Shown here piece after piece: positions 1-64,000 of a stretch of 64,000 nucleotides of DNA. This DNA is from Chloroflexota bacterium (lineage in GTDB: Bacteria > Chloroflexota > UBA11872 > VXOZ01). The position numbers were made by a program, and so were the translations under genes. Numbering within the stretch: position 1 is the stretch's first letter; the number at the start of each line of letters is the position of its first letter. The stretch lies in NCBI GenBank assembly GCA_964291655.2, contig OZ219802.1, positions 256,001 through 320,000 on the forward strand. The letters run 5' to 3'. The notes under the pieces are model-generated. The model made no database searches and was not told the DNA's origin. It saw nothing but the letters and a program-made list of their open reading frames with translations.

Positions 1-987
1 AACCCTGCGGGCGGCTACCCCAGTGAGATTGATGAGGGAGACCGTGGAAGACGAATAGGCGCTCGTGGGCGGTGTACCGGCGAGACCAGACAACAAGATG
101 CCTACCCCGTTGGCATAGAGTGCGCCCTGAATCTTGCGAAAGTCAATTGCTCGTTGCCGGCGCTGTGAGACCTGCTGCACTACTACGGCGTCACCAATGG
201 TCTTAATTGCCTGCACGAGGGTTACTACCAGAAACATCGGCAGCAGTGCCCAAAACCCGGCGGTCGGCGTCAATTCCAGCCCCGGAAAACCGCCTGAAGG
301 GAGCCCAACCCACGCCGCTTCACGCAGCCGATCCAATTCATACATGCCGAAGAATGCCGCCGCCACACAGCCTGCGCCAATACCGAGAAGCGGTGACCAC
401 AGCCGCCAGGATACAGGCGCGCGCAATGCCAGAATGGTCGTTACTACCAGCGTAACCAGCGCCACGCCCGGACCGGCAATTGCGGGCGTGCCTGCAGGAA
501 CTTCATTCAGGCGGTCGAAGGCCACCGGCAGAATCATCGTTGCGATCAGCATGAGCACGGTACCGGAAACGGCCGGTGTAATGATGCGGCGCAAGCGCGG
601 CAGCCACGCCGCAATTGCCAGATAGAACAGCGCCGACAGGATTATCAGACTCGCGAGTGTGGCGGGCCCGCCCTCCGCAAGTGCCAAGACCGAGACCGCA
701 ACATAGTTCGGTGTGGTGCCGGTAATGAGAAGGTGGCGCGTGCCGAGCCAGCCAATGCCGGCCGCCTGCAGCGCCGTGATCGCCCCGCCGACGATGAGCG
801 ACGCAAACACGGCCCACGTGAGATAGCGCTCGTCCTGACCGGAGGCTACGGCCGTGATGGCCACAATAAGCACGGCAGGCGCCACGACAATCAAGACGCC
901 CTGCGCTCCCACGACTACCGCCGTAAACAACGAACAAGGCTCGTCCGGTTCGTAACGGATGTTCTCGCCTAAGCGGGCTGACGCCAA
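1..987 (-). CDS. NCS2-family xanthine/uracil permease (3' end runs off window)
   Basis: Read by hand on the minus strand: TTG at 987 after AGGAGG, then ..ENIRYEPDEP..; many TM helices; 'LRRIITPAVSGTVLMLI', 'GALYANGVGILLSGLAGTPPTSAYSSS..TGVAARRV' are typical NCS2 motifs. Missing from the ORF track because it has no stop in the window. Confidence 0.85.
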   Translation of the reverse strand, partial: MASARLGENIRYEPDEPCSLFTAVVVGAQGVLIVVAPAVLIVAITAVASGQDERYLTWAVFASLIVGGAITALQAAGIGWLGTRHLLITGTTPNYVAVSVLALAEGGPATLASLIILSALFYLAIAAWLPRLRRIITPAVSGTVLMLIATMILPVAFDRLNEVPAGTPAIAGPGVALVTLVVTTILALRAPVSWRLWSPLLGIGAGCVAAAFFGMYELDRLREAAWVGLPSGGFPGLELTPTAGFWALLPMFLVVTLVQAIKTIGDAVVVQQVSQRRQRAIDFRKIQGALYANGVGILLSGLAGTPPTSAYSSSTVSLINLTGVAARRV

Positions 988-1069
988 GCAGGGCCTCCTA
1001 ACTACGCGCGACCTAGCCTATACCAACGCACTCACTGCAAGGGCACGTGGGCAATCTGCCAGACGCGCC

Positions 1070-1858
1070 TTAGACGCCTCCTGGAACGTCCTGACCGCAG
1101 ATGCGCAGGTAGTCCGGCTTAGGCGCGTCACCTGTGTACTGGAACTCCGCGGCCATGTAGCTCATCGTAATCGCCCGCCGCGACTGCGTCGTGAGATTTG
1201 GCGCCGTCCCGTGGAGCAGGAGGCTATGGAAGAAGAGCCCATCGCCCGCTTCCATTGGGACCGTGATCACGTCAGCCGGATCATAGTTAGATTCGTTGAT
1301 GATATAGTCGTCCGGCACCCGCTCATGGGGTACGGGGCCGCGTTTGTGGCTGCCGGGAATGGCGGTAATGCAGCCGTTCTCCGGGGTAGCAGGTTCAAAG
1401 GGCATCCAGCATGAGCTCAATTCCATCGGTTCAATCGGCCAGTAGGGAGAATCTTGATGCATCCCCTTGGCCGAGCCAACCTGCGCCGGTTTCATCAGCA
1501 CTGAGTCACGAAAGAGCTTCAGATTCTCGCTGCCGATGAGAGCCTGCATGCGCTTCACGACCTCCGGCATTGTGCCTAGCCCGCGAAAGCGGTCGTCGTG
1601 AACGACGAGCCGATCGATCTTGCGAAATGCATCGCCGCGTCGCTCCGGCCACGGCACCTCGCCGCGTTCCACACGGGGCTCAACCTGGATCTTGACCCCT
1701 TCCGGTATGGGCAGGCGATCATACATGTACTCTTCGAGCCGCTCTTTCAGTTCCGCTATGCCCTCAGCCGATACCAAACCCTTGATGAGGAGATAGCCGT
1801 TGTCCGCGTAGAATGCTTGCTCCTCTTCAGTCACCACCGTCTTCACCTCTGCCATCAT
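1070..1858 (-). CDS. Phytanoyl-CoA dioxygenase (PhyH) family Fe(II)/2OG dioxygenase
   Basis: 'EQAFYADNGYL', HQD motif (MHQDSPYW), 'NGCITAIPGSH', distal 'LLHGTAPN..RRA'; GGAGG RBS. Confidence 0.9.
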   Translation of the reverse strand: MMAEVKTVVTEEEQAFYADNGYLLIKGLVSAEGIAELKERLEEYMYDRLPIPEGVKIQVEPRVERGEVPWPERRGDAFRKIDRLVVHDDRFRGLGTMPEVVKRMQALIGSENLKLFRDSVLMKPAQVGSAKGMHQDSPYWPIEPMELSSCWMPFEPATPENGCITAIPGSHKRGPVPHERVPDDYIINESNYDPADVITVPMEAGDGLFFHSLLLHGTAPNLTTQSRRAITMSYMAAEFQYTGDAPKPDYLRICGQDVPGGV

Positions 1859-2099
1859 TGCACCTCCATGGGTCTGTTGTTAAACAATAGAATTGAATCC
1901 CAGTCCATGTTGCCGCTTGCGTCAAGACCGTAATAGCGGGTTCACAAAATCACCATGCCGGCGTCGCGCCTTGTGCCCCCAAGCGTGCACGGCCGACCCT
2001 TGCACGTTTTATGCATTATCGCCGATAGGCATAGTTTAGGAAAGAAACAAGAACGGAAGTTTGGACGAAAGCACTACCCGGTCGTTTTGACGCAGACGA

Positions 2100-3068
2100 C
2101 TAGAAGAGTGCCGGCTGGCGGGCTTCAAGAGGCCAAGCGTCAAAGCCTCTATCGCGCAAGTGAGCGGAGAATTGTTGCGGGCCGAACATCGTGAAAACCC
2201 GTTTCGGCTTGGCCCGTTCAACATACGCATTAAGTTGATTCCAGTCGCAGTGGTCGCTTAGCGGCAGCGCCTCATCAACACGCATGCGATACTTGCATGA
2301 GGGATCGACGGCCCAGCCGCTAAGAAGCACAGTGCGATAGGGAGTGAGCGCGAACGTCTCGGAGCGCCGACGCACATGAGGCGGCATCAAGACGACCGTA
2401 CCTTCCTCACGCCTGCCGCGCCAGCGGACCAGTTTGCCCGGAAACCTGGCGCCCATCTGTAAGTAGACCGCCGACATCGCATACGTTGATTCGTCCACCT
2501 GAACGTCAAAACCCGCGTCCAGCAGGATATGCAAAGCCTCTTGCCCCTTGCCCAGGCTATAGGCAAGCACGATGGGCACTGCTCCCTCATCGAGTGTATC
2601 GATGACCCACTCGCACAGTTGGCTGACGACGCTCGCACGAGTCGGAAAGACGTAGTCCGGGTGTCCGAAAGTCGCATCAATGATGAGCGTATCGCACGGT
2701 AAGGGCTGAGCCGGTTGCCCAAAGAGATCCTGCCCGAGGTGCAGATCGCCCGTATACACAATTCGTTCTCCGGTTGCATGCACGTCGATGGCGACCTGGG
2801 CGGCGCCCAGACAGTGACCGGCCGGAAAGAGCGTTAGCGTGTAATCGTCGCGCTCCAGCGGCTCACCGAACCGCAGCGGCTGCGCTTGCTTGATCTTCAT
2901 GCGTTGGGCAGCCAAAGCGATAGTTTCCGCAGTCGCAAGCACGTGATGATGCGAGGCAAGGTGGTCGCTGTGCGCGTGAGAGATGTATCCTTCGGCTTTC
3001 ACTCTCCGCGAATCAAGCCAGAGTTCCAGCGTGGGAAGAAAAATGCCCGGTTCAATTGGAGATTGCAT
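2100..3068 (-). CDS. MBL-fold/beta-CASP nuclease (ligase-associated exonuclease-like)
   Basis: SHAHSDH, PAGHCLG, YTGD, DATFG, AYSLGKGQE, LSDHCD motifs. Confidence 0.85.
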   Translation of the reverse strand: MQSPIEPGIFLPTLELWLDSRRVKAEGYISHAHSDHLASHHHVLATAETIALAAQRMKIKQAQPLRFGEPLERDDYTLTLFPAGHCLGAAQVAIDVHATGERIVYTGDLHLGQDLFGQPAQPLPCDTLIIDATFGHPDYVFPTRASVVSQLCEWVIDTLDEGAVPIVLAYSLGKGQEALHILLDAGFDVQVDESTYAMSAVYLQMGARFPGKLVRWRGRREEGTVVLMPPHVRRRSETFALTPYRTVLLSGWAVDPSCKYRMRVDEALPLSDHCDWNQLNAYVERAKPKRVFTMFGPQQFSAHLRDRGFDAWPLEARQPALF

Positions 3069-3279
3069 GCGGTACTCATCCAGAACAGTACAGAGAGTCT
3101 CAAGAGCTTACTGATGGGTCGACCGTATTGGCAAATCGGGGTGCGTGAGTCCGTTCATCGCGTACCCAGTCAAGTTTGAGGACTTCTCCTGTACACACGA
3201 AAAAATCCGTTGGCGGCGCAATGGCGAGCCCAATTTCCTGATTGCAATTCCCTCTACAAAGTAGCAGTCTGCCGGCAAC

Positions 3280-4677
3280 CTAAGCGCCTGGCAATATCGA
3301 GCCCACGAGTTCAAGCGCTCGGCCAACAAAGAGGCCCTGGGTGCCTGTGCGGTAATGGGCCGGAGCGAGTTCGTCATCCTGGTAGGAGCCGACTTCATAG
3401 CCGCCGCGTGGAATCTCCCGGTCCGACGCAACGTAGCCGATCATGTCATTTGCCATGCTCACGTGGACTACATCAAGGCCGAATTCTTCCTTCACCCGCT
3501 TTCGCGTTTCCATGCCGTACTCCAGGAAGAATTCCCCAGGAAAGCCGACAAACACCAGGTGACCAACGCGAATAACCTGGAGTTCGGTCACCAAGCCGTC
3601 GGCCAGCGTGCCGGCTTCAAGCTGCCGGAGAATGCGCTGCGCCCACCGCGCTTTGCAAAACGGGAGGCGTCTCCCACTGTCAGGAAACGCACCTGTTTCA
3701 AGTGCTTCCCGCAGATAGTCGGCGGTAGGCGGCTCGGCGAATGGAGCGACGATGGACGTGCTGGCTGCGGCCACGCCGTCCAGAGGACGTGGGCTCGTAC
3801 TCTCCCGCACTTTCACCACCTCCGCGCCCATGATGCGCCCTTCACGTTCAAGCTCGGCAAAGACTGCCGAGCGGAAGCCGCCCGATTCGTTGGTGTAGTT
3901 CGGGCGAATATCGCCGTGGCAGCCCAGCAAGAAGCCCACCACGCAGTCATCGCCATACACATCCTCTACAAACGACCGCGCTGGGCCGGGATAGTCGGCA
4001 CTGATGGCAAAGTTGTCGCTCATACTCGTTGGATGGCAAGCATAATTGAAGATGATGCCTGCCGGTTCGCCGGCATCGTTATCAAAGCGCAGCACCGGCA
4101 GCGAATGGTCCACGAGGCCGTCGGGGCGGGGACAATTGACCACTTCACCGTTGCGCTCGCCGCGTCGGTTGATGGCGAGACCGTACTGCCCAGTGCCAAT
4201 GCCACCGTGCACGTTCTGAAACCCTTGCATCGCCATGGCTACGGCGCCCGCGAGCTTGTTTTCCAGCTCATCGAGGTAGTCATGGTCGAGAATTGGCAGC
4301 GCGTACGTGAGTTCTTCATCAGGAATGCCACCCGGGTGCGGTACGCTTGCGCCCGGCAGCCCGGCGCCCCAGTCTTTCGTGTTGGGGCCGCTGTGGGCAT
4401 GGGTCATGCCTAACATGACGTGCGAGCCCGGTATGCCTGTTAACGCGGTGATCTTCTTGCGGACTGCATGCGTGCGCTGCAAAGAAATGTCAACGAGATC
4501 GGCGCCGACTACGGCAACAGTGGTGTCTCCATCGTCAAATACATAGGCAGCGGCGTAGAGTTCGTCGTGAATGTCATCAGAAGGCTGCTGGCGATTGCCA
4601 TAGCCGCCGAGATGCGTACCCACCGGCGGAGTTATGTTTACTTTCGCCGCACCCATGCGGACGCTACCAGACATCAT
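3280..4677 (-). CDS. Neutral/alkaline ceramidase-like amidohydrolase
   Basis: 'GAAKVNITPP', 'THAHSGP', 'NRR', 'NYACHPT', 'ISADYPG', 'PGEFF', 'GGYE'. Confidence 0.8.
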   Translation of the reverse strand: MMSGSVRMGAAKVNITPPVGTHLGGYGNRQQPSDDIHDELYAAAYVFDDGDTTVAVVGADLVDISLQRTHAVRKKITALTGIPGSHVMLGMTHAHSGPNTKDWGAGLPGASVPHPGGIPDEELTYALPILDHDYLDELENKLAGAVAMAMQGFQNVHGGIGTGQYGLAINRRGERNGEVVNCPRPDGLVDHSLPVLRFDNDAGEPAGIIFNYACHPTSMSDNFAISADYPGPARSFVEDVYGDDCVVGFLLGCHGDIRPNYTNESGGFRSAVFAELEREGRIMGAEVVKVRESTSPRPLDGVAAASTSIVAPFAEPPTADYLREALETGAFPDSGRRLPFCKARWAQRILRQLEAGTLADGLVTELQVIRVGHLVFVGFPGEFFLEYGMETRKRVKEEFGLDVVHVSMANDMIGYVASDREIPRGGYEVGSYQDDELAPAHYRTGTQGLFVGRALELVGSILPGA

Positions 4678-4733
4678 CTGCCTTTCTTGCTTCTCAGGTG
4701 CCGAATATCGGTGGAATCAGTGAATTGCGAAAT

Positions 4734-6128
4734 CTAGTCTGCCGGTTGAGAAACCTGCTCTGCGAGAGCCAAGGCGCGACTCACCACGAACTGCTCGGTC
4801 TCCGGCCGGAATGGCGCCGGATACCAGAACCAGCGGTAGAAGTCAGCCGGTTCGGAGCCGCCTTCAGGATAGGACTTGGCAGTACAGACGTAGCCTACTT
4901 CCGAGTTGCTGTAGCCGAGAGTGAGCGCCATCTGTGCCCGGTGGCTGTCCTGCAGCGCCCGCTCGATTGCCAGCCCGATTTCCACAAACACCTCACCGCC
5001 CATGGCGACGATGCAAACACCGCCGAGCCTCACAACTTGGACTTCCATATCTACTGTTGTGGGTAGTTGCTCGCCGTTCTCCAGCTTCTCGATGAGGTAG
5101 TCTGCCCACGTGAGCCAGCGATTGCGGCCGGATTCCGTTCGATACAACTTGAGCTCTTCTATTGTGGGGGGATCTTGGAAGGGGAGCGGGAGTTGCTCTC
5201 TGGCGACGGTGATCGGATAGCCCACGGCCATATGGCTCTCGCGCGCCGCGCGCACCGCCACAGCGCCGGCGCCGCGGCCAAGCGCCTGAATCTCCGCCGC
5301 CGTGCAGGGATGAAAGCGATCGCCTGCCGGTGTCAGCACTCTTGGACGGATGTTGCCGCCACAGCCGGTCAGAAAGACCGCAATCGGCGCGCCTTCCGCA
5401 GCAAATGAGCGCTCAATCTCGTCTTTGGCCGGAGAAATGTAATCACCCCCAATTAGGGGATTACCGCGATAGTCAATGCCCGTCCCGTGACAAGCCGCCG
5501 AAAAGACGATGGCGAGCACCGAGCCGTCCAGGCGATCGACGCGTATGACTCGCGCGCGGTTATCCACCGTATCCTCATAGTTGGGCAGCATGCTCGAGGT
5601 GCCATCAACTACTTTCCTGCGATTGATGGCAAACAAGCCCTCCGCCTCACCAATGGCAAGCGAAGCTGGCTCAAGAGCTGCATTGGCACGCACCACGGTA
5701 TCGGTGATGCGCTGGATGACCCACTCACGGTATTCCAAGTCCACGGGGTCCGGCGAAAGCACAGAGATGCTGGGGCCGGAATGCGTGTGGGAAGCATTCA
5801 GCAGGACGTTATCACCGGGGATGTCGGTCTGTTTGGCAATGCGCGCCCGTATCGCGGAGGCCAGCGAGGCTTCCATGTAAATGAGGTCATTACCGACCAG
5901 CGCGACTTTTGTCGATCCATCATCCAAAACAACGGCGGTGCTATAGAGGTCGTCAAGCACACCCGTTGATGTCACCGTCATGCCGCTTTGGAGCAAGCCT
6001 CCAATTGCCGGTGTGATCTGCGTTTTGGCCGCTCCCGCCCACAGCGGGGCACGTTCTGGCAGCACCTCGTCTTCCCGCATCAGCCAATTCTTCATTTGCT
6101 GCTCCCTCTCGTTACTATTCGCTATCAT
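4734..6128 (-). CDS. Neutral/alkaline ceramidase-like amidohydrolase (paralog)
   Basis: 'GAAKTQITP', 'SHTHSGP', 'NRR', 'ACHGT', 'GGEVF'. Confidence 0.8.
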   Translation of the reverse strand: MIANSNEREQQMKNWLMREDEVLPERAPLWAGAAKTQITPAIGGLLQSGMTVTSTGVLDDLYSTAVVLDDGSTKVALVGNDLIYMEASLASAIRARIAKQTDIPGDNVLLNASHTHSGPSISVLSPDPVDLEYREWVIQRITDTVVRANAALEPASLAIGEAEGLFAINRRKVVDGTSSMLPNYEDTVDNRARVIRVDRLDGSVLAIVFSAACHGTGIDYRGNPLIGGDYISPAKDEIERSFAAEGAPIAVFLTGCGGNIRPRVLTPAGDRFHPCTAAEIQALGRGAGAVAVRAARESHMAVGYPITVAREQLPLPFQDPPTIEELKLYRTESGRNRWLTWADYLIEKLENGEQLPTTVDMEVQVVRLGGVCIVAMGGEVFVEIGLAIERALQDSHRAQMALTLGYSNSEVGYVCTAKSYPEGGSEPADFYRWFWYPAPFRPETEQFVVSRALALAEQVSQPAD

Positions 6129-6177
6129 GATGCAGTGAGTTCATTCATGCAAGTCATGCCAGGAGAAGGGTGCAAAA

Positions 6178-6963
6178 ATGCGTACGTCCGAAGTACTCCG
6201 GGAAATTGTAGACTCCTGCGGCCCTCAGGGCGGCGATGAAGGGATTCTTTTTGGCGACCGAGAGCAGGAAGTTGGCGGTATCCAAGTGTGCTGGATGGCG
6301 AGCCTCGATGCCATTGAACATGCGAAAGAAGCTGGCGCCAACCTCATCATTGCCCATGAGGACCTGTACTTTCCGTCGTGGCGACCTCCGCACAGCACAA
6401 CATCGGTGGAGTATCTAAGCTGGCGTGTAAACCAGCGGCGCATCGGATTGCTTGCGGAGAGCGGTTTTGCGGTCATTCGCGCCCACGGGATGCTGGATCG
6501 TCACTGCATCTTTACTGCCTTCGCCGAGAAGCTTAGCCTCGGCAAGCCGGCGGTAGACGAAGGACCTTACCTTAAGGCCTACGACCTGCCTCCGGGCACG
6601 ACCTATGGGGCGCTCGTAGAGCACGTAAAATCCGCACTCGGCATGGAGGCGGTGCGAGCGACACCATACGATCCGACGGCGACGGTGCGGCGGGCGGGGT
6701 TGCCCTGGGGTGGCCTGGGCCTCTTCGTCAATGTCGGCTACATGCAGTCAATTCTCAAGTACGACTGTGACGTGTTCATTGCAGGGGAGAGCGACAACTA
6801 CGGCATGCACTTTGCGTTAGACTCCGGAGTGCCGATGATCGAGACTAGCCACGAAGTGAGTGAGAACCCCGGACTTGCCATCTTTGCCCAAGAGCTCCAG
6901 GCAAGGCTGCCCAATGTACCGGTACATTACTACGAAAACCCCATGCCGTGGCGTTGGTGGTAG
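6178..6963 (+). CDS. Nif3-like dinuclear metal center protein
   Basis: 'DEGILFGD', 'ANLIIAHE', 'AHGMLD', 'SHEVSE'. Confidence 0.8.
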   Translation: MRTSEVLREIVDSCGPQGGDEGILFGDREQEVGGIQVCWMASLDAIEHAKEAGANLIIAHEDLYFPSWRPPHSTTSVEYLSWRVNQRRIGLLAESGFAVIRAHGMLDRHCIFTAFAEKLSLGKPAVDEGPYLKAYDLPPGTTYGALVEHVKSALGMEAVRATPYDPTATVRRAGLPWGGLGLFVNVGYMQSILKYDCDVFIAGESDNYGMHFALDSGVPMIETSHEVSENPGLAIFAQELQARLPNVPVHYYENPMPWRWW

Positions 6964-7131
6964 CGTGGAACTCTGGCCCGCCCGCCGCTCGCGTACGTTA
7001 CACCGGTGCGCGCGGGGCTAAGGGTGACGTCTACGCAGTCGCGGCGTGTAGCATACAATGACTCTGTCGTCTCGCCCAGGGGCTGAAGGTTCCGCATTCG
7101 AGGAGTCGCCCCGGGCACTCGCCGCCTCTAC

Positions 7132-7623
7132 CTAATCCAACCCTTGGTCGGCCTCTCCCTCTTCCCACTTCCGCGAGAAGTTCGACACTATTCTATGGGA
7201 AACCGCGATGAATACGGCCCGTTCTTCCGGTGTAATGCCGTCCGCCAGCATGGCATTGTGCTCCTGAACCCGTTCAATGAGTGTTGGAACCAGACGGAGC
7301 CCTTCTTCTGTCAATCCAAGACTCACCACCCGCCGGTCCCCCCGCAGACGCCTCCTCGTTAGCATTCCCTGTTCGAAGAGCTTGTTCACGGTACGGCTGA
7401 CGCTGCCGGCATCAACCGGCACCACTTTCGCTAATTGGGAAACCGTAGTTGTCCCGGAACGGAAGCAAACGCCGAGAATGATGAACTCTATCGGAGAAAC
7501 GCCAAAGGGCATGAGTTGCATCGCAATGCCCTTTGTTACCGCATTTGCCAGGCCGGAGACATAGACCCCGAGATAGTCGGGCGTCGGTCCCCAAATCTCT
7601 TCCTTTTGTGATGCTTGGCTCAA
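7132..7623 (-). CDS. MarR-family transcriptional regulator
   Basis: wHTH 'VSQLAKVVPVDAGSVSRTVNKL', 'DRRVVSLGLTEEG'. Confidence 0.9.
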   Translation of the reverse strand: MSQASQKEEIWGPTPDYLGVYVSGLANAVTKGIAMQLMPFGVSPIEFIILGVCFRSGTTTVSQLAKVVPVDAGSVSRTVNKLFEQGMLTRRRLRGDRRVVSLGLTEEGLRLVPTLIERVQEHNAMLADGITPEERAVFIAVSHRIVSNFSRKWEEGEADQGLD

Positions 7624-7677
7624 AGCGCTTGTACTTTCTACGAATAATTAATGGCAGGAAAACTATCTGCAGCCATT

Positions 7678-7710
7678 GTATCATACGAAACCCATTCCTT
7701 TCATACAAAG
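7678..7710. promoter_or_regulatory. Candidate MarR operator(s)
   Basis: Imperfect palindrome GTATCATACGAAAC (7678-7691) and CTTTCATACAAAG (7698-7710), both containing TCATAC, ~55-90 bp upstream of the marR start in an AT-rich stretch. Confidence 0.4.
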
Positions 7711-8149
7711 CTATACATACCCTATGTGAAAGCAATGTGTGAGCAACCCCACAGGAAAGCAACTGCAGCACGTTGTGTGACTTGGGATTTTGACCCCGTA
7801 CAGTTCCGTAAGGCCTCTCCCGACTCAATAGACTCTGGCATGACCATCGGGTACGATTGCAGCGCAGCCATGGAAGAGAACCGGGTGTGTAAGGTTAGAC
7901 CTGCCTGCCTCTCACTATGCTACATCTCTACTCTGTGCGCTTGCCACTCAACGCTGGCTGCCAAAGCACGCAATCCAATTTCGAGGAAAAGGGGCCTAGG
8001 CGCGCTACTCCGTGATGGTCCGCCACGGCAGCATCCAGTCAGTCCCGCGCTTCGGTGGTCCAGCCGCCGGAACGTGGAACAGGAGGGTTCGCTCCCCAGT
8101 TTTTGGGCGTGGAATCCTCAGTGCTCAGACTAAGCGGGGGAGCGGAGCC

Positions 8150-8917
8150 ATGAGAACGACGAATGCGGCGGCCATGGGCAAGGCCGTGAACAATGCCCAC
8201 CCGCAAAGCCCGGCATTTTGCAAACGGCCCGCGCTTGTGCTATTGGACGCATACGGCACGCTATTCGCGCCGGTTTCCTTTGGCTCACCGGTAGTCCGCC
8301 TTTGCCAGTTGCTGGCGGCAGATGGCGTGCACATTGACCCAAAGAGTGCAGAGAGAGCACTTTTTGCGGAAATCAGACTATACCGCGAGCGGTTTCCCTA
8401 TATTCGCGACCAGCAGGAACTAGGACAACTAGAGCTTGCAGCTAGCGATGTCATGTTGGCGGAGCTGGCAATCAAACAGTTTCCGCGCGAACGAATGCGC
8501 CAGCACCTGCTTGATCTCTTTCGCCTTGAGGTCTTTTCCGACGTGAATCCGGCGCTTGGTCACCTGCAACAACGCAGACTAGCGCTCGGCGTGGTAAGCA
8601 ATTTCAATGCAATGCTCGGTGACTACCTGGCACAACTCGACCTAAGAGAGTGGTTCAGCGTGGTTGTGTGCTCAGCCGACGTGGGCGTCACTAAGCCGGA
8701 TCCAATTATCTTCCATGCGGCAATCAAGCAGCTTGGGATGCAACCCGAGCAGGCGATCTACGTCGGAGACGACTTGCACAACGATTACCACGGCGCACGC
8801 CAGGCGGGCCTCCACGCGGTGTGGCTCAACCGCGATGGGGCGCCTACACAGGACGGAGTGCTTTCTATTACGACTCTTGCGGAACTTCCCGGTCTATTGA
8901 ACCAGGTGAGCTCGTGA
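8150..8917 (+). CDS. HAD-IA family hydrolase
   Basis: DAYGTL motif I, VVSN, KPDP, YVGDDLHND; ATG 8150 after GGAG. Confidence 0.85.
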   Translation: MRTTNAAAMGKAVNNAHPQSPAFCKRPALVLLDAYGTLFAPVSFGSPVVRLCQLLAADGVHIDPKSAERALFAEIRLYRERFPYIRDQQELGQLELAASDVMLAELAIKQFPRERMRQHLLDLFRLEVFSDVNPALGHLQQRRLALGVVSNFNAMLGDYLAQLDLREWFSVVVCSADVGVTKPDPIIFHAAIKQLGMQPEQAIYVGDDLHNDYHGARQAGLHAVWLNRDGAPTQDGVLSITTLAELPGLLNQVSS

Positions 8918-8971
8918 CCACAACGCAAACGATGGCCGCGTCATACTGGGTCCACATTCAAGCGCATGCCG

Positions 8972-9796
8972 TCATCCGCAACTTCCCCCCAAGTCTTCAT
9001 CGCGCATGAGCCCACTGGGAAGTTCTCCGCCCGCATTGACGCCCAACCCTCTGCGAGCGGTTTCAATGCGGAGCAAGCTATCCGGCAAAACATTGCCAAT
9101 GTTTACGTTGGGGCCGAAAGTCTGCATGAGCCAGCGCGCGAGGGTATCCGGCTCTGAGTAGGTGGTGCCTTCAATCCACGGGCCCGTAAGCTCGAACATA
9201 AGGTTCTCGAGTGGCGCCGCCTTAGTGAGCTGTGCGGCCAGGGTCTTATCTCGCCCATGGCCGAATATTTCCGCCGCCTCCACAAGCACCTTGCTGCTGC
9301 CGGCCTCCAGGCACGCTTGGATGTCCTCTTCGAGACTTACCGTGACGGCCAATCCCTCTTTCTTACCCACTTCGCCATAGACCTCGAGGCCGTACGTCGC
9401 TCGCGCCTTGGCGATTAGCGCCTTCTTTTCGTCCAGGGAAATTGAGAGTAAGTTGTCAGAGACCTCTACAGCATGAAATCCGATCGCTCGTGTTTCTCCA
9501 AAATACTCGTTCACCTTCCCACAGAGCACAGCGTACTCGAGGAATTGCCCGCCAGGATAGGGCGCCACGTCAAACTGCTGGTAGAGGCTGATTTTTTGCA
9601 TTACCAACTCACGCGGCAACAATCGCGCCACCCCCACGGCAAGTTTGGCGGAATCGATATATGCGCTCGCGAGCCGAAGAATGTCCTCTTGCTGGCTAAG
9701 CCCGATGCCAAAGTCAATCATCATTGTTTGACCGGACGTCCGCGGCTTAGCGGGACGCTTCAGCATGGGGATAGCGGAAAAAGCGTATTCAGACAT
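8972..9796 (-). CDS. comA: Phosphosulfolactate synthase (ComA family)
   Basis: 'RPAKPRTSGQTMMIDFG', 'YIDSAKL', 'PGGQFLEYA', 'EVSD', 'EVGKK', 'GPNVNIGNV', 'ETARRGL'; start placed at MSEYAF. Confidence 0.85.
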   Translation of the reverse strand: MSEYAFSAIPMLKRPAKPRTSGQTMMIDFGIGLSQQEDILRLASAYIDSAKLAVGVARLLPRELVMQKISLYQQFDVAPYPGGQFLEYAVLCGKVNEYFGETRAIGFHAVEVSDNLLSISLDEKKALIAKARATYGLEVYGEVGKKEGLAVTVSLEEDIQACLEAGSSKVLVEAAEIFGHGRDKTLAAQLTKAAPLENLMFELTGPWIEGTTYSEPDTLARWLMQTFGPNVNIGNVLPDSLLRIETARRGLGVNAGGELPSGLMRDEDLGGSCG

Positions 9797-9807
9797 TGCA
9801 GTATTGC

Positions 9808-10629
9808 CTAAAGAATGCCAAGAATGCGGGCCATGTTGCCATAGAACACCTGGTCTTTGTCCAGCGAATCCGCGCCGAGGCGGTCCAAGAACGCATCGTA
9901 AGCGGTGACAACGTCCGGAATCTCCGGTGCCGTTACATCGGAGCCGAACACCAGCTTGTGGGTAATCCCTGCGCCAGCCACCGCGTTGTACATCATCTCG
10001 TGCACGACTTTGCGATTGCCGTAGCGAATAGTGATCGGCCCGCTGAGGTCCCAATAGACGTTCTCATTCCAACGGGCTACCCACGCGGCTTCAGCAAATG
10101 AAGGTGAGCCAAGGTGCGCCCCAATGAGCGTGAGCTTCGGAAACGCCCGCGCAATCGGATCAAGCATCCAGGGCATCATGCGGGCGGTGCTCACATCCTC
10201 TGACCGCGATCCGCTGCCCGGTGCGCGGAAAAGCTGCCCCGTGTGAAAGAGAATTGGCATATTGCGGGCTTCCGCCCGCTCGTAGAGCGGATAGTACGAC
10301 TTACTGTCGTAGTTTTCCAATGGGCGAATCGTCTTGAGGCCACGAAACCCCATGTCGCCAAGCTCATCGACAATGGTCGGTTCATCAACTCCAAGGCGAA
10401 TATAGCCAAAACCTATGATTAAGTCGGGTTGGTCTTTGATGAGTTTCGCTACAGCATCATGTACGGGCGGATCGCCGGTGGAAAGCAAACACAGCCGCCG
10501 GCAGCCAAGCGCGCGCTCCATGCTGAGAAGATCATCGAGCTGGCGCTCGATGGGAACTTGCGAACCCGTCGGATCGAAGGCCGTCTGCGGATAGTGGACG
10601 TGTGCGTCGATGAAACGTCGGTACGCCAT
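9808..10629 (-). CDS. Amidohydrolase_2 family protein
   Basis: IDAHVH, ILFHTG, GAHLG, VFGSD, 'NMARIL'. Confidence 0.85.
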   Translation of the reverse strand: MAYRRFIDAHVHYPQTAFDPTGSQVPIERQLDDLLSMERALGCRRLCLLSTGDPPVHDAVAKLIKDQPDLIIGFGYIRLGVDEPTIVDELGDMGFRGLKTIRPLENYDSKSYYPLYERAEARNMPILFHTGQLFRAPGSGSRSEDVSTARMMPWMLDPIARAFPKLTLIGAHLGSPSFAEAAWVARWNENVYWDLSGPITIRYGNRKVVHEMMYNAVAGAGITHKLVFGSDVTAPEIPDVVTAYDAFLDRLGADSLDKDQVFYGNMARILGIL

Positions 10630-10643
10630 TGCGGAGTCTCCTG

Positions 10644-11522
10644 CTACACACCGAGAGTTTCACGAATACACTGGCGGCTCAAGACGGCATCTTCCTTAAC
10701 CGAGCGATGGGCTTCCATGCCATGCCCTGGCTCGATCTCGACCACCACCCAGCCGCCGTAATCCGAACTCCTGAGCGATCCGGCTACGGCATGCCAATCG
10801 ATAGCGCCGTCTCCGATTGCCTCCACGAGCACGCCGTCGGGCCGGCAGTCCTTGTAATGCACGTACCCGATGCGGGTGCGAAACGAGTCAATGAAGCTTA
10901 CTGCGTCAGCCGTGCCGATAACGCGCGCGGCATTGGCAATGTCGTACGCCAAGCTGATATGCCCAGGATCAAGCTCGAGAATGCGGCGCATTTCACGGAA
11001 CTCGTCTTCCAACTCTGGCCCGTGGGTATGATGGAAGCAGTGTGCGCCGTGGTCGGCAAAAAGGGCACACGCGTCTTGGAGTTGCTTGTTTTGCACCGCC
11101 AATTCCTCATCAGTTTTGGCCCCGCCCTTCTTTGCGGCCGGGCTAATCAAGACGGTGCTGCAGCCGATAGCCTGGGCAAAAGCGGCAATGATCTGCAGAT
11201 TGGGTAACGTTTGCTCGCTGGCAACGTCGTCCGCATAGAAGACGCCGCCCGTATGCAGCGCCGCCAAAGTCAGACCGTGGTCGGCGATGAGCGCGCCGAC
11301 CTCCGCCGGATCGGGCATGGTGGTAGTTTCGCTGTCGCCAGCTGGTGGCGCGCCGCCGGGACGCAGGGCGTTAAACCTGCCACCGGCGAGAAAATGATAG
11401 CCGATTTCCACACCGCCATAGCCGGCTGCCGCTATCTGTTGCAGTACGGTGTCGAGGTTTTCCGCAATCGGAAACTCGCGGAGCCAGGCATTGGCCTGAA
11501 TGCCTATCTGTATCTCGGCCAT
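10644..11522 (-). CDS. Sugar phosphate isomerase/epimerase (IolE/xylose isomerase-like TIM barrel)
   Basis: 'AGYGGVEI', HHTH, 'YVHYKD', 'IGDGAIDW', 'GWVVVEIE'. Confidence 0.85.
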   Translation of the reverse strand: MAEIQIGIQANAWLREFPIAENLDTVLQQIAAAGYGGVEIGYHFLAGGRFNALRPGGAPPAGDSETTTMPDPAEVGALIADHGLTLAALHTGGVFYADDVASEQTLPNLQIIAAFAQAIGCSTVLISPAAKKGGAKTDEELAVQNKQLQDACALFADHGAHCFHHTHGPELEDEFREMRRILELDPGHISLAYDIANAARVIGTADAVSFIDSFRTRIGYVHYKDCRPDGVLVEAIGDGAIDWHAVAGSLRSSDYGGWVVVEIEPGHGMEAHRSVKEDAVLSRQCIRETLGV

Positions 11523-11778
11523 TGAATCACCTCTCCCATCGCAGCGGACGATTAGACCATAAACACTCTCATGCCTGTACTCCGCCCGCGTCGGAGCAGG
11601 GAACCGGAGGAAAGGCCGCGCGCAAATGTAAACAACCTCGCGGGGTCAACGGACCCATTGGTGGCTGCAAGAATCTTCAGCTTGTGCCCAAGTCCGGTTT
11701 CCGATCTGTTGAACTGAAGAAAACGTTGGCCGGCTGCGTTACATGAACTCTCCACAAGCGAGATTGCACGCCCAACTA

Positions 11779-11807
11779 TTGCATTGAGTGTTCAACGGCC
11801 CTAGGAT
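11779..11807 (+). promoter_or_regulatory. Sigma70-like promoter for the sulfatase-like gene
   Basis: TTGCAT-17 bp-TAGGAT. Confidence 0.45.
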
Positions 11808-11926
11808 ACCATGAATTACGATAGCTATCAGTTGGGGCAATGCTCCTTGTGCATGACATGCGCAGGCGGGCACTGTGTTCGTACAGCCGCTCGCACACAG
11901 TCCATAAATCCAATGGGGAACAGCTC

Positions 11927-13285
11927 ATGAATGTCATTCTCATCGTCTCCGACACGTTTCGTTACGACCACATTGGCGCCAATGGCAATCCGGTGATTCG
12001 TACGCCGCACCTCGACGCCTTCGCCGCGCAGTGCGTCAATTTCGACAACGCCTATGTGGGTTCATTCCCGACTGTGCCGCACCGCACAGACCTGCTCACT
12101 GGACATTATGTCTATCAGAATCGGGGTTGGGCGCCCCTGCCGCCAGGGGAGGAAACATTAGCCCCCCTGCTCGGTAAGGAGGGTTATGTCAATCAAATGG
12201 TGGTCGATCACGTGCAACTCTTTGCCCCCGGCATGAACTTCCATCGCGGATTCCACGGCTGGCAGGCGATACGCGGCCAGGCTGGAGAGCCGTATGTCAC
12301 TGATCCGGTGCCGGTCGAACTGCCGTGTGCGCCCGAGAAGATTCGCATGCCTGAGGCGGCGGTGCGCTACATGAAAAACGTCTACTACCGGACGCACGAG
12401 CGCGATCACTTCGTGGCGCAGACGTTTTCCCAGGCAGCGGACTGGCTGGAACGCAACTACACCCACGAGAAATTCTTCCTCTACATCGATACCTTCACGC
12501 CGCACGAGCCGTGGGATCCGCCGCAGCACTACACGGACATGTACGATCCCGGTTACGTAGGCGAGAAGATCTTCTGGCCGCGGTATGACCGCTGCGACTA
12601 TCTGACTGAGCCGGAACTACGGCACGCCCGCGCGCTCTATGCCGGTTCTGTCTCGCTGGTGGATACGTGGTTTGGCCACTTCATCGAGCGGGTCAAGCAC
12701 CTGGACCTGTGGGACGACACCATGATCGTCTTCAACGCCGACCACGGCTTCTACATCGGTGAGCACGGCTACATCGGCAAGCATACCGTGCTTGAACCGA
12801 AGCAAGGCTGGCCCATGTACCGCGAAGTTTCCCGTGTGCCGCTGCTCGTACACGTGCCGGGCGTGGCGCCGCGCCGTACCGATGCCCTGGTGCAGGCAAT
12901 TGACGTGATGCCAACGGTGTTGGACCTGGCCGGAGCGCCGGTGCCGGGCGGCCTCCACAGTCGTTCACTGTTGCCCGTGTTACGCGGCGAAACCGACTCG
13001 CACCGCGATGCTGCTATCAGTTCACCGCTGCTACCCAAAGCAGAAGACGCGCTGGTCTACAGCACGGTCAATGATGGCGAATGGACGCTCATGGATCCCG
13101 GCAAGCGCGGTATCGGGGGAGCGGAACTCTACAACCTGGCAGCCGATCCAGGCGAGGAACAGAACGTGATTGCCGACCATCCGGACGTTGCCCAACGGCT
13201 GCACGAGCGCTACATGAGAGAACTGGCAGCTTTGGACACGGAGGAAGACAGGGTAGCATTGCGCCGCTGGCCGAGTGACTGTTAA
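11927..13285 (+). CDS. Sulfatase-like alkaline phosphatase superfamily hydrolase (Thr at nucleophile site)
   Basis: 'NVILIVSDTFRYD', 'TPHLD', 'PTVPHRTDLLTG', 'PHEPWDPP', 'ADHG', 'ELYNLAADPGE'. Confidence 0.85.
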   Translation: MNVILIVSDTFRYDHIGANGNPVIRTPHLDAFAAQCVNFDNAYVGSFPTVPHRTDLLTGHYVYQNRGWAPLPPGEETLAPLLGKEGYVNQMVVDHVQLFAPGMNFHRGFHGWQAIRGQAGEPYVTDPVPVELPCAPEKIRMPEAAVRYMKNVYYRTHERDHFVAQTFSQAADWLERNYTHEKFFLYIDTFTPHEPWDPPQHYTDMYDPGYVGEKIFWPRYDRCDYLTEPELRHARALYAGSVSLVDTWFGHFIERVKHLDLWDDTMIVFNADHGFYIGEHGYIGKHTVLEPKQGWPMYREVSRVPLLVHVPGVAPRRTDALVQAIDVMPTVLDLAGAPVPGGLHSRSLLPVLRGETDSHRDAAISSPLLPKAEDALVYSTVNDGEWTLMDPGKRGIGGAELYNLAADPGEEQNVIADHPDVAQRLHERYMRELAALDTEEDRVALRRWPSDC

Positions 13286-13302
13286 GCAAGGAAGGAGAGA
13301 GG

Positions 13303-13465
13303 ATGGATTCCCCGCCCCCGCACGGGCGAACTTTCGCGGGAATGACGGACAAAGGTGTGCAAGAATGACGGGCGGGGCAGCGCGAGAGTAACAGGCGGAG
13401 TCGCGCGGGAATGACGTTAACGGATGCGCGTCTTTCCGTCACTCCGGCGAAAGCCGGAGTCTAGG
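13303..13465. repeat. REP/dRS3-like elements with four tandem 23-bp units
   Basis: GGATTCCC...CGCGGGAATGACG; arm iterated at 13334, 13357, 13380, 13403; partner GTCACTCCGGCGAAAGCCGGAGTCTAG. Confidence 0.7.
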
Positions 13466-13478
13466 GTTGGCGCGGGAT

Positions 13479-13748
13479 TGTAAATATCAGGAAATTCGCT
13501 GACAGATTTGAGAACAAAAGCAACCTTTCGCAGTGCTAGACATGACTAATACACATGTCATTCCGAACGAAGCGCAGCGAAGAGTCGCTCTTAGCGCGGA
13601 ATCTAGTGTGCTGAAGTCGTTAAAGTGCGTTGAGCAGGGACCCTAGATTCCGCGAACAGGGTTCGACGCTCCGCTCGGAATGACATTCACCGTCAACTCC
13701 TCAGAATTGAGAGCGGATTCTGTCAACGAATTATACTCAACACTTACA
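13479..13748. mobile_element. MITE-like element enclosing a REP doublet
   Basis: Terminal inverted repeats TGTAA..AATTCGCTGACAGA / TCTGTCAACGAATT..TTACA (13/14 core match); inner inverted pair TGTCATTCCGAACG..GCGGAATCTAG / CTAGATTCCGCG..CTCGGAATGACA. Confidence 0.5.
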
Positions 13749-13867
13749 GGAATTACAGTCCACTAATCGTTGAAATCCGCTTGGTACTAGGGGGAACGCT
13801 TGGCCGGCCGCCGGTCGCCGCCACTGTGAGTTCAAGCAATCGACCCACATGACATTTGCCACCAAAA

Positions 13868-15151
13868 CTATCCGATTGGGGCAATCCGCTCCATGCCGCC
13901 CAGGTAGGGCCGAAGTACCTCGGGGATGATCACGCTGCCATCGGGCTGCTGGTTGTTTTCCAGAACTGCAGCGTAGAGGCGAGCGGAAAAGGCCAAGCCG
14001 GAGCCGTTGAGCGTGTGCACGAATTCGGGCCGTGCCTGCGCGCTAGGGCGATAGCGCACGTTGATGCGGCGGGCTTGAAAGTCCTCGAAATTCGAGCACG
14101 AAGAGACTTCCTGCCACTTCTCGATGCCCGGGCACCAGACCTCCAGGTCGTAGCATTTTGTCGCAGCAAAGCCAAGCTCGCCGCCGCACAGTTCCAATAC
14201 GCGATACGGCAGTTCGAGCTGCTGCAAGACTGCCTCGGCGTCGGCTCGGAGCGTCTCCAGTTCGTCGTAGGAGGTCTCCGGCGCGACGAACTTTACCATC
14301 TCGACTTTTTCGAATTGATGCAAACGTAGCAGACCGCGCGTATCCTTGCCCGCAGCGCCTGCTTCCCGTCGAAAACAGGGCGTGTACGCGGTGTACTTAA
14401 GGGGCAGTTGCGCGGCGTCGAGGATCTCATCGCGGTGAATGTTCGTCACCGGCACCTCAGCCGTGGGCACGAGGAAGAGATCATCGGGATCGGTACGGTA
14501 CATATCGTCTTCGAACTTGGGAAGCTGACCGGTGCCCGTCATCACCTCGCGCCGCACCACAAACGGCGGCCAGACTTCCTCGTACCCGTGCTTCTGGACG
14601 TGTAAGTCCAACATCCAATTCGCCAGCGACCGCAATAAGCGCGATCCATCACCCTTGAAGAGCGGGAATTGCGCCCCTGCAATCTTTGCGCCTCGCGGAA
14701 AATCGAGAATATCCAATGCCGCGCCGATGTCCCAATGAGCCTTGGGTTCAAAGCCAAACTGCGGCCGGTCGCCCCACTCCGCATGCACGAAGTTCTCTTC
14801 TTCCGTTGTCCCGGAAGGCACACTGCTGTGCGGAACATTAGGAATCTCAAGAATCGATGCCGAAATGCGCTCTTCGATTTCCGCCACGTCGTTATCGAGA
14901 CTCTTGATCCGCTGGCCGACTGCGCGCATTTGCTCTCTCAGAGCACTCATTGCTTCTCTATCCTTGGCGGCGCCGATAGTCTTGGATGTCCGATTACGCT
15001 CGGCCTTCAATGATTCGCTCTCCTGGAGCAATGCACGGCGCTCGCCATCCCATGCCACAAGCTGATCGATGACGCTGGGATCTTCACCGCGCCGCGCAAG
15101 GCCGGACTTCACATCTTCTGTCTGCTCACGAATGCGGCGAATGTTCAGCAT
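13868..15151 (-). CDS. serS: Seryl-tRNA synthetase
   Basis: 'PTAEVP', '[15 protein letters not shown]', 'HQFEKVE', 'EVSSCSN', 'HTLNGSGLA'; TGATG overlap with lysS stop. Confidence 0.98.
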
Positions 15152-16662
15152 CACTCAGCCTCCTGGGTGCGGACAGGTGGAAAGAGTATGACATCACGAA
15201 TCGAGGCGCTGTTCGTAAAGAGCATGGCCATGCGGTCGATGCCGATACCAATGCCGCCGGTTGGGGGCATGCCGTACTCCAACGCCGTGAGAAAGTCTTC
15301 ATCGAGGGGCTGCGCCTCTTCATCCCCGGCTGCGCGCTCCTTCACTTGCTCTTCAAGTCGCTGGCGTTGGTCAAGGGGATCATTGAGTTCGCTGAAGGCA
15401 TTGGCAATTTCCAGGCCGCCTACAAACGCCTCGAATCGTTCGACAAGGCGGGGATCGTCTTCTCTGCGCTTGGCCAGCGGCGAAAGCGCTACGGGATAAT
15501 CCAGCAGCAAGGTTGGCTGCATGAGTGTTGGCTCCACACATTCGGCCAAGAGTTCATCTACAAGTGTAGACCACGTAATGCGCTCCGGCACGCCGATGCC
15601 GCGTGATTGTACCTGCGCAAGCAGCGCATCGGTGTCAGGGTACGCGTAAATGTCGATGCCGGTTGCGGACTCGATGGCCTCATGCAGTTTGATGCGCTGC
15701 CACGGCCGCGTAAAGTCCAGTGTTTCATTACCGTATGGCATCTGTGGCGAACCATGGACGGCCAGGGCAACTCGGTAGTAGAGCTCTTCAAGGAGTGACA
15801 TCATGTCGGAATAGTCGGCATATGCCTGGTACGCTTCCAACATGGTGAACTCGGGGTTGTGGTCGCGGTCCATGCCCTCATTGCGAAACGTGCGGCCAAT
15901 TTCATAGACGCGCTCGAATCCGCCTATGAGGCAGCGCTTGAGATAAAGCTCCGTGGCGATTCGCAGGTAGAAGTCCTGGTCGAGGGCGTTGTGGTGCGTG
16001 ATGAACGGGCGGGCAAAAGCGCCGCCGTAGAGCGGCTGGAGCACCGGAGTCTCTACTTCCAGGTAGTCGCGCGCGTCAAAGAATGCGCGCACCTCCCGCA
16101 CCACGTGGCTGCGCTGCTTGAACGTGTGCCGCACTTCAGGATTGGCGGCCAGGTCCAAATAGCGCTGGCGCAGGCGTGTCTCAGTATCCCGTAGACCATG
16201 ATACTTTTCCGGTGGGTTTTGCAGTGCCTTGGCAAGCATGACGATGCGGTGGACCTCTAGGGTCGCCTCGCCGGTGCGGGTGCGGAACAGCACGCCTTCT
16301 GCGCCGATAATGTCGCCGAGGTCATACTGGTCTACGACCGTCGCATAAGACTCATCGCCAAGGATGTTGAGGCGGAGATAGAGCTGGATGCTGCCGGAAG
16401 CGTCGTTGATGTGAGCAAACGCCGCCTTACCCATCTTGCGCACCGTATGGATGCGACCCGCGAGGCGAACAGTCTCCTTTGCTGTAGAGAGCGATTCAAA
16501 GGAGTCGAGTGCAGCGTGCGCCGTGTGGGTGCGATGAAAGCGCAGGGGATACGGATCAATGCCCTTTTCGCGCAAGGCATTGAGCTTGCGGAGGCGGAAG
16601 TCAACTGGCGACTGGCGTGAGCGATCCGCGTCTTTAACGAAGTCTGACGATTCCGTAGCTAT
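15151..16662 (-). CDS. lysS: Lysyl-tRNA synthetase class II; start uncertain (ATA 16662/ACG 16656, first canonical TTG 16575)
   Basis: 'RQRYLDL', '[11 protein letters not shown]', 'FRNEG', 'HNPEFTMLE', '[15 protein letters not shown]'. Confidence 0.95.
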
Positions 16663-17123
16663 TTTACCTCTTGAATCGTATAAGTCAGCGTGCCGGCGGG
16701 CACTTCGACGGTTACCCGATCACCGATACGGTGACCCATCAAGGCATGGCCTACCGGGCTCTCATTTGATATGCGGTTTTCCAGGGGATCGGATTCCGGT
16801 GCACCGACAATGGTAAATGTCTCGCTATTGCCGTCACCATCCGTGACGATGACCGTTGCTCCCAAATCAACCTCGGCACTGGCATGGTGTTCAGAGACCA
16901 CCGCATCGCGGAGAATGTGCTCGATCTCTATAATGCGGCCTTCCACGAAGGCCTGCTCTTGCTTGGCCTCGTTGTATTCGCCCATATCGGAGAGATCTCC
17001 GCCAAATTCCATCGCCTCATGGATCCGCAGGACGATTTCAGGACGTCGTACGGTCCTAAGTTGCGCTAGCTCTTGGCGAAGCTTGTCTCTGCCTTCAGGC
17101 GTCAGCATATGCTGCTCCGCCAT
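16659..17123 (-). CDS. greA: Transcription elongation factor GreA
   Basis: 'LTPEG', 'GDLSDMGEYNEAK', 'ISNESPVGHALMG', 'VPAG'; AGGAGG RBS. Confidence 0.95.
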   Translation of the reverse strand: MAEQHMLTPEGRDKLRQELAQLRTVRRPEIVLRIHEAMEFGGDLSDMGEYNEAKQEQAFVEGRIIEIEHILRDAVVSEHHASAEVDLGATVIVTDGDGNSETFTIVGAPESDPLENRISNESPVGHALMGHRIGDRVTVEVPAGTLTYTIQEVK

Positions 17124-17312
17124 GACCACACCCTCCTATAAAAGAATATGACGGAAAAGAGGCTATCCACTGGTCGCTCTTTTCCAGTCACCCCAATAAT
17201 AACAGGTTCAACTGTCGCCGGTCAACGGTCAGCCGGGCGCGGTTGGAACAAGGAAGCTTGGCTGCAGATCTCCGCCTGCCGGGACTGCTACTTGTGGTGC
17301 GCCGACGCCTTT

Positions 17313-17339
17313 TGTCACTCCGAGCGCAGCGAGGAGTCT
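17313..17339 (+). repeat. REP element (GTCAYTCCGAGCG family)
   Basis: TGTCACTCCGAGCGCAGCGAGGAGTCT, same family as the element at 13556. Confidence 0.6.
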
Positions 17340-17390
17340 AATGTTAGTCGGACACCAGTAGAAGTACCGAGCCAACAGGTGGGAGTACTT

Positions 17391-18005
17391 CCTCTCCCCT
17401 CGGAGACCTTTGCATAACCCACGCCAGCGCGAGAAAGTCCCCTCTCCCGGCGGAGAACGTTGCGAAACCCAAACGAAAGCGAGAGTGCTCCCTCTCCCTC
17501 GACGGAGACCTTTGCATAACCCCACTTTCAAGCAGGGGCACTCCCTCTCCTGGGGGAGAGGGTTGGGGTGAGGGGGCCTTTTTGCTACGATGGCCCTTTG
17601 CGTTGTGCAGTGTCAAGACGTATCAGGGCAGAATCGGTGTGCATGTGGAGAGATTTCAGGAGATTCACCCTCACCCTAGCCCTCTCCCGTCGAGGGAGAG
17701 GGAACTATTTCGCTACCGCTTGAGTTGCGCAAAGGTCTCCGGCGGGAGAGGGAGAAGTTCTTGCACCTCCGGCCGTGGTTATACCAAGGTCTCCCCATGG
17801 AGAGGGAAAGACAGATTTACTTCAGGAATTAGATACGCAATGGTCTCCGTCTAGGGAGAGTGAAGCCTCTCGCTTCCGCAAAGGCTGTGCAAGAGCTTCC
17901 TTTAAAGGAGATGGTATTTCCTTACTGCCACTAGAGTTTCGCAATGGGTTTCCGTCAAGAGAGAACAAGCTCTCTCGCTGCGGCGATGGTTGTGCCAAAG
18001 TCTCC
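17391..18005. repeat. Inverted REP doublet with two outward-running tandem arrays (3 x ~50 bp left, 6 x 52-54 bp right)
   Basis: Left units at 17391/17441/17491 CCTCTCCC-n-GGAGACCTTTGCATAACCC; full REPs 17543-17575 and 17668-17702; right units (GGTTRYGCAAAGGTCTCC-n-GGAGAGGG) with motif ends at 17740, 17794, 17848, 17900, 17953, 18005. Confidence 0.8.
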
Positions 18006-18141
18006 GCGAGCGCGCTCCGCTAGGTTTTCTCCCGTTATTCGACCCTAAAGGGCGGCGCCGGCCGGAGAATACCGCGACCCGCACCGGTACGGGCGTCGAA
18101 CGCGAGTCACTGCCCTCATGCGTCCTCATTTATTGATCTGT

Positions 18142-18243
18142 GCATTAGATGCTCCCAATACAGTCTGTATCATCATCTGATGTTCTCGCATTAGATGCTT
18201 TTCATATCGTCTGTATCTACATCAGATGGGTATACATTAGATG
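18142..18243. promoter_or_regulatory. 46-bp-period array of palindromic sites (putative operators)
   Basis: CATTAGATG at 18143/18189/18235; CATCWGATG at 18174/18220; ATACAGTCTGTAT at 18158 and variant at 18204. Confidence 0.65.
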
Positions 18244-18291
18244 TGTTCCATAATTCTTGTCCCAAAAACACTAAAAATAGCAGAAATCCTC

Positions 18292-18320
18292 TTTACAATC
18301 GTTGCTATATCATATATTGT
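18292..18320 (+). promoter_or_regulatory. Candidate sigma70 promoter of the adhesin gene
   Basis: TTTACA-17 bp-TATTGT in an AT-rich tract. Confidence 0.35.
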
Positions 18321-18370
18321 ATCTGCTTAGAGTAAGGCAAGGGCAAAGACATCCCAAGTAGCAAGGCGTA

Positions 18371-21300
18371 GTGAAAGGGTTTATGTTGAGTAGGTTGAAG
18401 CACATCAAGCAACGGATCATGCGAGGAAAGGCGGCGATCTACGGATCCGCCATCGTAGTCATGCTGGCGCTGTCGCTCGTGCTGCAGGCCAGCGCAGTCT
18501 CGGCGCAAGCGCCGTCGGCGTCAACCGTGGAATCGACGCAGGCGTCGGACGCGACTCCTGAACCTACACCTGAACCCACACCTGAGGCCACACCAGAACC
18601 TACACCGGAACCAACTCCGCAACCAACTCCTGAGGCAACGCCGGAACCTACACCGGAACCCACGCCGGAGCCGCAGGTTACCGTCCCGGGCGCGCCCAGC
18701 GGATTAAGCGTCTCCACCAGCCGCGGTTCGCTGAGCGCGTCCGTGTCTTGGAGCGAAGTCTCCGGCGCAAGCCGTTACTCAGTCCGCTGGCGCAAAGCCG
18801 GCGCCGGCAATACGCTCAATGCCGGATCGGGAACCCGATCCACCAGCACCAGCATCAGCGTCGCCGGTTATAGCGACTGGGTGGTGCGCGTGGAAGCCTG
18901 TAACGCCGCAGGCTGCGGATCGGCCGCCGCGCAGAGATTCACCGTCGCGCCGGCCCCCACACCGGAACCCACACCTGAGCCTACTCCCGAATCTACGCCG
19001 GAACCAACGCCGGAACCGGAAAATGAACAAGAGCAGCAGAACGATGGGTCGCTACAGGTCGCCGTCGCAGCCAATCGCACCAATCCGCGGGTCGGCCAAG
19101 CAGTGACCCTGTCTGCGTTCATCGCAAACGCTCCCGCAGACTCCAGTCCTTCATACAGATGGCAGATGAAAAACGGTGGCGGCTGGATTTCCTGGGGAGG
19201 CGGCGCTACCTTTAGCTATCAGGCCGCAGCCCCTGAAGTTTGGACGTTTAGAGTCGTGGTCTCCTATGCTTCCGGCGTTTCACTTTCGTCGGGCTCGGTG
19301 ACCGTTGCCTGGTCCGAGGCCACGGCTGTTTCGGATCCTCCCCCTGTCACCTCTAGATCCACCATCGGCAACACAACGCCGCGGCGCACCGGCGACTTGA
19401 CCCCTCCAAATCCCGCGTCGTGGGGAGGCAATTCCACTTTTGATCTCGATAAAATCTTCACGGATGACAATGGCGACGACCTGACCTACACGGTCTCTGC
19501 CCAGCACCCCGGCCTGCTCGGCGCCAGCGTGTCAGGTTCTACCCTCAGTTTGAACTACCGCAATCCCGGCACATCGCAACTGACTATTACGGCCGATGAC
19601 GGCTACTACTTCGGGAAAGTCACGTACACTGTCTCCGTCAAAATTAGCGGGCACAGTACCCTGAGCGTCGCGGAGAATGCGGCCGCAGGCACCGTGGTGG
19701 GGACAGTGACCGGAAATCCCTATAGCGGCGAGACGCTGAGCTATTCCCTATCAGGTGATGCGGCTGGGCTTTTCGACATCGACTCGACAACCGGCCAAAT
19801 CACTGTCTCCTCGGGTGGACTACTGGAGGTCGGCACGGTAACGGGGACGGTGAACTATACCGTGAATAGTGTGTCGGTATCCGTTGACCTCACGGTCAAT
19901 GTGACAGCAGGGCCGCCGGCCGACATTACCCTGAGCGTAAGCCCGAGCTCATTCAACGAGGGTGCTTCTACCGCCAGCGTTACGGTTACGGCTAAACGCG
20001 CCGGCACGTCTGGCGCGGTGGCAGTCAAAGTGTCAACTTCGGGAGGCACGGCTACCGATGTTTCCGACTTTACCACGTGGTCTTTTCCAACGATGACAAT
20101 CGCTGACGGCAGTACCTCTGGAACGGCAACCCTGAAATTTCTCGTCCAGGATGACAATCTCGTGGAAGGAGACGAAACAATCACCGTGTTGGGCACGGCC
20201 ACCGGTCTGGTCGTCGGCAGTACCTCCACTAAAATCATCGACAATGACGTCGCGGTGCCCGATATTACCCTCAGCGTGAGCCGGTCCTCATTTGGCGAGG
20301 CCGATGAGGACATCCAAATTGTGGTCACGGCCACCCGCGCCAGCGGCGCCGATGAAAGCGATGCGGTGAGGATTTCCCTCTCGCTGGCGGGCACCGCCAC
20401 CGATGACACGGATTATTCCGTGTCCGGCAGGCACTCGATTACCATCGACACGGGCTTAACCAGCGAGACAACGACCTTGACCTTCGACGGCGTGGACGAC
20501 ACGCTCGTTGAAGGGGACGAGACCATCACCATAGAGGGGACGGCCGCTGACAACACCGTGAAAGGCACTGTGGTTACCCTCATCGACAACGAGGACGCTT
20601 CCGTATTTACGCCGGGCACTCCGACGCTCACCCGCACGACGTATAGCCAGAGTTCGAAACCGGGTCTAGACGTCAGTTGGACAGCCCCGACGAATACGAA
20701 CATCTCCGGGTACGAGGCGCAGTACCGCAAACAAGGGGCCACAGCGTGGACGGCATACAGCGGCGCCTTGTCCGCAACGACCACAAGTCTCACCATTACG
20801 GGCCTGGAATACGGCGCCACTTATGAGGCGCAAGTACGCGCCCTCATCAGCGGCGGGGGCGAGGGCCCGTGGTCAGACACCGGATCGGGCCGGGCCAATC
20901 AGCAGCCCACCATCATTATCAACAATGCCATTTCCAATCAGAGTATTGGCGTTGGCGGCACTTCCACGATCGGCAGCGCCCTCTCAGAGGTGTTCACCGA
21001 CAACGACGGCGACACCTTGACGTATGGCGCCTCTGTGGAACACCTGGGCATACTCTGGGCCAGCGCATCCAGCGGTTCGCTCTCGGTTCAGGCGTATAAT
21101 CCGAGCGCAACGACGGTTACCTACAGCGCGCGTGACGCGTATGGCGGCTACGCCTACTCCTCCTTACGAGTATCGGCCACGGCGTCCGCGACCCGCAGCG
21201 TGCCGCCTGGCTCCGTCGCGGGCACAAAAGTGGGCGCGCCGGTGACGGGGCGGCCCTACGGGGGCCAGGCGTTGAGCTACTCTCTGACGGGAGAAGCCGC

Positions 21301-24300
21301 CAACGCCTTCGTAATCGACTCTTCCACCGGCCAGATCAGCGTGAAAACAGGAGCCAAGCTGAACGCTGCGACCAAGCCCTCCTACTCGGGCAGTGTGAAC
21401 TGGACCGTGCAGGGCCAGTCGGCAAGCGTTAGCCTCACGATCAAGGTGTTCGACTCGAAGGCGAAGCCGCCCAAACTCGCCGCAGCGCTGACCCAGTCCC
21501 CAAGCGAACCCACTGCCGCGCTCCTCCTGACTTGGACTCCGCCCGACATGACCGGCAAGCATCCGGTGACCAGTTACAACGTACAGTACAGACCTCCAGG
21601 TCAACTACATTATATTTGGATTGACGTTGATGCCTCTGCGGACCGCACACGCGTAGGGTTACGGGGATCACACGTAGATCTGAAGCCAAACACGACATAC
21701 GAGGTCCAAGTGCGCGCCAAGAACAAGGCTGGACCGGGCCCATGGACGACCCTCTCAGCCACCACGGCGGCAAAGACCGACATCACCCTGAGCGTAAGTC
21801 CGAGCACTTTCGACGAGAGCGCTAATGCCGCCAGCGTCGCGGTTACGGCAACCCGCACCGGCACGTCCGGCGCGGTGACCGTAAACCTATCGACCCAGGG
21901 AGGCACGGCCACCGCCGGCGCCGACTATACGGCGTGGACCTCTCAAACGGTGACGATCGCTGATGGCAGTACCTCCGGTACGGCGAACCTGACCTTCACC
22001 GCCGTGGACGACACGGAGGTGGAGGGAAACGAGACTGTTACCGTGGTGGGGACGGCCACCGGCAAGACCGTCCGCGGCACCGAAATCACCATTACTGACA
22101 ACGACAAAGCGCTCGACATCACTCTGAGCGTGAGCCCGAGTTCGTTTGACGAGCCCGATCAGGATGTCGATATTGTGGTTACGGCCACCCGCACCGGCAC
22201 GTCCGGCGCGGTGACCGTTACCCTCTCGCTGGGGGGCACGGCCACCGCTACCACCGACTACACCATGTCCGGCACGAAGTCGATTACGATCGCGGCAGGT
22301 GCTACCAGCGGAGACACGACCCTGACCTTCGACGGCGTGGATGACAATGTTGTGGAAAGAGACAAGACCATCACCGTGTCGGGCACTGCCCCCAGCCTGA
22401 ACGTCGGCAGCGCCGACATTACTATCATGGACGACGATGAATACACCGACGCCGAATTGAAGCCGGGCACGCCGACGCTCGCTCGCACCACGTTCAGCCA
22501 GCCGTCCAACCCGGCTTTGGACGTGTCCTGGACGGCCCCCACGGCTGCCGACCTGAACATCTCCAACTACAAGGTGCGATACCGGAAGCAGGGCGCGGCG
22601 GGCTGGACTTCAAACACCAGCGCGGTGACGACAACGAGCGTCAACCTACCGAATCTGACAGCCGGCGCCACCTATGAGGTGCAAGTGCGGGCCGTCAACA
22701 GCGACGGGGGCGAGGGCCCCTGGTCCGACACCGGATCAGGCAAAGCCAACAACCCGCCGCGCACCCTTGGCTATATCTCGAGCACGACGATTCGGTGGGG
22801 TCACGCCGTCAATCGTGACATTACAATCCACTTTCCTGACCCCGACAGCGACACGCTGACCTACTCGGCCAGCGCGGCCAATGCCAACGTGATCAATGTC
22901 ACGATCAATGGAGCAAAGTTGAACGTGACTCCCAATGCTAACGGCCAATCCAAAATGACCTACGGCGCCCGGGACGACTACGGCGGGTACGCTGAATTGA
23001 CGACGACCTATTTTGTCCCCTCCAAGGGCGAGACGCGCAAAATCGCGGAGAACTCCCCCGCGGGCACAACAGTGGGCAATCGGATGCCGTGGTACCCCGC
23101 GGGCGGAAATGAGCTAATCCCTGTCCTGACCGGAGACGTAGCGACAGCCTTCACCATCTCGTCCAAGGGTTGGTTCAGTGTAAAGGCAGGCGCGAACCTC
23201 GACTACGAGACCCAGGATTCCTACAGCGGGCAGATAGCTTACAAGGTCAAGTCACAAACCGCCTTTTCAATTCCCCTCACCATCAAGATTACCGACGTGG
23301 ATCCGCCCGGCAGGCCCGATGCGCCAAAGGCAGCGCAATCTTCAGGGAACCCCACGAAAGCGCTGGACGTGAGTTGGGAAGCGCCCACGGACAACGAGCC
23401 AATCGACGGGTATAACGTGCGGTACCGTATGTTTGAGGACACGGACTGGACAGCGTCCGACTTCAGTGGAGCCGGCACGTCAACCACTCTGAGCGGTCTG
23501 GTGCCAGACACATCCTATAGAGTGCAAGTGCGCGCATTCAATGTCGAGGGCAATGGCCCCTGGTCGGATTTGGGCACGGGGAAGACTGCTATTCAAAAGT
23601 CCGAAACGACAGTGGTCACGCCGGCGCCCACACCGATACCGACACCGGTCTTGTTAGACCCACCGGATGCGCCTGGCGGACTTAGCGCCCAGTGCGCGGA
23701 TCCCGTCACCATCACGGTGAGTTGGAACGCGGTTGAAGGCGCCGACGGCTATGAATTCGGCATCTGGATCGGCAGCGGCTGGCAGGACGAATTCGTAATC
23801 GGCACGACCGCCATGCGTGGTGGGCTGGACCAGAATACCCGCTACAACGTCCGGGTACGCGCCCGCGGCGACGGTCAGACACGCGCCGGGTGGAGCCAGT
23901 ATCAGTTGGGCGGGGAGGACACGTCGAACTGCGCGTCCACGCCGCCACTGGCGCCGGTACCCACGCCGGAACCGACGCCGGAGCCCGAGCCAACGCCGGA
24001 GCCTGAGCAAACGCCGGAGCCGACGCCGGAGCCACAGCCTGAAGTGATTCAGCAGCCGACGCCGATTCCCGTACCAACGGCTGTGCCAACGCCAGACCCA
24101 ACGGTTACACCAGCGCCGGATTCGACACCTGCGCCGCAGCCTGAATCTTCACAGCCAACGACACCGCAGGCGACGCCAGTGCCCGGAATAACGGCTACGC
24201 CAGCGCCGGATTCGACACCGACGCCGGTACCGCCGAAGGTGGTTGGGCCCATCACGCCACCGTCCAACACCAATCCCAGCGACGACGCCGGGCCGCCGGC

Positions 24301-24949
24301 CCCGCCCCCAGCGCAGACGACTTCGAGCGATAACGCGAGAAGTAGTCTCACTGGGATCGTCAACGACCCGAATGCCATTCCCGCCATAGTGGGTGTGGGA
24401 CTGCTCGGAATTCTCTTTACGACACTCGCCGCACAGTACTTCGGCTTGCTCAGCATTCTCGAGGCACTCATGGGCGAAACGCGGCGCGCGCTGCAATTGA
24501 CGGTGCAGTCGCTGCTTCCGAGCGGGACCGGACCTCTCGCTCTCTTCTCACTGTTGGGCTTCTTGTTGCTGCCTTTCTTGTGGAGGAGACGCCGCCGTCG
24601 CGCGCCGGCTGCGCCACGGGTAACCCGGTCGGACTCCGATCCCATGCACGCGCTTGACGTGGCCTGGGACGGCCCGTCCGGTAACGGTACGCGCTATGAC
24701 GTGCAGTACCGTGCGCCGGGCAGGGACTGGATTGACTATGCCCGCACGAATCTGACCTGGATCGAACTCTCGGCTTTGGAGCCGGGCGAGAGGTACAGCG
24801 TGCGGATCCGCGTGCGAGGCGGGGACGTCGGTCCCTGGTCTGCAGCCGGCATCGGCAACACCGACGGGGAGGGTGACAGTGACAAAGTTGCCGTCGGCCT
24901 ACCGCAACTCCGCACCCGCAACGACGCGGGCACGAGTTTCGGGGACTGA
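18371..24949 (+). CDS. Giant surface adhesin-like protein with FN3, cadherin-like, Calx-beta/Ig-like domains and Pro-Thr-Glu linkers
   Basis: Signal peptide (..QASAVSAQ); EPTP repeats; multiple FN3 (LDVSWTAP..YxVxYR..YEVQVRA..GPWS); cadherin 'AENSPAGTTVG..LDYETQDSY'; 4x 'DITLSVS..F.E..GGTAT..DD..VE'; C-terminal hydrophobic segments. Start may be ATG 18383 or 18419. Confidence 0.88.
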   Translation: MKGFMLSRLKHIKQRIMRGKAAIYGSAIVVMLALSLVLQASAVSAQAPSASTVESTQASDATPEPTPEPTPEATPEPTPEPTPQPTPEATPEPTPEPTPEPQVTVPGAPSGLSVSTSRGSLSASVSWSEVSGASRYSVRWRKAGAGNTLNAGSGTRSTSTSISVAGYSDWVVRVEACNAAGCGSAAAQRFTVAPAPTPEPTPEPTPESTPEPTPEPENEQEQQNDGSLQVAVAANRTNPRVGQAVTLSAFIANAPADSSPSYRWQMKNGGGWISWGGGATFSYQAAAPEVWTFRVVVSYASGVSLSSGSVTVAWSEATAVSDPPPVTSRSTIGNTTPRRTGDLTPPNPASWGGNSTFDLDKIFTDDNGDDLTYTVSAQHPGLLGASVSGSTLSLNYRNPGTSQLTITADDGYYFGKVTYTVSVKISGHSTLSVAENAAAGTVVGTVTGNPYSGETLSYSLSGDAAGLFDIDSTTGQITVSSGGLLEVGTVTGTVNYTVNSVSVSVDLTVNVTAGPPADITLSVSPSSFNEGASTASVTVTAKRAGTSGAVAVKVSTSGGTATDVSDFTTWSFPTMTIADGSTSGTATLKFLVQDDNLVEGDETITVLGTATGLVVGSTSTKIIDNDVAVPDITLSVSRSSFGEADEDIQIVVTATRASGADESDAVRISLSLAGTATDDTDYSVSGRHSITIDTGLTSETTTLTFDGVDDTLVEGDETITIEGTAADNTVKGTVVTLIDNEDASVFTPGTPTLTRTTYSQSSKPGLDVSWTAPTNTNISGYEAQYRKQGATAWTAYSGALSATTTSLTITGLEYGATYEAQVRALISGGGEGPWSDTGSGRANQQPTIIINNAISNQSIGVGGTSTIGSALSEVFTDNDGDTLTYGASVEHLGILWASASSGSLSVQAYNPSATTVTYSARDAYGGYAYSSLRVSATASATRSVPPGSVAGTKVGAPVTGRPYGGQALSYSLTGEAANAFVIDSSTGQISVKTGAKLNAATKPSYSGSVNWTVQGQSASVSLTIKVFDSKAKPPKLAAALTQSPSEPTAALLLTWTPPDMTGKHPVTSYNVQYRPPGQLHYIWIDVDASADRTRVGLRGSHVDLKPNTTYEVQVRAKNKAGPGPWTTLSATTAAKTDITLSVSPSTFDESANAASVAVTATRTGTSGAVTVNLSTQGGTATAGADYTAWTSQTVTIADGSTSGTANLTFTAVDDTEVEGNETVTVVGTATGKTVRGTEITITDNDKALDITLSVSPSSFDEPDQDVDIVVTATRTGTSGAVTVTLSLGGTATATTDYTMSGTKSITIAAGATSGDTTLTFDGVDDNVVERDKTITVSGTAPSLNVGSADITIMDDDEYTDAELKPGTPTLARTTFSQPSNPALDVSWTAPTAADLNISNYKVRYRKQGAAGWTSNTSAVTTTSVNLPNLTAGATYEVQVRAVNSDGGEGPWSDTGSGKANNPPRTLGYISSTTIRWGHAVNRDITIHFPDPDSDTLTYSASAANANVINVTINGAKLNVTPNANGQSKMTYGARDDYGGYAELTTTYFVPSKGETRKIAENSPAGTTVGNRMPWYPAGGNELIPVLTGDVATAFTISSKGWFSVKAGANLDYETQDSYSGQIAYKVKSQTAFSIPLTIKITDVDPPGRPDAPKAAQSSGNPTKALDVSWEAPTDNEPIDGYNVRYRMFEDTDWTASDFSGAGTSTTLSGLVPDTSYRVQVRAFNVEGNGPWSDLGTGKTAIQKSETTVVTPAPTPIPTPVLLDPPDAPGGLSAQCADPVTITVSWNAVEGADGYEFGIWIGSGWQDEFVIGTTAMRGGLDQNTRYNVRVRARGDGQTRAGWSQYQLGGEDTSNCASTPPLAPVPTPEPTPEPEPTPEPEQTPEPTPEPQPEVIQQPTPIPVPTAVPTPDPTVTPAPDSTPAPQPESSQPTTPQATPVPGITATPAPDSTPTPVPPKVVGPITPPSNTNPSDDAGPPAPPPAQTTSSDNARSSLTGIVNDPNAIPAIVGVGLLGILFTTLAAQYFGLLSILEALMGETRRALQLTVQSLLPSGTGPLALFSLLGFLLLPFLWRRRRRRAPAAPRVTRSDSDPMHALDVAWDGPSGNGTRYDVQYRAPGRDWIDYARTNLTWIELSALEPGERYSVRIRVRGGDVGPWSAAGIGNTDGEGDSDKVAVGLPQLRTRNDAGTSFGD

Positions 24950-25134
24950 AGCCAATACAGACTGGAGCTCATAGGACCTAGATGACTGCGATGACGAGAC
25001 TAGCGGCAACGGAAGGCTTTGACGGCGCCTTGGTTGCCACCTCCCGGAGAGCGGCGAGCCTGAGCGGGGCAGGCGAAACTCCTGCCTCGCCGGCTCCCTC
25101 TCCCTGGGAGGTTGTGTATCATAGTCAAATCGCG

Positions 25135-25196
25135 CTTCGACCTTTCGGCAAGCCTGTGCTGAGCACTTCGACAAGCTCAGCACAGGCTTGTGGAAG
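25135..25196. repeat. REP-like palindrome (TTCGACAAGCTCAG family)
   Basis: CAAGCCTGTGCTGAGC-ACTTCGACAA-GCTCAGCACAGGCTTG perfect 16-bp stem. Confidence 0.7.
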
Positions 25197-25211
25197 TGCT
25201 CTGAAAAAAGG

Positions 25212-25281
25212 GGCCTCGCGCAGCAGGCCCCGCGCAGCAGGCCTCGCGCAGCAGGCTTCGCGTAGCAGGCTTCGCGTCGCA
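25212..25281 (+). repeat. Tandem repeat 5 x 14 bp
   Basis: GGCYYCGCGYAGCA iterated five times, degenerating rightwards. Confidence 0.85.
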
Positions 25282-25503
25282 GGGCAAGTCCATACGGAGC
25301 AATGGATGTATAAGACTGCCTCCTGAGGAGAGGATCGGGACGAAGGGAAAGCGGCTGCATGCCCCCGGCTGCTTGCTTCTCCACTATGCGGGGGCATATA
25401 CTCGAAAGCGGTGCAGGGGTAGACATTCCTTGCGGCAGCGTAGAATGAGCAGTGCCTGAGTGAAGTGAGGTATCACAACGTCGTCAATGATAATACTCCG
25501 TAA

Positions 25504-25977
25504 ATGAACCTAGAAAACCAGGCACAGCCGGAAGCTCCCAATGGAAGGAGTCCTCAACGTCCTGATGCGGTTGGTTACTGGGCCATCCTCCTGAGCGGCA
25601 TCGTTTTCGGCTACGTGCGGCGGGTGGTATCCCCTCACGGCTTCAGCCCCATCCAGTTCTTGATCCTCGACGTGTGCTTCCGCGGGGAAGCGGATACCGT
25701 GACAGGCATTGCGCACATCATTCCCTTCGACTCCTCGGCCGTAAGCCGGCGCGTGGAGGAGTTGCGCGGCAAGGGCTTGTTGCAAACGCGCCGCAGTAGA
25801 GCGGACCGGCGGGTGGTGCACGTGGAGTTAACCGAAGAAGGCCATGCGTTGGTAGAGCGGCTCCTCGAGGGCGTGAGGGCGGAAGGGGTCAGGCACATGG
25901 CGGTCCTCACCCAGCGGGAGCAGAAGCGCTTGATAGCCCTCATGCGGAAAGTTGTGGAGGGCGCAGAAGAGCGGTAG
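25504..25977 (+). CDS. MarR-family regulator (copy 1)
   Basis: 'PIQFLILDVCFR..FDSSAVSRRVEELR..DRRVVHVELTEEG'. Confidence 0.9.
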   Translation: MNLENQAQPEAPNGRSPQRPDAVGYWAILLSGIVFGYVRRVVSPHGFSPIQFLILDVCFRGEADTVTGIAHIIPFDSSAVSRRVEELRGKGLLQTRRSRADRRVVHVELTEEGHALVERLLEGVRAEGVRHMAVLTQREQKRLIALMRKVVEGAEER

Positions 25978-26031
25978 AAGGCCGTTCGGAGGCAGCGATA
26001 TACTTCCCGGTCGGCCGTTGCCCACGCTGAG

Positions 26032-26109
26032 TGGCGCACCCAGAGGGAATCGAACCCTCGTTGCAAGCTAGAAAGGCCTGTGCCCCGGCCCACTTGTCAA
26101 TATGGGCAC
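26032..26109 (-). pseudogene. Degenerate full-length tRNA-Glu copy
   Basis: GTGCCCA-TATT-GACAAGTGGGCCGGGGCA-CAGGC CTTTCTA GCTTG-CAAC-GAGGG TTCGATT CCCTC-TGGGTGC-G-CCA; T-arm identical to the tRNA at 26989; D-stem disrupted. Confidence 0.75.
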
Positions 26110-26232
26110 AAGACGTATTACATACGCTCTCAGAGTGCGGTAATCTGTGGCTGCTCTGACTAGCGGTTGTGTAGGATGAACACGAGTGAAGGTTGAGTAG
26201 ATCCCTATGTTCCCATCGCGGGTACTCCGGAC

Positions 26233-26706
26233 ATGAGCCAAGAAACCCAAGGACAATATTCTCCGGGTGCAAAGAGACAGCAGAACACGGAGACCGTGGG
26301 GTATTTGTCAATCCTGTTAAGCGGGGTGGTCACCGAGTACATTCGGGAAGTGGTGAGCCCATACGGCCTTAAGCCAATCCAGTTCCTGATTCTCGACGTG
26401 TGCTCGCGGAAGGAGGCCGACTCCGTGTCGGGCATTGCGCGGATCCTACCGTTCGACTCCTCGGCCGTAAGTCGCCGCGTGGAGGGGTTACGCGCCGCGG
26501 GCCTGCTGCAAACTCGCCGCAGTAGAGAAGACCGGCGGGTCGTGCACGTGGAGTTGACAGATGAAGGTCACGATCTCGTAGCGGAGCTCCGTGAGGAAGT
26601 GAAGGCGCAAGGGACTAGCCACATGGCGGCCCTAAGCACTAACGAGAAGAAGCGCCTGATTTCTCTCATGCGGAAGGCGATGGAGAGTGTAGAAGGGCTG
26701 GAGTAA
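26233..26706 (+). CDS. MarR-family regulator (copy 2, tandem paralog)
   Basis: 'PIQFLILDVCSR..FDSSAVSRRVEGLR..DRRVVHVELTDEG'; highly similar to copy 1. Confidence 0.9.
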   Translation: MSQETQGQYSPGAKRQQNTETVGYLSILLSGVVTEYIREVVSPYGLKPIQFLILDVCSRKEADSVSGIARILPFDSSAVSRRVEGLRAAGLLQTRRSREDRRVVHVELTDEGHDLVAELREEVKAQGTSHMAALSTNEKKRLISLMRKAMESVEGLE

Positions 26707-26988
26707 GGCCGCGCGGTGGCACAATGCTGCTCGTGAGTCTTCTCTAGCTTGTCGGCGTGTAAACCCCCGCAAGTTCCGCAAGCGCAACGGTGACGAATCC
26801 CGCCCTGGCATCAGGGGCTCGCGCGCTGAACGAGAACCCACCTCAACGTGGCGCATGATGCCGCCCCACTTCACCGCAGCCGTCCTCTTCAAGGAAGCTC
26901 TTGAAAGTACCGACCGTGGATTGCAGCTTCGCCTTGCACTGTTGCGCAGCGAATTAGCACCTGATCATCTGCCGCTTGCAAAGAAAGG

Positions 26989-27061
26989 CGCCCCCAGAGG
27001 GAATCGAACCCTCGTTACAGGCTTGAAAGGCCTGCGTCCTGGTCCACTAGACGATGGGGGC
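26989..27061 (-). tRNA. tRNA-Glu(TTC); CCA not encoded (followed by CCT)
   Basis: GCCCCCA TC GTCTAGTGGACCAGGAC G CAGGC CTTTCAA GCCTG TAAC GAGGG TTCGATT CCCTC TGGGGGC G: complete cloverleaf. Confidence 0.96.
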
Positions 27062-27085
27062 GAGAGAGGCGCGTTTCACTCTCTC

Positions 27086-27114
27086 AGTATACCGCAAATC
27101 GAACCTTCTGCGAA
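27086..27114 (-). promoter_or_regulatory. tRNA promoter
   Basis: Minus strand TTCGCA-17 bp-TATACT ~25 nt upstream of the tRNA. Confidence 0.55.
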
Positions 27115-27332
27115 GATAAACAGCGCCTCGAACGCCACCCAAGAGTCGAATTCTTTACACTCACAGCGACTCGCAATTGACTCCAGGCAGGCCTGCTCTT
27201 GAATTCTTCACTATTCCCGCAAGCCCCGGTCTCTGTAGTCACTGAAGGAGATAATGCATGTCCGGATTGACCGAATATCCGATAGATGTGGCCTATCGCA
27301 ATAATTCTGTGAGACATGCCTAGTCATTGGGC

Positions 27333-27362
27333 TTGACAGAGAATAGAGTGGGGGAGTACGAT
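27333..27362 (+). promoter_or_regulatory. Sigma70 promoter for the solute-binding protein gene
   Basis: TTGACA-18 bp-TACGAT, followed by AAGGAG RBS and ATG 27401. Confidence 0.6.
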
Positions 27363-27400
27363 GCTGGCAATAGTGAGTATTGCAAGGCAAGGAGACCGCA

Positions 27401-28795
27401 ATGGATGCAGTTCGCAAGTTTTCCCGCCGATCCATAATGACCGGCATGGCAAGTCTGGGCTTTGGCGCCGCGGCCCTGGCCGCCTGCGGTCAAGTAGCTA
27501 CGGCTCCCGCAGATGCTCCAGAACCAGTTGAGGAGGCACAGCCGGAGCCGACGGCGGCGCCGGAGGCCATGGAGCCGACGATTATCAAGTACATGCACTT
27601 CACCACCCAACAGGAGGTGTGGGACAACACCTATGGCGCGGTCATCGACCGCTACGTTGAGCGCAATCCGGACGTGCAGGTTGAACTCGATATCGTAACG
27701 TGGCCTCTGACGGACGTGGCGGTGAAAGCGGTCGCGGCTAGCGCCGCCGGCATCTCATATGACATGTACTACGGCTGGTTTGGCTACATCAGCCAGTTTG
27801 CAACTGCGGACATCATCCAGCCGCTCGATCCCTTCATCGCGAAGGATGCCGACGTGGACCTGTCCGAGTTCTACGAAGGCGCCCTCGAGCGGATCGGCGG
27901 CAATTTGTATGGCATCGCCTGGTTCCTGGGCGCTCGGTCGATTTGGTACAACGACGATATCATGACCAATGAGGGACTGACGTCTCCCGCCGACCTGGAT
28001 GCCGCCGGCAACCTGAATTGGGACACCCTTACCGATTTGGCAACAAAACTGACTACCCGCGAGGGCGCGAACGTGACACGCTGGGGACTGAGTTTCAATG
28101 GAAACGCCCATTCCAGCATCGTGATCGCGTTGAAGTCATGGGGCGCCGGCTGGTGGAATGAGGACTTTACCGCTCCAGCCATTGATTCCCCCGCAGCAGC
28201 CGACGCCGTGCAAACCGTGCTGGACCACGTTACCAAGCATCAGGTGCACCCGCCGCTCAACCGGAAGGAAACCGACGTTGCACCGAACTTTACCGAGCAA
28301 AAACTTGGCATGGTCCTGACCGGTCCCTGGTACACGCGAACCATCAACCAAGAGATTGTTGAGGGGCAAACGCCATTCAACGTCGATCTGGCGAATGTGC
28401 CGCTGGGTCCCGGCGGTCGCGGCACACCGTTGTTAATTAATGCCTTCTGGATCGCCAGGAGTTCGCCGCAGCCCGATGCGACGTGGGACTTCTACAAGTA
28501 CCTCATCAGTGAAGAGGTGCAGCCGGACTGGGCGAACCTGGGCGGCGGCCGCTTCCCGCCCAACCGCACCTACACGCCGGCCGTGCAGTATCCTTTCGAG
28601 AATGTGGAGACGTACAAGGCGATTGCCGATGTCAGTATCCCTCTGCGCCAGGCGGTAAAACAGTCCGACATCAACGGCGCATGGTCAGAGCTTTGGGGAC
28701 AGATGGAAGCGGGCGAAAAGACCGTTGCAGAGGCCGTAGCTGAGGCCCAACAGGTTTCCGCGATCGCGCTGCAAGAAGGCGGCTGCATCTGCTAA
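27401..28795 (+). CDS. ABC extracellular solute-binding protein (family 1), Tat lipoprotein
   Basis: 'FSRRSIM' twin-Arg, 'LAAC' lipobox, Pro/Ala linker, 'PLDPFI', 'IWYNDDI', 'WDFYKYL'. Confidence 0.88.
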   Translation: MDAVRKFSRRSIMTGMASLGFGAAALAACGQVATAPADAPEPVEEAQPEPTAAPEAMEPTIIKYMHFTTQQEVWDNTYGAVIDRYVERNPDVQVELDIVTWPLTDVAVKAVAASAAGISYDMYYGWFGYISQFATADIIQPLDPFIAKDADVDLSEFYEGALERIGGNLYGIAWFLGARSIWYNDDIMTNEGLTSPADLDAAGNLNWDTLTDLATKLTTREGANVTRWGLSFNGNAHSSIVIALKSWGAGWWNEDFTAPAIDSPAAADAVQTVLDHVTKHQVHPPLNRKETDVAPNFTEQKLGMVLTGPWYTRTINQEIVEGQTPFNVDLANVPLGPGGRGTPLLINAFWIARSSPQPDATWDFYKYLISEEVQPDWANLGGGRFPPNRTYTPAVQYPFENVETYKAIADVSIPLRQAVKQSDINGAWSELWGQMEAGEKTVAEAVAEAQQVSAIALQEGGCIC

Positions 28796-28887
28796 GCTGC
28801 CATCAGAAAATCTAAGTGACGAGTGTGGTGACAGGCGCCACGGTAGTGGGCGGCTGTCACCTGTATGGTCAAAAAGGAGCAGCAGCC

Positions 28888-30156
28888 ATGGCAATCAAGA
28901 CCCCCGTTGATACACGGCTCGCCATTGAAGGCGGCACGCCGGTGCGGTCGGCGGACGACCCCCTGCCGGGAATCTTTCCCCGCGACGTGCCGCAAGAGTC
29001 CTACGACAACATTCGAGAAGTTTTGGAAAAGGGCTTGTCTTCCGGCTACTTGCCGCGCTTTGAGCAGGAGTTCGCCGAGGTCAATGACGCGAAGTACTGC
29101 GTCGCTCTCGCCAATTGTACCGCTACTTTGCATACCATCATTGCGGCGATGGACATTGGGCCGGGCAAGGAAGTCATTGTGAACCCAATCACCGACCTTG
29201 GCTCGGTGGCCGGCATTATGGCCCAGGGCGCGATACCCATCTTTCCGGACGTGGACATTCGCACCGGCAACGTCACTGCCGAGACCATCGCGGCGGTCAT
29301 CTCGGAACGCACCGCGGCCATCATCGCGGTCCATTGGTACGGGCTGCTCTGTCCCATGGACGACATCGTGGCGCTGGCCAAGAAGCACAACATCCTTCTG
29401 ATCGAGGACGTGTGTCAGGCGCCATTGGCAAAATACAAGGGAATGAACGCGGGAACGTTGGGCGACGTGGGCGCCTTTTCGTTTGACGCCGAGAAACACC
29501 TTTCCGGCGGCCACGGCGGCGCGCTGCTGACGGACAACCAAGACATCGCCGACCGCGTCCATCTCTTCGGCGTCGCGCGCGGCGGCGTGCCCGTGGAACG
29601 CTACGGTCGCAAGCACGTGCGCTTTGGCCTGAACATGCGCTTCGGCGAGCTGGAAGCGGCCTTTGTGCTCGGCATGCTTCATATTCTCGAGGAGCAGAAC
29701 CAGCGGCGCCGCGAGACCACCGCTGCACTAAGTCAGCGGGTTGAAGAAGACATTCCCGGTCTGATCCCGCCCTACATCCCCGAGGGGGCCGACCACATCT
29801 ACTGGTATTACTACCTGCGCGTGGACCCGGATGCCTTTACCTGTGGCTTGTGGGACCTCTCCGACGCCCTCTTGGCCGAGGGCCTGAAAGCTGAGCCCGG
29901 ACCCTGGCAACTGGTGCCCGACAGCCACACGTTCCTGCACTCCAAGACAACTGTGGCCGGTGAATCGCAATGGCCATGGGACCATCCGATGAACGAGTTT
30001 GCCAAGGACATCGAATACAGCGCCGACATGGTGCCCATCGCCAAGGAGCACGTGGACACGACCATCCGCTGGAATTGGACGGATAAATATACCGACCAAG
30101 ACGTGGAAGACATGGCGACGATCTTGGCCAAGGTGACGGATCGCTACCGGGCGTAG
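28888..30156 (+). CDS. DegT/DnrJ/EryC1/StrS PLP aminotransferase
   Basis: 'LAIEGGTPV', 'NCTATLH', 'IEDVCQA', 'FSFDAEKHL' PLP-Lys; AAGGAG RBS. Confidence 0.9.
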   Translation: MAIKTPVDTRLAIEGGTPVRSADDPLPGIFPRDVPQESYDNIREVLEKGLSSGYLPRFEQEFAEVNDAKYCVALANCTATLHTIIAAMDIGPGKEVIVNPITDLGSVAGIMAQGAIPIFPDVDIRTGNVTAETIAAVISERTAAIIAVHWYGLLCPMDDIVALAKKHNILLIEDVCQAPLAKYKGMNAGTLGDVGAFSFDAEKHLSGGHGGALLTDNQDIADRVHLFGVARGGVPVERYGRKHVRFGLNMRFGELEAAFVLGMLHILEEQNQRRRETTAALSQRVEEDIPGLIPPYIPEGADHIYWYYYLRVDPDAFTCGLWDLSDALLAEGLKAEPGPWQLVPDSHTFLHSKTTVAGESQWPWDHPMNEFAKDIEYSADMVPIAKEHVDTTIRWNWTDKYTDQDVEDMATILAKVTDRYRA

Positions 30157-30204
30157 AGTCAAGAGTTTCGAGTTCCGCGCTCTCTTGGACTGAGACTCGG
30201 CAGC

Positions 30205-30323
30205 CGTTCGTGCCGAGTGGGCTTCATGAAGCCCTGGTCGAAACATGAACGGCTGCCGGAAGCTTGCGAAAAACCTCGGATGAACCTGTTCCGTTCAGCC
30301 TTCGACAAGCTCAGGCCGAACGG
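30205..30323. repeat. REP-like elements (CCGTTCGTG../TTCGACAAGCTCAGG family)
   Basis: CGGCAGCCGTTC..GAACGGCTGCCG inverted pair; CCGTTCAGCCTTCGACAAGCTCAGGCCGAACGG. Confidence 0.55.
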
Positions 30324-30414
30324 AACAGTCTTGTGGGCCCAGTAGCAGTCTTTTGGCTCCAGTAGACTGGAAAGCAACCAAGAACAGCCTGAGTTAGGCA
30401 GGGGGCCAAGTCTC

Positions 30415-31320
30415 ATGTATTCAAACGGCGCGCAATTCTGCCTTAGCATGACGTTCGACATTGAGATGTCCTATAACTTTCCCTACTGGGCATCCGATTA
30501 CGCTGACTACGGCGCAATCGATCCTCATGTGAAGCAATACGTCCACACAATGCTTGATGTCGCCAAGAAATACGACGTCAAGTTACAGTTCTTTATCGTT
30601 GGCAGCGCCTTGGAAGACCCAGACGTGGACTACCTCAAGCGGTTGGTAGCAGAGGGGCATGCCCTCGACAATCACACGTATCGGCACGTGAATGTAAAAG
30701 CGAAGCGTGTTGAAGACCTGCATCAGTCGTATCGGCGTGCGCCCTGGCGGGCCGGAAGTCTCACCCCCCTCGAGTGCTTACGTCACGAGATTAGGCAGAC
30801 CAGCAGGGGACTCCTCGAGCGGCTGGGTGTTGAAACGCGCGGCTTCCGCACACCCGGCGCGTTCGCCAATGGCTTGGAGGACATCCCTGAAGTGCAAGCA
30901 CTGCTCCAAGAGGAGGGTTTCCAGTTTGCCTCGGCGCACTACAAGTGTCCTACGGAACGCACGTGGCACCCTCCCCGTACCGAAATGGAAGCCGCCGTGC
31001 GTCTGAGCCTTGATTCGCTCCAGCCCTATCGCTATCCCAGCGGCCTACCCGAGATTCCAATGATGGGTCTGAGCGACGCCATTGCTTTTCGTTCGCTAGA
31101 CTTGGACCGTTGGGAGTACATTCACCATGCAACGATAGCGGTTGATCACGCGTACGAAAACGGCCAAATTCTGAGCCTCCTCGCGCATCCCTCATATCTC
31201 GCGGCCCGCGATCCCCACTGTGATATGCTTGACACCGTGCTGCGCCGCGCTCTCGACAAGCCCGGCGGCTGTTGGGTGGCAACAAACCAGGATATCAACC
31301 AGACAGTCTTGGCTGCCTAG
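30415..31320 (+). CDS. Polysaccharide deacetylase (NodB-like) family
   Basis: 'MTFDIE', 'GHALDNHTYRH', 'GFRTPG', 'LLAHP'. Confidence 0.82.
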   Translation: MYSNGAQFCLSMTFDIEMSYNFPYWASDYADYGAIDPHVKQYVHTMLDVAKKYDVKLQFFIVGSALEDPDVDYLKRLVAEGHALDNHTYRHVNVKAKRVEDLHQSYRRAPWRAGSLTPLECLRHEIRQTSRGLLERLGVETRGFRTPGAFANGLEDIPEVQALLQEEGFQFASAHYKCPTERTWHPPRTEMEAAVRLSLDSLQPYRYPSGLPEIPMMGLSDAIAFRSLDLDRWEYIHHATIAVDHAYENGQILSLLAHPSYLAARDPHCDMLDTVLRRALDKPGGCWVATNQDINQTVLAA

Positions 31321-31490
31321 ACCCAATCTGAGCAAAAAGCAAGCTTCAGATATCGAGTCGGTTTCGCCTATGCTGCTTCGGTTCTTTTTCCATCTTGCTT
31401 TCGGCAAATTGGGCGCACGATGAGTACTTGCGCTACCGGCCGGAGTAGCTATCAGGTTGCCCGACAGGACTGAACCGAATTGCAGGGAAC

Positions 31491-32942
31491 ATGGGCTCCA
31501 TCGCAGGCACAATCGTAGATGGGCAGAGCGGCAACAAACTTGCAGCCAAAGTTTCTGTGCAAGGCAACGGCGGACTCTTTCACGCCCCTGAAGGCTCTAT
31601 CGCAACTGTTGGGACAACCAATCCCTACTTCTATGCAGATGGATCGTTTGCGGTTGACCTTCCTCGCGGCCAGGCGGACGTCCGCGTAGAACGCGGCACG
31701 GAGTATGTGCCCCTGCACGTGACCGTGTCGGTGCCGCTGAAAGGCACAGTGAACCTCTCGCTGCCGCTGCAGCGGTGGATCCGCCTGGATAGCCAGGGCT
31801 GGTACCCGGGCAACACCCATATCCACTACCGTGAATTCGAATCCCGGCCAGAGGAACGCCTCCGCTTTGATTCCGAAGTCGAAGACCTCACCGTTACCGT
31901 AATCAGCGTGCTCCAACAGCAAGAATTCGCGTACGCCACCAACCGCTACCCTGTGGGACGTATGGAACATCCAACCAGACCTCACTGGGTGCTGGACGTG
32001 GGGGAAGAGACGCGACACAACAAAATACTCGGCGATAGTAGCTCCGGCTACGGCCACGTGATGCTCGTGCGGCTGCAGGAGCAGGTTGATCCCTTGAGTC
32101 GCGGTGTGCTGGTGGATGACTCCGATCCCGACTATCCACCACTAATGGATGCGTGCGATTCGGCCCAGGCACAAGGCGGGGTAGTAATCTGGTGCCATAA
32201 TGGCTGGGGCATGGAAGCGCCCATTGCGGCCTCGCTGCAGCGGATAGACGCGCTCAATCTCTTCGACCCGTATTGGCTCGACACCGAGTACGATCTCTGG
32301 TATCACTTATTGAATTGCGGCTTCAAGCTACCGGCCAGCACGGGCTCAGACTGGTTCATCTGTTCGGCAAACCGCGTGTACACACACCTGGAGCAGTCCT
32401 TTTCCTACGATGGCTGGCTGGAGACGCTCAAGGACGGTCGCTCCTTTATCACGAACGGGCCGGTGCTGGAACTTACCGTTGAGGGCCAGCCGCCGGGAGC
32501 AAGTCTCGACCTTCGCGCAAGACATCCAAAACAGGTCCGTGTTGAGGTGCGGTGGCAGGCACATCGAACCATCGAAAGCGTTGAGATTGTCATTAATGGC
32601 AGCGTGGAAGCAGGTGAGCGCGACTCCAACGGCAGCAGAGAAGGGGTCTTGAGCGCGACACTGGCCGCGCCGCACGACGGCTGGATTGCGGCCCGTTGCT
32701 CCGGCAAGAGCCGGGATAGCTACGGCCATGCCCAATGGGCCCATACGAGTCCGGTGTACCTTAGAACCGGCAGTAGAGCCCCCGCCGCCAGAGAGTCGGC
32801 ACAGTTCTTTGTCGCGCAGATCGAGCGGTCTCTCAAGTGGATCACGGAAGAGGGACGATTTGACGAGGCTTCCCACCGGCAGCGCATGCAGCAGCTCTTT
32901 CGCGAGGGCCGAGAGTCCTTCCTTCGCTTGGCGCGAGGGTAG
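31491..32942 (+). CDS. CehA/McbA-type PHP-fold metallohydrolase
   Basis: 'VERGTEY', 'GWYPGNTHIH', 'WYHLLNCGF', 'STGSD', 'GRSFITNGP', 'AHTSPVY'. Confidence 0.8.
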   Translation: MGSIAGTIVDGQSGNKLAAKVSVQGNGGLFHAPEGSIATVGTTNPYFYADGSFAVDLPRGQADVRVERGTEYVPLHVTVSVPLKGTVNLSLPLQRWIRLDSQGWYPGNTHIHYREFESRPEERLRFDSEVEDLTVTVISVLQQQEFAYATNRYPVGRMEHPTRPHWVLDVGEETRHNKILGDSSSGYGHVMLVRLQEQVDPLSRGVLVDDSDPDYPPLMDACDSAQAQGGVVIWCHNGWGMEAPIAASLQRIDALNLFDPYWLDTEYDLWYHLLNCGFKLPASTGSDWFICSANRVYTHLEQSFSYDGWLETLKDGRSFITNGPVLELTVEGQPPGASLDLRARHPKQVRVEVRWQAHRTIESVEIVINGSVEAGERDSNGSREGVLSATLAAPHDGWIAARCSGKSRDSYGHAQWAHTSPVYLRTGSRAPAARESAQFFVAQIERSLKWITEEGRFDEASHRQRMQQLFREGRESFLRLARG

Positions 32943-32993
32943 TATCCTTGTAAGTGAATTTTGCGGCGAGGTGAGTGAAGAAAGGGCAATCGA

Positions 32994-34244
32994 GTGACGG
33001 CAGTTGATACCAACGTTCAGTGGTTGCAGTGCGTGCGCTGCGATGAGCAACTTGCCATTGGGGCACATGTGTTCGGGTGCCCCCGCTGTTTTCAAGAGGG
33101 CCGGCAAGGTCCGCTGGACTTTAGAGTTAACTTAGCAGACGGCATTCCCGCCAACTTTCAAGCGGCATGGGATGCCGGGCCGCAGCACAATATCTGGCGC
33201 TATGGGGACATGCTCCCGGCAGCAGAGCATCCCCTGAGCCTCGACGAAGGCGGCACGCCGCTGACTCACCTAGATGAGTTGAGCGATGAGCTTGGCCTAA
33301 ACGTCTACGTCAAGAACGAGACCATGAATCCGACGTGGTCGTTCAAGGACCGCCACGCTGCGGTGAATATCTCCATGGCGCGCCAACTTGGCTATTCCAA
33401 GGTGGTGGCATCTTCCACCGGCAACGCCGGCCAAGCTGTGGCGGCGTACGCGGCGCTTGCCGGATTGCGGTCGTTGATCATCGGATACCCTACCTCATCC
33501 GAACTGTTGCGCCGGGTCATGCAAATTCACGGCGCGTCGGTAGTAACTATGCCAAAGTCGGAGATCGGTACGATGATGCGGCAGCTTGTGGAAGACCATG
33601 GCTGGCTGCCGGTCGGCTCATCCGATCCAAACCCGCTCGCCAGTCCCTACGGCGTGACAGGGTACAAGACAATCGGCTATGAGGTTGCTAGCGCGCTCGG
33701 CGCGGCCCCGGACGCCATCCTGGTGCCCACTGGCGGTGGAGATAGCCTCTACGGCATCTGGCGCGGCTTGATCGACTTGCACGAAATGGGCCTTATCGAC
33801 CGCCTGCCGCGCATAGTGGGCTGTCAGACCGAGGCGACTCATCCGCTGCTCCATGCACTTACGCACAATCGGACTGAAGTCGAAGTACAGCCCGAGCCAG
33901 ACTCCCTTGCAACGTCAATCATCGAGGGACGCTGTGGCATGCACGCTCTGGGCGCTCTCCGCGCATCGGGCGGTACGGCAACCGCGGTTTCAGAAGATGA
34001 GTTGCGCCTGGCAATCCGCCGCATGGCCAGTCGCGGGTACTTCTTCGAGAGCGCCTCGCTCGCGACTATCGCCAGTCTTGTGCGGCTCCACGGTGAAGGA
34101 TACTTCAAAGCCGGTGAAACTGTCGTCTGTGTCATTACCGGCAGTGGGGTAAAGTGGCCTGACGTAATCAACCAACTTGTGCCTGCTGCGCCTCACTTGG
34201 AGCAGCCGAGCATTTCCGCTTTGGCGGATGTAATTGCACTGTGA
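32994..34244 (+). CDS. Threonine synthase-like PLP enzyme
   Basis: CxxC..CxxC N-terminus, 'EGGTPL', 'NPTWSFKDR', 'SSTGNAG', 'VPTGGGD', 'ITGSGVK'. Confidence 0.85.
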   Translation: MTAVDTNVQWLQCVRCDEQLAIGAHVFGCPRCFQEGRQGPLDFRVNLADGIPANFQAAWDAGPQHNIWRYGDMLPAAEHPLSLDEGGTPLTHLDELSDELGLNVYVKNETMNPTWSFKDRHAAVNISMARQLGYSKVVASSTGNAGQAVAAYAALAGLRSLIIGYPTSSELLRRVMQIHGASVVTMPKSEIGTMMRQLVEDHGWLPVGSSDPNPLASPYGVTGYKTIGYEVASALGAAPDAILVPTGGGDSLYGIWRGLIDLHEMGLIDRLPRIVGCQTEATHPLLHALTHNRTEVEVQPEPDSLATSIIEGRCGMHALGALRASGGTATAVSEDELRLAIRRMASRGYFFESASLATIASLVRLHGEGYFKAGETVVCVITGSGVKWPDVINQLVPAAPHLEQPSISALADVIAL

Positions 34245-34263
34245 GAGAACAGAGGAAACCATT

Positions 34264-35769
34264 ATGAAGCAATCGCATCGGGTTGCCGTAGGCTCGATCT
34301 TGACCGAATGCAACCAGTTCGGCGGTAAGTTGATCGAGCGGGCCGAGTTCGCCCGCAGCCAACTCGCGCGCGGAAATGAAGTTATGTCAATCGCTGGCGG
34401 CGCTGTTGGCGGCATGTTGCAGACGCTAAAGGATCAGAACGCCGACATTGTGCCGCTCGTCGTGGCGAGCGCCTACCCCGGTGGGCCGATTGCGCACGAT
34501 TGCTATGACCGGCTCAAGACAGACCTGCTGGAAGATCTCAGCAATGCCCTGCCCGTGGACGGCGTGCTGCTGGCGCTGCACGGGGCGGCGGTCTCGACGG
34601 AAGTCGATGACGTGGAGGGCGACCTCATCACAGCCGCGCGGAAGATCGTAGGGCCGGATGTGCCAATCGTCGGGACGCTTGACCTGCACGCCAACGTGAC
34701 AACCCAGATGATGCGTCACGCCGACGGTCTCGTGGCGTGGGAGACATATCCACACGTTGACCCATACACTACCGGTGTGCGCGGGGCACGGCTCTTACTT
34801 GGAACACTCGACGGCGCATTTAAACCCGCCATGGCTATGGCCAAAGTGCCTATTTTTGCCAGCGCCATCAATGCGAGCACGGTGGGTGACGGCCCCTTTG
34901 CCAACGTGATGCGCCTGGCAAAGTCATTTGAAGAGCAACCGGGAATCCTGTCCACCAGCGCGTTGCACGCCCACGCGACAATTGATGTGCCGGAACTGGG
35001 CGGGGGCGGCCTGGTGATTACGGACGGCGATGAAGCGCGGGCAGTGGACCTGGCTCTACAGATTGCCAACCTCATGTGGGAGAAGCGCTTCGCCCTGGAG
35101 CCGGATACGCTCGCTCCTGAAGTGGCGGTTGAAGCGGGCCTCAAGATTCCAGGGGGTCCCGTCATCTTGATCGAGTGCGCTGACTGCGTCGGCGGCGGAG
35201 CTGCCGGAGACAGCGTGTTTACGGTCCCCGTGCTAACGGGATTGAGCGAGGGATTTGCGATCGTGCCGGTAGTCGACCCTGAAGCCGCAGCACTCTGTCA
35301 TGAAGCCGGTGAAGGCGGTACGGTCACGGTGGCACTGGGGCACAAGATCGATCCCCAGTGGGGCAGTCCGCAGACCATCTCCGGTGTCGTCAGATCCCTA
35401 AGTGATGGAAAGTTTCAGTATACTGGCGGCATCTGGGCAGGCGAGTGGGCGACCATGGGGCCAACGGTGGTACTGGAGTGTGGCAGTGCTCAGATCTTGA
35501 TTACGACGTACGGCACGTATGAGTGGCGGGACGAGCAATTCCGCGCACTGGACATGGATATCGAAGGCGCAAAATTCATCGTCGCCAAGAATCCGATGAA
35601 CTATAGCCAAACCTATGGTGAATTTGCGCAAGGCGAATTCGTCCTGGATACGCCCGGCGCCACGCCGCCGACACTGCGGCACTTTACCTATCACAAGGCG
35701 CCGCGTCCTTATTTTCCAATCGCTACCGATATTCCAAATTTCGCCCCCACCGTCTTGCGCGGCACCTAG
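34264..35769 (+). CDS. M81 family metallopeptidase (MlrC-like)
   Basis: 'ECNQF', 'LALHGAA', 'DVEGDL', 'LDLHAN', 'TYPHVD'. Confidence 0.9.
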   Translation: MKQSHRVAVGSILTECNQFGGKLIERAEFARSQLARGNEVMSIAGGAVGGMLQTLKDQNADIVPLVVASAYPGGPIAHDCYDRLKTDLLEDLSNALPVDGVLLALHGAAVSTEVDDVEGDLITAARKIVGPDVPIVGTLDLHANVTTQMMRHADGLVAWETYPHVDPYTTGVRGARLLLGTLDGAFKPAMAMAKVPIFASAINASTVGDGPFANVMRLAKSFEEQPGILSTSALHAHATIDVPELGGGGLVITDGDEARAVDLALQIANLMWEKRFALEPDTLAPEVAVEAGLKIPGGPVILIECADCVGGGAAGDSVFTVPVLTGLSEGFAIVPVVDPEAAALCHEAGEGGTVTVALGHKIDPQWGSPQTISGVVRSLSDGKFQYTGGIWAGEWATMGPTVVLECGSAQILITTYGTYEWRDEQFRALDMDIEGAKFIVAKNPMNYSQTYGEFAQGEFVLDTPGATPPTLRHFTYHKAPRPYFPIATDIPNFAPTVLRGT

Positions 35770-35789
35770 CAAAAGGAGCACATGCACAA

Positions 35790-37196
35790 ATGTCCGGCGT
35801 CGACGTCAACGACATCCACTCACAACTCAATCCCACCACCGTTGATCGGGTCGTACCAGTTGACTCGTTGCAAGCAATCCAGTCTGCCATCGCCACTGCG
35901 CAGAGTGAAGGGAAGTCGCTCTCCATTGCCGGTGGGCGGCATGCGATGGGAGCGCAACAGTTCGGCAGCGACACAATTCTCATTGATACGGTGCCGCTGA
36001 ATCGGGTGCTGGACTTCGACGCCGATGCAGGATTAATCACAGTAGAAGCGGGCATCTACTGGCCGGAGCTCATCGCAGCCATTCGCCAAGCAGCGCCGGC
36101 GCATCCGACGCAATGGGCTATCGCTCAGAAGCAGACCGGGGGAGACCGGATGAGCATGGGCGGTGCGCTGGCAGCTAACGTGCACGGCCGTGGTCTCCGC
36201 ATGCGACCGATAATCGCTGACGTTGAATCGTTCGTTCTGGTTGATGCCACCGGGAATGCCTTGAATTGCAGCCGCTCAGAAAACAGTGAACTCTTTCGAC
36301 TGGTAGTTGGAGGATACGGGCTTTTCGGCGTGGTCTATAGCGTAACGCTGCGGCTTGTGCCGCGACAGAAGCTCCGGCGCGCCGTCACTGTAATCGATAT
36401 TGATGAACTCATGCCGGCATTTGCGCAACGGATCGAGGAAGGTTTCCTCTACGGCGACTTCCAATACTCAATTGACGAATCGTCTGAAGGCTATCTGACG
36501 AAGGGTGTGTTTTCCTGCTACCGTCCGGTCGCGCCGGATACGCCAATTCCGGCGGAGCAGCGGGAGCTTTCCGTTGACGATTGGCGGCGCTTGATTCTCT
36601 TTGCCCACGTGAATAAGCCGCAGGCATTTGAGCAGTACGTTGCGCACTACCTCGCGACCAACGGCCAGATATATTGGTCGGACCTGCATCAGCTCGGCTA
36701 CTACGAGGAAAACTACCACCGCATGCTCGACCAATACGTCGGCGCTGCGGCGCCGGCAACGGAAGTAATTACCGAAGTCTATGTGCCGCGCCAATCCCTG
36801 GCGGCTTTTATGCGTGACGTTCGCGAGGATTTCCGGCAACACAAGACTGAAGTCGTCTATGGCACCATCCGTCTTGTGGAACGTGATGAGGAGAGCTTTC
36901 TGGCCTGGGCGCGAGAGAGCTTTGCCTGCGTCATCTTCAATCTTCATTTGTCCCATACACCGGAAAGTCAGGCAAGCGCCGCGGCAGCGTTCCGCCGCCT
37001 GATTGACCGGGCAATCCAGTACGACGGCAGCTACTACCTGACATACCACAAGCACGCCACCCGCGCGCAGGTGGAGGAGTGCTATCCACAGTTACCGGAG
37101 TTTCTCCAACTGAAGCGGCGCTACGATCCGGGCGAGCGATTCCAAAGCGACTGGTATCGCCACTACGCCGCGATGTTTGCTGACTCGATGGGCTAA
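35790..37196 (+). CDS. FAD-binding (PCMH/VAO-type) oxidoreductase
   Basis: 'GGRHAMG', 'VEAGI', 'GGALAANVHGR', 'ELFRLVVGGYGLFG', 'YDPGERF'. Confidence 0.85.
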   Translation: MSGVDVNDIHSQLNPTTVDRVVPVDSLQAIQSAIATAQSEGKSLSIAGGRHAMGAQQFGSDTILIDTVPLNRVLDFDADAGLITVEAGIYWPELIAAIRQAAPAHPTQWAIAQKQTGGDRMSMGGALAANVHGRGLRMRPIIADVESFVLVDATGNALNCSRSENSELFRLVVGGYGLFGVVYSVTLRLVPRQKLRRAVTVIDIDELMPAFAQRIEEGFLYGDFQYSIDESSEGYLTKGVFSCYRPVAPDTPIPAEQRELSVDDWRRLILFAHVNKPQAFEQYVAHYLATNGQIYWSDLHQLGYYEENYHRMLDQYVGAAAPATEVITEVYVPRQSLAAFMRDVREDFRQHKTEVVYGTIRLVERDEESFLAWARESFACVIFNLHLSHTPESQASAAAAFRRLIDRAIQYDGSYYLTYHKHATRAQVEECYPQLPEFLQLKRRYDPGERFQSDWYRHYAAMFADSMG

Positions 37197-37474
37197 GTAC
37201 TGTCACCATTCACCAGTGGTTTAGGGTCGGAGGCGGCAGCCGTGTCCGTCGACAGTTGTATGCTAAGACGCTCCAAGCGTAATGTTGTCCGAAGACATGC
37301 ACTACGTGACGCGTTGTCACGTAGTCAACGTTAAGTTAGGGTGTGGCAATTCTTACGTCTGCACGAGCGCTGCGTCTAACACTGTGAATGTTTACGGTGC
37401 TGATGTCCCATTTGGCGTAGGGTCCAAGATACGTCCGGCTATGCGAACTAACGCCCAGCGAGGAGTAGTGCTCC

Positions 37475-38152
37475 ATCAAGATCAATGAACCGATGACAGT
37501 CTTGACCGACTTGTTGCTTGCCATTTGCAATGCCAAGTGGGGTATCGCTCTGCTGCGGCAAGGAATCTCGCAGCGCCAGTTCTCCCAGATCACATGGGGC
37601 ATAGGATTCCTGGCCGCAGCAGTTGCGGCAGTGCTTGGCGGCACGTCGCATGCCGTGGGGGACCAGTCGCCTGCGTTGCGGCGCAAGCTGTGGAAAGGGA
37701 CGACCCTGGCCACCGGGTTCACGAGCGCAGGCATGTTTGCGAGCACGGTGGTAGCCTCCGCGTCGCAGCCCCTCAAGGGGAGACTGCTCTTGGGCACGCT
37801 ACTGAAGCTGTTGGCATACTGCGGTTGGATGGCATCCCGCGGCAAGTTTCTCTACGTAATCATCGACTACGGATCCGCCATGGCGGGTGTCGCGGCGTTT
37901 CATGTGCCTTACGTTTTCCGTAGAGGCGCCGGAGACTCACGGTATTTGCTGAGCGGTGTCTTCATTTCGCTGCTCGCCGCATTCGTTCAGATACGCAAGA
38001 TCAAGCTTCACCGCCACTTCAATCACAATGACTTGTATCACGTCATCCAGATCGGCGCGTGCTATCTCTTCTACAGGGGCGGGCGGCTTCTGCAGGATCG
38101 CCGAGATGGGGAGGTGGACGAGGGGGGCACCAAGACAATCGGCGTGCAGTAG
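37475..38152 (+). CDS. Integral membrane protein (DUF6962-like); start ATC 37475 or ATG 37493
   Basis: Several TMs; 'EPMTVLTD', 'GGTSH', 'HFNHNDLYHVIQ'. Confidence 0.65.
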   Translation: MKINEPMTVLTDLLLAICNAKWGIALLRQGISQRQFSQITWGIGFLAAAVAAVLGGTSHAVGDQSPALRRKLWKGTTLATGFTSAGMFASTVVASASQPLKGRLLLGTLLKLLAYCGWMASRGKFLYVIIDYGSAMAGVAAFHVPYVFRRGAGDSRYLLSGVFISLLAAFVQIRKIKLHRHFNHNDLYHVIQIGACYLFYRGGRLLQDRRDGEVDEGGTKTIGVQ

Positions 38153-38263
38153 AAGACATGCGCCAGTGTGCCGGTCGGTACCGGCGAGGCGCGGTCACGG
38201 CAGGCAGAATTTCGCTCTTCCTATACCAGTCCCTGCACACTTTGCCGCGAGTGAGGAGAGGTA

Positions 38264-39541
38264 ATGTCGCGTAGCAACCGAGAACGTGTTTCCCTTCCGT
38301 ACCTAGCCCGGATCAGTGTCTTCTGGCTGGGACTCTCAACTGTTTGGGCGGGTCTGAATGTTGTCTACCTACCTGACCGCGTTGAAGCACTGGTGGGCAC
38401 GGCGCACAAGGGCACCTACCTGGGCGTCCTAGTTTCCGTCGGCCTCATGGTTGCCATTGTCGTCCAGCCAGTTATGGGCGCGGTGAGCGACCGCACGACT
38501 TCGCGATGGGGCCGCCGCAAGCCGTACATGCTCTTGGGCTCGCTCTTGAGCGCTCTCTTTCTCTTGCTGATGGCTGCGGTCAGCACCTATGCACTGCTTT
38601 TCGCGGTGGTGATCCTGCTGCAGGTCTCAGCCAATAGTGCACATGGGCCGTATCAAGGCATCATCCCCGATCTGATTCCGCGGAACCAGCGGGGCCGCGC
38701 ATCGGGCTTCTTTGGCTTAGCCAACAATCTTGGCGTCCTGCTGGGTGCGCTCGTGGCCGGGCAATTCCTTGACCGGGGCCAACCGGGCAACTATCTGTTG
38801 GTTGCTGCAGGAGTGCTCGCATTCGTAGCAATTGTCTCGGCGCTGACCATTCAAGAAGACCCGTTGGAAGCAAAACCGGAGTTTGCGGGTATAGCACATG
38901 AATTTCGCACGCGCCTTGCGGAGTTGCGTTCGAGGCCGGGGTTCACTTGGATCCTGCTCTCCCGTTTGTTCTTTTTCATGGGACTGCTGGCTGCAGACCA
39001 GATTCTGCTCTTCTTTGTGCGCGAACGCCTTGGCATGAGCGAGAATGCCGGCCTCTCTGTGACCATGGCGCTTGGGGTGCTCATCGTAGTGGCGGGACTG
39101 GTCACAGTACCGGCAGGCTGGATTTCAGATCGCATAGACCGGCGCAGCCTGGTTTTCGCCGCCTGCAGTGTAGGGTTGGTTGCATCCTTGATTCTGCTCT
39201 TTACGACAAATTTCGCAACCCTTCTCGTTGGATTTGCCGTGCTCGGTGGGGCTGTTGGAATGTTCACTGCCGCGGACTGGGCATTGGCGATTGACCTCAT
39301 CCCCGATCCCAGAGCGCCCGGCCTGTACATGGGCCTCACCAACTTGGCGACTGCCGGCGGGGACGCACTCGGGAGCCTCAGCGCGGGGGTCGTGCTGGAC
39401 ACCTTCAACGGCATACAACCGCTGCTGGGCTACACCGCCGTCTTCATCATGATGGCGGGATTCTTCGCACTGAGCGCGGGAATTATGCTGAAGGTACCGA
39501 ATGTCTCCGTAGAGGAGCGAGATGCAGAGACGGACGCGTGA
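38264..39541 (+). CDS. MFS transporter
   Basis: 'GAVSDRTTSRWGRRKPY' motif A; about 12 TMs; 'GWISDRIDRR'. Confidence 0.9.
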   Translation: MSRSNRERVSLPYLARISVFWLGLSTVWAGLNVVYLPDRVEALVGTAHKGTYLGVLVSVGLMVAIVVQPVMGAVSDRTTSRWGRRKPYMLLGSLLSALFLLLMAAVSTYALLFAVVILLQVSANSAHGPYQGIIPDLIPRNQRGRASGFFGLANNLGVLLGALVAGQFLDRGQPGNYLLVAAGVLAFVAIVSALTIQEDPLEAKPEFAGIAHEFRTRLAELRSRPGFTWILLSRLFFFMGLLAADQILLFFVRERLGMSENAGLSVTMALGVLIVVAGLVTVPAGWISDRIDRRSLVFAACSVGLVASLILLFTTNFATLLVGFAVLGGAVGMFTAADWALAIDLIPDPRAPGLYMGLTNLATAGGDALGSLSAGVVLDTFNGIQPLLGYTAVFIMMAGFFALSAGIMLKVPNVSVEERDAETDA

Positions 39542-39716
39542 GACTAGCGGGGATAGCCCTGCTCAGATAGAATACCGCGATCGCAAACTGGATTTGACCA
39601 GTCGTTTTCGTGGCACACAATTGCGATCAAGGCTGGGAGAGTCCAGGAAGCCAAGGCAATGGGCAGCGCAAACAGCTCGAACTCTAATAGTGCCGGCTTA
39701 GAGACGTGACCCTAAA

Positions 39717-41072
39717 CTATGCCAGCACTCCGCCCTTTTGCGCCACGAGCATCTCTTGGAGAGTGCGACGGTCGACGTGCTCGTTCGGCTCTGTGCCGTC
39801 CATGGGACACACGCCTGCCGGGCACACTTTTTCTATAATGTGAGCATCGTACTCTTGGCGGAAGTTACGCACGGTGCTCACCACCGGCCAAGGGGCAAAC
39901 TGGCCGAGTCCGCAGAACGATGCGCCCATCATATCGGTGGAAGCATGTTCAATGAGATCAATGGTATCGGGCGCAGCCACGCCGTGGCGGACACGCTCGA
40001 CCAACATGCGGAGGACCCGGGTACCGTCGCGGCAAGGGAAGCAGAAGCCGCAGGACTCTTCCTCAAAAAACGTTGCATCTCGAATTGCCGCGTCGACAAC
40101 GCAGGAGTGGTCGTCCATAACGATGACGCCCGCCGTACCGAGGATAGTTCCGGCCGCCTGCACCGGTTTGAAGTCAAGGACAAGATCGATCATGTCGGCA
40201 GGTAGAATTGCGCTGGATGCACCGCCGGGCTTCCAGGCCTTGAGCTCGCGCCCCTGCCAAACACCGCCGGCGTGCTCATAGATCAGTTCCCGCGCGGTGG
40301 TTCCCATCGGCAGTTCGTAAACCCCCGGGCGCTCAACGTGGCCGGAAACGCAGTAGATATTTAAACCGGACCCCTCGTTAACTCCCAGGTTACTCCACCT
40401 CTCACCGCCATTGAGGACAATATCGGAGAGATTGGAGAGAGTCTCCACATTATTAATGAGCGTGGGTTTGCCGAATAGACCTTCATTGGCAGGGAAGGGC
40501 GGTCGTGCGCGTGGGTAGCCTCTCTTCCCTTCAAGGGAGTTCATAATGGCGGTTTCTTCGCCGACGATGTACGCTCCCGCGCCACGCCGTAAGTACAATT
40601 CCACGGAGAAGTCGGTGCCGAGTATGTTCTTGCCGATGAGGCCGCGCTCGTAGGCCTGTTCTATGGCGTGCTTGACTCGTTCATATGCTAAGAAGTATTC
40701 ACCCCGGATATAAATGAAGATGATGGAACATCCGGTAGCGTAGGCTGCCAGCAAACAGCCCTCCACCAAGAGATGGGGGTCTTCCTCGCCAATGACACGG
40801 TTGGAAAAAGTACCGGGTTCACTTTCATCGAAATTGCACAGGACGTACTTGGGCTCACCCCGAGCTCCCACCAGGAAATTCCACTTCATTGCCGTGGGAA
40901 ATCCGGCCCCGCCACGACCACCCATGTTTGCGGCGCGCACCTCATCGTGCACGGCTGAAGGGGTCATCTCAGTCAGTGCTTTGCGCAGAGCGGCATAGCC
41001 ATCGTGCGCCATGTAAGACTCGATGTCCTGAGAATTCTCATTGTGTATTCGCCGCAGGCAGACCTGCTCCAT
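39717..41072 (-). CDS. nuoF: NuoF-like NADH-binding flavin/Fe-S subunit
   Basis: 'GRGGAGFPT', 'DESEPGTF', 'GAGAYIVGEETA', 'NNVETL', 'ESCGFCFPCRDG', 'CGLG'. Confidence 0.9.
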   Translation of the reverse strand: MEQVCLRRIHNENSQDIESYMAHDGYAALRKALTEMTPSAVHDEVRAANMGGRGGAGFPTAMKWNFLVGARGEPKYVLCNFDESEPGTFSNRVIGEEDPHLLVEGCLLAAYATGCSIIFIYIRGEYFLAYERVKHAIEQAYERGLIGKNILGTDFSVELYLRRGAGAYIVGEETAIMNSLEGKRGYPRARPPFPANEGLFGKPTLINNVETLSNLSDIVLNGGERWSNLGVNEGSGLNIYCVSGHVERPGVYELPMGTTARELIYEHAGGVWQGRELKAWKPGGASSAILPADMIDLVLDFKPVQAAGTILGTAGVIVMDDHSCVVDAAIRDATFFEEESCGFCFPCRDGTRVLRMLVERVRHGVAAPDTIDLIEHASTDMMGASFCGLGQFAPWPVVSTVRNFRQEYDAHIIEKVCPAGVCPMDGTEPNEHVDRRTLQEMLVAQKGGVLA

Positions 41073-41111
41073 GCTGTTCGCTCCTCGCGGCCGTCGGGCT
41101 ACATCTGCGCA

Positions 41112-41606
41112 CTAACCACTTTCACTGCTGGCTGCAACTTTAGCCTGAACCTTTTCGAGAGCTTCTGATCCAGTCACCTGCCCCACTGCAACCTCGTTGA
41201 TCAATAGCGCCGGCGCCTGCTCACAAAGTCCCAGGCACATAACCTCTTCCACTTCAAATGCGTCTGGCTGCGCTGCGGCTGCCTCTTCCAACGTATGCAG
41301 CACCTCCTGCGCGCCGCGCAGGTGACACGAGAGATTCACGCACACGCGCGCGATAACGGGCGGCTTCGGCTCAAAGAAGAACATTGTGTAGAATGTCGCG
41401 ACGCCAAATAGCTGCGCCTTTGTCTGCCCCAGGGCCTCCGCCACCATGCCCACGGCTGTGGGTTCCAGATAACCGAATTGCCGTTGCACAGCGTGAAGCA
41501 TATCGAGCGTCGAGCCCGGCTCTTGCTTGCACTCCTCAATCTCGCGCGCTAATGCGGCGTATTTAGCGGCATCAACGCTTTCGACTTCTCTCGGTGGCGT
41601 GGCCAA
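41112..41606 (-). CDS. nuoE: NuoE-like [2Fe-2S] subunit
   Basis: 'VATFYTMF', 'CVNLSC', 'CLGLCEQAP'. Confidence 0.88.
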   Translation of the reverse strand: MATPPREVESVDAAKYAALAREIEECKQEPGSTLDMLHAVQRQFGYLEPTAVGMVAEALGQTKAQLFGVATFYTMFFFEPKPPVIARVCVNLSCHLRGAQEVLHTLEEAAAAQPDAFEVEEVMCLGLCEQAPALLINEVAVGQVTGSEALEKVQAKVAASSESG

Positions 41607-41639
41607 TGGCTGTCCTCCGCTTTGTTCACGTGGTGGCGG

Positions 41640-42677
41640 CTATGTCTCCGGCTTATCGCGTTTGGTAAAGATATCCATATCACTACTGTGACCCGGAGCG
41701 AGCCGAGCATCGGGGTTAATATACCGCACTGCTTGATTCACTGCCATAGCCGCCTCGGACGCACCGCACGCAATCAGATTGATCTTCCCCTCGTAAGCGG
41801 CAATATCGCCTGCAGCATAGACACCGGGCCGGCTCGTAACCATCGTCGCGGGATCTACCTTGATGCCCTTCCTGCCTTCAAGGTCAACCCCCCACTTTCG
41901 TATGACAGTCGTGTCCATCAGGAATCCAATGCAAATCAGGATTATGTCCACTTCAAGATCGAAAGTCTCTTTCGAAGTGAGATTCGTGATGGTGACTCCC
42001 GTGAGCTTGCCGTCAGTTAAGTGCAACTCACTGGCTTCATGCCGGGGGAAATGCACGTCCACCTCCGAGTAAATGAGTTGGCGAACTGTAGCCTCGTGCG
42101 CCTGCCAGACCGGCAGGCGGTGAATGAGCGTCGCCATCTTTGCGACTTTCTCAAGTTCAAGCGCCCAGTCGAGTGCCGAGTCTCCCCCACCAATGATCAG
42201 CACACGCTTGTCGCGGAACGTTTCCAGGTTCTTCACTGTATAGAAGACCTGCTTGTCTTCCAGGGGCTCGATGCCGGGAATCTTCAATTTGCGCGGCGCC
42301 AGCGAGCCATTGCCGTTGGCAATGAGTACGGTCTTGCTCTTGAATTCCTCGCCGCTTTGCGAATGAAGCACGTAGACGCCGTCGCGCTCTTCAAGTTCCG
42401 TTATTTTCTGTGAAAGAATTATGGGATATTGCCACTGGTCTGCTTGCTCATGCAAAGCCGCAACCAGATCCTTGGCGAGAATCGCCGGGAAGCCAGCCAT
42501 ATCGTAGACGTTCTTCACCGCGTATAGGGCTGAAAGGGCGCCGCCTATTTCATCCATTGCTTCCACAAGCTGTGTATCGAGATGGCGCACTCCGGCGTAG
42601 AAAAGCCCAAACAACCCCGTAGGGCCACCTCCAATAATCGTAAGGTCCTTTACGCCATCTCCCCCGTTCTCCACCAT
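41640..42677 (-). CDS. TrxR-like ferredoxin-NADP+ reductase (YumC type)
   Basis: 'IIGGGPTGLF', 'GGGDSALDWA', 'GDIAAYEGKINLI', 'PGHSS'; no CxxC. Confidence 0.85.
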   Translation of the reverse strand: MVENGGDGVKDLTIIGGGPTGLFGLFYAGVRHLDTQLVEAMDEIGGALSALYAVKNVYDMAGFPAILAKDLVAALHEQADQWQYPIILSQKITELEERDGVYVLHSQSGEEFKSKTVLIANGNGSLAPRKLKIPGIEPLEDKQVFYTVKNLETFRDKRVLIIGGGDSALDWALELEKVAKMATLIHRLPVWQAHEATVRQLIYSEVDVHFPRHEASELHLTDGKLTGVTITNLTSKETFDLEVDIILICIGFLMDTTVIRKWGVDLEGRKGIKVDPATMVTSRPGVYAAGDIAAYEGKINLIACGASEAAMAVNQAVRYINPDARLAPGHSSDMDIFTKRDKPET

Positions 42678-42792
42678 TTCACAGTGCTCCTTCCAGCAGT
42701 GTCTCTAACCCTCGGTAATTGCTCGCTCCATCATTCGTGCATCCAGTATCACGTCGCTTCCGCTCCCCACAGCTATAGGATACAAGAATGGC

Positions 42793-44154
42793 TCATGCGT
42801 TAGAATTATCGTGCTCATTGCTCTCCGCTGCCTGATAGGCTTTTTCAAGCAGTTCCATTGTGTGAATTGATCGCGTTGCTTCTCCGCTTGCAGCCAGGGC
42901 ACTGTCCATTTGCAGCATACAACCCGGATTGCCAACAACGACGAGTTCAGCGTCCGTTGCCGCGATATTCTTGACTTTCGGCGCTACAATGCGCTGCGCC
43001 ATGTCGGCCTGCACAACGTTATATACGCCCGCGCTGCCGCAACAGTGATCGGAGTTCTTCATCTCTACAAATTCAAGTCCCGGAATTGCTTGCAGCAGGG
43101 CGCGCGGCTGTGCTCGCACCCGCTGTCCGTGCGCCAGGTGGCAAGCATCTTGATACGTTACGCGCTTGTTTACCGGCCCAAACGACGTGTCTACCTCAAT
43201 ATCGGCCAAGAATTCGCTAACGTCTTTCACCTTCTCTGAAAAGTCGCGGGCGCGGAGGGCATATTTGGGATCAAGCTCAAGCAGAATGTCGTACTCCTTG
43301 AGCGCAGTACCGCAGCCGGCCGCGTTGCTGATGATGACGTCCAAGTCATAGGATTCAAAGGCGTCAATGTTCTGCCGGGCCAGGTCTTTGGCTGTCTCAC
43401 GGTCCCCGGCATGGACACCTAAAGCGCCGCAGCAGCGTTGGCTCTTGGGTATCACCACCTCGCACCCATTGCGTGAAAGGACGCTCACGGTTGCCCGATT
43501 CGTTTCACCGAAAAAGTATGGCATGATGCAACCGGTCACAAACCCCACCCGGCGTTTCGTCTCACCACGAGCTGGGACTACCTCCACGTCGGGCGCGGCA
43601 TAGAATTCGTCAGACAACTTAGGCAGCATCGTTTCGGCATGACCGAACTGCCCAAAGAGCTTCAAGACACCGCTGCCTCGCACTAACTTCTGCAACCCGG
43701 AGGATTGGTAGAAACGGAGGATGTTGGCAACCAGACTCAGTCTGCGGGGAAATGGAAATGTCTGTTTGAACACGAGCCAGCGCAGGAAGCGTGGGACCAT
43801 CCCACCGGGCTTCGCTTGAATCGCCTCGCCGCGCGCTGCCTCGATGATCTTGCCATACTGTACTCCCGATGGACAGGCAGTCTCGCAGGCCCGGCAATCC
43901 AAACAAAGGAATATATGTTGCAGAAACGTCTCATTGATTGGAATGCGCTCTTCTTTGGCCGCTTTGACGAGATAGATGCGGCCCCGCGGACTCTCCATCT
44001 CGAGGCCCGTTTCCCGGTACGTGGGACACGCATTGAGACAAAGTCCGCAGTGCACGCATTGGGCAAGGTCCTCATCCGTAAGGCCTTCAAAGCGTACGCG
44101 TTCATTGTCAGAATCTGGAATAACGAGCCCTGGCTTGCCGACATCGGTATTCAC
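42793..44154 (-). CDS. glcF: Glycolate oxidase-like Fe-S subunit
   Basis: 'CVHCGLCLNACPTY', 'SPRGRI', 'CLDCRACETACPSGV', two CCG domains. Confidence 0.88.
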   Translation of the reverse strand: MNTDVGKPGLVIPDSDNERVRFEGLTDEDLAQCVHCGLCLNACPTYRETGLEMESPRGRIYLVKAAKEERIPINETFLQHIFLCLDCRACETACPSGVQYGKIIEAARGEAIQAKPGGMVPRFLRWLVFKQTFPFPRRLSLVANILRFYQSSGLQKLVRGSGVLKLFGQFGHAETMLPKLSDEFYAAPDVEVVPARGETKRRVGFVTGCIMPYFFGETNRATVSVLSRNGCEVVIPKSQRCCGALGVHAGDRETAKDLARQNIDAFESYDLDVIISNAAGCGTALKEYDILLELDPKYALRARDFSEKVKDVSEFLADIEVDTSFGPVNKRVTYQDACHLAHGQRVRAQPRALLQAIPGLEFVEMKNSDHCCGSAGVYNVVQADMAQRIVAPKVKNIAATDAELVVVGNPGCMLQMDSALAASGEATRSIHTMELLEKAYQAAESNEHDNSNA

Positions 44155-44190
44155 GTTGGACTTGCTCGCCTTATCTAGAGTGAAATGGTG

Positions 44191-45531
44191 CTAAATCTTC
44201 GCTACGAATCGGCCTGGATTTAGAATGTTGCGTGGATCGAAGGTCTGCTTGAGGCTGCGCATGACGCTTAGTCCCTGAGGACTCGGTCCCCAGACGTCAA
44301 AGGCGGCCTTGAGCGCCGGCGAGCCTCGTTGCAAGATCAAACTACCCCCATGTTCCTGGCTCACTGCTCGGGCATGCTGCAAGAAGCTGAGAAGCTTGGC
44401 CGATGTAGCCGAATGGACAGAGGGGTCTTGCTCTTGCCCGTCCGCCGACCGAATTCCACACTTTAGTGAGCCGCTGAGAGGATCGGCTAGAACTCCCACT
44501 GCTCCCTCAACGGGCGCTGCCGAGCGCAAGAGGTCTGCATAGACGTGCCGCACTTCTGTTGGTACGGCGCTCGCCTTTAGCAAGACATCCGTTGGGCCAC
44601 CAACCGACCCCACGTCCACGCATGCTTGCCACAGGGACACCCCGTCCTCTTCGCAAACTACCTCTGCGTCAATCCCGCCCCCTGCAGTTCCTGCCGCCGA
44701 GGCGTCGCGGACCTGCCGTGCCACAGCTCCTTGTGCGCCCATGAAGCGGACAAGAAGCACATGGCCGCCACGGACTGCGCCAAACAAACACTGTTGAGCG
44801 GCTGCATTACCGACCACGGCCGCCGCCGGATGGTACGCGCGTATGGCGGATGCTGCCGCAAAGGCCGCGCCGAATTCCTTAAATGCGAGAATGAGGGTTT
44901 GATCAGCCTTTGGCAAAGGATACACCTTGAATGTGGCTGTGGCGATAACCCCCAACGTACCGAGGGCGCCGACCTGCAGCTTGTGAAGACCGAACCCGGC
45001 CACGTTCTTTACCACCTCGCCGCCGCTCTTGACAAGGGTGCCGTCACCTTGGACGAATTGCATGCCCATAACCAGGTCCTTGGCAGTACCGAATGCAAAC
45101 CGGAGCGGCCCGTGCGCGTTCACCGCCACGGCTCCGCCAATTGTGGCTCTCTCTGGGCGGGGCACCTCAAGCGGCAGAGTCTGGCCATGTTCGCGCAGAG
45201 TCTCTTGCAAGACGGCCACGGTCACGCCCGCCTCTGCCGTCACAATGAGGTCGGCAGGTTCGTATCCCGATATCGCATTAAGTCCCGCGGTGGAGAGTGC
45301 CACGCAGGTATCAGTTGGGGGCGCGCCAAGATCGAGCATGGTGCCGCCGCCTATGGGGGTGGTTGAAGCCCCGGCGGCGTTTAGTTCCCCAACGACCTCA
45401 GCCAATTCTGCAATAGCACGAGGCGCCACACACAACGACGGCTGCTTGCCGTCTATAGTAGGACTCTCGGTAGTGACCGCATCATGCGAGACGATCTGAG
45501 CGAGCTGGGTGTGGAGTGTCTCAGTCAGCAA
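44191..45531 (-). CDS. glcE: Glycolate oxidase-like FAD subunit
   Basis: 'YEPADL', 'GGEVVKNVAGFGL', 'GTLGVI', 'FDPRNILNPGRF'. Confidence 0.85.
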   Translation of the reverse strand: MLTETLHTQLAQIVSHDAVTTESPTIDGKQPSLCVAPRAIAELAEVVGELNAAGASTTPIGGGTMLDLGAPPTDTCVALSTAGLNAISGYEPADLIVTAEAGVTVAVLQETLREHGQTLPLEVPRPERATIGGAVAVNAHGPLRFAFGTAKDLVMGMQFVQGDGTLVKSGGEVVKNVAGFGLHKLQVGALGTLGVIATATFKVYPLPKADQTLILAFKEFGAAFAAASAIRAYHPAAAVVGNAAAQQCLFGAVRGGHVLLVRFMGAQGAVARQVRDASAAGTAGGGIDAEVVCEEDGVSLWQACVDVGSVGGPTDVLLKASAVPTEVRHVYADLLRSAAPVEGAVGVLADPLSGSLKCGIRSADGQEQDPSVHSATSAKLLSFLQHARAVSQEHGGSLILQRGSPALKAAFDVWGPSPQGLSVMRSLKQTFDPRNILNPGRFVAKI

Positions 45532-45545
45532 CGCGTATCTGCATC

Positions 45546-46997
45546 CTACTTCCAGACCGCAGTAGTAGTAGAGTGGACCGGGGACTTGCCGATGTGGATT
45601 TTCGCTGCATGTGGACCTTCACCGGTGGGGAATATTTTTGTGGGGTTGAACAACCAGTAAGGATCGAAAGCGCGCTTGAGCTTGCGCATAGACTCCAAGT
45701 CTTCTTCGCTATAGAGCCAGTCCATGTACTCTTGCTTTTCGGTGCCGATGCCGTGTTCCCCCGAGAGTGAGCCGCCGGCGTCAATGCACGCGCGAATAAT
45801 CTCCTCACCCGCTGCAATAACCCGTTGCACCTGGTCGCTATCGCGCACGTCAAAGAGCAGATTGGGATGCAGGTTGCCGTCACCGGCATGAAATACATTG
45901 GCGATAATGATGTCGTAGCGCGCGGCCACGTCTTCAACAAAGCGCATAATCTCCGGTAGTTTTGTGCGGGGTACGACACAATCCTGGATATAGTAGTTTG
46001 GCGCCAGCCGACCCAATGCGCCGATGGCCCCCTTGCGTCCCTTCCAAACCGCCTCCCGCTCAGCGGCAGTCTGCGCCACTCGGATTTCACGGGCACCTGC
46101 CTCACGGCAGAGGTTTAGAATTGCTTCCCGCTGTTCGTCGAGTTCCTCCTGCATGCCGTCGATTTCGATGATAAGCACACCACCGGCATCGGAGGGGTAG
46201 CCGACATGATGCGCTTCTTCAATTGCTTGGGTGACGACCTGGTCCATAATCTCCAGTGCGGCAGGAATAATGCCATTGCCAATGATGGATGAAACTGCCT
46301 GGCACGAGTCTGGGACACTCTCGAAAATCGCAAGGTAGGTCTCAACTGCTTCCGGAATTGGCAGCAGCTTGACAAGGATCTTAGTCACCACACCCATGGT
46401 GCCTTCGGAGCCGATAATTGCGCATAGGAGGTCATAGCCCGGTGCGTCCGGCGCCTTGCCGCCAAGCCATGCCACTTCACCGCCTGGAAAGACCACCTCC
46501 AGGCCCATAACATGATTAATCGTGCAGCCATAGCGCAGGCAATGGGCACCGCCGGAGTTTTCGGCGACATTGCCCCCGAGTGTGCATGCATATTGACTAG
46601 ACGGGTCCGGAGCATAATACAGCCCCAAGTGCTTAACTTCGTCGGAGAGTTCGAGGTTTACCACCCCAGGTTCCACGAGCGCGGTGCGATTCTCTTCGTC
46701 GATCTCAAGAATGTCCCGCATGCGGCTGACAGAAAGCAGTATGCCGTTTTCTTCCGGCACGGCGCCGCCAGAGAGGCCCGTTCCGGCGCCCTTCGGTACC
46801 ACCGGTACCTTCAATTCATTAGCGACAACCAGTATCTCACTGACTTCAGCCGTGGTGCGTGGAAAAGCTACGGCGGCGGGTAGTTGGGCGTCAATTGATG
46901 CGTCGCGCTCGAAGACTATGAGGTCTTCCGGAAGATGAACGACGTGCTCCGGTCCAACAATGGCCTGCAAGCGCTCAACGAGTTCACGTGTGTCCAT
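45546..46997 (-). CDS. glcD: Glycolate oxidase-like FAD subunit
   Basis: 'GAGTGLSGG', 'APDPSSQ', 'HAGDGNLHP', 'GEHGIG'. Confidence 0.9.
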   Translation of the reverse strand: MDTRELVERLQAIVGPEHVVHLPEDLIVFERDASIDAQLPAAVAFPRTTAEVSEILVVANELKVPVVPKGAGTGLSGGAVPEENGILLSVSRMRDILEIDEENRTALVEPGVVNLELSDEVKHLGLYYAPDPSSQYACTLGGNVAENSGGAHCLRYGCTINHVMGLEVVFPGGEVAWLGGKAPDAPGYDLLCAIIGSEGTMGVVTKILVKLLPIPEAVETYLAIFESVPDSCQAVSSIIGNGIIPAALEIMDQVVTQAIEEAHHVGYPSDAGGVLIIEIDGMQEELDEQREAILNLCREAGAREIRVAQTAAEREAVWKGRKGAIGALGRLAPNYYIQDCVVPRTKLPEIMRFVEDVAARYDIIIANVFHAGDGNLHPNLLFDVRDSDQVQRVIAAGEEIIRACIDAGGSLSGEHGIGTEKQEYMDWLYSEEDLESMRKLKRAFDPYWLFNPTKIFPTGEGPHAAKIHIGKSPVHSTTTAVWK

Positions 46998-47200
46998 GGC
47001 GTACTACCTAAACTCGATTCGTGCCTATCCGCCTCCGACCCACCAATCACTGTGATGATACCATAGCCCAAATACTGCGAACAAAAACCTGGGGGCTGCC
47101 TGCCTGAGCTTTCTGCCGCATCCAATGAGGCAGGGGATTCCCGGGAATCTCGTTTCGGCAATTACTACCGTCAAACCTAAGAAGAGGACGTCCTGCAACG

Positions 47201-48259
47201 GTGTCAAGAACTCTCGAATTCGACGCAATGCAACTGCACATGACCCAAATCGAGCCTCCCATCGGGCCGGTTCGCTTGTTGCGTCCCGTTACCGGAGGTG
47301 GCGCTCAAGGAGCGAGAGTTTGGCAGGGTGTCTTGGCTTCAGGCACGCACGTTGCAATCAAGCAACATGCACACCCCGGAGCGGGAGATGTTGAGTACGG
47401 TGTGCTGGAAATGCTCTACCGGCTTGGCGCCCCGGTTGCGCGCCCACTACTTTGGCAACCGGAGGCGCGCACACTTATTACGGAGTGGACAGGGTCTCGC
47501 ACACTTGCCGCGGCGATCCAGGAAACCGGCCAACACCGGGAATCGCAGTCTCACGAACTGCGCCGTTTGACCCATGGCTTAGTTCAGAGTTGCACCGCTC
47601 TTGAGACTGCTTTTCAGGGGCTAGCCGCGCGGATGCCGTTTGGCTCAACAGGTGAGCAAGAACGCCGCCGCACGGAGGTCCGGGCGAGGTGCCGTCACGC
47701 GCCTGAGACGTACGAGCGACTTGCGGACTTCTGCGGTCTCGCGATACCGCAGGGCTGGACATCAGCCCTGCGTAAGGCATGGACAGCAGTAGCAGAATCT
47801 ATGTGCAGCGGCAAAACGACGTTCGGCGGTCGCGACTGCACGCCGCGCAACGTGCTTGTTGACGGTTCCGAGATACGGTTTGTGGACTTTGCAGTCGTCG
47901 GCCTCGATTGGCCGGAAGCGCGGCTGGCGCAGTATGCCGCCGCCGTGGCGGCCGGCGCGACGACACAGCCGTTTCAGACCCTCTTGACCCATGGCGAACC
48001 GCAGTGGTACGTTGATAGTGGGTGCATTGAAATTCCACAGTTGGACATGCATCACTTGTTAGTGTGGAGCGAGGTATTGCGGTTGCTTCTCGACGGGAAG
48101 CTGGGAGTGCCAAGTTCCCCGAGCAACTTGCTGGGTCGAAAACTAGACCAGGCAGTGAAGTTGGCGCTCACTCCTTTGGCCCCCACGACACCCGGAGAGT
48201 TGGTACGCTCACTCGTCGCCACAGTCTTTGTACACGGGTCGATCTCATTGAAGCAATGA
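47201..48259 (+). CDS. APH/choline-kinase-like phosphotransferase
   Basis: 'GGGAQGARVW', 'VAIK', 'RDCTPRNVLV', 'FVDF'; start uncertain. Confidence 0.65.
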   Translation: MSRTLEFDAMQLHMTQIEPPIGPVRLLRPVTGGGAQGARVWQGVLASGTHVAIKQHAHPGAGDVEYGVLEMLYRLGAPVARPLLWQPEARTLITEWTGSRTLAAAIQETGQHRESQSHELRRLTHGLVQSCTALETAFQGLAARMPFGSTGEQERRRTEVRARCRHAPETYERLADFCGLAIPQGWTSALRKAWTAVAESMCSGKTTFGGRDCTPRNVLVDGSEIRFVDFAVVGLDWPEARLAQYAAAVAAGATTQPFQTLLTHGEPQWYVDSGCIEIPQLDMHHLLVWSEVLRLLLDGKLGVPSSPSNLLGRKLDQAVKLALTPLAPTTPGELVRSLVATVFVHGSISLKQ

Positions 48260-48273
48260 GGAAGGATAAAACG

Positions 48274-48543
48274 ATGGCAGAGGAATGGAAGCCGCGGGAA
48301 CGCGAGCTGGTAATTGATGGCCTGGAGTGGGTAGGTCGGATGGCCGATAAGGCACGTGCCCAGCATGGCGGCTACATCGGCGAGTACATCTACCCATGCC
48401 CCATGGATCAGCAGGTGCTGCGCGATCTGGGCATGAGCTCGGAAGAGTTCAAGCAAATCGCCGTCGAAGCCGGTACGGATAACGAGCTGGCAGCCAAGGT
48501 AAAGGCCACTTCCGGCAAGGAGACCGTGGCAACACCCACGTGA
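48274..48543 (+). CDS. Small protein, DUF5069-like
   Basis: 'PR..DGLEWVGRMADKARA..GEYIYPCPMDQ'; AAGGA RBS. Confidence 0.65.
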   Translation: MAEEWKPRERELVIDGLEWVGRMADKARAQHGGYIGEYIYPCPMDQQVLRDLGMSSEEFKQIAVEAGTDNELAAKVKATSGKETVATPT

Positions 48544-48755
48544 ACCGCAATCATTGTCGGGACTCTTAGCTCAGCTATCCGCCGAGTCTTGCCGGCCGAT
48601 CGCACCTAGAGGCGATGTTTGCAAGCAAACTTACATACCCGCGCCAAGCGCGGGTATGTTATATTCTTGGGAGCACAACAGAATAGGAGATCTTGATTGC
48701 AATCGAGTAACAGAGTCAACTGGCAAGTATTGCCTGCGCCGCTTGCGATCTGCCA

Positions 48756-49970
48756 GTGACGCGCGATCAAAAAAATGCTGCGCTATTCGGCGCCGTCCTC
48801 GGTCTTCTTCTAAGCGGAGGGTATCTGGTTGCCCGCAGAGTTGCCACACGTGTGCAGCCGAACATCATCGACTGGCAGCGCACAGAGCGCATCGCCATGC
48901 GCATTGCCGCGCGCAACCCGGAGGGCGTTCTCCCAAGCGGAACGCGAGAATCACTCCTCACGGACTATCAGGCGCTGGTGCAGCTCAGCCACGATCAGAT
49001 TACACCCTTCATTCAGCTTGACACTGCCCCCCGCAGCCATGAAGTAGAAGTGCTGGACCGTCCCCTATGGGTCCAACGCAATCTCACCACTGTGCAACGC
49101 CTGTTGCAGCCCTTGGAAGACGTGTACCTGGAGAGTGTTGGGTCAAATAGCAACACGTTGTTCCGACTTGCGCACGGGAGCATGCAACTCACTATGTCTG
49201 CGCAGATGGGTATCGTGTTGGGCTTTCTTTCGCGAAACGTATTAGGTCAATTCGACATGCCGTTCTTGGCGCCGCCCGCCTCCAAGGAGAGTGCGGCTCT
49301 TGATCAGTCAAGCAGAATCTACTTTGTTGAACCCAACATTCGCCGTCTGCAGCAACGTCTCGACATCCCGCCGGACGCGTTCCGGCTCTGGATCGCGCTT
49401 CATGAGACCACCCATGCCATTCAGTTTCAGGTGGCACCTTGGCTTGCAGGGCATCTCGGAAGCCTTATCGAGTCGTACGTAGAGAGCTTCCGCGAGTTAC
49501 TCCGCGAGTCTTCCCACCCGTTGCGCGCGATGCTCTTGCCCGGGGCTGAAGCTACAGAGGATCGCGAGCGCCTCGGTGGGTTAGTCAGTCTCCTCACGAC
49601 GCCGGAACAACGAGACATGCTTGCGCGCGTGCAAGGTGTGATGAGCCTTGTGGAGGGCTACAGCAACTACATCATGGACGCTTTGGGCGAGCAGCTCATT
49701 ACCGGATTTCCCACCATGCGGAAACGGCTGGAAGAACGCAAACGCGGTTCGCTCGAGCGGGCCGTTATGCGGCTGCTTGGTTTTGACCTTAAGCTCGCGC
49801 AATATCGCCTCGGTGAGCGCTTTGTGCGCCAGGTTGTGGATAGTGAAGACATGTCCTTTCTCAACCGCGTCTGGGAATCAGAGCACGCCATGCCGACGCT
49901 GGATGAGATCAATGCGCCCGATGAGTGGGTGGCGCGCATGCAGGGAGTTCGTAGCGCACCGAACCCATAG
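48756..49970 (+). CDS. Zincin-like metalloprotease (DUF2342/F420-biosynthesis-associated family)
   Basis: 'VLGQFD', 'FRLWIALHETTHAIQF', 'EGYSNYIMD', 'KLAQYRLGERF'. Confidence 0.85.
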   Translation: MTRDQKNAALFGAVLGLLLSGGYLVARRVATRVQPNIIDWQRTERIAMRIAARNPEGVLPSGTRESLLTDYQALVQLSHDQITPFIQLDTAPRSHEVEVLDRPLWVQRNLTTVQRLLQPLEDVYLESVGSNSNTLFRLAHGSMQLTMSAQMGIVLGFLSRNVLGQFDMPFLAPPASKESAALDQSSRIYFVEPNIRRLQQRLDIPPDAFRLWIALHETTHAIQFQVAPWLAGHLGSLIESYVESFRELLRESSHPLRAMLLPGAEATEDRERLGGLVSLLTTPEQRDMLARVQGVMSLVEGYSNYIMDALGEQLITGFPTMRKRLEERKRGSLERAVMRLLGFDLKLAQYRLGERFVRQVVDSEDMSFLNRVWESEHAMPTLDEINAPDEWVARMQGVRSAPNP

Positions 49971-50048
49971 GTGCGCGACTTGGAATCTTGGGGCTGCCAA
50001 CCGAGCAGTAGTTCTGCACACGGCCGCACTTTACAACGTCACTACCTG

Positions 50049-50720
50049 CTAGTCCTCGCTCTTGCGCACGACGTCCCCTACCTCTGACGGCTGCGCAAAT
50101 GCAAAGTCCGGCTTTTCCCCGAGCAACGCCTCTTGATCCACCGCCCCCCAGAGCGCAGCACCGGTGCTTACTCCTGCCAAGCGGCCGCACTGGATGTCTG
50201 TGTCGCTCTCTCCAATGAGGAGCGCTTCTTGGGCGGATGCGCCACTCACTTCCAAGGCTCTGGTTGCGGCATCGGCAAAGGGCTTGGGCCGTTCTATATC
50301 GTCTTGGAAAACTACAGCGCTCACGAAGGATGCCAGCCCGCTGGCTTCCATGTCCTTACTTCCTGCCGCCCGCGTGCTGCCGGAGAGGACAACGACGGTC
50401 GTTCCCAGATCAACCAGCGCGGCCAGCATTTCCGGGACGCCGGGAAACGGCACGATGGACTCATGCCGGCGGCTTTCCCAGTGCTCCAAGAAGACCCGGC
50501 GCAATTCATTTGCCACGGGCTCGCGTCCTTCGGCGGCGGCAACAAAGGGGTCTTCAAGCGGGCCGGAGAACTGCTCGGCAAGATCTTCGCGCGAAAACTT
50601 GCCTGGAGCCCATTGTTCCAATGCGGCAAACGTGGCTTCGAGAACGGCGGGGCGGACGTCGACCAATGTGCCGACAAGATCAAATATGCAACACCGAATG
50701 GCTGCTGGCGCCATTAGCAT
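50049..50720 (-). CDS. HAD hydrolase (Gph/PpaX-like)
   Basis: 'FDLVGTLVD', 'PKP', 'IGESDTDI', 'ALWG'; second Asp of motif I and the motif IV Asp are atypical. Confidence 0.8.
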   Translation of the reverse strand: MLMAPAAIRCCIFDLVGTLVDVRPAVLEATFAALEQWAPGKFSREDLAEQFSGPLEDPFVAAAEGREPVANELRRVFLEHWESRRHESIVPFPGVPEMLAALVDLGTTVVVLSGSTRAAGSKDMEASGLASFVSAVVFQDDIERPKPFADAATRALEVSGASAQEALLIGESDTDIQCGRLAGVSTGAALWGAVDQEALLGEKPDFAFAQPSEVGDVVRKSED

Positions 50721-50735
50721 GTCTCAACAGTCTGG

Positions 50736-52349
50736 CTACCCATCTGTCACGAGGATTGCGTACTCCAAGGAGTCCGCAAGCGCGGAGTAACTGGCTTCGA
50801 TGATGTTCGTGGAGCTACCCACCGTACTCCATTCGGAGTGGCCGTTGGTGCTTTCGATCATCACCCGCACGCCGGCCCTGGTAGCGCTGCTTTCATCGAG
50901 TACGCGCACCTTGTAGTCCATCAGCCGCACCCGTTCAAGCTGGGGATAGGCGGAAACGAGGGCCTTACGCATAGCCGTGTCCAGAGCGTTCACCGGACCG
51001 TTCCCCTCTGCAGCCGTGTGCTGCACCTCATCGCCCACCTGGATCTTGACGGTGGCTTCCGAGAGAATACTCCTGCCGCCGCGCGTTTCGACTAGTACTA
51101 GAAAGTCCAACAGCGAAAATGGCGGCGTGTAATTGGGCTGGCGACGCTTGATGAGCAACTCAAATGAAGCTTCGGCGCCTTCAAACTGAAATCCGCGCTG
51201 CTCCAGGTCCTTGATCTCTTCCACCAAACCGTGCAGGTCTTCACTCTGGCGGGAGAGGCGCAGACCCAAGCGCTCGGCCCGCGATAGCACGCTGCTGCGT
51301 CCGCTCAATTCTGAAATAAGCACCCGCATTTCGTTCCCCACAAGCGCGGGATCAATGTGTTGGTAAGCAATCTGACTCTTCGCCATGCCGTCGGCATGGT
51401 ACCCGGCCTTGTGGGCAAATGCGGAGTGTCCCACATAGGGCATGAAGGGATTGAGCGCCATATTGGCAATCTCGCTCACGAACCGCGCCACATCGGAGAG
51501 ATGCTGCAGCTGGTCTGACTTGATAGCCGAGTGGCCAAGCTTCAGCTGCAGGTTGGGAATCACGGTGCACAGGTTTGCATTGCCGCAGCGCTCGCCAACG
51601 CCGTTTACCGTGCCCTGTACGTGTGACGCACCACTCTCTACCGCTGTCAGGGTATTGGCAGTGGCAAGATCAGCATCGTTGTGCGCGTGGATGCCGATGG
51701 GCACGTCGAACTCGGCGACAACTCGCCGAGTCACGCTTCTAACGTCGTTCGGCACGCTACCGCCATTCGTATCGCACAGCACCAGGCAGTCAGCGCCGGC
51801 TTCCTGAGCAGCGCGCAGAGCAGCCATTGCGTACTCCGGACTTGCGCGATACCCATCGAAGAAGTGTTCCGCATCGAAGAACACCTCGAGACCATGGCGC
51901 TTGAGGTAGGCAATAGTCTCGCTAATCATTGCCAGGTTGTTTTCCAGCGTCGTATCGAGAACGGCCGAAACGTGGTGGTCCCACGCCTTACCCACGATGC
52001 ACACCGCGCGAGTGCCCGTGCCAATGAGCGCCCGCACGCCAGCATCATTCTCAACGCTCGTTGACTTGTGCCGGGTACTGCCAAACGCCGTAATGGTGAT
52101 ATTCTTCCAATCAATGTCCTGTGCCAAGCGGAAGAACTCTTGATCTTTAGGGTTTGAGCCCGGGTAGCCGCCTTCCACGTAGTGCACACCCAGTTCATCT
52201 AGCCGACGGGCAATCTTGAGTTTGTCGGCGGCGGCGAATGAGAGTCCTTCAGCCTGAGCGCCGTCACGAAGAGTCGTATCGTAAACGACAGTGTGACGCT
52301 CCGACTGCGCTAGTTGAGATGCCGATCGCTCAGTCACTGTTCTAGCCAA
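50736..52349 (-). CDS. cimA: Citramalate synthase
   Basis: 'DTTLRDGAQ', 'FFDAEHFFDG', 'LCDTNGG', 'HAHND', 'GERCGNAN', 'GNGPVNALD'. Confidence 0.92.
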   Translation of the reverse strand: MARTVTERSASQLAQSERHTVVYDTTLRDGAQAEGLSFAAADKLKIARRLDELGVHYVEGGYPGSNPKDQEFFRLAQDIDWKNITITAFGSTRHKSTSVENDAGVRALIGTGTRAVCIVGKAWDHHVSAVLDTTLENNLAMISETIAYLKRHGLEVFFDAEHFFDGYRASPEYAMAALRAAQEAGADCLVLCDTNGGSVPNDVRSVTRRVVAEFDVPIGIHAHNDADLATANTLTAVESGASHVQGTVNGVGERCGNANLCTVIPNLQLKLGHSAIKSDQLQHLSDVARFVSEIANMALNPFMPYVGHSAFAHKAGYHADGMAKSQIAYQHIDPALVGNEMRVLISELSGRSSVLSRAERLGLRLSRQSEDLHGLVEEIKDLEQRGFQFEGAEASFELLIKRRQPNYTPPFSLLDFLVLVETRGGRSILSEATVKIQVGDEVQHTAAEGNGPVNALDTAMRKALVSAYPQLERVRLMDYKVRVLDESSATRAGVRVMIESTNGHSEWSTVGSSTNIIEASYSALADSLEYAILVTDG

Positions 52350-52428
52350 GGAACAATCCTATCCAAGCCATTTGTGCAGTGTTTCACAATGTTACTCGAC
52401 TGAATTCTACCACAAGAGCCACGTCTGA

Positions 52429-53136
52429 TTACGTCATTTCTTCGTCCTGCTTGGAGCCCATGAGATACCAACCATAGACTAAGCCGGCGACAATCGCACC
52501 GCACAGAGGGCCAATCCAATAGACGAGGTGGTTCTCCCAGAAATTCGCGGCTACGGCCGGACCGAACGTACGTGCCGGGTTCATTGACGCGCCGGTGAGC
52601 GGACCGCCGATGAGGATATCCGCCGCAATGGTTAGACCGATGGCAAAGCCGCCAACCTTGGCAGCGCGTGGGTCCATGGCGGTGCCGAATACGACAATAA
52701 CGAGAATGAAAGTGAGAATTGCTTCAATGAGAACGGCGGTGCCAAATGAAATCTCCGCTGCCACCGCTGGTGTGCCGAGGTTGACGGATTGCCAGACATC
52801 GGTGGGGAAAACTGCACGCAAGGCAAAGCCGGCCAACACCGCGGCAACCAGCTGCGCCACTATGTAAAGTGCACCGTGTAGAATATCGATCTGCCGTCCC
52901 ACAAATGCTGCTACGGTAACAGCCGGGTTAAAGTGTCCGCCGGAAATGTGGCCGAATGCCGTTACCATAATCGCAAGCGCCAGACCGTGGGCGAGCGCGA
53001 TTGCGACCAAACCGGGACCGTCTCCCCCGCGCGAAACGATGAACGCATCCGTGACAATGGCGCCTGCGCCAATGAAGAAAAAACAAAATGTCCCAATGAA
53101 CTCAGCGACGAGTGCTTTCGGTGTATTCTCGGTCAT
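52429..53136 (-). CDS. MIP-family aquaporin
   Basis: 'AEFIGTF', 'SGGHFNPAVT', 'GASMNPAR'. Confidence 0.95.
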   Translation of the reverse strand: MTENTPKALVAEFIGTFCFFFIGAGAIVTDAFIVSRGGDGPGLVAIALAHGLALAIMVTAFGHISGGHFNPAVTVAAFVGRQIDILHGALYIVAQLVAAVLAGFALRAVFPTDVWQSVNLGTPAVAAEISFGTAVLIEAILTFILVIVVFGTAMDPRAAKVGGFAIGLTIAADILIGGPLTGASMNPARTFGPAVAANFWENHLVYWIGPLCGAIVAGLVYGWYLMGSKQDEEMT

Positions 53137-53434
53137 GGCATCGCCTTTCCCTTGGATTGTTCTGTTTGCAACAGCAACATTGTCCGAACGTCTGACAGTT
53201 GTTATTGTGCAATGTGGACTGTGAATGTCAAATCAGGTAAGAAGAGAGACGAGGTTAAGCCGGATTTATGTTTATTGCCGCAGATCCTATACTCCAGAGA
53301 ACTGGGTAGTTACATTGTCCGACTGTGATTCCGAAATTGAATACCGCATTGATTCGGTGCTGCGAGTTGCAGCCAGGGCTGCTGGTCTCTTTTGTAAACA
53401 ATGAATCTAATTTACCTACTGAAAGTGAGTAACT

Positions 53435-55417
53435 ATGCCTAGATCTGAAGACGCGTCAGAAACCGGGACCGTAGCAATTACGCCGGATTCCGGCCGTGCC
53501 GGCACCTGGGGTACGTGGGTCGTGACCTACACGGTGGGCGCGGCGGGCATTGCGATCGGCGGTGGCCTGCAAGTCGCCCTCCCGCAACGCTGGCACCAGT
53601 GGTGGCGCAACTCCGCCCGCCGCGTGCAGAGCGTAGATCCCACTGCCCCTTTCTTCGTCACTGCGCATGCGGACCGCCCTAGCGTGCATCTGGGTTGTGA
53701 GGTGCTCGACGCGACCGAGGGTGAGTACGCAAAAACGTACCGGCGCAATGTAGGCTACCCGACTGGGAGCCGGTATGCCTGGACGGTGCAGGTAAACGTT
53801 GTGGAAGGCGCGCTGCAGGCGGGTGACACCATCACCGTGATCTACGGTGACATGAGTCATGGCGGTCGCGGCTTCACGCCGCCCCTATGGACGGGATCGC
53901 CGGAGCGCGTGCGCGCTGCCGTGGATCATTCAGGCGCTGGGACATTTACGCTCTTGCCGGACGCGGCCCTGCCGTGGCTGCATAGCGAGCCGGGGCCACC
54001 GGTAGAATTGTCCATCGTACTTGACTCTTGCGGTGTCGTGGGCCGGAGTACGCGTGTACGCATGGTGGCACTGGATGAATTCCATAATCCAGTCCCAGCT
54101 CCAGACACTGTTGTGTATCTGGTCGTCGAAACGGGGGCGGCCACCATACGAGAAAACCCAGTAAAACTCAGTGACGCAAGCACGTGGGGTTGCAGGGAGT
54201 TTTCGCTAACCCCGACCGAAGAGGGAGTCCTCCGTCTGCGGGGCACAACCCAGGACGGGATACTGTACAGTTTTTCCAATCCGTGCAAAGTGCTTGCCGC
54301 TTCAGCGAGTGGACCGGATGCGGCTAGCGACGGTCTTTTTTGGGGCGACATTCACTCACACAGCAATTACTCTTGGGACGGCACGGGCACACGGGACGAT
54401 CACTTCCGCTACGCGCGCTACGCCTCGCTGCTTGACGTTTACAGCGCCACTGACCACAACGATAGACGCAGCATGAGCCAGGAAGACTGGCAGCAAAACG
54501 TCGCCTACACGAAAAAGTGGCACGAGCCGGGAGTGTTCGCCACGATTCTTGGTTACGAGGCGAGCTTTGGCGCGCCCTACGGCCACCACAACGTCTACTA
54601 TCGCGGCGGCGAGGGGCGGCTTTACTACCATGACGAGGAAAACCCGGAGGAGATTTGGCAACGGGGAGAGCGCGGAAATTTAGCTGGCGAGATGTTCACC
54701 ATCCCCCATCATACCGGCGGCTTCGCCCGTCCGGGAGGCGGCGTGAAGCACGACTGGAGCATTCACGACCCGCGGTTTCGCCCAAGCATTGAGATTTACT
54801 CGTCTCACGGCCTTAGCGAGGAGTACGCGCCGGACCATCCCATTTCGATGGACGTTTCCGACTTTACCTTCAACGGCCCCGGCGATCCCGGCAACTACAC
54901 GGTGGACGCGTGGCTGGCGGGACTCAAACTCGGCACGATCGGCTCGTCGGACAACCACGGATCGCAGCCTGGGAAAGAGGGCTTTGGCACCATGGCGGTC
55001 TGGGCGCCGGAACTGACCCGTGAAGCGGCCTTTGACGCCATCCGCAACCGACGTACGTATGGCAGCACAGGCTCCCGCATCTACCTGGAATTCACAGTCA
55101 ATGGCGAGCCGATGGGCGGCGAAACGACCGTTGCCGCCGAGCAGCCAGTCGCCGTGCATGTTGAAGCGCTGGGCACCGGCCCGCTTCGTTGGATCCACAT
55201 CTTACGCGGCGACCTCGACCAGCCGAAGACAGGCTTCTCCGTCGTCCATCAAGAGTGGTTCCCCGGCAGCAGCGCGCCATTGGACTTCACCCTAGATTGG
55301 ACCGACGAAAGTCCACCAGCCCGCGCAATCTACTACGTCCGCGTCCGCCAACGCGACCTCGTCCACGGCCGCGTCGCCCAGGCCTGGAGCAGTCCCATAT
55401 GGGTGACGACAGCCTAA
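53435..55417 (+). CDS. DUF3604-like PHP-fold metallohydrolase
   Basis: 'FWGDIHSHS', 'TDH', 'GYE', 'GHHNV', 'IPHH', 'SSDNH', 'YYVRV', 'WSSPIW'. Confidence 0.8.
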   Translation: MPRSEDASETGTVAITPDSGRAGTWGTWVVTYTVGAAGIAIGGGLQVALPQRWHQWWRNSARRVQSVDPTAPFFVTAHADRPSVHLGCEVLDATEGEYAKTYRRNVGYPTGSRYAWTVQVNVVEGALQAGDTITVIYGDMSHGGRGFTPPLWTGSPERVRAAVDHSGAGTFTLLPDAALPWLHSEPGPPVELSIVLDSCGVVGRSTRVRMVALDEFHNPVPAPDTVVYLVVETGAATIRENPVKLSDASTWGCREFSLTPTEEGVLRLRGTTQDGILYSFSNPCKVLAASASGPDAASDGLFWGDIHSHSNYSWDGTGTRDDHFRYARYASLLDVYSATDHNDRRSMSQEDWQQNVAYTKKWHEPGVFATILGYEASFGAPYGHHNVYYRGGEGRLYYHDEENPEEIWQRGERGNLAGEMFTIPHHTGGFARPGGGVKHDWSIHDPRFRPSIEIYSSHGLSEEYAPDHPISMDVSDFTFNGPGDPGNYTVDAWLAGLKLGTIGSSDNHGSQPGKEGFGTMAVWAPELTREAAFDAIRNRRTYGSTGSRIYLEFTVNGEPMGGETTVAAEQPVAVHVEALGTGPLRWIHILRGDLDQPKTGFSVVHQEWFPGSSAPLDFTLDWTDESPPARAIYYVRVRQRDLVHGRVAQAWSSPIWVTTA

Positions 55418-55538
55418 AATCATGGACATGGCTGCAAAAGCCACGCTATGATCGCAGTGTAGTATTGGAGTTGTGATGCGAGAATGCGTGCCGCATCCCA
55501 ACATTCAGGTCTTGAAGTGAAACCGTAAGGCTACTCTC

Positions 55539-55850
55539 ATGAGTCAAGACGCAAAGCAAGAGCCTCCTCTGTCCACCGCCACCGTAGAGAGTGTTGTGGT
55601 ACCAATTCTTAGACGATATGGGGCAAAGCGGGCAGGCCTCTTTGGATCTCTCATACACGGTAACCTTAGGCCTGAGAGTGACATTGACTTGGTGGTGGAA
55701 TTACCAGAGGGGGCCAGTCTTTTGGATCTTGCCGGCCTCGGCCTGGACCTGGAACAGGCGTTGGGCCGCAATGTTGATATTCTGACCTATAACTCAATCC
55801 ATCCGCGCCTCCGCGAGAGCATCCTCGCAGAGCAAATTGTCGTTCTCTAG
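55539..55850 (+). CDS. MntA-type minimal nucleotidyltransferase antitoxin
   Basis: GSx10DxD motif 'FGSLIHGNLRPESDID'. Confidence 0.88.
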   Translation: MSQDAKQEPPLSTATVESVVVPILRRYGAKRAGLFGSLIHGNLRPESDIDLVVELPEGASLLDLAGLGLDLEQALGRNVDILTYNSIHPRLRESILAEQIVVL

Positions 55851-55854
55851 ACCA

Positions 55855-56199
55855 ATGCCCACAGACCCTACCGTCTACCTTCAAGACATCCTAGAGAGTA
55901 TAAACCTCATCGAGGTGTATACAAGAAACCTCACACGGTCAGAGTTTTTAGCCTCGCAGGAGAAGCAGGACGCCGTGATACGCAGATTGGAAATCATTGG
56001 TGAAGCAACGCGTCATCTCCCTGCGGAAACTACTGCCGCCCACCCAGAGATTCCTTGGGTCCGTATCATTGCAATGCGCAATCGACTGATCCACGCCTAC
56101 GGACTGGTAGACCTTCAACTCACGTGGGCAGTCGTCGAGCATGAGCTACCGAAGCTTAAAGAACGGGTGCGCACGCTCCTTGAACAGTACGAAAAATAG
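55855..56199 (+). CDS. HepT/DUF86 HEPN RNase toxin
   Basis: 'LEIIGEA', 'IPW', RxxxxHxY 'RNRLIHAY'. Confidence 0.9.
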   Translation: MPTDPTVYLQDILESINLIEVYTRNLTRSEFLASQEKQDAVIRRLEIIGEATRHLPAETTAAHPEIPWVRIIAMRNRLIHAYGLVDLQLTWAVVEHELPKLKERVRTLLEQYEK

Positions 56200-56218
56200 T
56201 GACCATTCACCGTGGCCC

Positions 56219-57319
56219 CTAATTGGAACTGCTCGCAACGTTACGCCTTGGAAAAGCCGCATGGGCCTCCTTGAGAAAGTCACGGAACACTTCCGAATCC
56301 AGGGTGTAGTCTTGCTTGATGTAAAGCCTGCCCCACGGGTTCTGTGGGTCGATTGAGATTGAACTAGGCAGTCTAAGCTTCTCCGCCAGTGTGGCGTCAG
56401 TCGAGTACTCGGCTACTCCCAACCTTTGGGCCAGATTCGCTTGGGTAAATGTGCCAATTCCCATGCGAAAATCCATAACCAATGAGGATGTACGTGCATT
56501 TATGTATAGCCATCGGCGGTTTTTGATCCCGTACGAGACGTAAAACTTCTGGTTCCAGTGCGGGCCTTCAGCATCCTCAATCGTTTCGTCTATGAGACTG
56601 GTCAGTTGAATTAGCATTTCACTCGACCTAGGACCGCACCGCTCTTCTAAATGCCACTTTCTGCCATTGTTGATCCAAGGGCGTGGACCACCGCCGTCTC
56701 CGATACCAACACCCTGAAAACGGTCAACCGGCAATGGGACGATGAGTCGCGGTTGCAAGAGTGTGGCATCCCCTTCCCGATACACCTCCACTTCAATCGC
56801 CTTAATGTCGATACCATGCTCTCGCAGCCAGAGCGCCACGCTGCCCAGCTTGTCGCGAATAGCGGAGCCAACTAGGATTGTGCGCTGGTCGGCATTCAAT
56901 GCTGGCACGTCCCCGGTGTCATTGTCAGCGCAGAACTGTGCAAACACATCATCGAGGCTAAATTCAGTCTCGCCGCCCTCTTTGAAGAAACGTTGTGCTT
57001 ACCGTTCAAAGTCTGCAGTGTGCCAACGTGAAACGTAACTCGCATAGCGCAGGGCTTGCATGTCGACGGGATCCGAAAGTTGGTCGCGCTTCAACTCAAT
57101 GATCACGCCGTTTCCTTCAAGATCAAGCGCAAGAATGTCGATTCGATCCTTTACGTCTGGTATCAACACTTGGCGTCCAATGACAAGTAGCGGTTCATCC
57201 AGGAACTCCGGATTAGCAATTATCCAGTCCTCCAAGTGCTCTTCTAAGAATTGCTGCTGATCGAGCGTTGTTTCTGCTATTTGCTGCAGACCGTCTTGCG
57301 TGGTCTTCCAGATAGGCAT
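56219..57319 (-). pseudogene. NucS/DUF91-like PD-(D/E)xK nuclease with in-frame TAA at 56999-57001
   Basis: ATG 57319 with RBS; 'RIDILALD..IIELKR..QALRYASY'; same frame continues past the stop into ORF 56219..56947. Confidence 0.8.
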
Positions 57320-57434
57320 AGAAGTCCTTTCCTCACACAGCCTCGGCAGTTTCTGGCACACTGTAGACGAACTATACAGTTTTGATCGCGCTGTTGGTCT
57401 CGTCGATACGATGGATAGAAAAAGGGGTTTTGCC

Positions 57435-59324
57435 GTGGCTGAAGAACAGAGTTCACCACAACAATACGGCGTTGTGGTCGCTAGAAATGTCATGATGACG
57501 GCCCGTGATGGCGTCAAGCTCGGCACAGATGTGTATCGTCCGGCGCTTCCTGCCGACGGCAGCGCGGGTAGCATCGGGCTAACGCAAGACGACCTGGAAG
57601 CCGTAGAGGGTGCGTTTCCCGTTATTCTCGAGCGCACGCCGTATGACAAGACGGGACTTGGATTGCGGCGGAAGGGGCACTATTATGCGCGGCGGGGGTA
57701 CGTGGTGGTGATCCAGGACGTGCGGGGACGGTTTACGTCTGAGGGCGAGTGGTACGCCTTTGGCGATGAAGGGCCGGACGGATACGACACTTGCGCCTGG
57801 ATCGTGGAGCAGCCATGGTCGAACGGCAAGATCGCTACCACGGGTTGCAGTTACGCCGGCTGTACGCAAAGCGCCCTCGCGTCGCTCAACCCGCCCGGCC
57901 TGGCCGGCATGTTCGTGGAGGAAGGGCCGTGGAATTACCACACCGCTTCCATGCGGCACAACGGCGCCTGCGAGATGCGCTTCATGATCTATGCCTTCCG
58001 CATGGCGACCACCAGCAAAGAGGCGCTCAGCGACCCGCGCCTGCGCCAGAGCCTGGATAGCGCCTTCGCCAACGTGGCGCAATGGGTGGAAAATGCGCCC
58101 CTGAAGAAGGGCGTATCGCCGCTAGCCGAGCTGCCCAGCTACGAGCAATGGCACCTGGACGTCCTCACTCACGGCGACCTGGACGAATACTGGCACCGTC
58201 CCGGCTACGGCCCGGAGCTCTTCTACGATGAACACGCCGACGTGCCGACCGTCTACTTCGGCGGCTGGTACGATTCCTATGCGCGCTCGACCTGCACAAA
58301 TTATGTCGAGCTTAGCGAGCGCAAAGAATCGCCGCAGACGCTCATCATGGGCCCCTTCACCCACGGCACCGGCAGTGCCGAGGTCTCCCACGCAGGTGAC
58401 GTCGACTTTGGCCGCGATGCCGCCATTTACGACATGAACGAGTTGCGGCTGCATTGGTACGACTACTGGCTCAAGGGAAAAGAGACCGGCGTGGGGCAAA
58501 CCAAGCCGGTGCAGATCTTCGTCATGGGCGGCGGCAGCGGCACGCGCAACAGCGACGGCCGGCTGGACCACGGCGGACACTGGCGCGCGGAAGACGAGTG
58601 GCCGCTCGCGCGCACCGCGTGGACTCCTTACTACTTGCACGCCGACGGCGGTCTGAGCTTAGATACACCCTCGCCGACCAAGCAACAGAGGCAGAGTTCA
58701 TTTACGTTCGACCCGGCAAATCCCGTCCCAACCATCGGCGGCAACCTCTCGGCGGGTGATCCAGTCCTTGTTGCGGGCGCTTACGACCAGCGCGGCGACG
58801 AGCGCTTTTTTGGGTATACCGGCAGCCTGCCGCTGGCGGCCCGGCCTGACGTTCTGGTTTTCCAGACCCCGCCGCTTGAAGAAGACATAGAGGTGACGGG
58901 CCCGCTCACGGTGAAACTCTGGATCAAATCTACCGCCGTGGATACCGACTTTACGGTCAAGCTGCTCGATGTGCATCCACCAAATGGCGACTACCCCCAG
59001 GGCTTTGCCATGAATGTCACGGACAGCATACAGCGCGCCCGCTACCGCAATAGCCGGGAACAGGCAGAATTGCTTGAGCCAAACGTACCGACGGCAATCG
59101 CCATCGAGATGTATCCGACAAGCAACGTCTTTGCGCAGGGCCATCGCATCCGGCTGGATGTCTCCAGCAGTAACTTCCCGCGCTTCGACGTGAATCCAAA
59201 CACCGGGGAATCACTGGGCCGCCACACGCGGCTGGAAGAGGCGCATAACACAGTCTTCCACGAGCCGGGACGACCCTCGCACATCGTCTTGCCAGTAATT
59301 CCCAGGTGTGAAGAACCCGAGTAA
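57435..59324 (+). CDS. CocE/NonD family hydrolase
   Basis: 'RDGVKLGTDVYRP', 'RTPY', 'QDVRG', 'GCSYAG', 'GGWYD', 'SSSNFPRFD'; GTG 57435. Confidence 0.9.
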   Translation: MAEEQSSPQQYGVVVARNVMMTARDGVKLGTDVYRPALPADGSAGSIGLTQDDLEAVEGAFPVILERTPYDKTGLGLRRKGHYYARRGYVVVIQDVRGRFTSEGEWYAFGDEGPDGYDTCAWIVEQPWSNGKIATTGCSYAGCTQSALASLNPPGLAGMFVEEGPWNYHTASMRHNGACEMRFMIYAFRMATTSKEALSDPRLRQSLDSAFANVAQWVENAPLKKGVSPLAELPSYEQWHLDVLTHGDLDEYWHRPGYGPELFYDEHADVPTVYFGGWYDSYARSTCTNYVELSERKESPQTLIMGPFTHGTGSAEVSHAGDVDFGRDAAIYDMNELRLHWYDYWLKGKETGVGQTKPVQIFVMGGGSGTRNSDGRLDHGGHWRAEDEWPLARTAWTPYYLHADGGLSLDTPSPTKQQRQSSFTFDPANPVPTIGGNLSAGDPVLVAGAYDQRGDERFFGYTGSLPLAARPDVLVFQTPPLEEDIEVTGPLTVKLWIKSTAVDTDFTVKLLDVHPPNGDYPQGFAMNVTDSIQRARYRNSREQAELLEPNVPTAIAIEMYPTSNVFAQGHRIRLDVSSSNFPRFDVNPNTGESLGRHTRLEEAHNTVFHEPGRPSHIVLPVIPRCEEPE

Positions 59325-59519
59325 GCCAATCGCGCAAACAACCATGTGGGGAAATGTCTCCGGGCTTTGAAAGCACTGAGATTGGTGCTAGTTGCCGCGT
59401 GGCGCGCCTGCATTCTTGGTGGAACAGTAGTGAAGAGCGCGTATTGGCCGCCGAGTAGAGAGAGCAAGATCGACCTGAACAGTTGAGACTAGTACTGCAA
59501 CAATGAAGAGTGAGATTCA

Positions 59520-61415
59520 GTGAAATCAGACTCCATTCATGAACAGGCCGCCGGACTAGCGCCGGCTGACTACACCGTGCACATTGATCCGGCTGGCCCC
59601 GTCATGGTAGGTCAGTACGGCACGTGGGATATCGCCGTGACCGTTGGCGCGCAGGGCATTGCCATCGGCGGCGGCGTGCGGATTGCCCCGCCGCACCGCG
59701 AGAAACAGCGGTGGGACGTGGGTAGTGTGGTTGCAACTACGGATGTTCCCGGCACAAGCGTGCGGGTAAACGTCGTAAACGGCCACCCGCTCTCCTATCA
59801 CCACTCCCAATATCCCGTAATCTATGCCATGGTCGAGGGTAAGCCATTGCGAGGCGGGGATACCCTTACCGTCACGCTCGGCCATCCGGGCAATTACGTG
59901 TCCGGCTTTCGTCAACCGGCACAGGCGCAAGACATCGTCAGCGTAGACACGTTCTTTGAGGTGGGAGTGGATATAGAAGGAAACACCGACTATAGCAATC
60001 CGGACTATCCGGTGCGAGGCGGTGGCCGCCACTTTCCACTCCGGCGGCAACCGGCAATAGATGTCGTGCCCGCTGCGCCGGCGGCGCTCGGCCTAGTGGT
60101 GCCGCAGTTTGAGGCCGGTAAAGGTCCGGCGCAGGTCTTTGTCCATGCCAGGGACGAATTTGGCAACGTGTGCGATAGTTTTCAGGGGGCGCTCAAGCTT
60201 GAGACCGTCGGCGGCAGTGACGGCAAGTTGGAAGCTGAAGCGGATGCGACAACAGAAGAACGGGGACTAGCGGACGCAAGCATTGACGTCCCGGCGCGGG
60301 ATGGAGTCTATCTTGTGCGGGCACGGGACGAAGCCAGCGGCATCATCGGCAAGAGCTGGCCGATTGCTCCCCACTTTCGTCCAGCCGGATACAACATCTA
60401 TTGGGGCGACATTCACAATCACACTAATCTCTCCGGAGACGGCGTGCGCGACATTGACGACGCCTACTGGTACGCACGGCACATCAGCGGGTTGGACTTC
60501 GTGGCGATTACCGACCATGAGGGCGGCAAGGACTGGGAGCGCAGCAAGAAGTGCGCCAGGAAATACTACGTGCCCGGTAAATTTGCGACGTTTCTTGCCT
60601 ATGAGTACAGTAGGGCCGGGTCCTACGGACACCGCAACGTCTACTATCTAGACGACGACAGGCCCTGTCCTACGCCCGACGATCCGAACGAACTATGGTC
60701 CCAGCTGCCGCCCGGTCGCGCGCTGGTCATACCGCACCATCCGAATACGCACTCGGAAGGAGGGACGACCTTCGGCCGCTGGCAGCCGACAGACTGGGAC
60801 GTGCACCACCCGGAGTTTCAGCGGCACGTTGAGATCTGCCAATTGCGCGGCTCGTTTGAGGTTGAAGAAGTGGGTGCGCCAGTAGTTTTGGGCGGCAATG
60901 GGTCGTCGGCGCGCAGCGCCCTGGCGAAAGGGCTGCGCCTCGGCTTTGTCGGCGGCACCGACAACCACCGCGGCCATCCGGGCTCGAGCATGGATACCAT
61001 GGGTGGCATCAACTTCCGGCTGAGGCCGGTAGGCGGTCTGACCGCGGTGCTGGCAAGCGAGTGCACACGTGAATCATTGTGGGAAGCTATGCTTGCCCGC
61101 CGCACATATGCCACAACCGGCCAACACATCCTGCTCGACGTTGCCGTCAATGGCGCGTGCATGGGCAGCACCACGGCATTGGCCGCAGCATTCTTGCTAG
61201 CGGTTGCGGTGATTGGCACCGACGAGATTGCCCGCGTTGACATCATCCGCGACGGCCAAGAGGTCTATTCCATCACCGGTGAAGGCACAACTTGCGAGTT
61301 CACGTGGCAAGATTGCTCACCGGGAGCACCATGCTATTACTACGTACGTGTCATTCAGAGGGACGGCAATGCGGCGTGGTCGAGCCCCGTCTGGATTGAG
61401 GATGCGGTGACGTAG
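59520..61415 (+). CDS. DUF3604-like PHP-fold metallohydrolase (paralog)
   Basis: 'YWGDIHNHT', 'TDH', 'GHRNV', 'IPHH', 'GTDNH', 'WSSPVW'. Confidence 0.8.
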   Translation: MKSDSIHEQAAGLAPADYTVHIDPAGPVMVGQYGTWDIAVTVGAQGIAIGGGVRIAPPHREKQRWDVGSVVATTDVPGTSVRVNVVNGHPLSYHHSQYPVIYAMVEGKPLRGGDTLTVTLGHPGNYVSGFRQPAQAQDIVSVDTFFEVGVDIEGNTDYSNPDYPVRGGGRHFPLRRQPAIDVVPAAPAALGLVVPQFEAGKGPAQVFVHARDEFGNVCDSFQGALKLETVGGSDGKLEAEADATTEERGLADASIDVPARDGVYLVRARDEASGIIGKSWPIAPHFRPAGYNIYWGDIHNHTNLSGDGVRDIDDAYWYARHISGLDFVAITDHEGGKDWERSKKCARKYYVPGKFATFLAYEYSRAGSYGHRNVYYLDDDRPCPTPDDPNELWSQLPPGRALVIPHHPNTHSEGGTTFGRWQPTDWDVHHPEFQRHVEICQLRGSFEVEEVGAPVVLGGNGSSARSALAKGLRLGFVGGTDNHRGHPGSSMDTMGGINFRLRPVGGLTAVLASECTRESLWEAMLARRTYATTGQHILLDVAVNGACMGSTTALAAAFLLAVAVIGTDEIARVDIIRDGQEVYSITGEGTTCEFTWQDCSPGAPCYYYVRVIQRDGNAAWSSPVWIEDAVT

Positions 61416-61522
61416 ACTCTTTTTTCGAGAGTGGCACTCAGCTTCTATTTGCTGTATACTGATTTGGCACGCAGTTACCGGTACTATGGCAATGAGTAAT
61501 TGACGGTCTGAGGAGACAGGTG

Positions 61523-61915
61523 ATGGCCCAAGCACAAGTGGAACCCCGAGACAGTAGCTCCGAGAACCCAGCCATAGTTGCCTGGATGAAGCCGTTTTGT
61601 GGTTGGAGCAACGGGGTACGTGCCGTGTTTCTAAAGTACGGCCTCACATTCGATGATCGCGACATTATCAATAACGCCACGCACTTTGCCGAAATGGTAA
61701 AGCGCACCGGCCAGACGATGCAACCTTGTGTTGTGATTGATGACCACGTGTTGATCGATGTGTCCGGTGAAGAAGTTGAAGCGTGGCTGATCGAACACAA
61801 CTACGTCGAACAAAGTGACAAGGAACCAGACGTTCCGATTGATCGCGCTTGCGAAAACGAAGCGGAGCCGAAGCCGGTATCGCTTCAAATGAGACCGCGC
61901 TCGACTGCTCAATAG
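61523..61915 (+). CDS. Monothiol glutaredoxin-like protein
   Basis: 'KPFCGWS', 'TGQTMQPCVVI'; AGGAG RBS. Confidence 0.75.
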   Translation: MAQAQVEPRDSSSENPAIVAWMKPFCGWSNGVRAVFLKYGLTFDDRDIINNATHFAEMVKRTGQTMQPCVVIDDHVLIDVSGEEVEAWLIEHNYVEQSDKEPDVPIDRACENEAEPKPVSLQMRPRSTAQ

Positions 61916-62358
61916 GGATATGTCCTGACAGTCGTTTCCGCATTCAAGCTATTGCATTATCCTAGCCTTAGTCCTTCTCGCAAAAACACTGCAATCGTCC
62001 CCGATTGGTCCTAGTTGGCGGAGAACAGCTGCAAGCGCCAGGCACACGTGCATATACCTCATGGTGAATTGGTAGTCTTGCAAGCATTCTTGGGTAGTAT
62101 TGTTTCTCGTCAACGTACGATGAAAAACGAAATGAGTTCACGCTCTACATTTCCATGCTCAGCTTTGCAGCATGGCAAGACTAACCCCCGTTCCTACTCC
62201 CCTTCCGGCTTCTTCTTGCTCCTCAGGGATCGCATCCCAGCAACAATCGCACCAGACTTGCCGCTGCCCTTATCAGCAGCGACGGGCCGTAGTCTCACCC
62301 ATAGGCGCGAGGTCGTCGACGCTCTCGTGCCCCAGTTCTACTAAAGGCCAATAGCAAG

Positions 62359-63684
62359 ATGTTTCCTTCACGTAAGTGGCTCTACCCTGGAATGCACGTA
62401 AAACGGTGGATTGTGCTGCTGATCGCGGGCTTTATGGCCTTCGCTCTATCCGGCGCCATGGCGCTCGCCTGGATATACAGGAATGTCGCAGTTCCTGAGC
62501 CTTTCACCGATCCGGTGCAAGCCGTAACTCTTCAGTTCATACCCCACCCGTTTCGAGAGCTTCTGGTAGGCTCCGTAGGCTTAGTTCTCATTGTCTTGGC
62601 AATTTGGAAACTCAATGCCTCGCTGATGGAGGTTGTTGCTGAACCTCGCAGAAGTGAGAGGTTGGTAGACCTTGTGTACGCTCGTCGACTGCTCAAGACG
62701 GGTCCCAGGATCGTTACGATTGGGGGAGGCACCGGCCAAGCGGTGCTCTTGCGCGGTCTAAAGGAGTTTACGAACAACCTTACGGCAATTGTGACGGTGG
62801 TTGATGACGGCGGATCGTCCGGTCGCCTGCGGCGCGAGTTTGGCGCCCTGCCACCGGGTGACGTGCGTCAATGCATCGGCGCGCTGGCTGTTGCAGAACC
62901 TCTGATGACGCGGATGCTCAATTACCGGTTTAGCAAGGGCAACGGCTTGGAAGGGCACAGCCTCGGCAACCTCATGATGCTTGCCATGGCCGACCTGACG
63001 GGAAACTTCGAATCGGGGATACGAGAACTCTCACGGGTGCTTGCCGTTCGCGGGCAAATTCTGCCTTCAACGCTCGAGAGCGTCAAGCTTTGCGCCGAAC
63101 TCGAAGACGGTCGCACCATTTCCGGTGAATCCGCAGTTGGCGACGCGGGATCGACCATCAAGCGAGTCTATCTTGATCGGCAGCATCCCACTGCCTTCAG
63201 TGAAGCCAGCCAGGCAATCCTGGATGCAGACTACATTATTCTTGCCCCAGGCAGTCTCTATACGAGCCTGCTCCCCAACTTACTGGTGCCGGAGATCTCT
63301 CAGGCGGTCGCCAAGTCTAAAGCCCTGAAGCTCTACATCTGCAACGTTGCAACGGAGCCTGGTGAGACGAGTCACTATGGTGTGGCAGAGCACCTGGAGG
63401 CGCTCAAACAGCATGCGCCGTTTGATGTTTGTAAGCTCGTGCTCGCGAATGACCAGACGTCCCTCCAATCGGCGAATGGTACCTATGAACTCGTGCAACT
63501 GCCCGCGGAAGAGCGCGAAATCGATGGGGTATCGATCGTCACGGCCGACGTAATTGACGTAGAGATTCCCTATCAGCACAGTGCGGTAAAGCTCGCCCAG
63601 GCCGTGATGCAGGTGTATAGTGACTATGGACCAACGAAGCGAGAACGCAAGCGAGCTGAAGCAGAATCGATTGAGGTCGCCTAA
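62359..63684 (+). CDS. yvcK: YvcK/CofD-like (UPF0052) protein with N-terminal TMs
   Basis: 'IGGGTG', 'VTVVDDGGSSGRLR', 'PPGDVR', 'GHSLGN', 'PGSLYTS', 'PGET'. Confidence 0.9.
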   Translation: MFPSRKWLYPGMHVKRWIVLLIAGFMAFALSGAMALAWIYRNVAVPEPFTDPVQAVTLQFIPHPFRELLVGSVGLVLIVLAIWKLNASLMEVVAEPRRSERLVDLVYARRLLKTGPRIVTIGGGTGQAVLLRGLKEFTNNLTAIVTVVDDGGSSGRLRREFGALPPGDVRQCIGALAVAEPLMTRMLNYRFSKGNGLEGHSLGNLMMLAMADLTGNFESGIRELSRVLAVRGQILPSTLESVKLCAELEDGRTISGESAVGDAGSTIKRVYLDRQHPTAFSEASQAILDADYIILAPGSLYTSLLPNLLVPEISQAVAKSKALKLYICNVATEPGETSHYGVAEHLEALKQHAPFDVCKLVLANDQTSLQSANGTYELVQLPAEEREIDGVSIVTADVIDVEIPYQHSAVKLAQAVMQVYSDYGPTKRERKRAEAESIEVA

Positions 63685-63757
63685 CGGAGATACAGACATA
63701 CGTTGCGCGCGCCCTGTGGCTACTACACCCGGGAGCGGAGAGGGGAACTAGAGACTT

Positions 63758-64000
63758 ATGGCACGAGTGGCAATCAACGGATTTGGCCGCATTGGTAGAT
63801 TGGCTCTGCGGGCAATTTTGGAGCGGGCGCCGGACTTAGACCCAGTTGCGGTGAACGACCTTGCAAGCGCGGAGACGAACGCGCATCTCTTCAAGTACGA
63901 CAGCAACTACGGACGCTTTAACGGCGAGATTGACGCAAGCGACCAAGGGCTAACAATCGACGGGCGACACCTTCACGCCCTTTCACAACGTGACTGGACT
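63758..64000 (+). CDS. gap: Type I glyceraldehyde-3-phosphate dehydrogenase (partial)
   Basis: MARVAINGFGRIGR..AVNDL..AHLFKYDSNYG. Confidence 0.95.
   Translation, partial: MARVAINGFGRIGRLALRAILERAPDLDPVAVNDLASAETNAHLFKYDSNYGRFNGEIDASDQGLTIDGRHLHALSQRDWT

Follow-up and report, generated by a model that had tools for sequence, protein, structure and literature searches.

The mirror-image arrays at positions 17391-18005 of the window, by which we mean the whole 64,000-nucleotide stretch of a Chloroflexota genome analysed here, are very probably the stacked ends of IS5-family MITEs, built by repeated nested insertion of one copy into another. The data that carry this reading are the identity of the inverted repeat, the hairpin-loop target and its duplication, the nesting, the age gradient and the loss of units, all of which are observed. 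The initial annotation had proposed that the arrays grow outward from an old REP doublet. This has to be turned around: the doublet is the interior of the youngest 237-bp MITE and not a seed, and new copies enter at the centre. The repeating unit also has to be redrawn, from a REP arm joined to a motif and a spacer to a MITE end, made of the inverted repeat and about 20 subterminal nt, and after it half of a hairpin that the next insertion has split.

The locus lies within a 1.24-kb divergent intergenic space. On its left is greA (16659-17129, minus strand), assigned by the Pfam domains GreA_GreB and GreA_GreB_N and by synteny, and on its right a giant repeat-protein gene (18371-24949, plus strand), an open reading frame of 2192 aa with FN3, cadherin-like and Calx-beta domains in Pfam. 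A Pfam scan of the immediate neighbours returned greA, aminoacyl-tRNA synthetases and the giant repeat protein, and the gene for the latter follows greA in none of the relatives searched. As read from the sequence, the layout consists of three plus-strand units on the left, two full inverted hairpins about 90 bp apart, and six mirrored minus-strand units on the right. A left unit comprises the left REP arm CCCTCTCCC, a short loop, the 18-mer GGAGACCTTTGCATAACC or a variant of it, and about 20 nt, and each unit junction re-forms a small hairpin of the form TCTCC-loop-GGAGA. Five matches to the 18-mer at up to three mismatches occur in the window, where 0.04 are expected, and all five fall inside the locus.

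A profile HMM trained on 227 units from elsewhere in the genome, with the window locus left out, finds exactly three units on the plus strand (L3, L2 and L1, from the outside inward, with 47.2, 41.8 and 43.0 bits, 17390-17552) and exactly six on the minus strand (R1 to R6, from the inside outward, with 46.5, 29.0, 13.6, 17.1, 7.8 and 22.5 bits, 17693-18009). The top score among 20 shuffles was 6.4, and the profile detects no unit beyond these three and six, which confirms the mirror arrays, the coordinates and the unit counts first described from the sequence alone. A fourth left unit at 17350-17390, proposed by eye, was undetected by the profile and was dropped. TRF reports the left array alone, with a period of 50 and 2.6 copies. 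Going outward, the right arm decays from GGGAGAGGG and GGAGAGGG through GGGAGAGtG and GGAGAtGG to GAGAGAa, as had been claimed; the right-side profile scores also drop outward but do not fall strictly, R6 scoring above R3-R5. Contigs of four public runs, which represent two samples of one study and are possibly the source of the assembly, match 16900-17518 and 17712-18500 without difference, and both arrays are therefore no assembly artefact of this record. These contigs collapse the inner MITE and none of them bridges a shorter form of the array; a variant missing from them carries no weight.

The 18-mer is abundant in this genome (3.47 Mb, 59% G+C, 97.55% complete). It matches 158 times at up to two mismatches, against 0 for the backwards control, and 330 times at up to four mismatches, against 26 for the reversed motif; at up to three mismatches there are 232 ends. 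Convergent pairs bound elements of 100 bp (3), 141 bp (15) and 236-238 bp (14), which are IS5-family MITEs: they have inverted-repeat ends, are small and non-coding, and occur in many copies. The two hairpins of the window and the 90 bp between them are the interior of a single 237-bp copy at 17504-17740. Longer pairs, of 0.5-2.8 kb, are all 237-bp-type MITEs holding a second element with ends of its own, either a 1265-bp IS481-like IS or its 288-bp derivative, or a 1644-bp IS1182-like IS. The idea that the 18-mer is the end of bracketed 1.5-1.9-kb elements was rejected, as these are 237-bp MITEs with an IS481-like or IS1182-like element in the hairpin loop. The segments that had been called variable and spacer-like belong to recurrent subterminal families, ten of which cover 190 of the 232, and neighbouring units carry differing families. 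A CRISPR-like repeat-spacer array was rejected on the same grounds and because the repeats are variable and mirrored on two strands. Beyond this genome, the 18-mer occurs in 16/16 same-genus genomes and in 12/13 genomes of two other families, with none in the 11 genomes of the remaining three families. The junction of REP arm, loop and end is found, among the matches listed, in many Chloroflexota/Dehalococcoidia MAGs and in records titled Rhodomicrobium, Bauldia, Hyphomicrobiales, 'delta proteobacterium' and Binataceae.

The sequence GGAGACCTTTGCATAACC is an IS5-family terminal inverted repeat. In relatives, the 18-mer bounds elements of 1219-1227 bp that encode a transposase with DDE_Tnp_1 and DUF772 domains. 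One such element, of 1227 bp and with 18-mer ends (genome G034), encodes a 325-aa protein (DDE_Tnp_1 7e-29, DUF772 7e-26), and in another relative (G015) the autonomous IS is the innermost member of a stack with ends oriented +++-. Transposase homologues with 68-71% identity are present in 8 of the 16 same-genus genomes and in other families of the class too; the same-genus copy of L148 or L149 encodes one of 320 aa. The motif had been described as an IS1106-type IS5 end, which in substance holds. The element named in Table 2 of PMC4596501 is ISNme1, not IS1106; for this IS5-family member from Neisseria the table gives the end as GAGACCTTTGCA, and as GAGACCTTTGCAAAA, with close variants for ISPg1-type elements and their MITEs. 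With a relative's protein as query, no cognate transposase was found in this genome (97.55% complete), in which the 25 IS1182-like copies alone match PF01609 and PF05598, and none was found in the closest relative, G008. Activity here is therefore past or driven by another enzyme. Since this genome yielded no such gene, the transposase must act in trans, as the initial annotation had supposed; of the two enzymes it had named, a cognate transposase or a RAYT, a DDE transposase with these ends exists in relatives, and no RAYT is involved.

The insertion sites of the 18-mer elements are CCCTCTCCC...GGGAGAGGG hairpins: the element enters the loop, and the 3-6 nt of the loop are duplicated. Ends were matched like brackets within stacks, which gave 100 pairs. 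Clean duplication is confined to 44 of these, in which an exact direct repeat of 3-6 nt abuts both ends (34 of 3 nt, 5 of 4, 4 of 5 and 1 of 6). The control was scored for 3-nt repeats; by that measure 34/100 pairs match, where 1000 rounds of shuffled pairing average 3.3 and never exceed 11. CC...GG brackets 36 of the 44 duplications, most often as CTCCC before and GGGAG after, and CTCTCC lies at most 16 nt outside 173 of the 232 ends. These duplications, together with an empty and filled site described below, bear out the earlier suggestion that the REP loop is the target. The length of the duplication varies with the loop and is not fixed, which is unusual for a target-site duplication. If the element's first G and last C are counted as part of the duplication, as they could be, its length would be 5-8 nt; in both cases it varies with the loop. 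Some flanks are reverse complements and not direct repeats (TCT/AGA at C2:2414315, GCC/GGC in L148), a pattern that the model leaves unexplained.

The genome contains 168 intact hairpins of this type and 839 arms, against 90 for a permuted control. The same hairpin receives three unrelated families, namely the 18-mer MITEs, the IS1182-like element and the IS481-like family. All 22 of 22 copies of the IS1182-like element lie in it, 12 with an exact 4-nt repeat, and the IS481-like family, including the 288-bp derivative, occupies it in 67 copies with two exceptions by eye, producing a 5-6-nt repeat at the arm-loop border. Cross-mobilisation of the 18-mer elements by the IS1182-like transposase is conceivable; judged by eye, the ends of the IS1182-like element and the 18-mer have only about half of their positions in common. 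The idea that any hairpin is a target was rejected for this genome, where 0 of 135 ATTCCSGS-type hairpins abut an 18-mer. In two Dehalococcoidia genomes of another family, the same IS lineage is found in ATTCCCGCG...CGCGGGAAT hairpins.

The 100-bp and 237-bp MITEs carry the target hairpin 21-22 nt inside their own ends, and new copies therefore nest within old ones. Exactly this distance of 21-22 nt separates 81 of the 168 intact hairpins from an end, and CCTCTCC is found 14-36 nt inside 173 of the 232 ends. Adjacent ends no more than 300 bp apart are oriented ++ in 23 cases and -- in 27 (mostly 49-54 bp apart), +- in 51 (all at least 82 bp apart) and -+ in 10; these spacing classes fit a model in which each insertion adds one 50-bp unit per side. 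Stacks are often one-sided (+++-, +---, ++++). Among 35 informative tandem pairs, 29 have an inner unit that matches some distant copy better than its outer neighbour does, pairs within one array not being independent of each other. For the window units, identity to distant copies is 100% in L1 and R1 and 86-93% in L2, L3 and R2; in R3 and R6 the end is still recognisable, and in R4 and R5 barely. The recurrence of the motif with an age gradient, foreseen by the initial annotation, is thus seen in the 330 genome matches and in the pairs with a younger inner unit.

Direct proof of nested insertion comes from a comparison with G008, the closest relative, with about 96% identity in the flanks. 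What G008 carries at C1:690279-690911 is an outer 100-bp MITE (duplication ATA) with an intact hairpin, that is, an empty site. At the same locus the genome studied here (G000) holds a 526-bp element in the hairpin loop, with TCAGAC on both sides, and the empty/filled interval is C1:690326-690863. A 141-bp-type element is likewise present in L025 and absent in L022 and L023. Stacks also lose units. At C2:2414265, the arrangement is ++-- in G000 and ++- in G008, which is without exactly 50 nt between tandem right ends. The missing stretch extends from within the inner right end to the corresponding point of the outer one, and its loss is a deletion between tandem ends. The inner left end of this stack belongs to a different subfamily in G008 than in G000, which shows exchange between copies. 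Of the other stacks compared, the one at C2:539270 is 95% conserved between the two genomes and a fourth has the same flanks and different contents; at two further stacks the G008 contigs end within repeats.

These observations are very probably explained by the following route to the arrays. Elements ending in GGAGACCTTTGCATAACC integrate into the loop of CTCCC-N(3-6)-GGGAG, each strand being joined just 3' of its own CTCCC, so that the whole loop is duplicated. The resident MITE supplies a fresh hairpin target, within which the next copy lands. When a 100-bp MITE is hit in its one central hairpin, the product consists, in order, of an end, 20 nt, an arm, a loop, the new element, a loop, an arm, 20 nt and an end. 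Each insertion splits a hairpin and adds to each side one unit of about 50 bp, composed of an end, about 20 nt and half a hairpin. The outcome is a mirror-image array that grows from the centre, where the youngest element lies. Later events then make the sides unequal and blur some of the duplications: tandem ends recombine with loss of the stretch between them, an outer end is used together with an inner one for mobilisation, and copies recombine with each other.

Applied to the window, this scheme permits a tentative order of events. In our best parse, layer A, the innermost and youngest, is the complete 237-bp MITE at 17504-17740 (plus strand), recognised by its ends and by its whole-element identity to other copies and inserted in the TCGAC loop of layer B. 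It is made up of the L1 end (17504-17542), a hairpin (17543-17575; CCCTCTCC-tggg-GGAGAGGG, then tt-GGGGTGAGGGG), a core (17576-17667), an inverted hairpin (17668-17702; CCCTCACCC-tag-CCCTCTCCC-gtcga-GGGAGAGGG) and the R1 end (17703-17740). Both of its 38-39-nt ends are 100% identical to many other copies, and the element as a whole is 94-96% identical to others. The layer B hairpin that it splits is read on the plus strand at 17490-17503 as the left arm CCCTCTCCC and the loop TCGAC, the usual loop for this hairpin type. Layer B itself would be L2 (17452-17489, plus strand), which consists of GGAGAACGTTGCGAAACC and 20 nt, serves as the left end with the right end lost, and shares about 92% identity with the right-end units that 237-bp-type MITEs have elsewhere in the genome. 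Its target-site duplication would be GGC, at 17449-17451 and 17741-17743. This GGC pair brackets L2 plus the 237-bp MITE, and the MITE taken by itself is flanked by TCGAC to the left and GGC to the right; alternatively, L2 and the MITE moved as a composite with L2 and R1 as its ends.

Layer C, in the same parse, pairs L3 (17402-17439, plus strand; the exact inverted repeat GGAGACCTTTGCATAACC and 20 subterminal nt) as left end with R2 (17753-17794, minus strand; 24 subterminal nt and the inverted repeat with 2 mismatches) as right end. Its hairpin was read from the sequence in two parts on the plus strand, the left arm CCCTCTCCC with the left loop copy GGC at 17440-17451 and the right loop copy GGC with the right arm GGGAGAGGG at 17741-17752; the outer flanks of the layer mismatch, CCTC versus CCAT. 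Immediately outside L3, the left arm of a further split REP hairpin (CCTCTCCCC) and a loop remnant occupy 17391-17401 on the plus strand, as judged from sequence reading and the profile. On the right, the loop CCAT, the right arm GGAGAGGG and unit R3 (inverted repeat 17831-17848, 4 mismatches) fill 17795-17848 on the minus strand, and R4, R5 and R6 (R6 with 3 mismatches) extend with their decayed right arms over 17849-18005, also on the minus strand. We parse R3 as the right end of an older layer that has no left partner, and R4-R6 as the oldest layers, of which the right ends alone survive; the left halves of R3-R6 would be gone. The sides are indeed unequal, with 3 units against 6, and the left units score 42-47 bits where R3-R6 score 8-23, so that a simple pairing of L3 with R3 fails and lost ends must be invoked. 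The flank common to all 15 same-genus loci stops at 17229, which makes a rearrangement beside the array plausible. The window array is absent from the orthologous locus in 15/15 cases, where a tRNA and a transporter gene, or a different gene, come past 17229.

Several other origins of the arrays were weighed against nested insertion. They could be the product of a site-specific recombinase that repeatedly exchanges chromosomal copies or incoming DNA at hairpins, without true transposition, as in NIMEs. The architecture resembles the dRS3 hairpin and RS filler arrays of Neisseria, for which the published description proposes a hairpin-specific recombinase (PMC1797815); about half of the end pairs are without a clean duplication, the MITE ends are mosaic between G000 and G008, and the inverted repeat opens with the same five bases, GGAGA, as the hairpin arm, which makes a common recombination core conceivable. 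We nevertheless consider such a recombinase unlikely, given that the ends belong to an element with a DDE transposase, that flanking repeats are identical far above chance and that the filled site differs from the empty one by a clean insertion bordered on either side by a copy of the loop. Local amplification of a 50-bp unit by replication slippage or unequal crossing-over beside a MITE, which would make the locus an ordinary minisatellite, is very unlikely and largely refuted. The period of 50-54 bp is regular, TRF reports the left array, and the 50-nt deletion in G008 shows that recombination between direct repeats spaced at 50 bp does occur. Against this, the best non-self match of 9/9 window units lies elsewhere in the genome and outside the locus, with the identities to distant copies given above, which rules out slippage as the builder; adjacent units come from different subterminal families, and loop duplications bracket whole elements.

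It is also conceivable, at a level of probability we regard as slight, that the array is a selected functional device of the intergenic region between greA and the giant adhesin, with hairpins acting as terminators, insulators or protein-binding sites and the transposon origin being incidental. Its position in the 1.24-kb divergent region, the small TCTCC-loop-GGAGA hairpin at each junction and the conservation of the stack at C2:539270 would suit such a role. The outer units decay, however, and stacks differ freely among close relatives. An Rfam search of 16000-19500 gave no match at the gathering score and only sub-threshold chance matches (the best being Whalefall-1, with 21.2 bits against a cut-off of 37), and promoter and terminator scans of the region did no better than shuffles. 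We give the least credence, close to none, to REPINs spread by a RAYT, a Y1 transposase, with the 18-mer as a part of the REPIN. The hairpins are REP-like and numerous, and 52 of the 168 intact ones lie more than 300 nt from any 18-mer; but the sole Y1_Tnp match in the genome (30.2 bits, C2:2523481-2523714) is flanked by a different palindrome and not by CCCTCTCCC hairpins. IS200/IS605 (Y1) elements are known to lack inverted-repeat ends and target duplications, and the elements described here have both.

Nested insertion of IS5-family MITEs relates the arrays to several known systems. According to Table 2 of PMC4596501, IS5-family elements with GAGACCTTTGCA ends, such as ISNme1 of Neisseria and the ISPg1-type elements of Porphyromonas, carry the same terminal motif, as do their MITEs (ATR, BrickBuilt). 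ISs of this type have a DDE_Tnp_1 and DUF772 transposase, as do the elements of the relatives here, and MITEs of the ATR/BrickBuilt type are likewise non-coding, short, flanked by target duplications and presumably mobilised in trans. The elements found here apparently differ from the ISNme1/ISPg1 type in having a specific hairpin-loop target, a loop-length duplication of 3-6 nt and a target borne by the MITE itself, which leads to self-nesting. That REP sequences are targets of ISs is already known, for elements of the IS3 (IS1397, ISKpn1), IS110 (ISPpu9, ISPpu10, ISPa11, IS621), IS4 (ISRm22), IS256 and IS5 (ISNm1106) families (PMC1525189, PMC3184786). The relevant passages of these reports describe REP palindromes as insertion hot spots, some at the palindrome axis, as here. 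ISNm1106 shows in that survey a loose 'type 2' association, near REPs and not in them, whereas here an IS5 lineage lies exactly in the loop. Nested stacks of MITE ends are not described for REP-targeting ISs in those passages, and three unrelated families share one hairpin here.

By their published description, the NIMEs of Neisseria are, like the arrays here, long intergenic arrays of short inverted-repeat hairpins and fillers. In them, dRS3 hairpins flank RS fillers of 19-214 bp that belong to many families, and array length varies between strains; the passages concerned attribute their origin to a hypothetical recombinase and state that such arrays are unseen outside Neisseria (PMC1797815). 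They differ in the organism, in the hairpin (ATTCCC-N8-GGGAAT flanking RS, as opposed to CCCTCTCCC...GGGAGAGGG here) and in the ascription to a recombinase and not to nested MITEs. The ATTCCCGCG...CGCGGGAAT hairpins of the other Dehalococcoidia fit the dRS3 pattern published there except for the spacer length. BIMEs of enterobacteria are intergenic clusters of REP hairpins in alternating orientation, as here. They are composed of REPs and linker motifs and are linked to RAYTs, whereas here transposon ends interrupt the hairpins, which have no RAYT linked to them. A literature search on nested MITEs in hairpin loops in Chloroflexi, with most subscription journals outside its scope, found nothing relevant. 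What seems to be new is an IS5-family lineage inserting precisely in a loop, the loop-length duplication, self-nesting MITEs that carry their target, and the use of one hairpin by three families.

A broader idea, which we put forward as speculative and would not yet bet on, is that target recognition by this IS5-family lineage may depend on the geometry of the extruded hairpin in addition to the sequence. The cut sites would be set by that geometry, with each strand joined at the stem-loop junction whatever the loop length, which would explain how one type of element produces duplications of 3, 4, 5 and 6 nt. MITEs of the lineage would have captured their own target and would self-nest into arrays of hairpins and fillers, and the NIME arrays of Neisseria might be the decayed product of the same process, as ISNme1-type ends in dRS3-like hairpins of other Dehalococcoidia suggest.

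An architecture that looks like CRISPR is accounted for by ordinary transposition, which takes it off lists of candidate new systems, and there is no new array-building system here. The locus instead offers a clean natural case in which a transposon brings along the target it prefers and so forms 'Russian-doll' stacks whose innermost copy is the youngest. The dependence of the duplication on loop length is a hint, open to testing, of structure-guided target choice by a DDE transposase, and the comparison with Neisseria provides a concrete, computationally checkable hypothesis for the origin of NIME arrays. In this sponge-associated Chloroflexota genome, one hairpin is the landing pad for three unrelated transposase families, a safe-haven strategy in which hundreds of insertions are kept out of genes.

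The CTCCC-loop-GGGAG hairpin, in whose loop the IS5-family elements and MITEs bounded by the 18-mer terminal inverted repeat insert, also houses two other IS families in the genome of the window. An IS481-like element of 1265 bp, which encodes a 397-aa rve protein (for example C2:1034135-1035399), and its deletion derivative of 287-289 bp (for example C2:409478-409765) together amount to 67 paired copies genome-wide, nearly all of them within the CCCTCTCC...GGAGAGGG hairpin and with a 5-6-nt duplication at the border of arm and loop. Similarly, a 1644-bp IS1182-like element (for example C2:569219-570862), whose transposase is found in 25 copies with identical scores across this genome, occupies the 4-nt loop of the CCCTCTCC...GGAGAGGG hairpin in all 22 paired copies, in either orientation. 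The flanks of several of these copies suggest inter-copy recombination.

Certain 18-mer elements are bordered by reverse-complementary triplets rather than direct repeats, as seen at C2:2414315-2414551 in the same genome (TCT/AGA) and at 1313-2537 of a same-genus IS copy, L148 (GCC/GGC). In two relatives from another family of the class, G038 and G020, an 18-mer IS5-family element lies inside the loop of a ATTCCCGCG...CGCGGGAAT hairpin (L146, 1397-2673, and L147, 1302-2577, respectively). Except for spacer length, these hairpins match the published dRS3 pattern of the Neisseria NIMEs. ATTCCSGS-loop-SCSGGAAT hairpins number 135 in the genome of the window; 13 of them lie inside the 141-bp MITE, 5 nt from its left end, and none of the 135 is used as a target by 18-mer elements. 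The sole match to a Y1 (IS200/RAYT-like) transposase in this genome, at C2:2523481-2523714 (L144), has three tandem copies of a GGGCGGGACGCCCGC-type palindrome ahead of it and a single inverted one behind it; given this flanking, transposase and palindromes may constitute a separate REP/RAYT system.

At the array locus, synteny with all 15 same-genus greA loci (L013-L027) breaks at window position 17229, 160 bp short of the array's left edge. What follows greA in the closest relative, G008, and in several others is instead a pair of genes for a tRNA and a transporter-like protein. A 141-bp-type MITE lies 3' of greA in G015 (L025), about 100-270 nt beyond the conserved flank, and the corresponding site in G013 and G002 (L022, L023) reads GCCC-TTAG-GCAG without it. 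Immediately left of the array, at 17297-17344, a second and distinct hairpin repeat around CACTCCGAGCGCAGCGAGGAGTC is an additional REP-like family with 141 short-BLAST matches genome-wide. To the right, a giant ORF (18371-24949, 2192 aa) has FN3, cadherin-like and Calx-beta matches and carries a Pro/Thr/Glu-rich repeat of 12-nt period at 18560-18669; it follows greA in none of the 15 same-genus loci. Several CATTAGATG / CATCTGATG-type words 5' of this gene (18100-18250), one of which forms a 10-pair stem at 18174-18197, look like an operator or regulatory repeat.

Among the matches listed (L028-L107), Chloroflexota carry the exact junction 'CCCTCTCCC + 3-5 nt + GGAGACCTTTGC', and so do records whose titles name Alphaproteobacteria (Rhodomicrobium, Bauldia, Hyphomicrobiales), 'delta proteobacterium' MAGs or Binataceae. 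Hairpin and element apparently travel as a pair between phyla.
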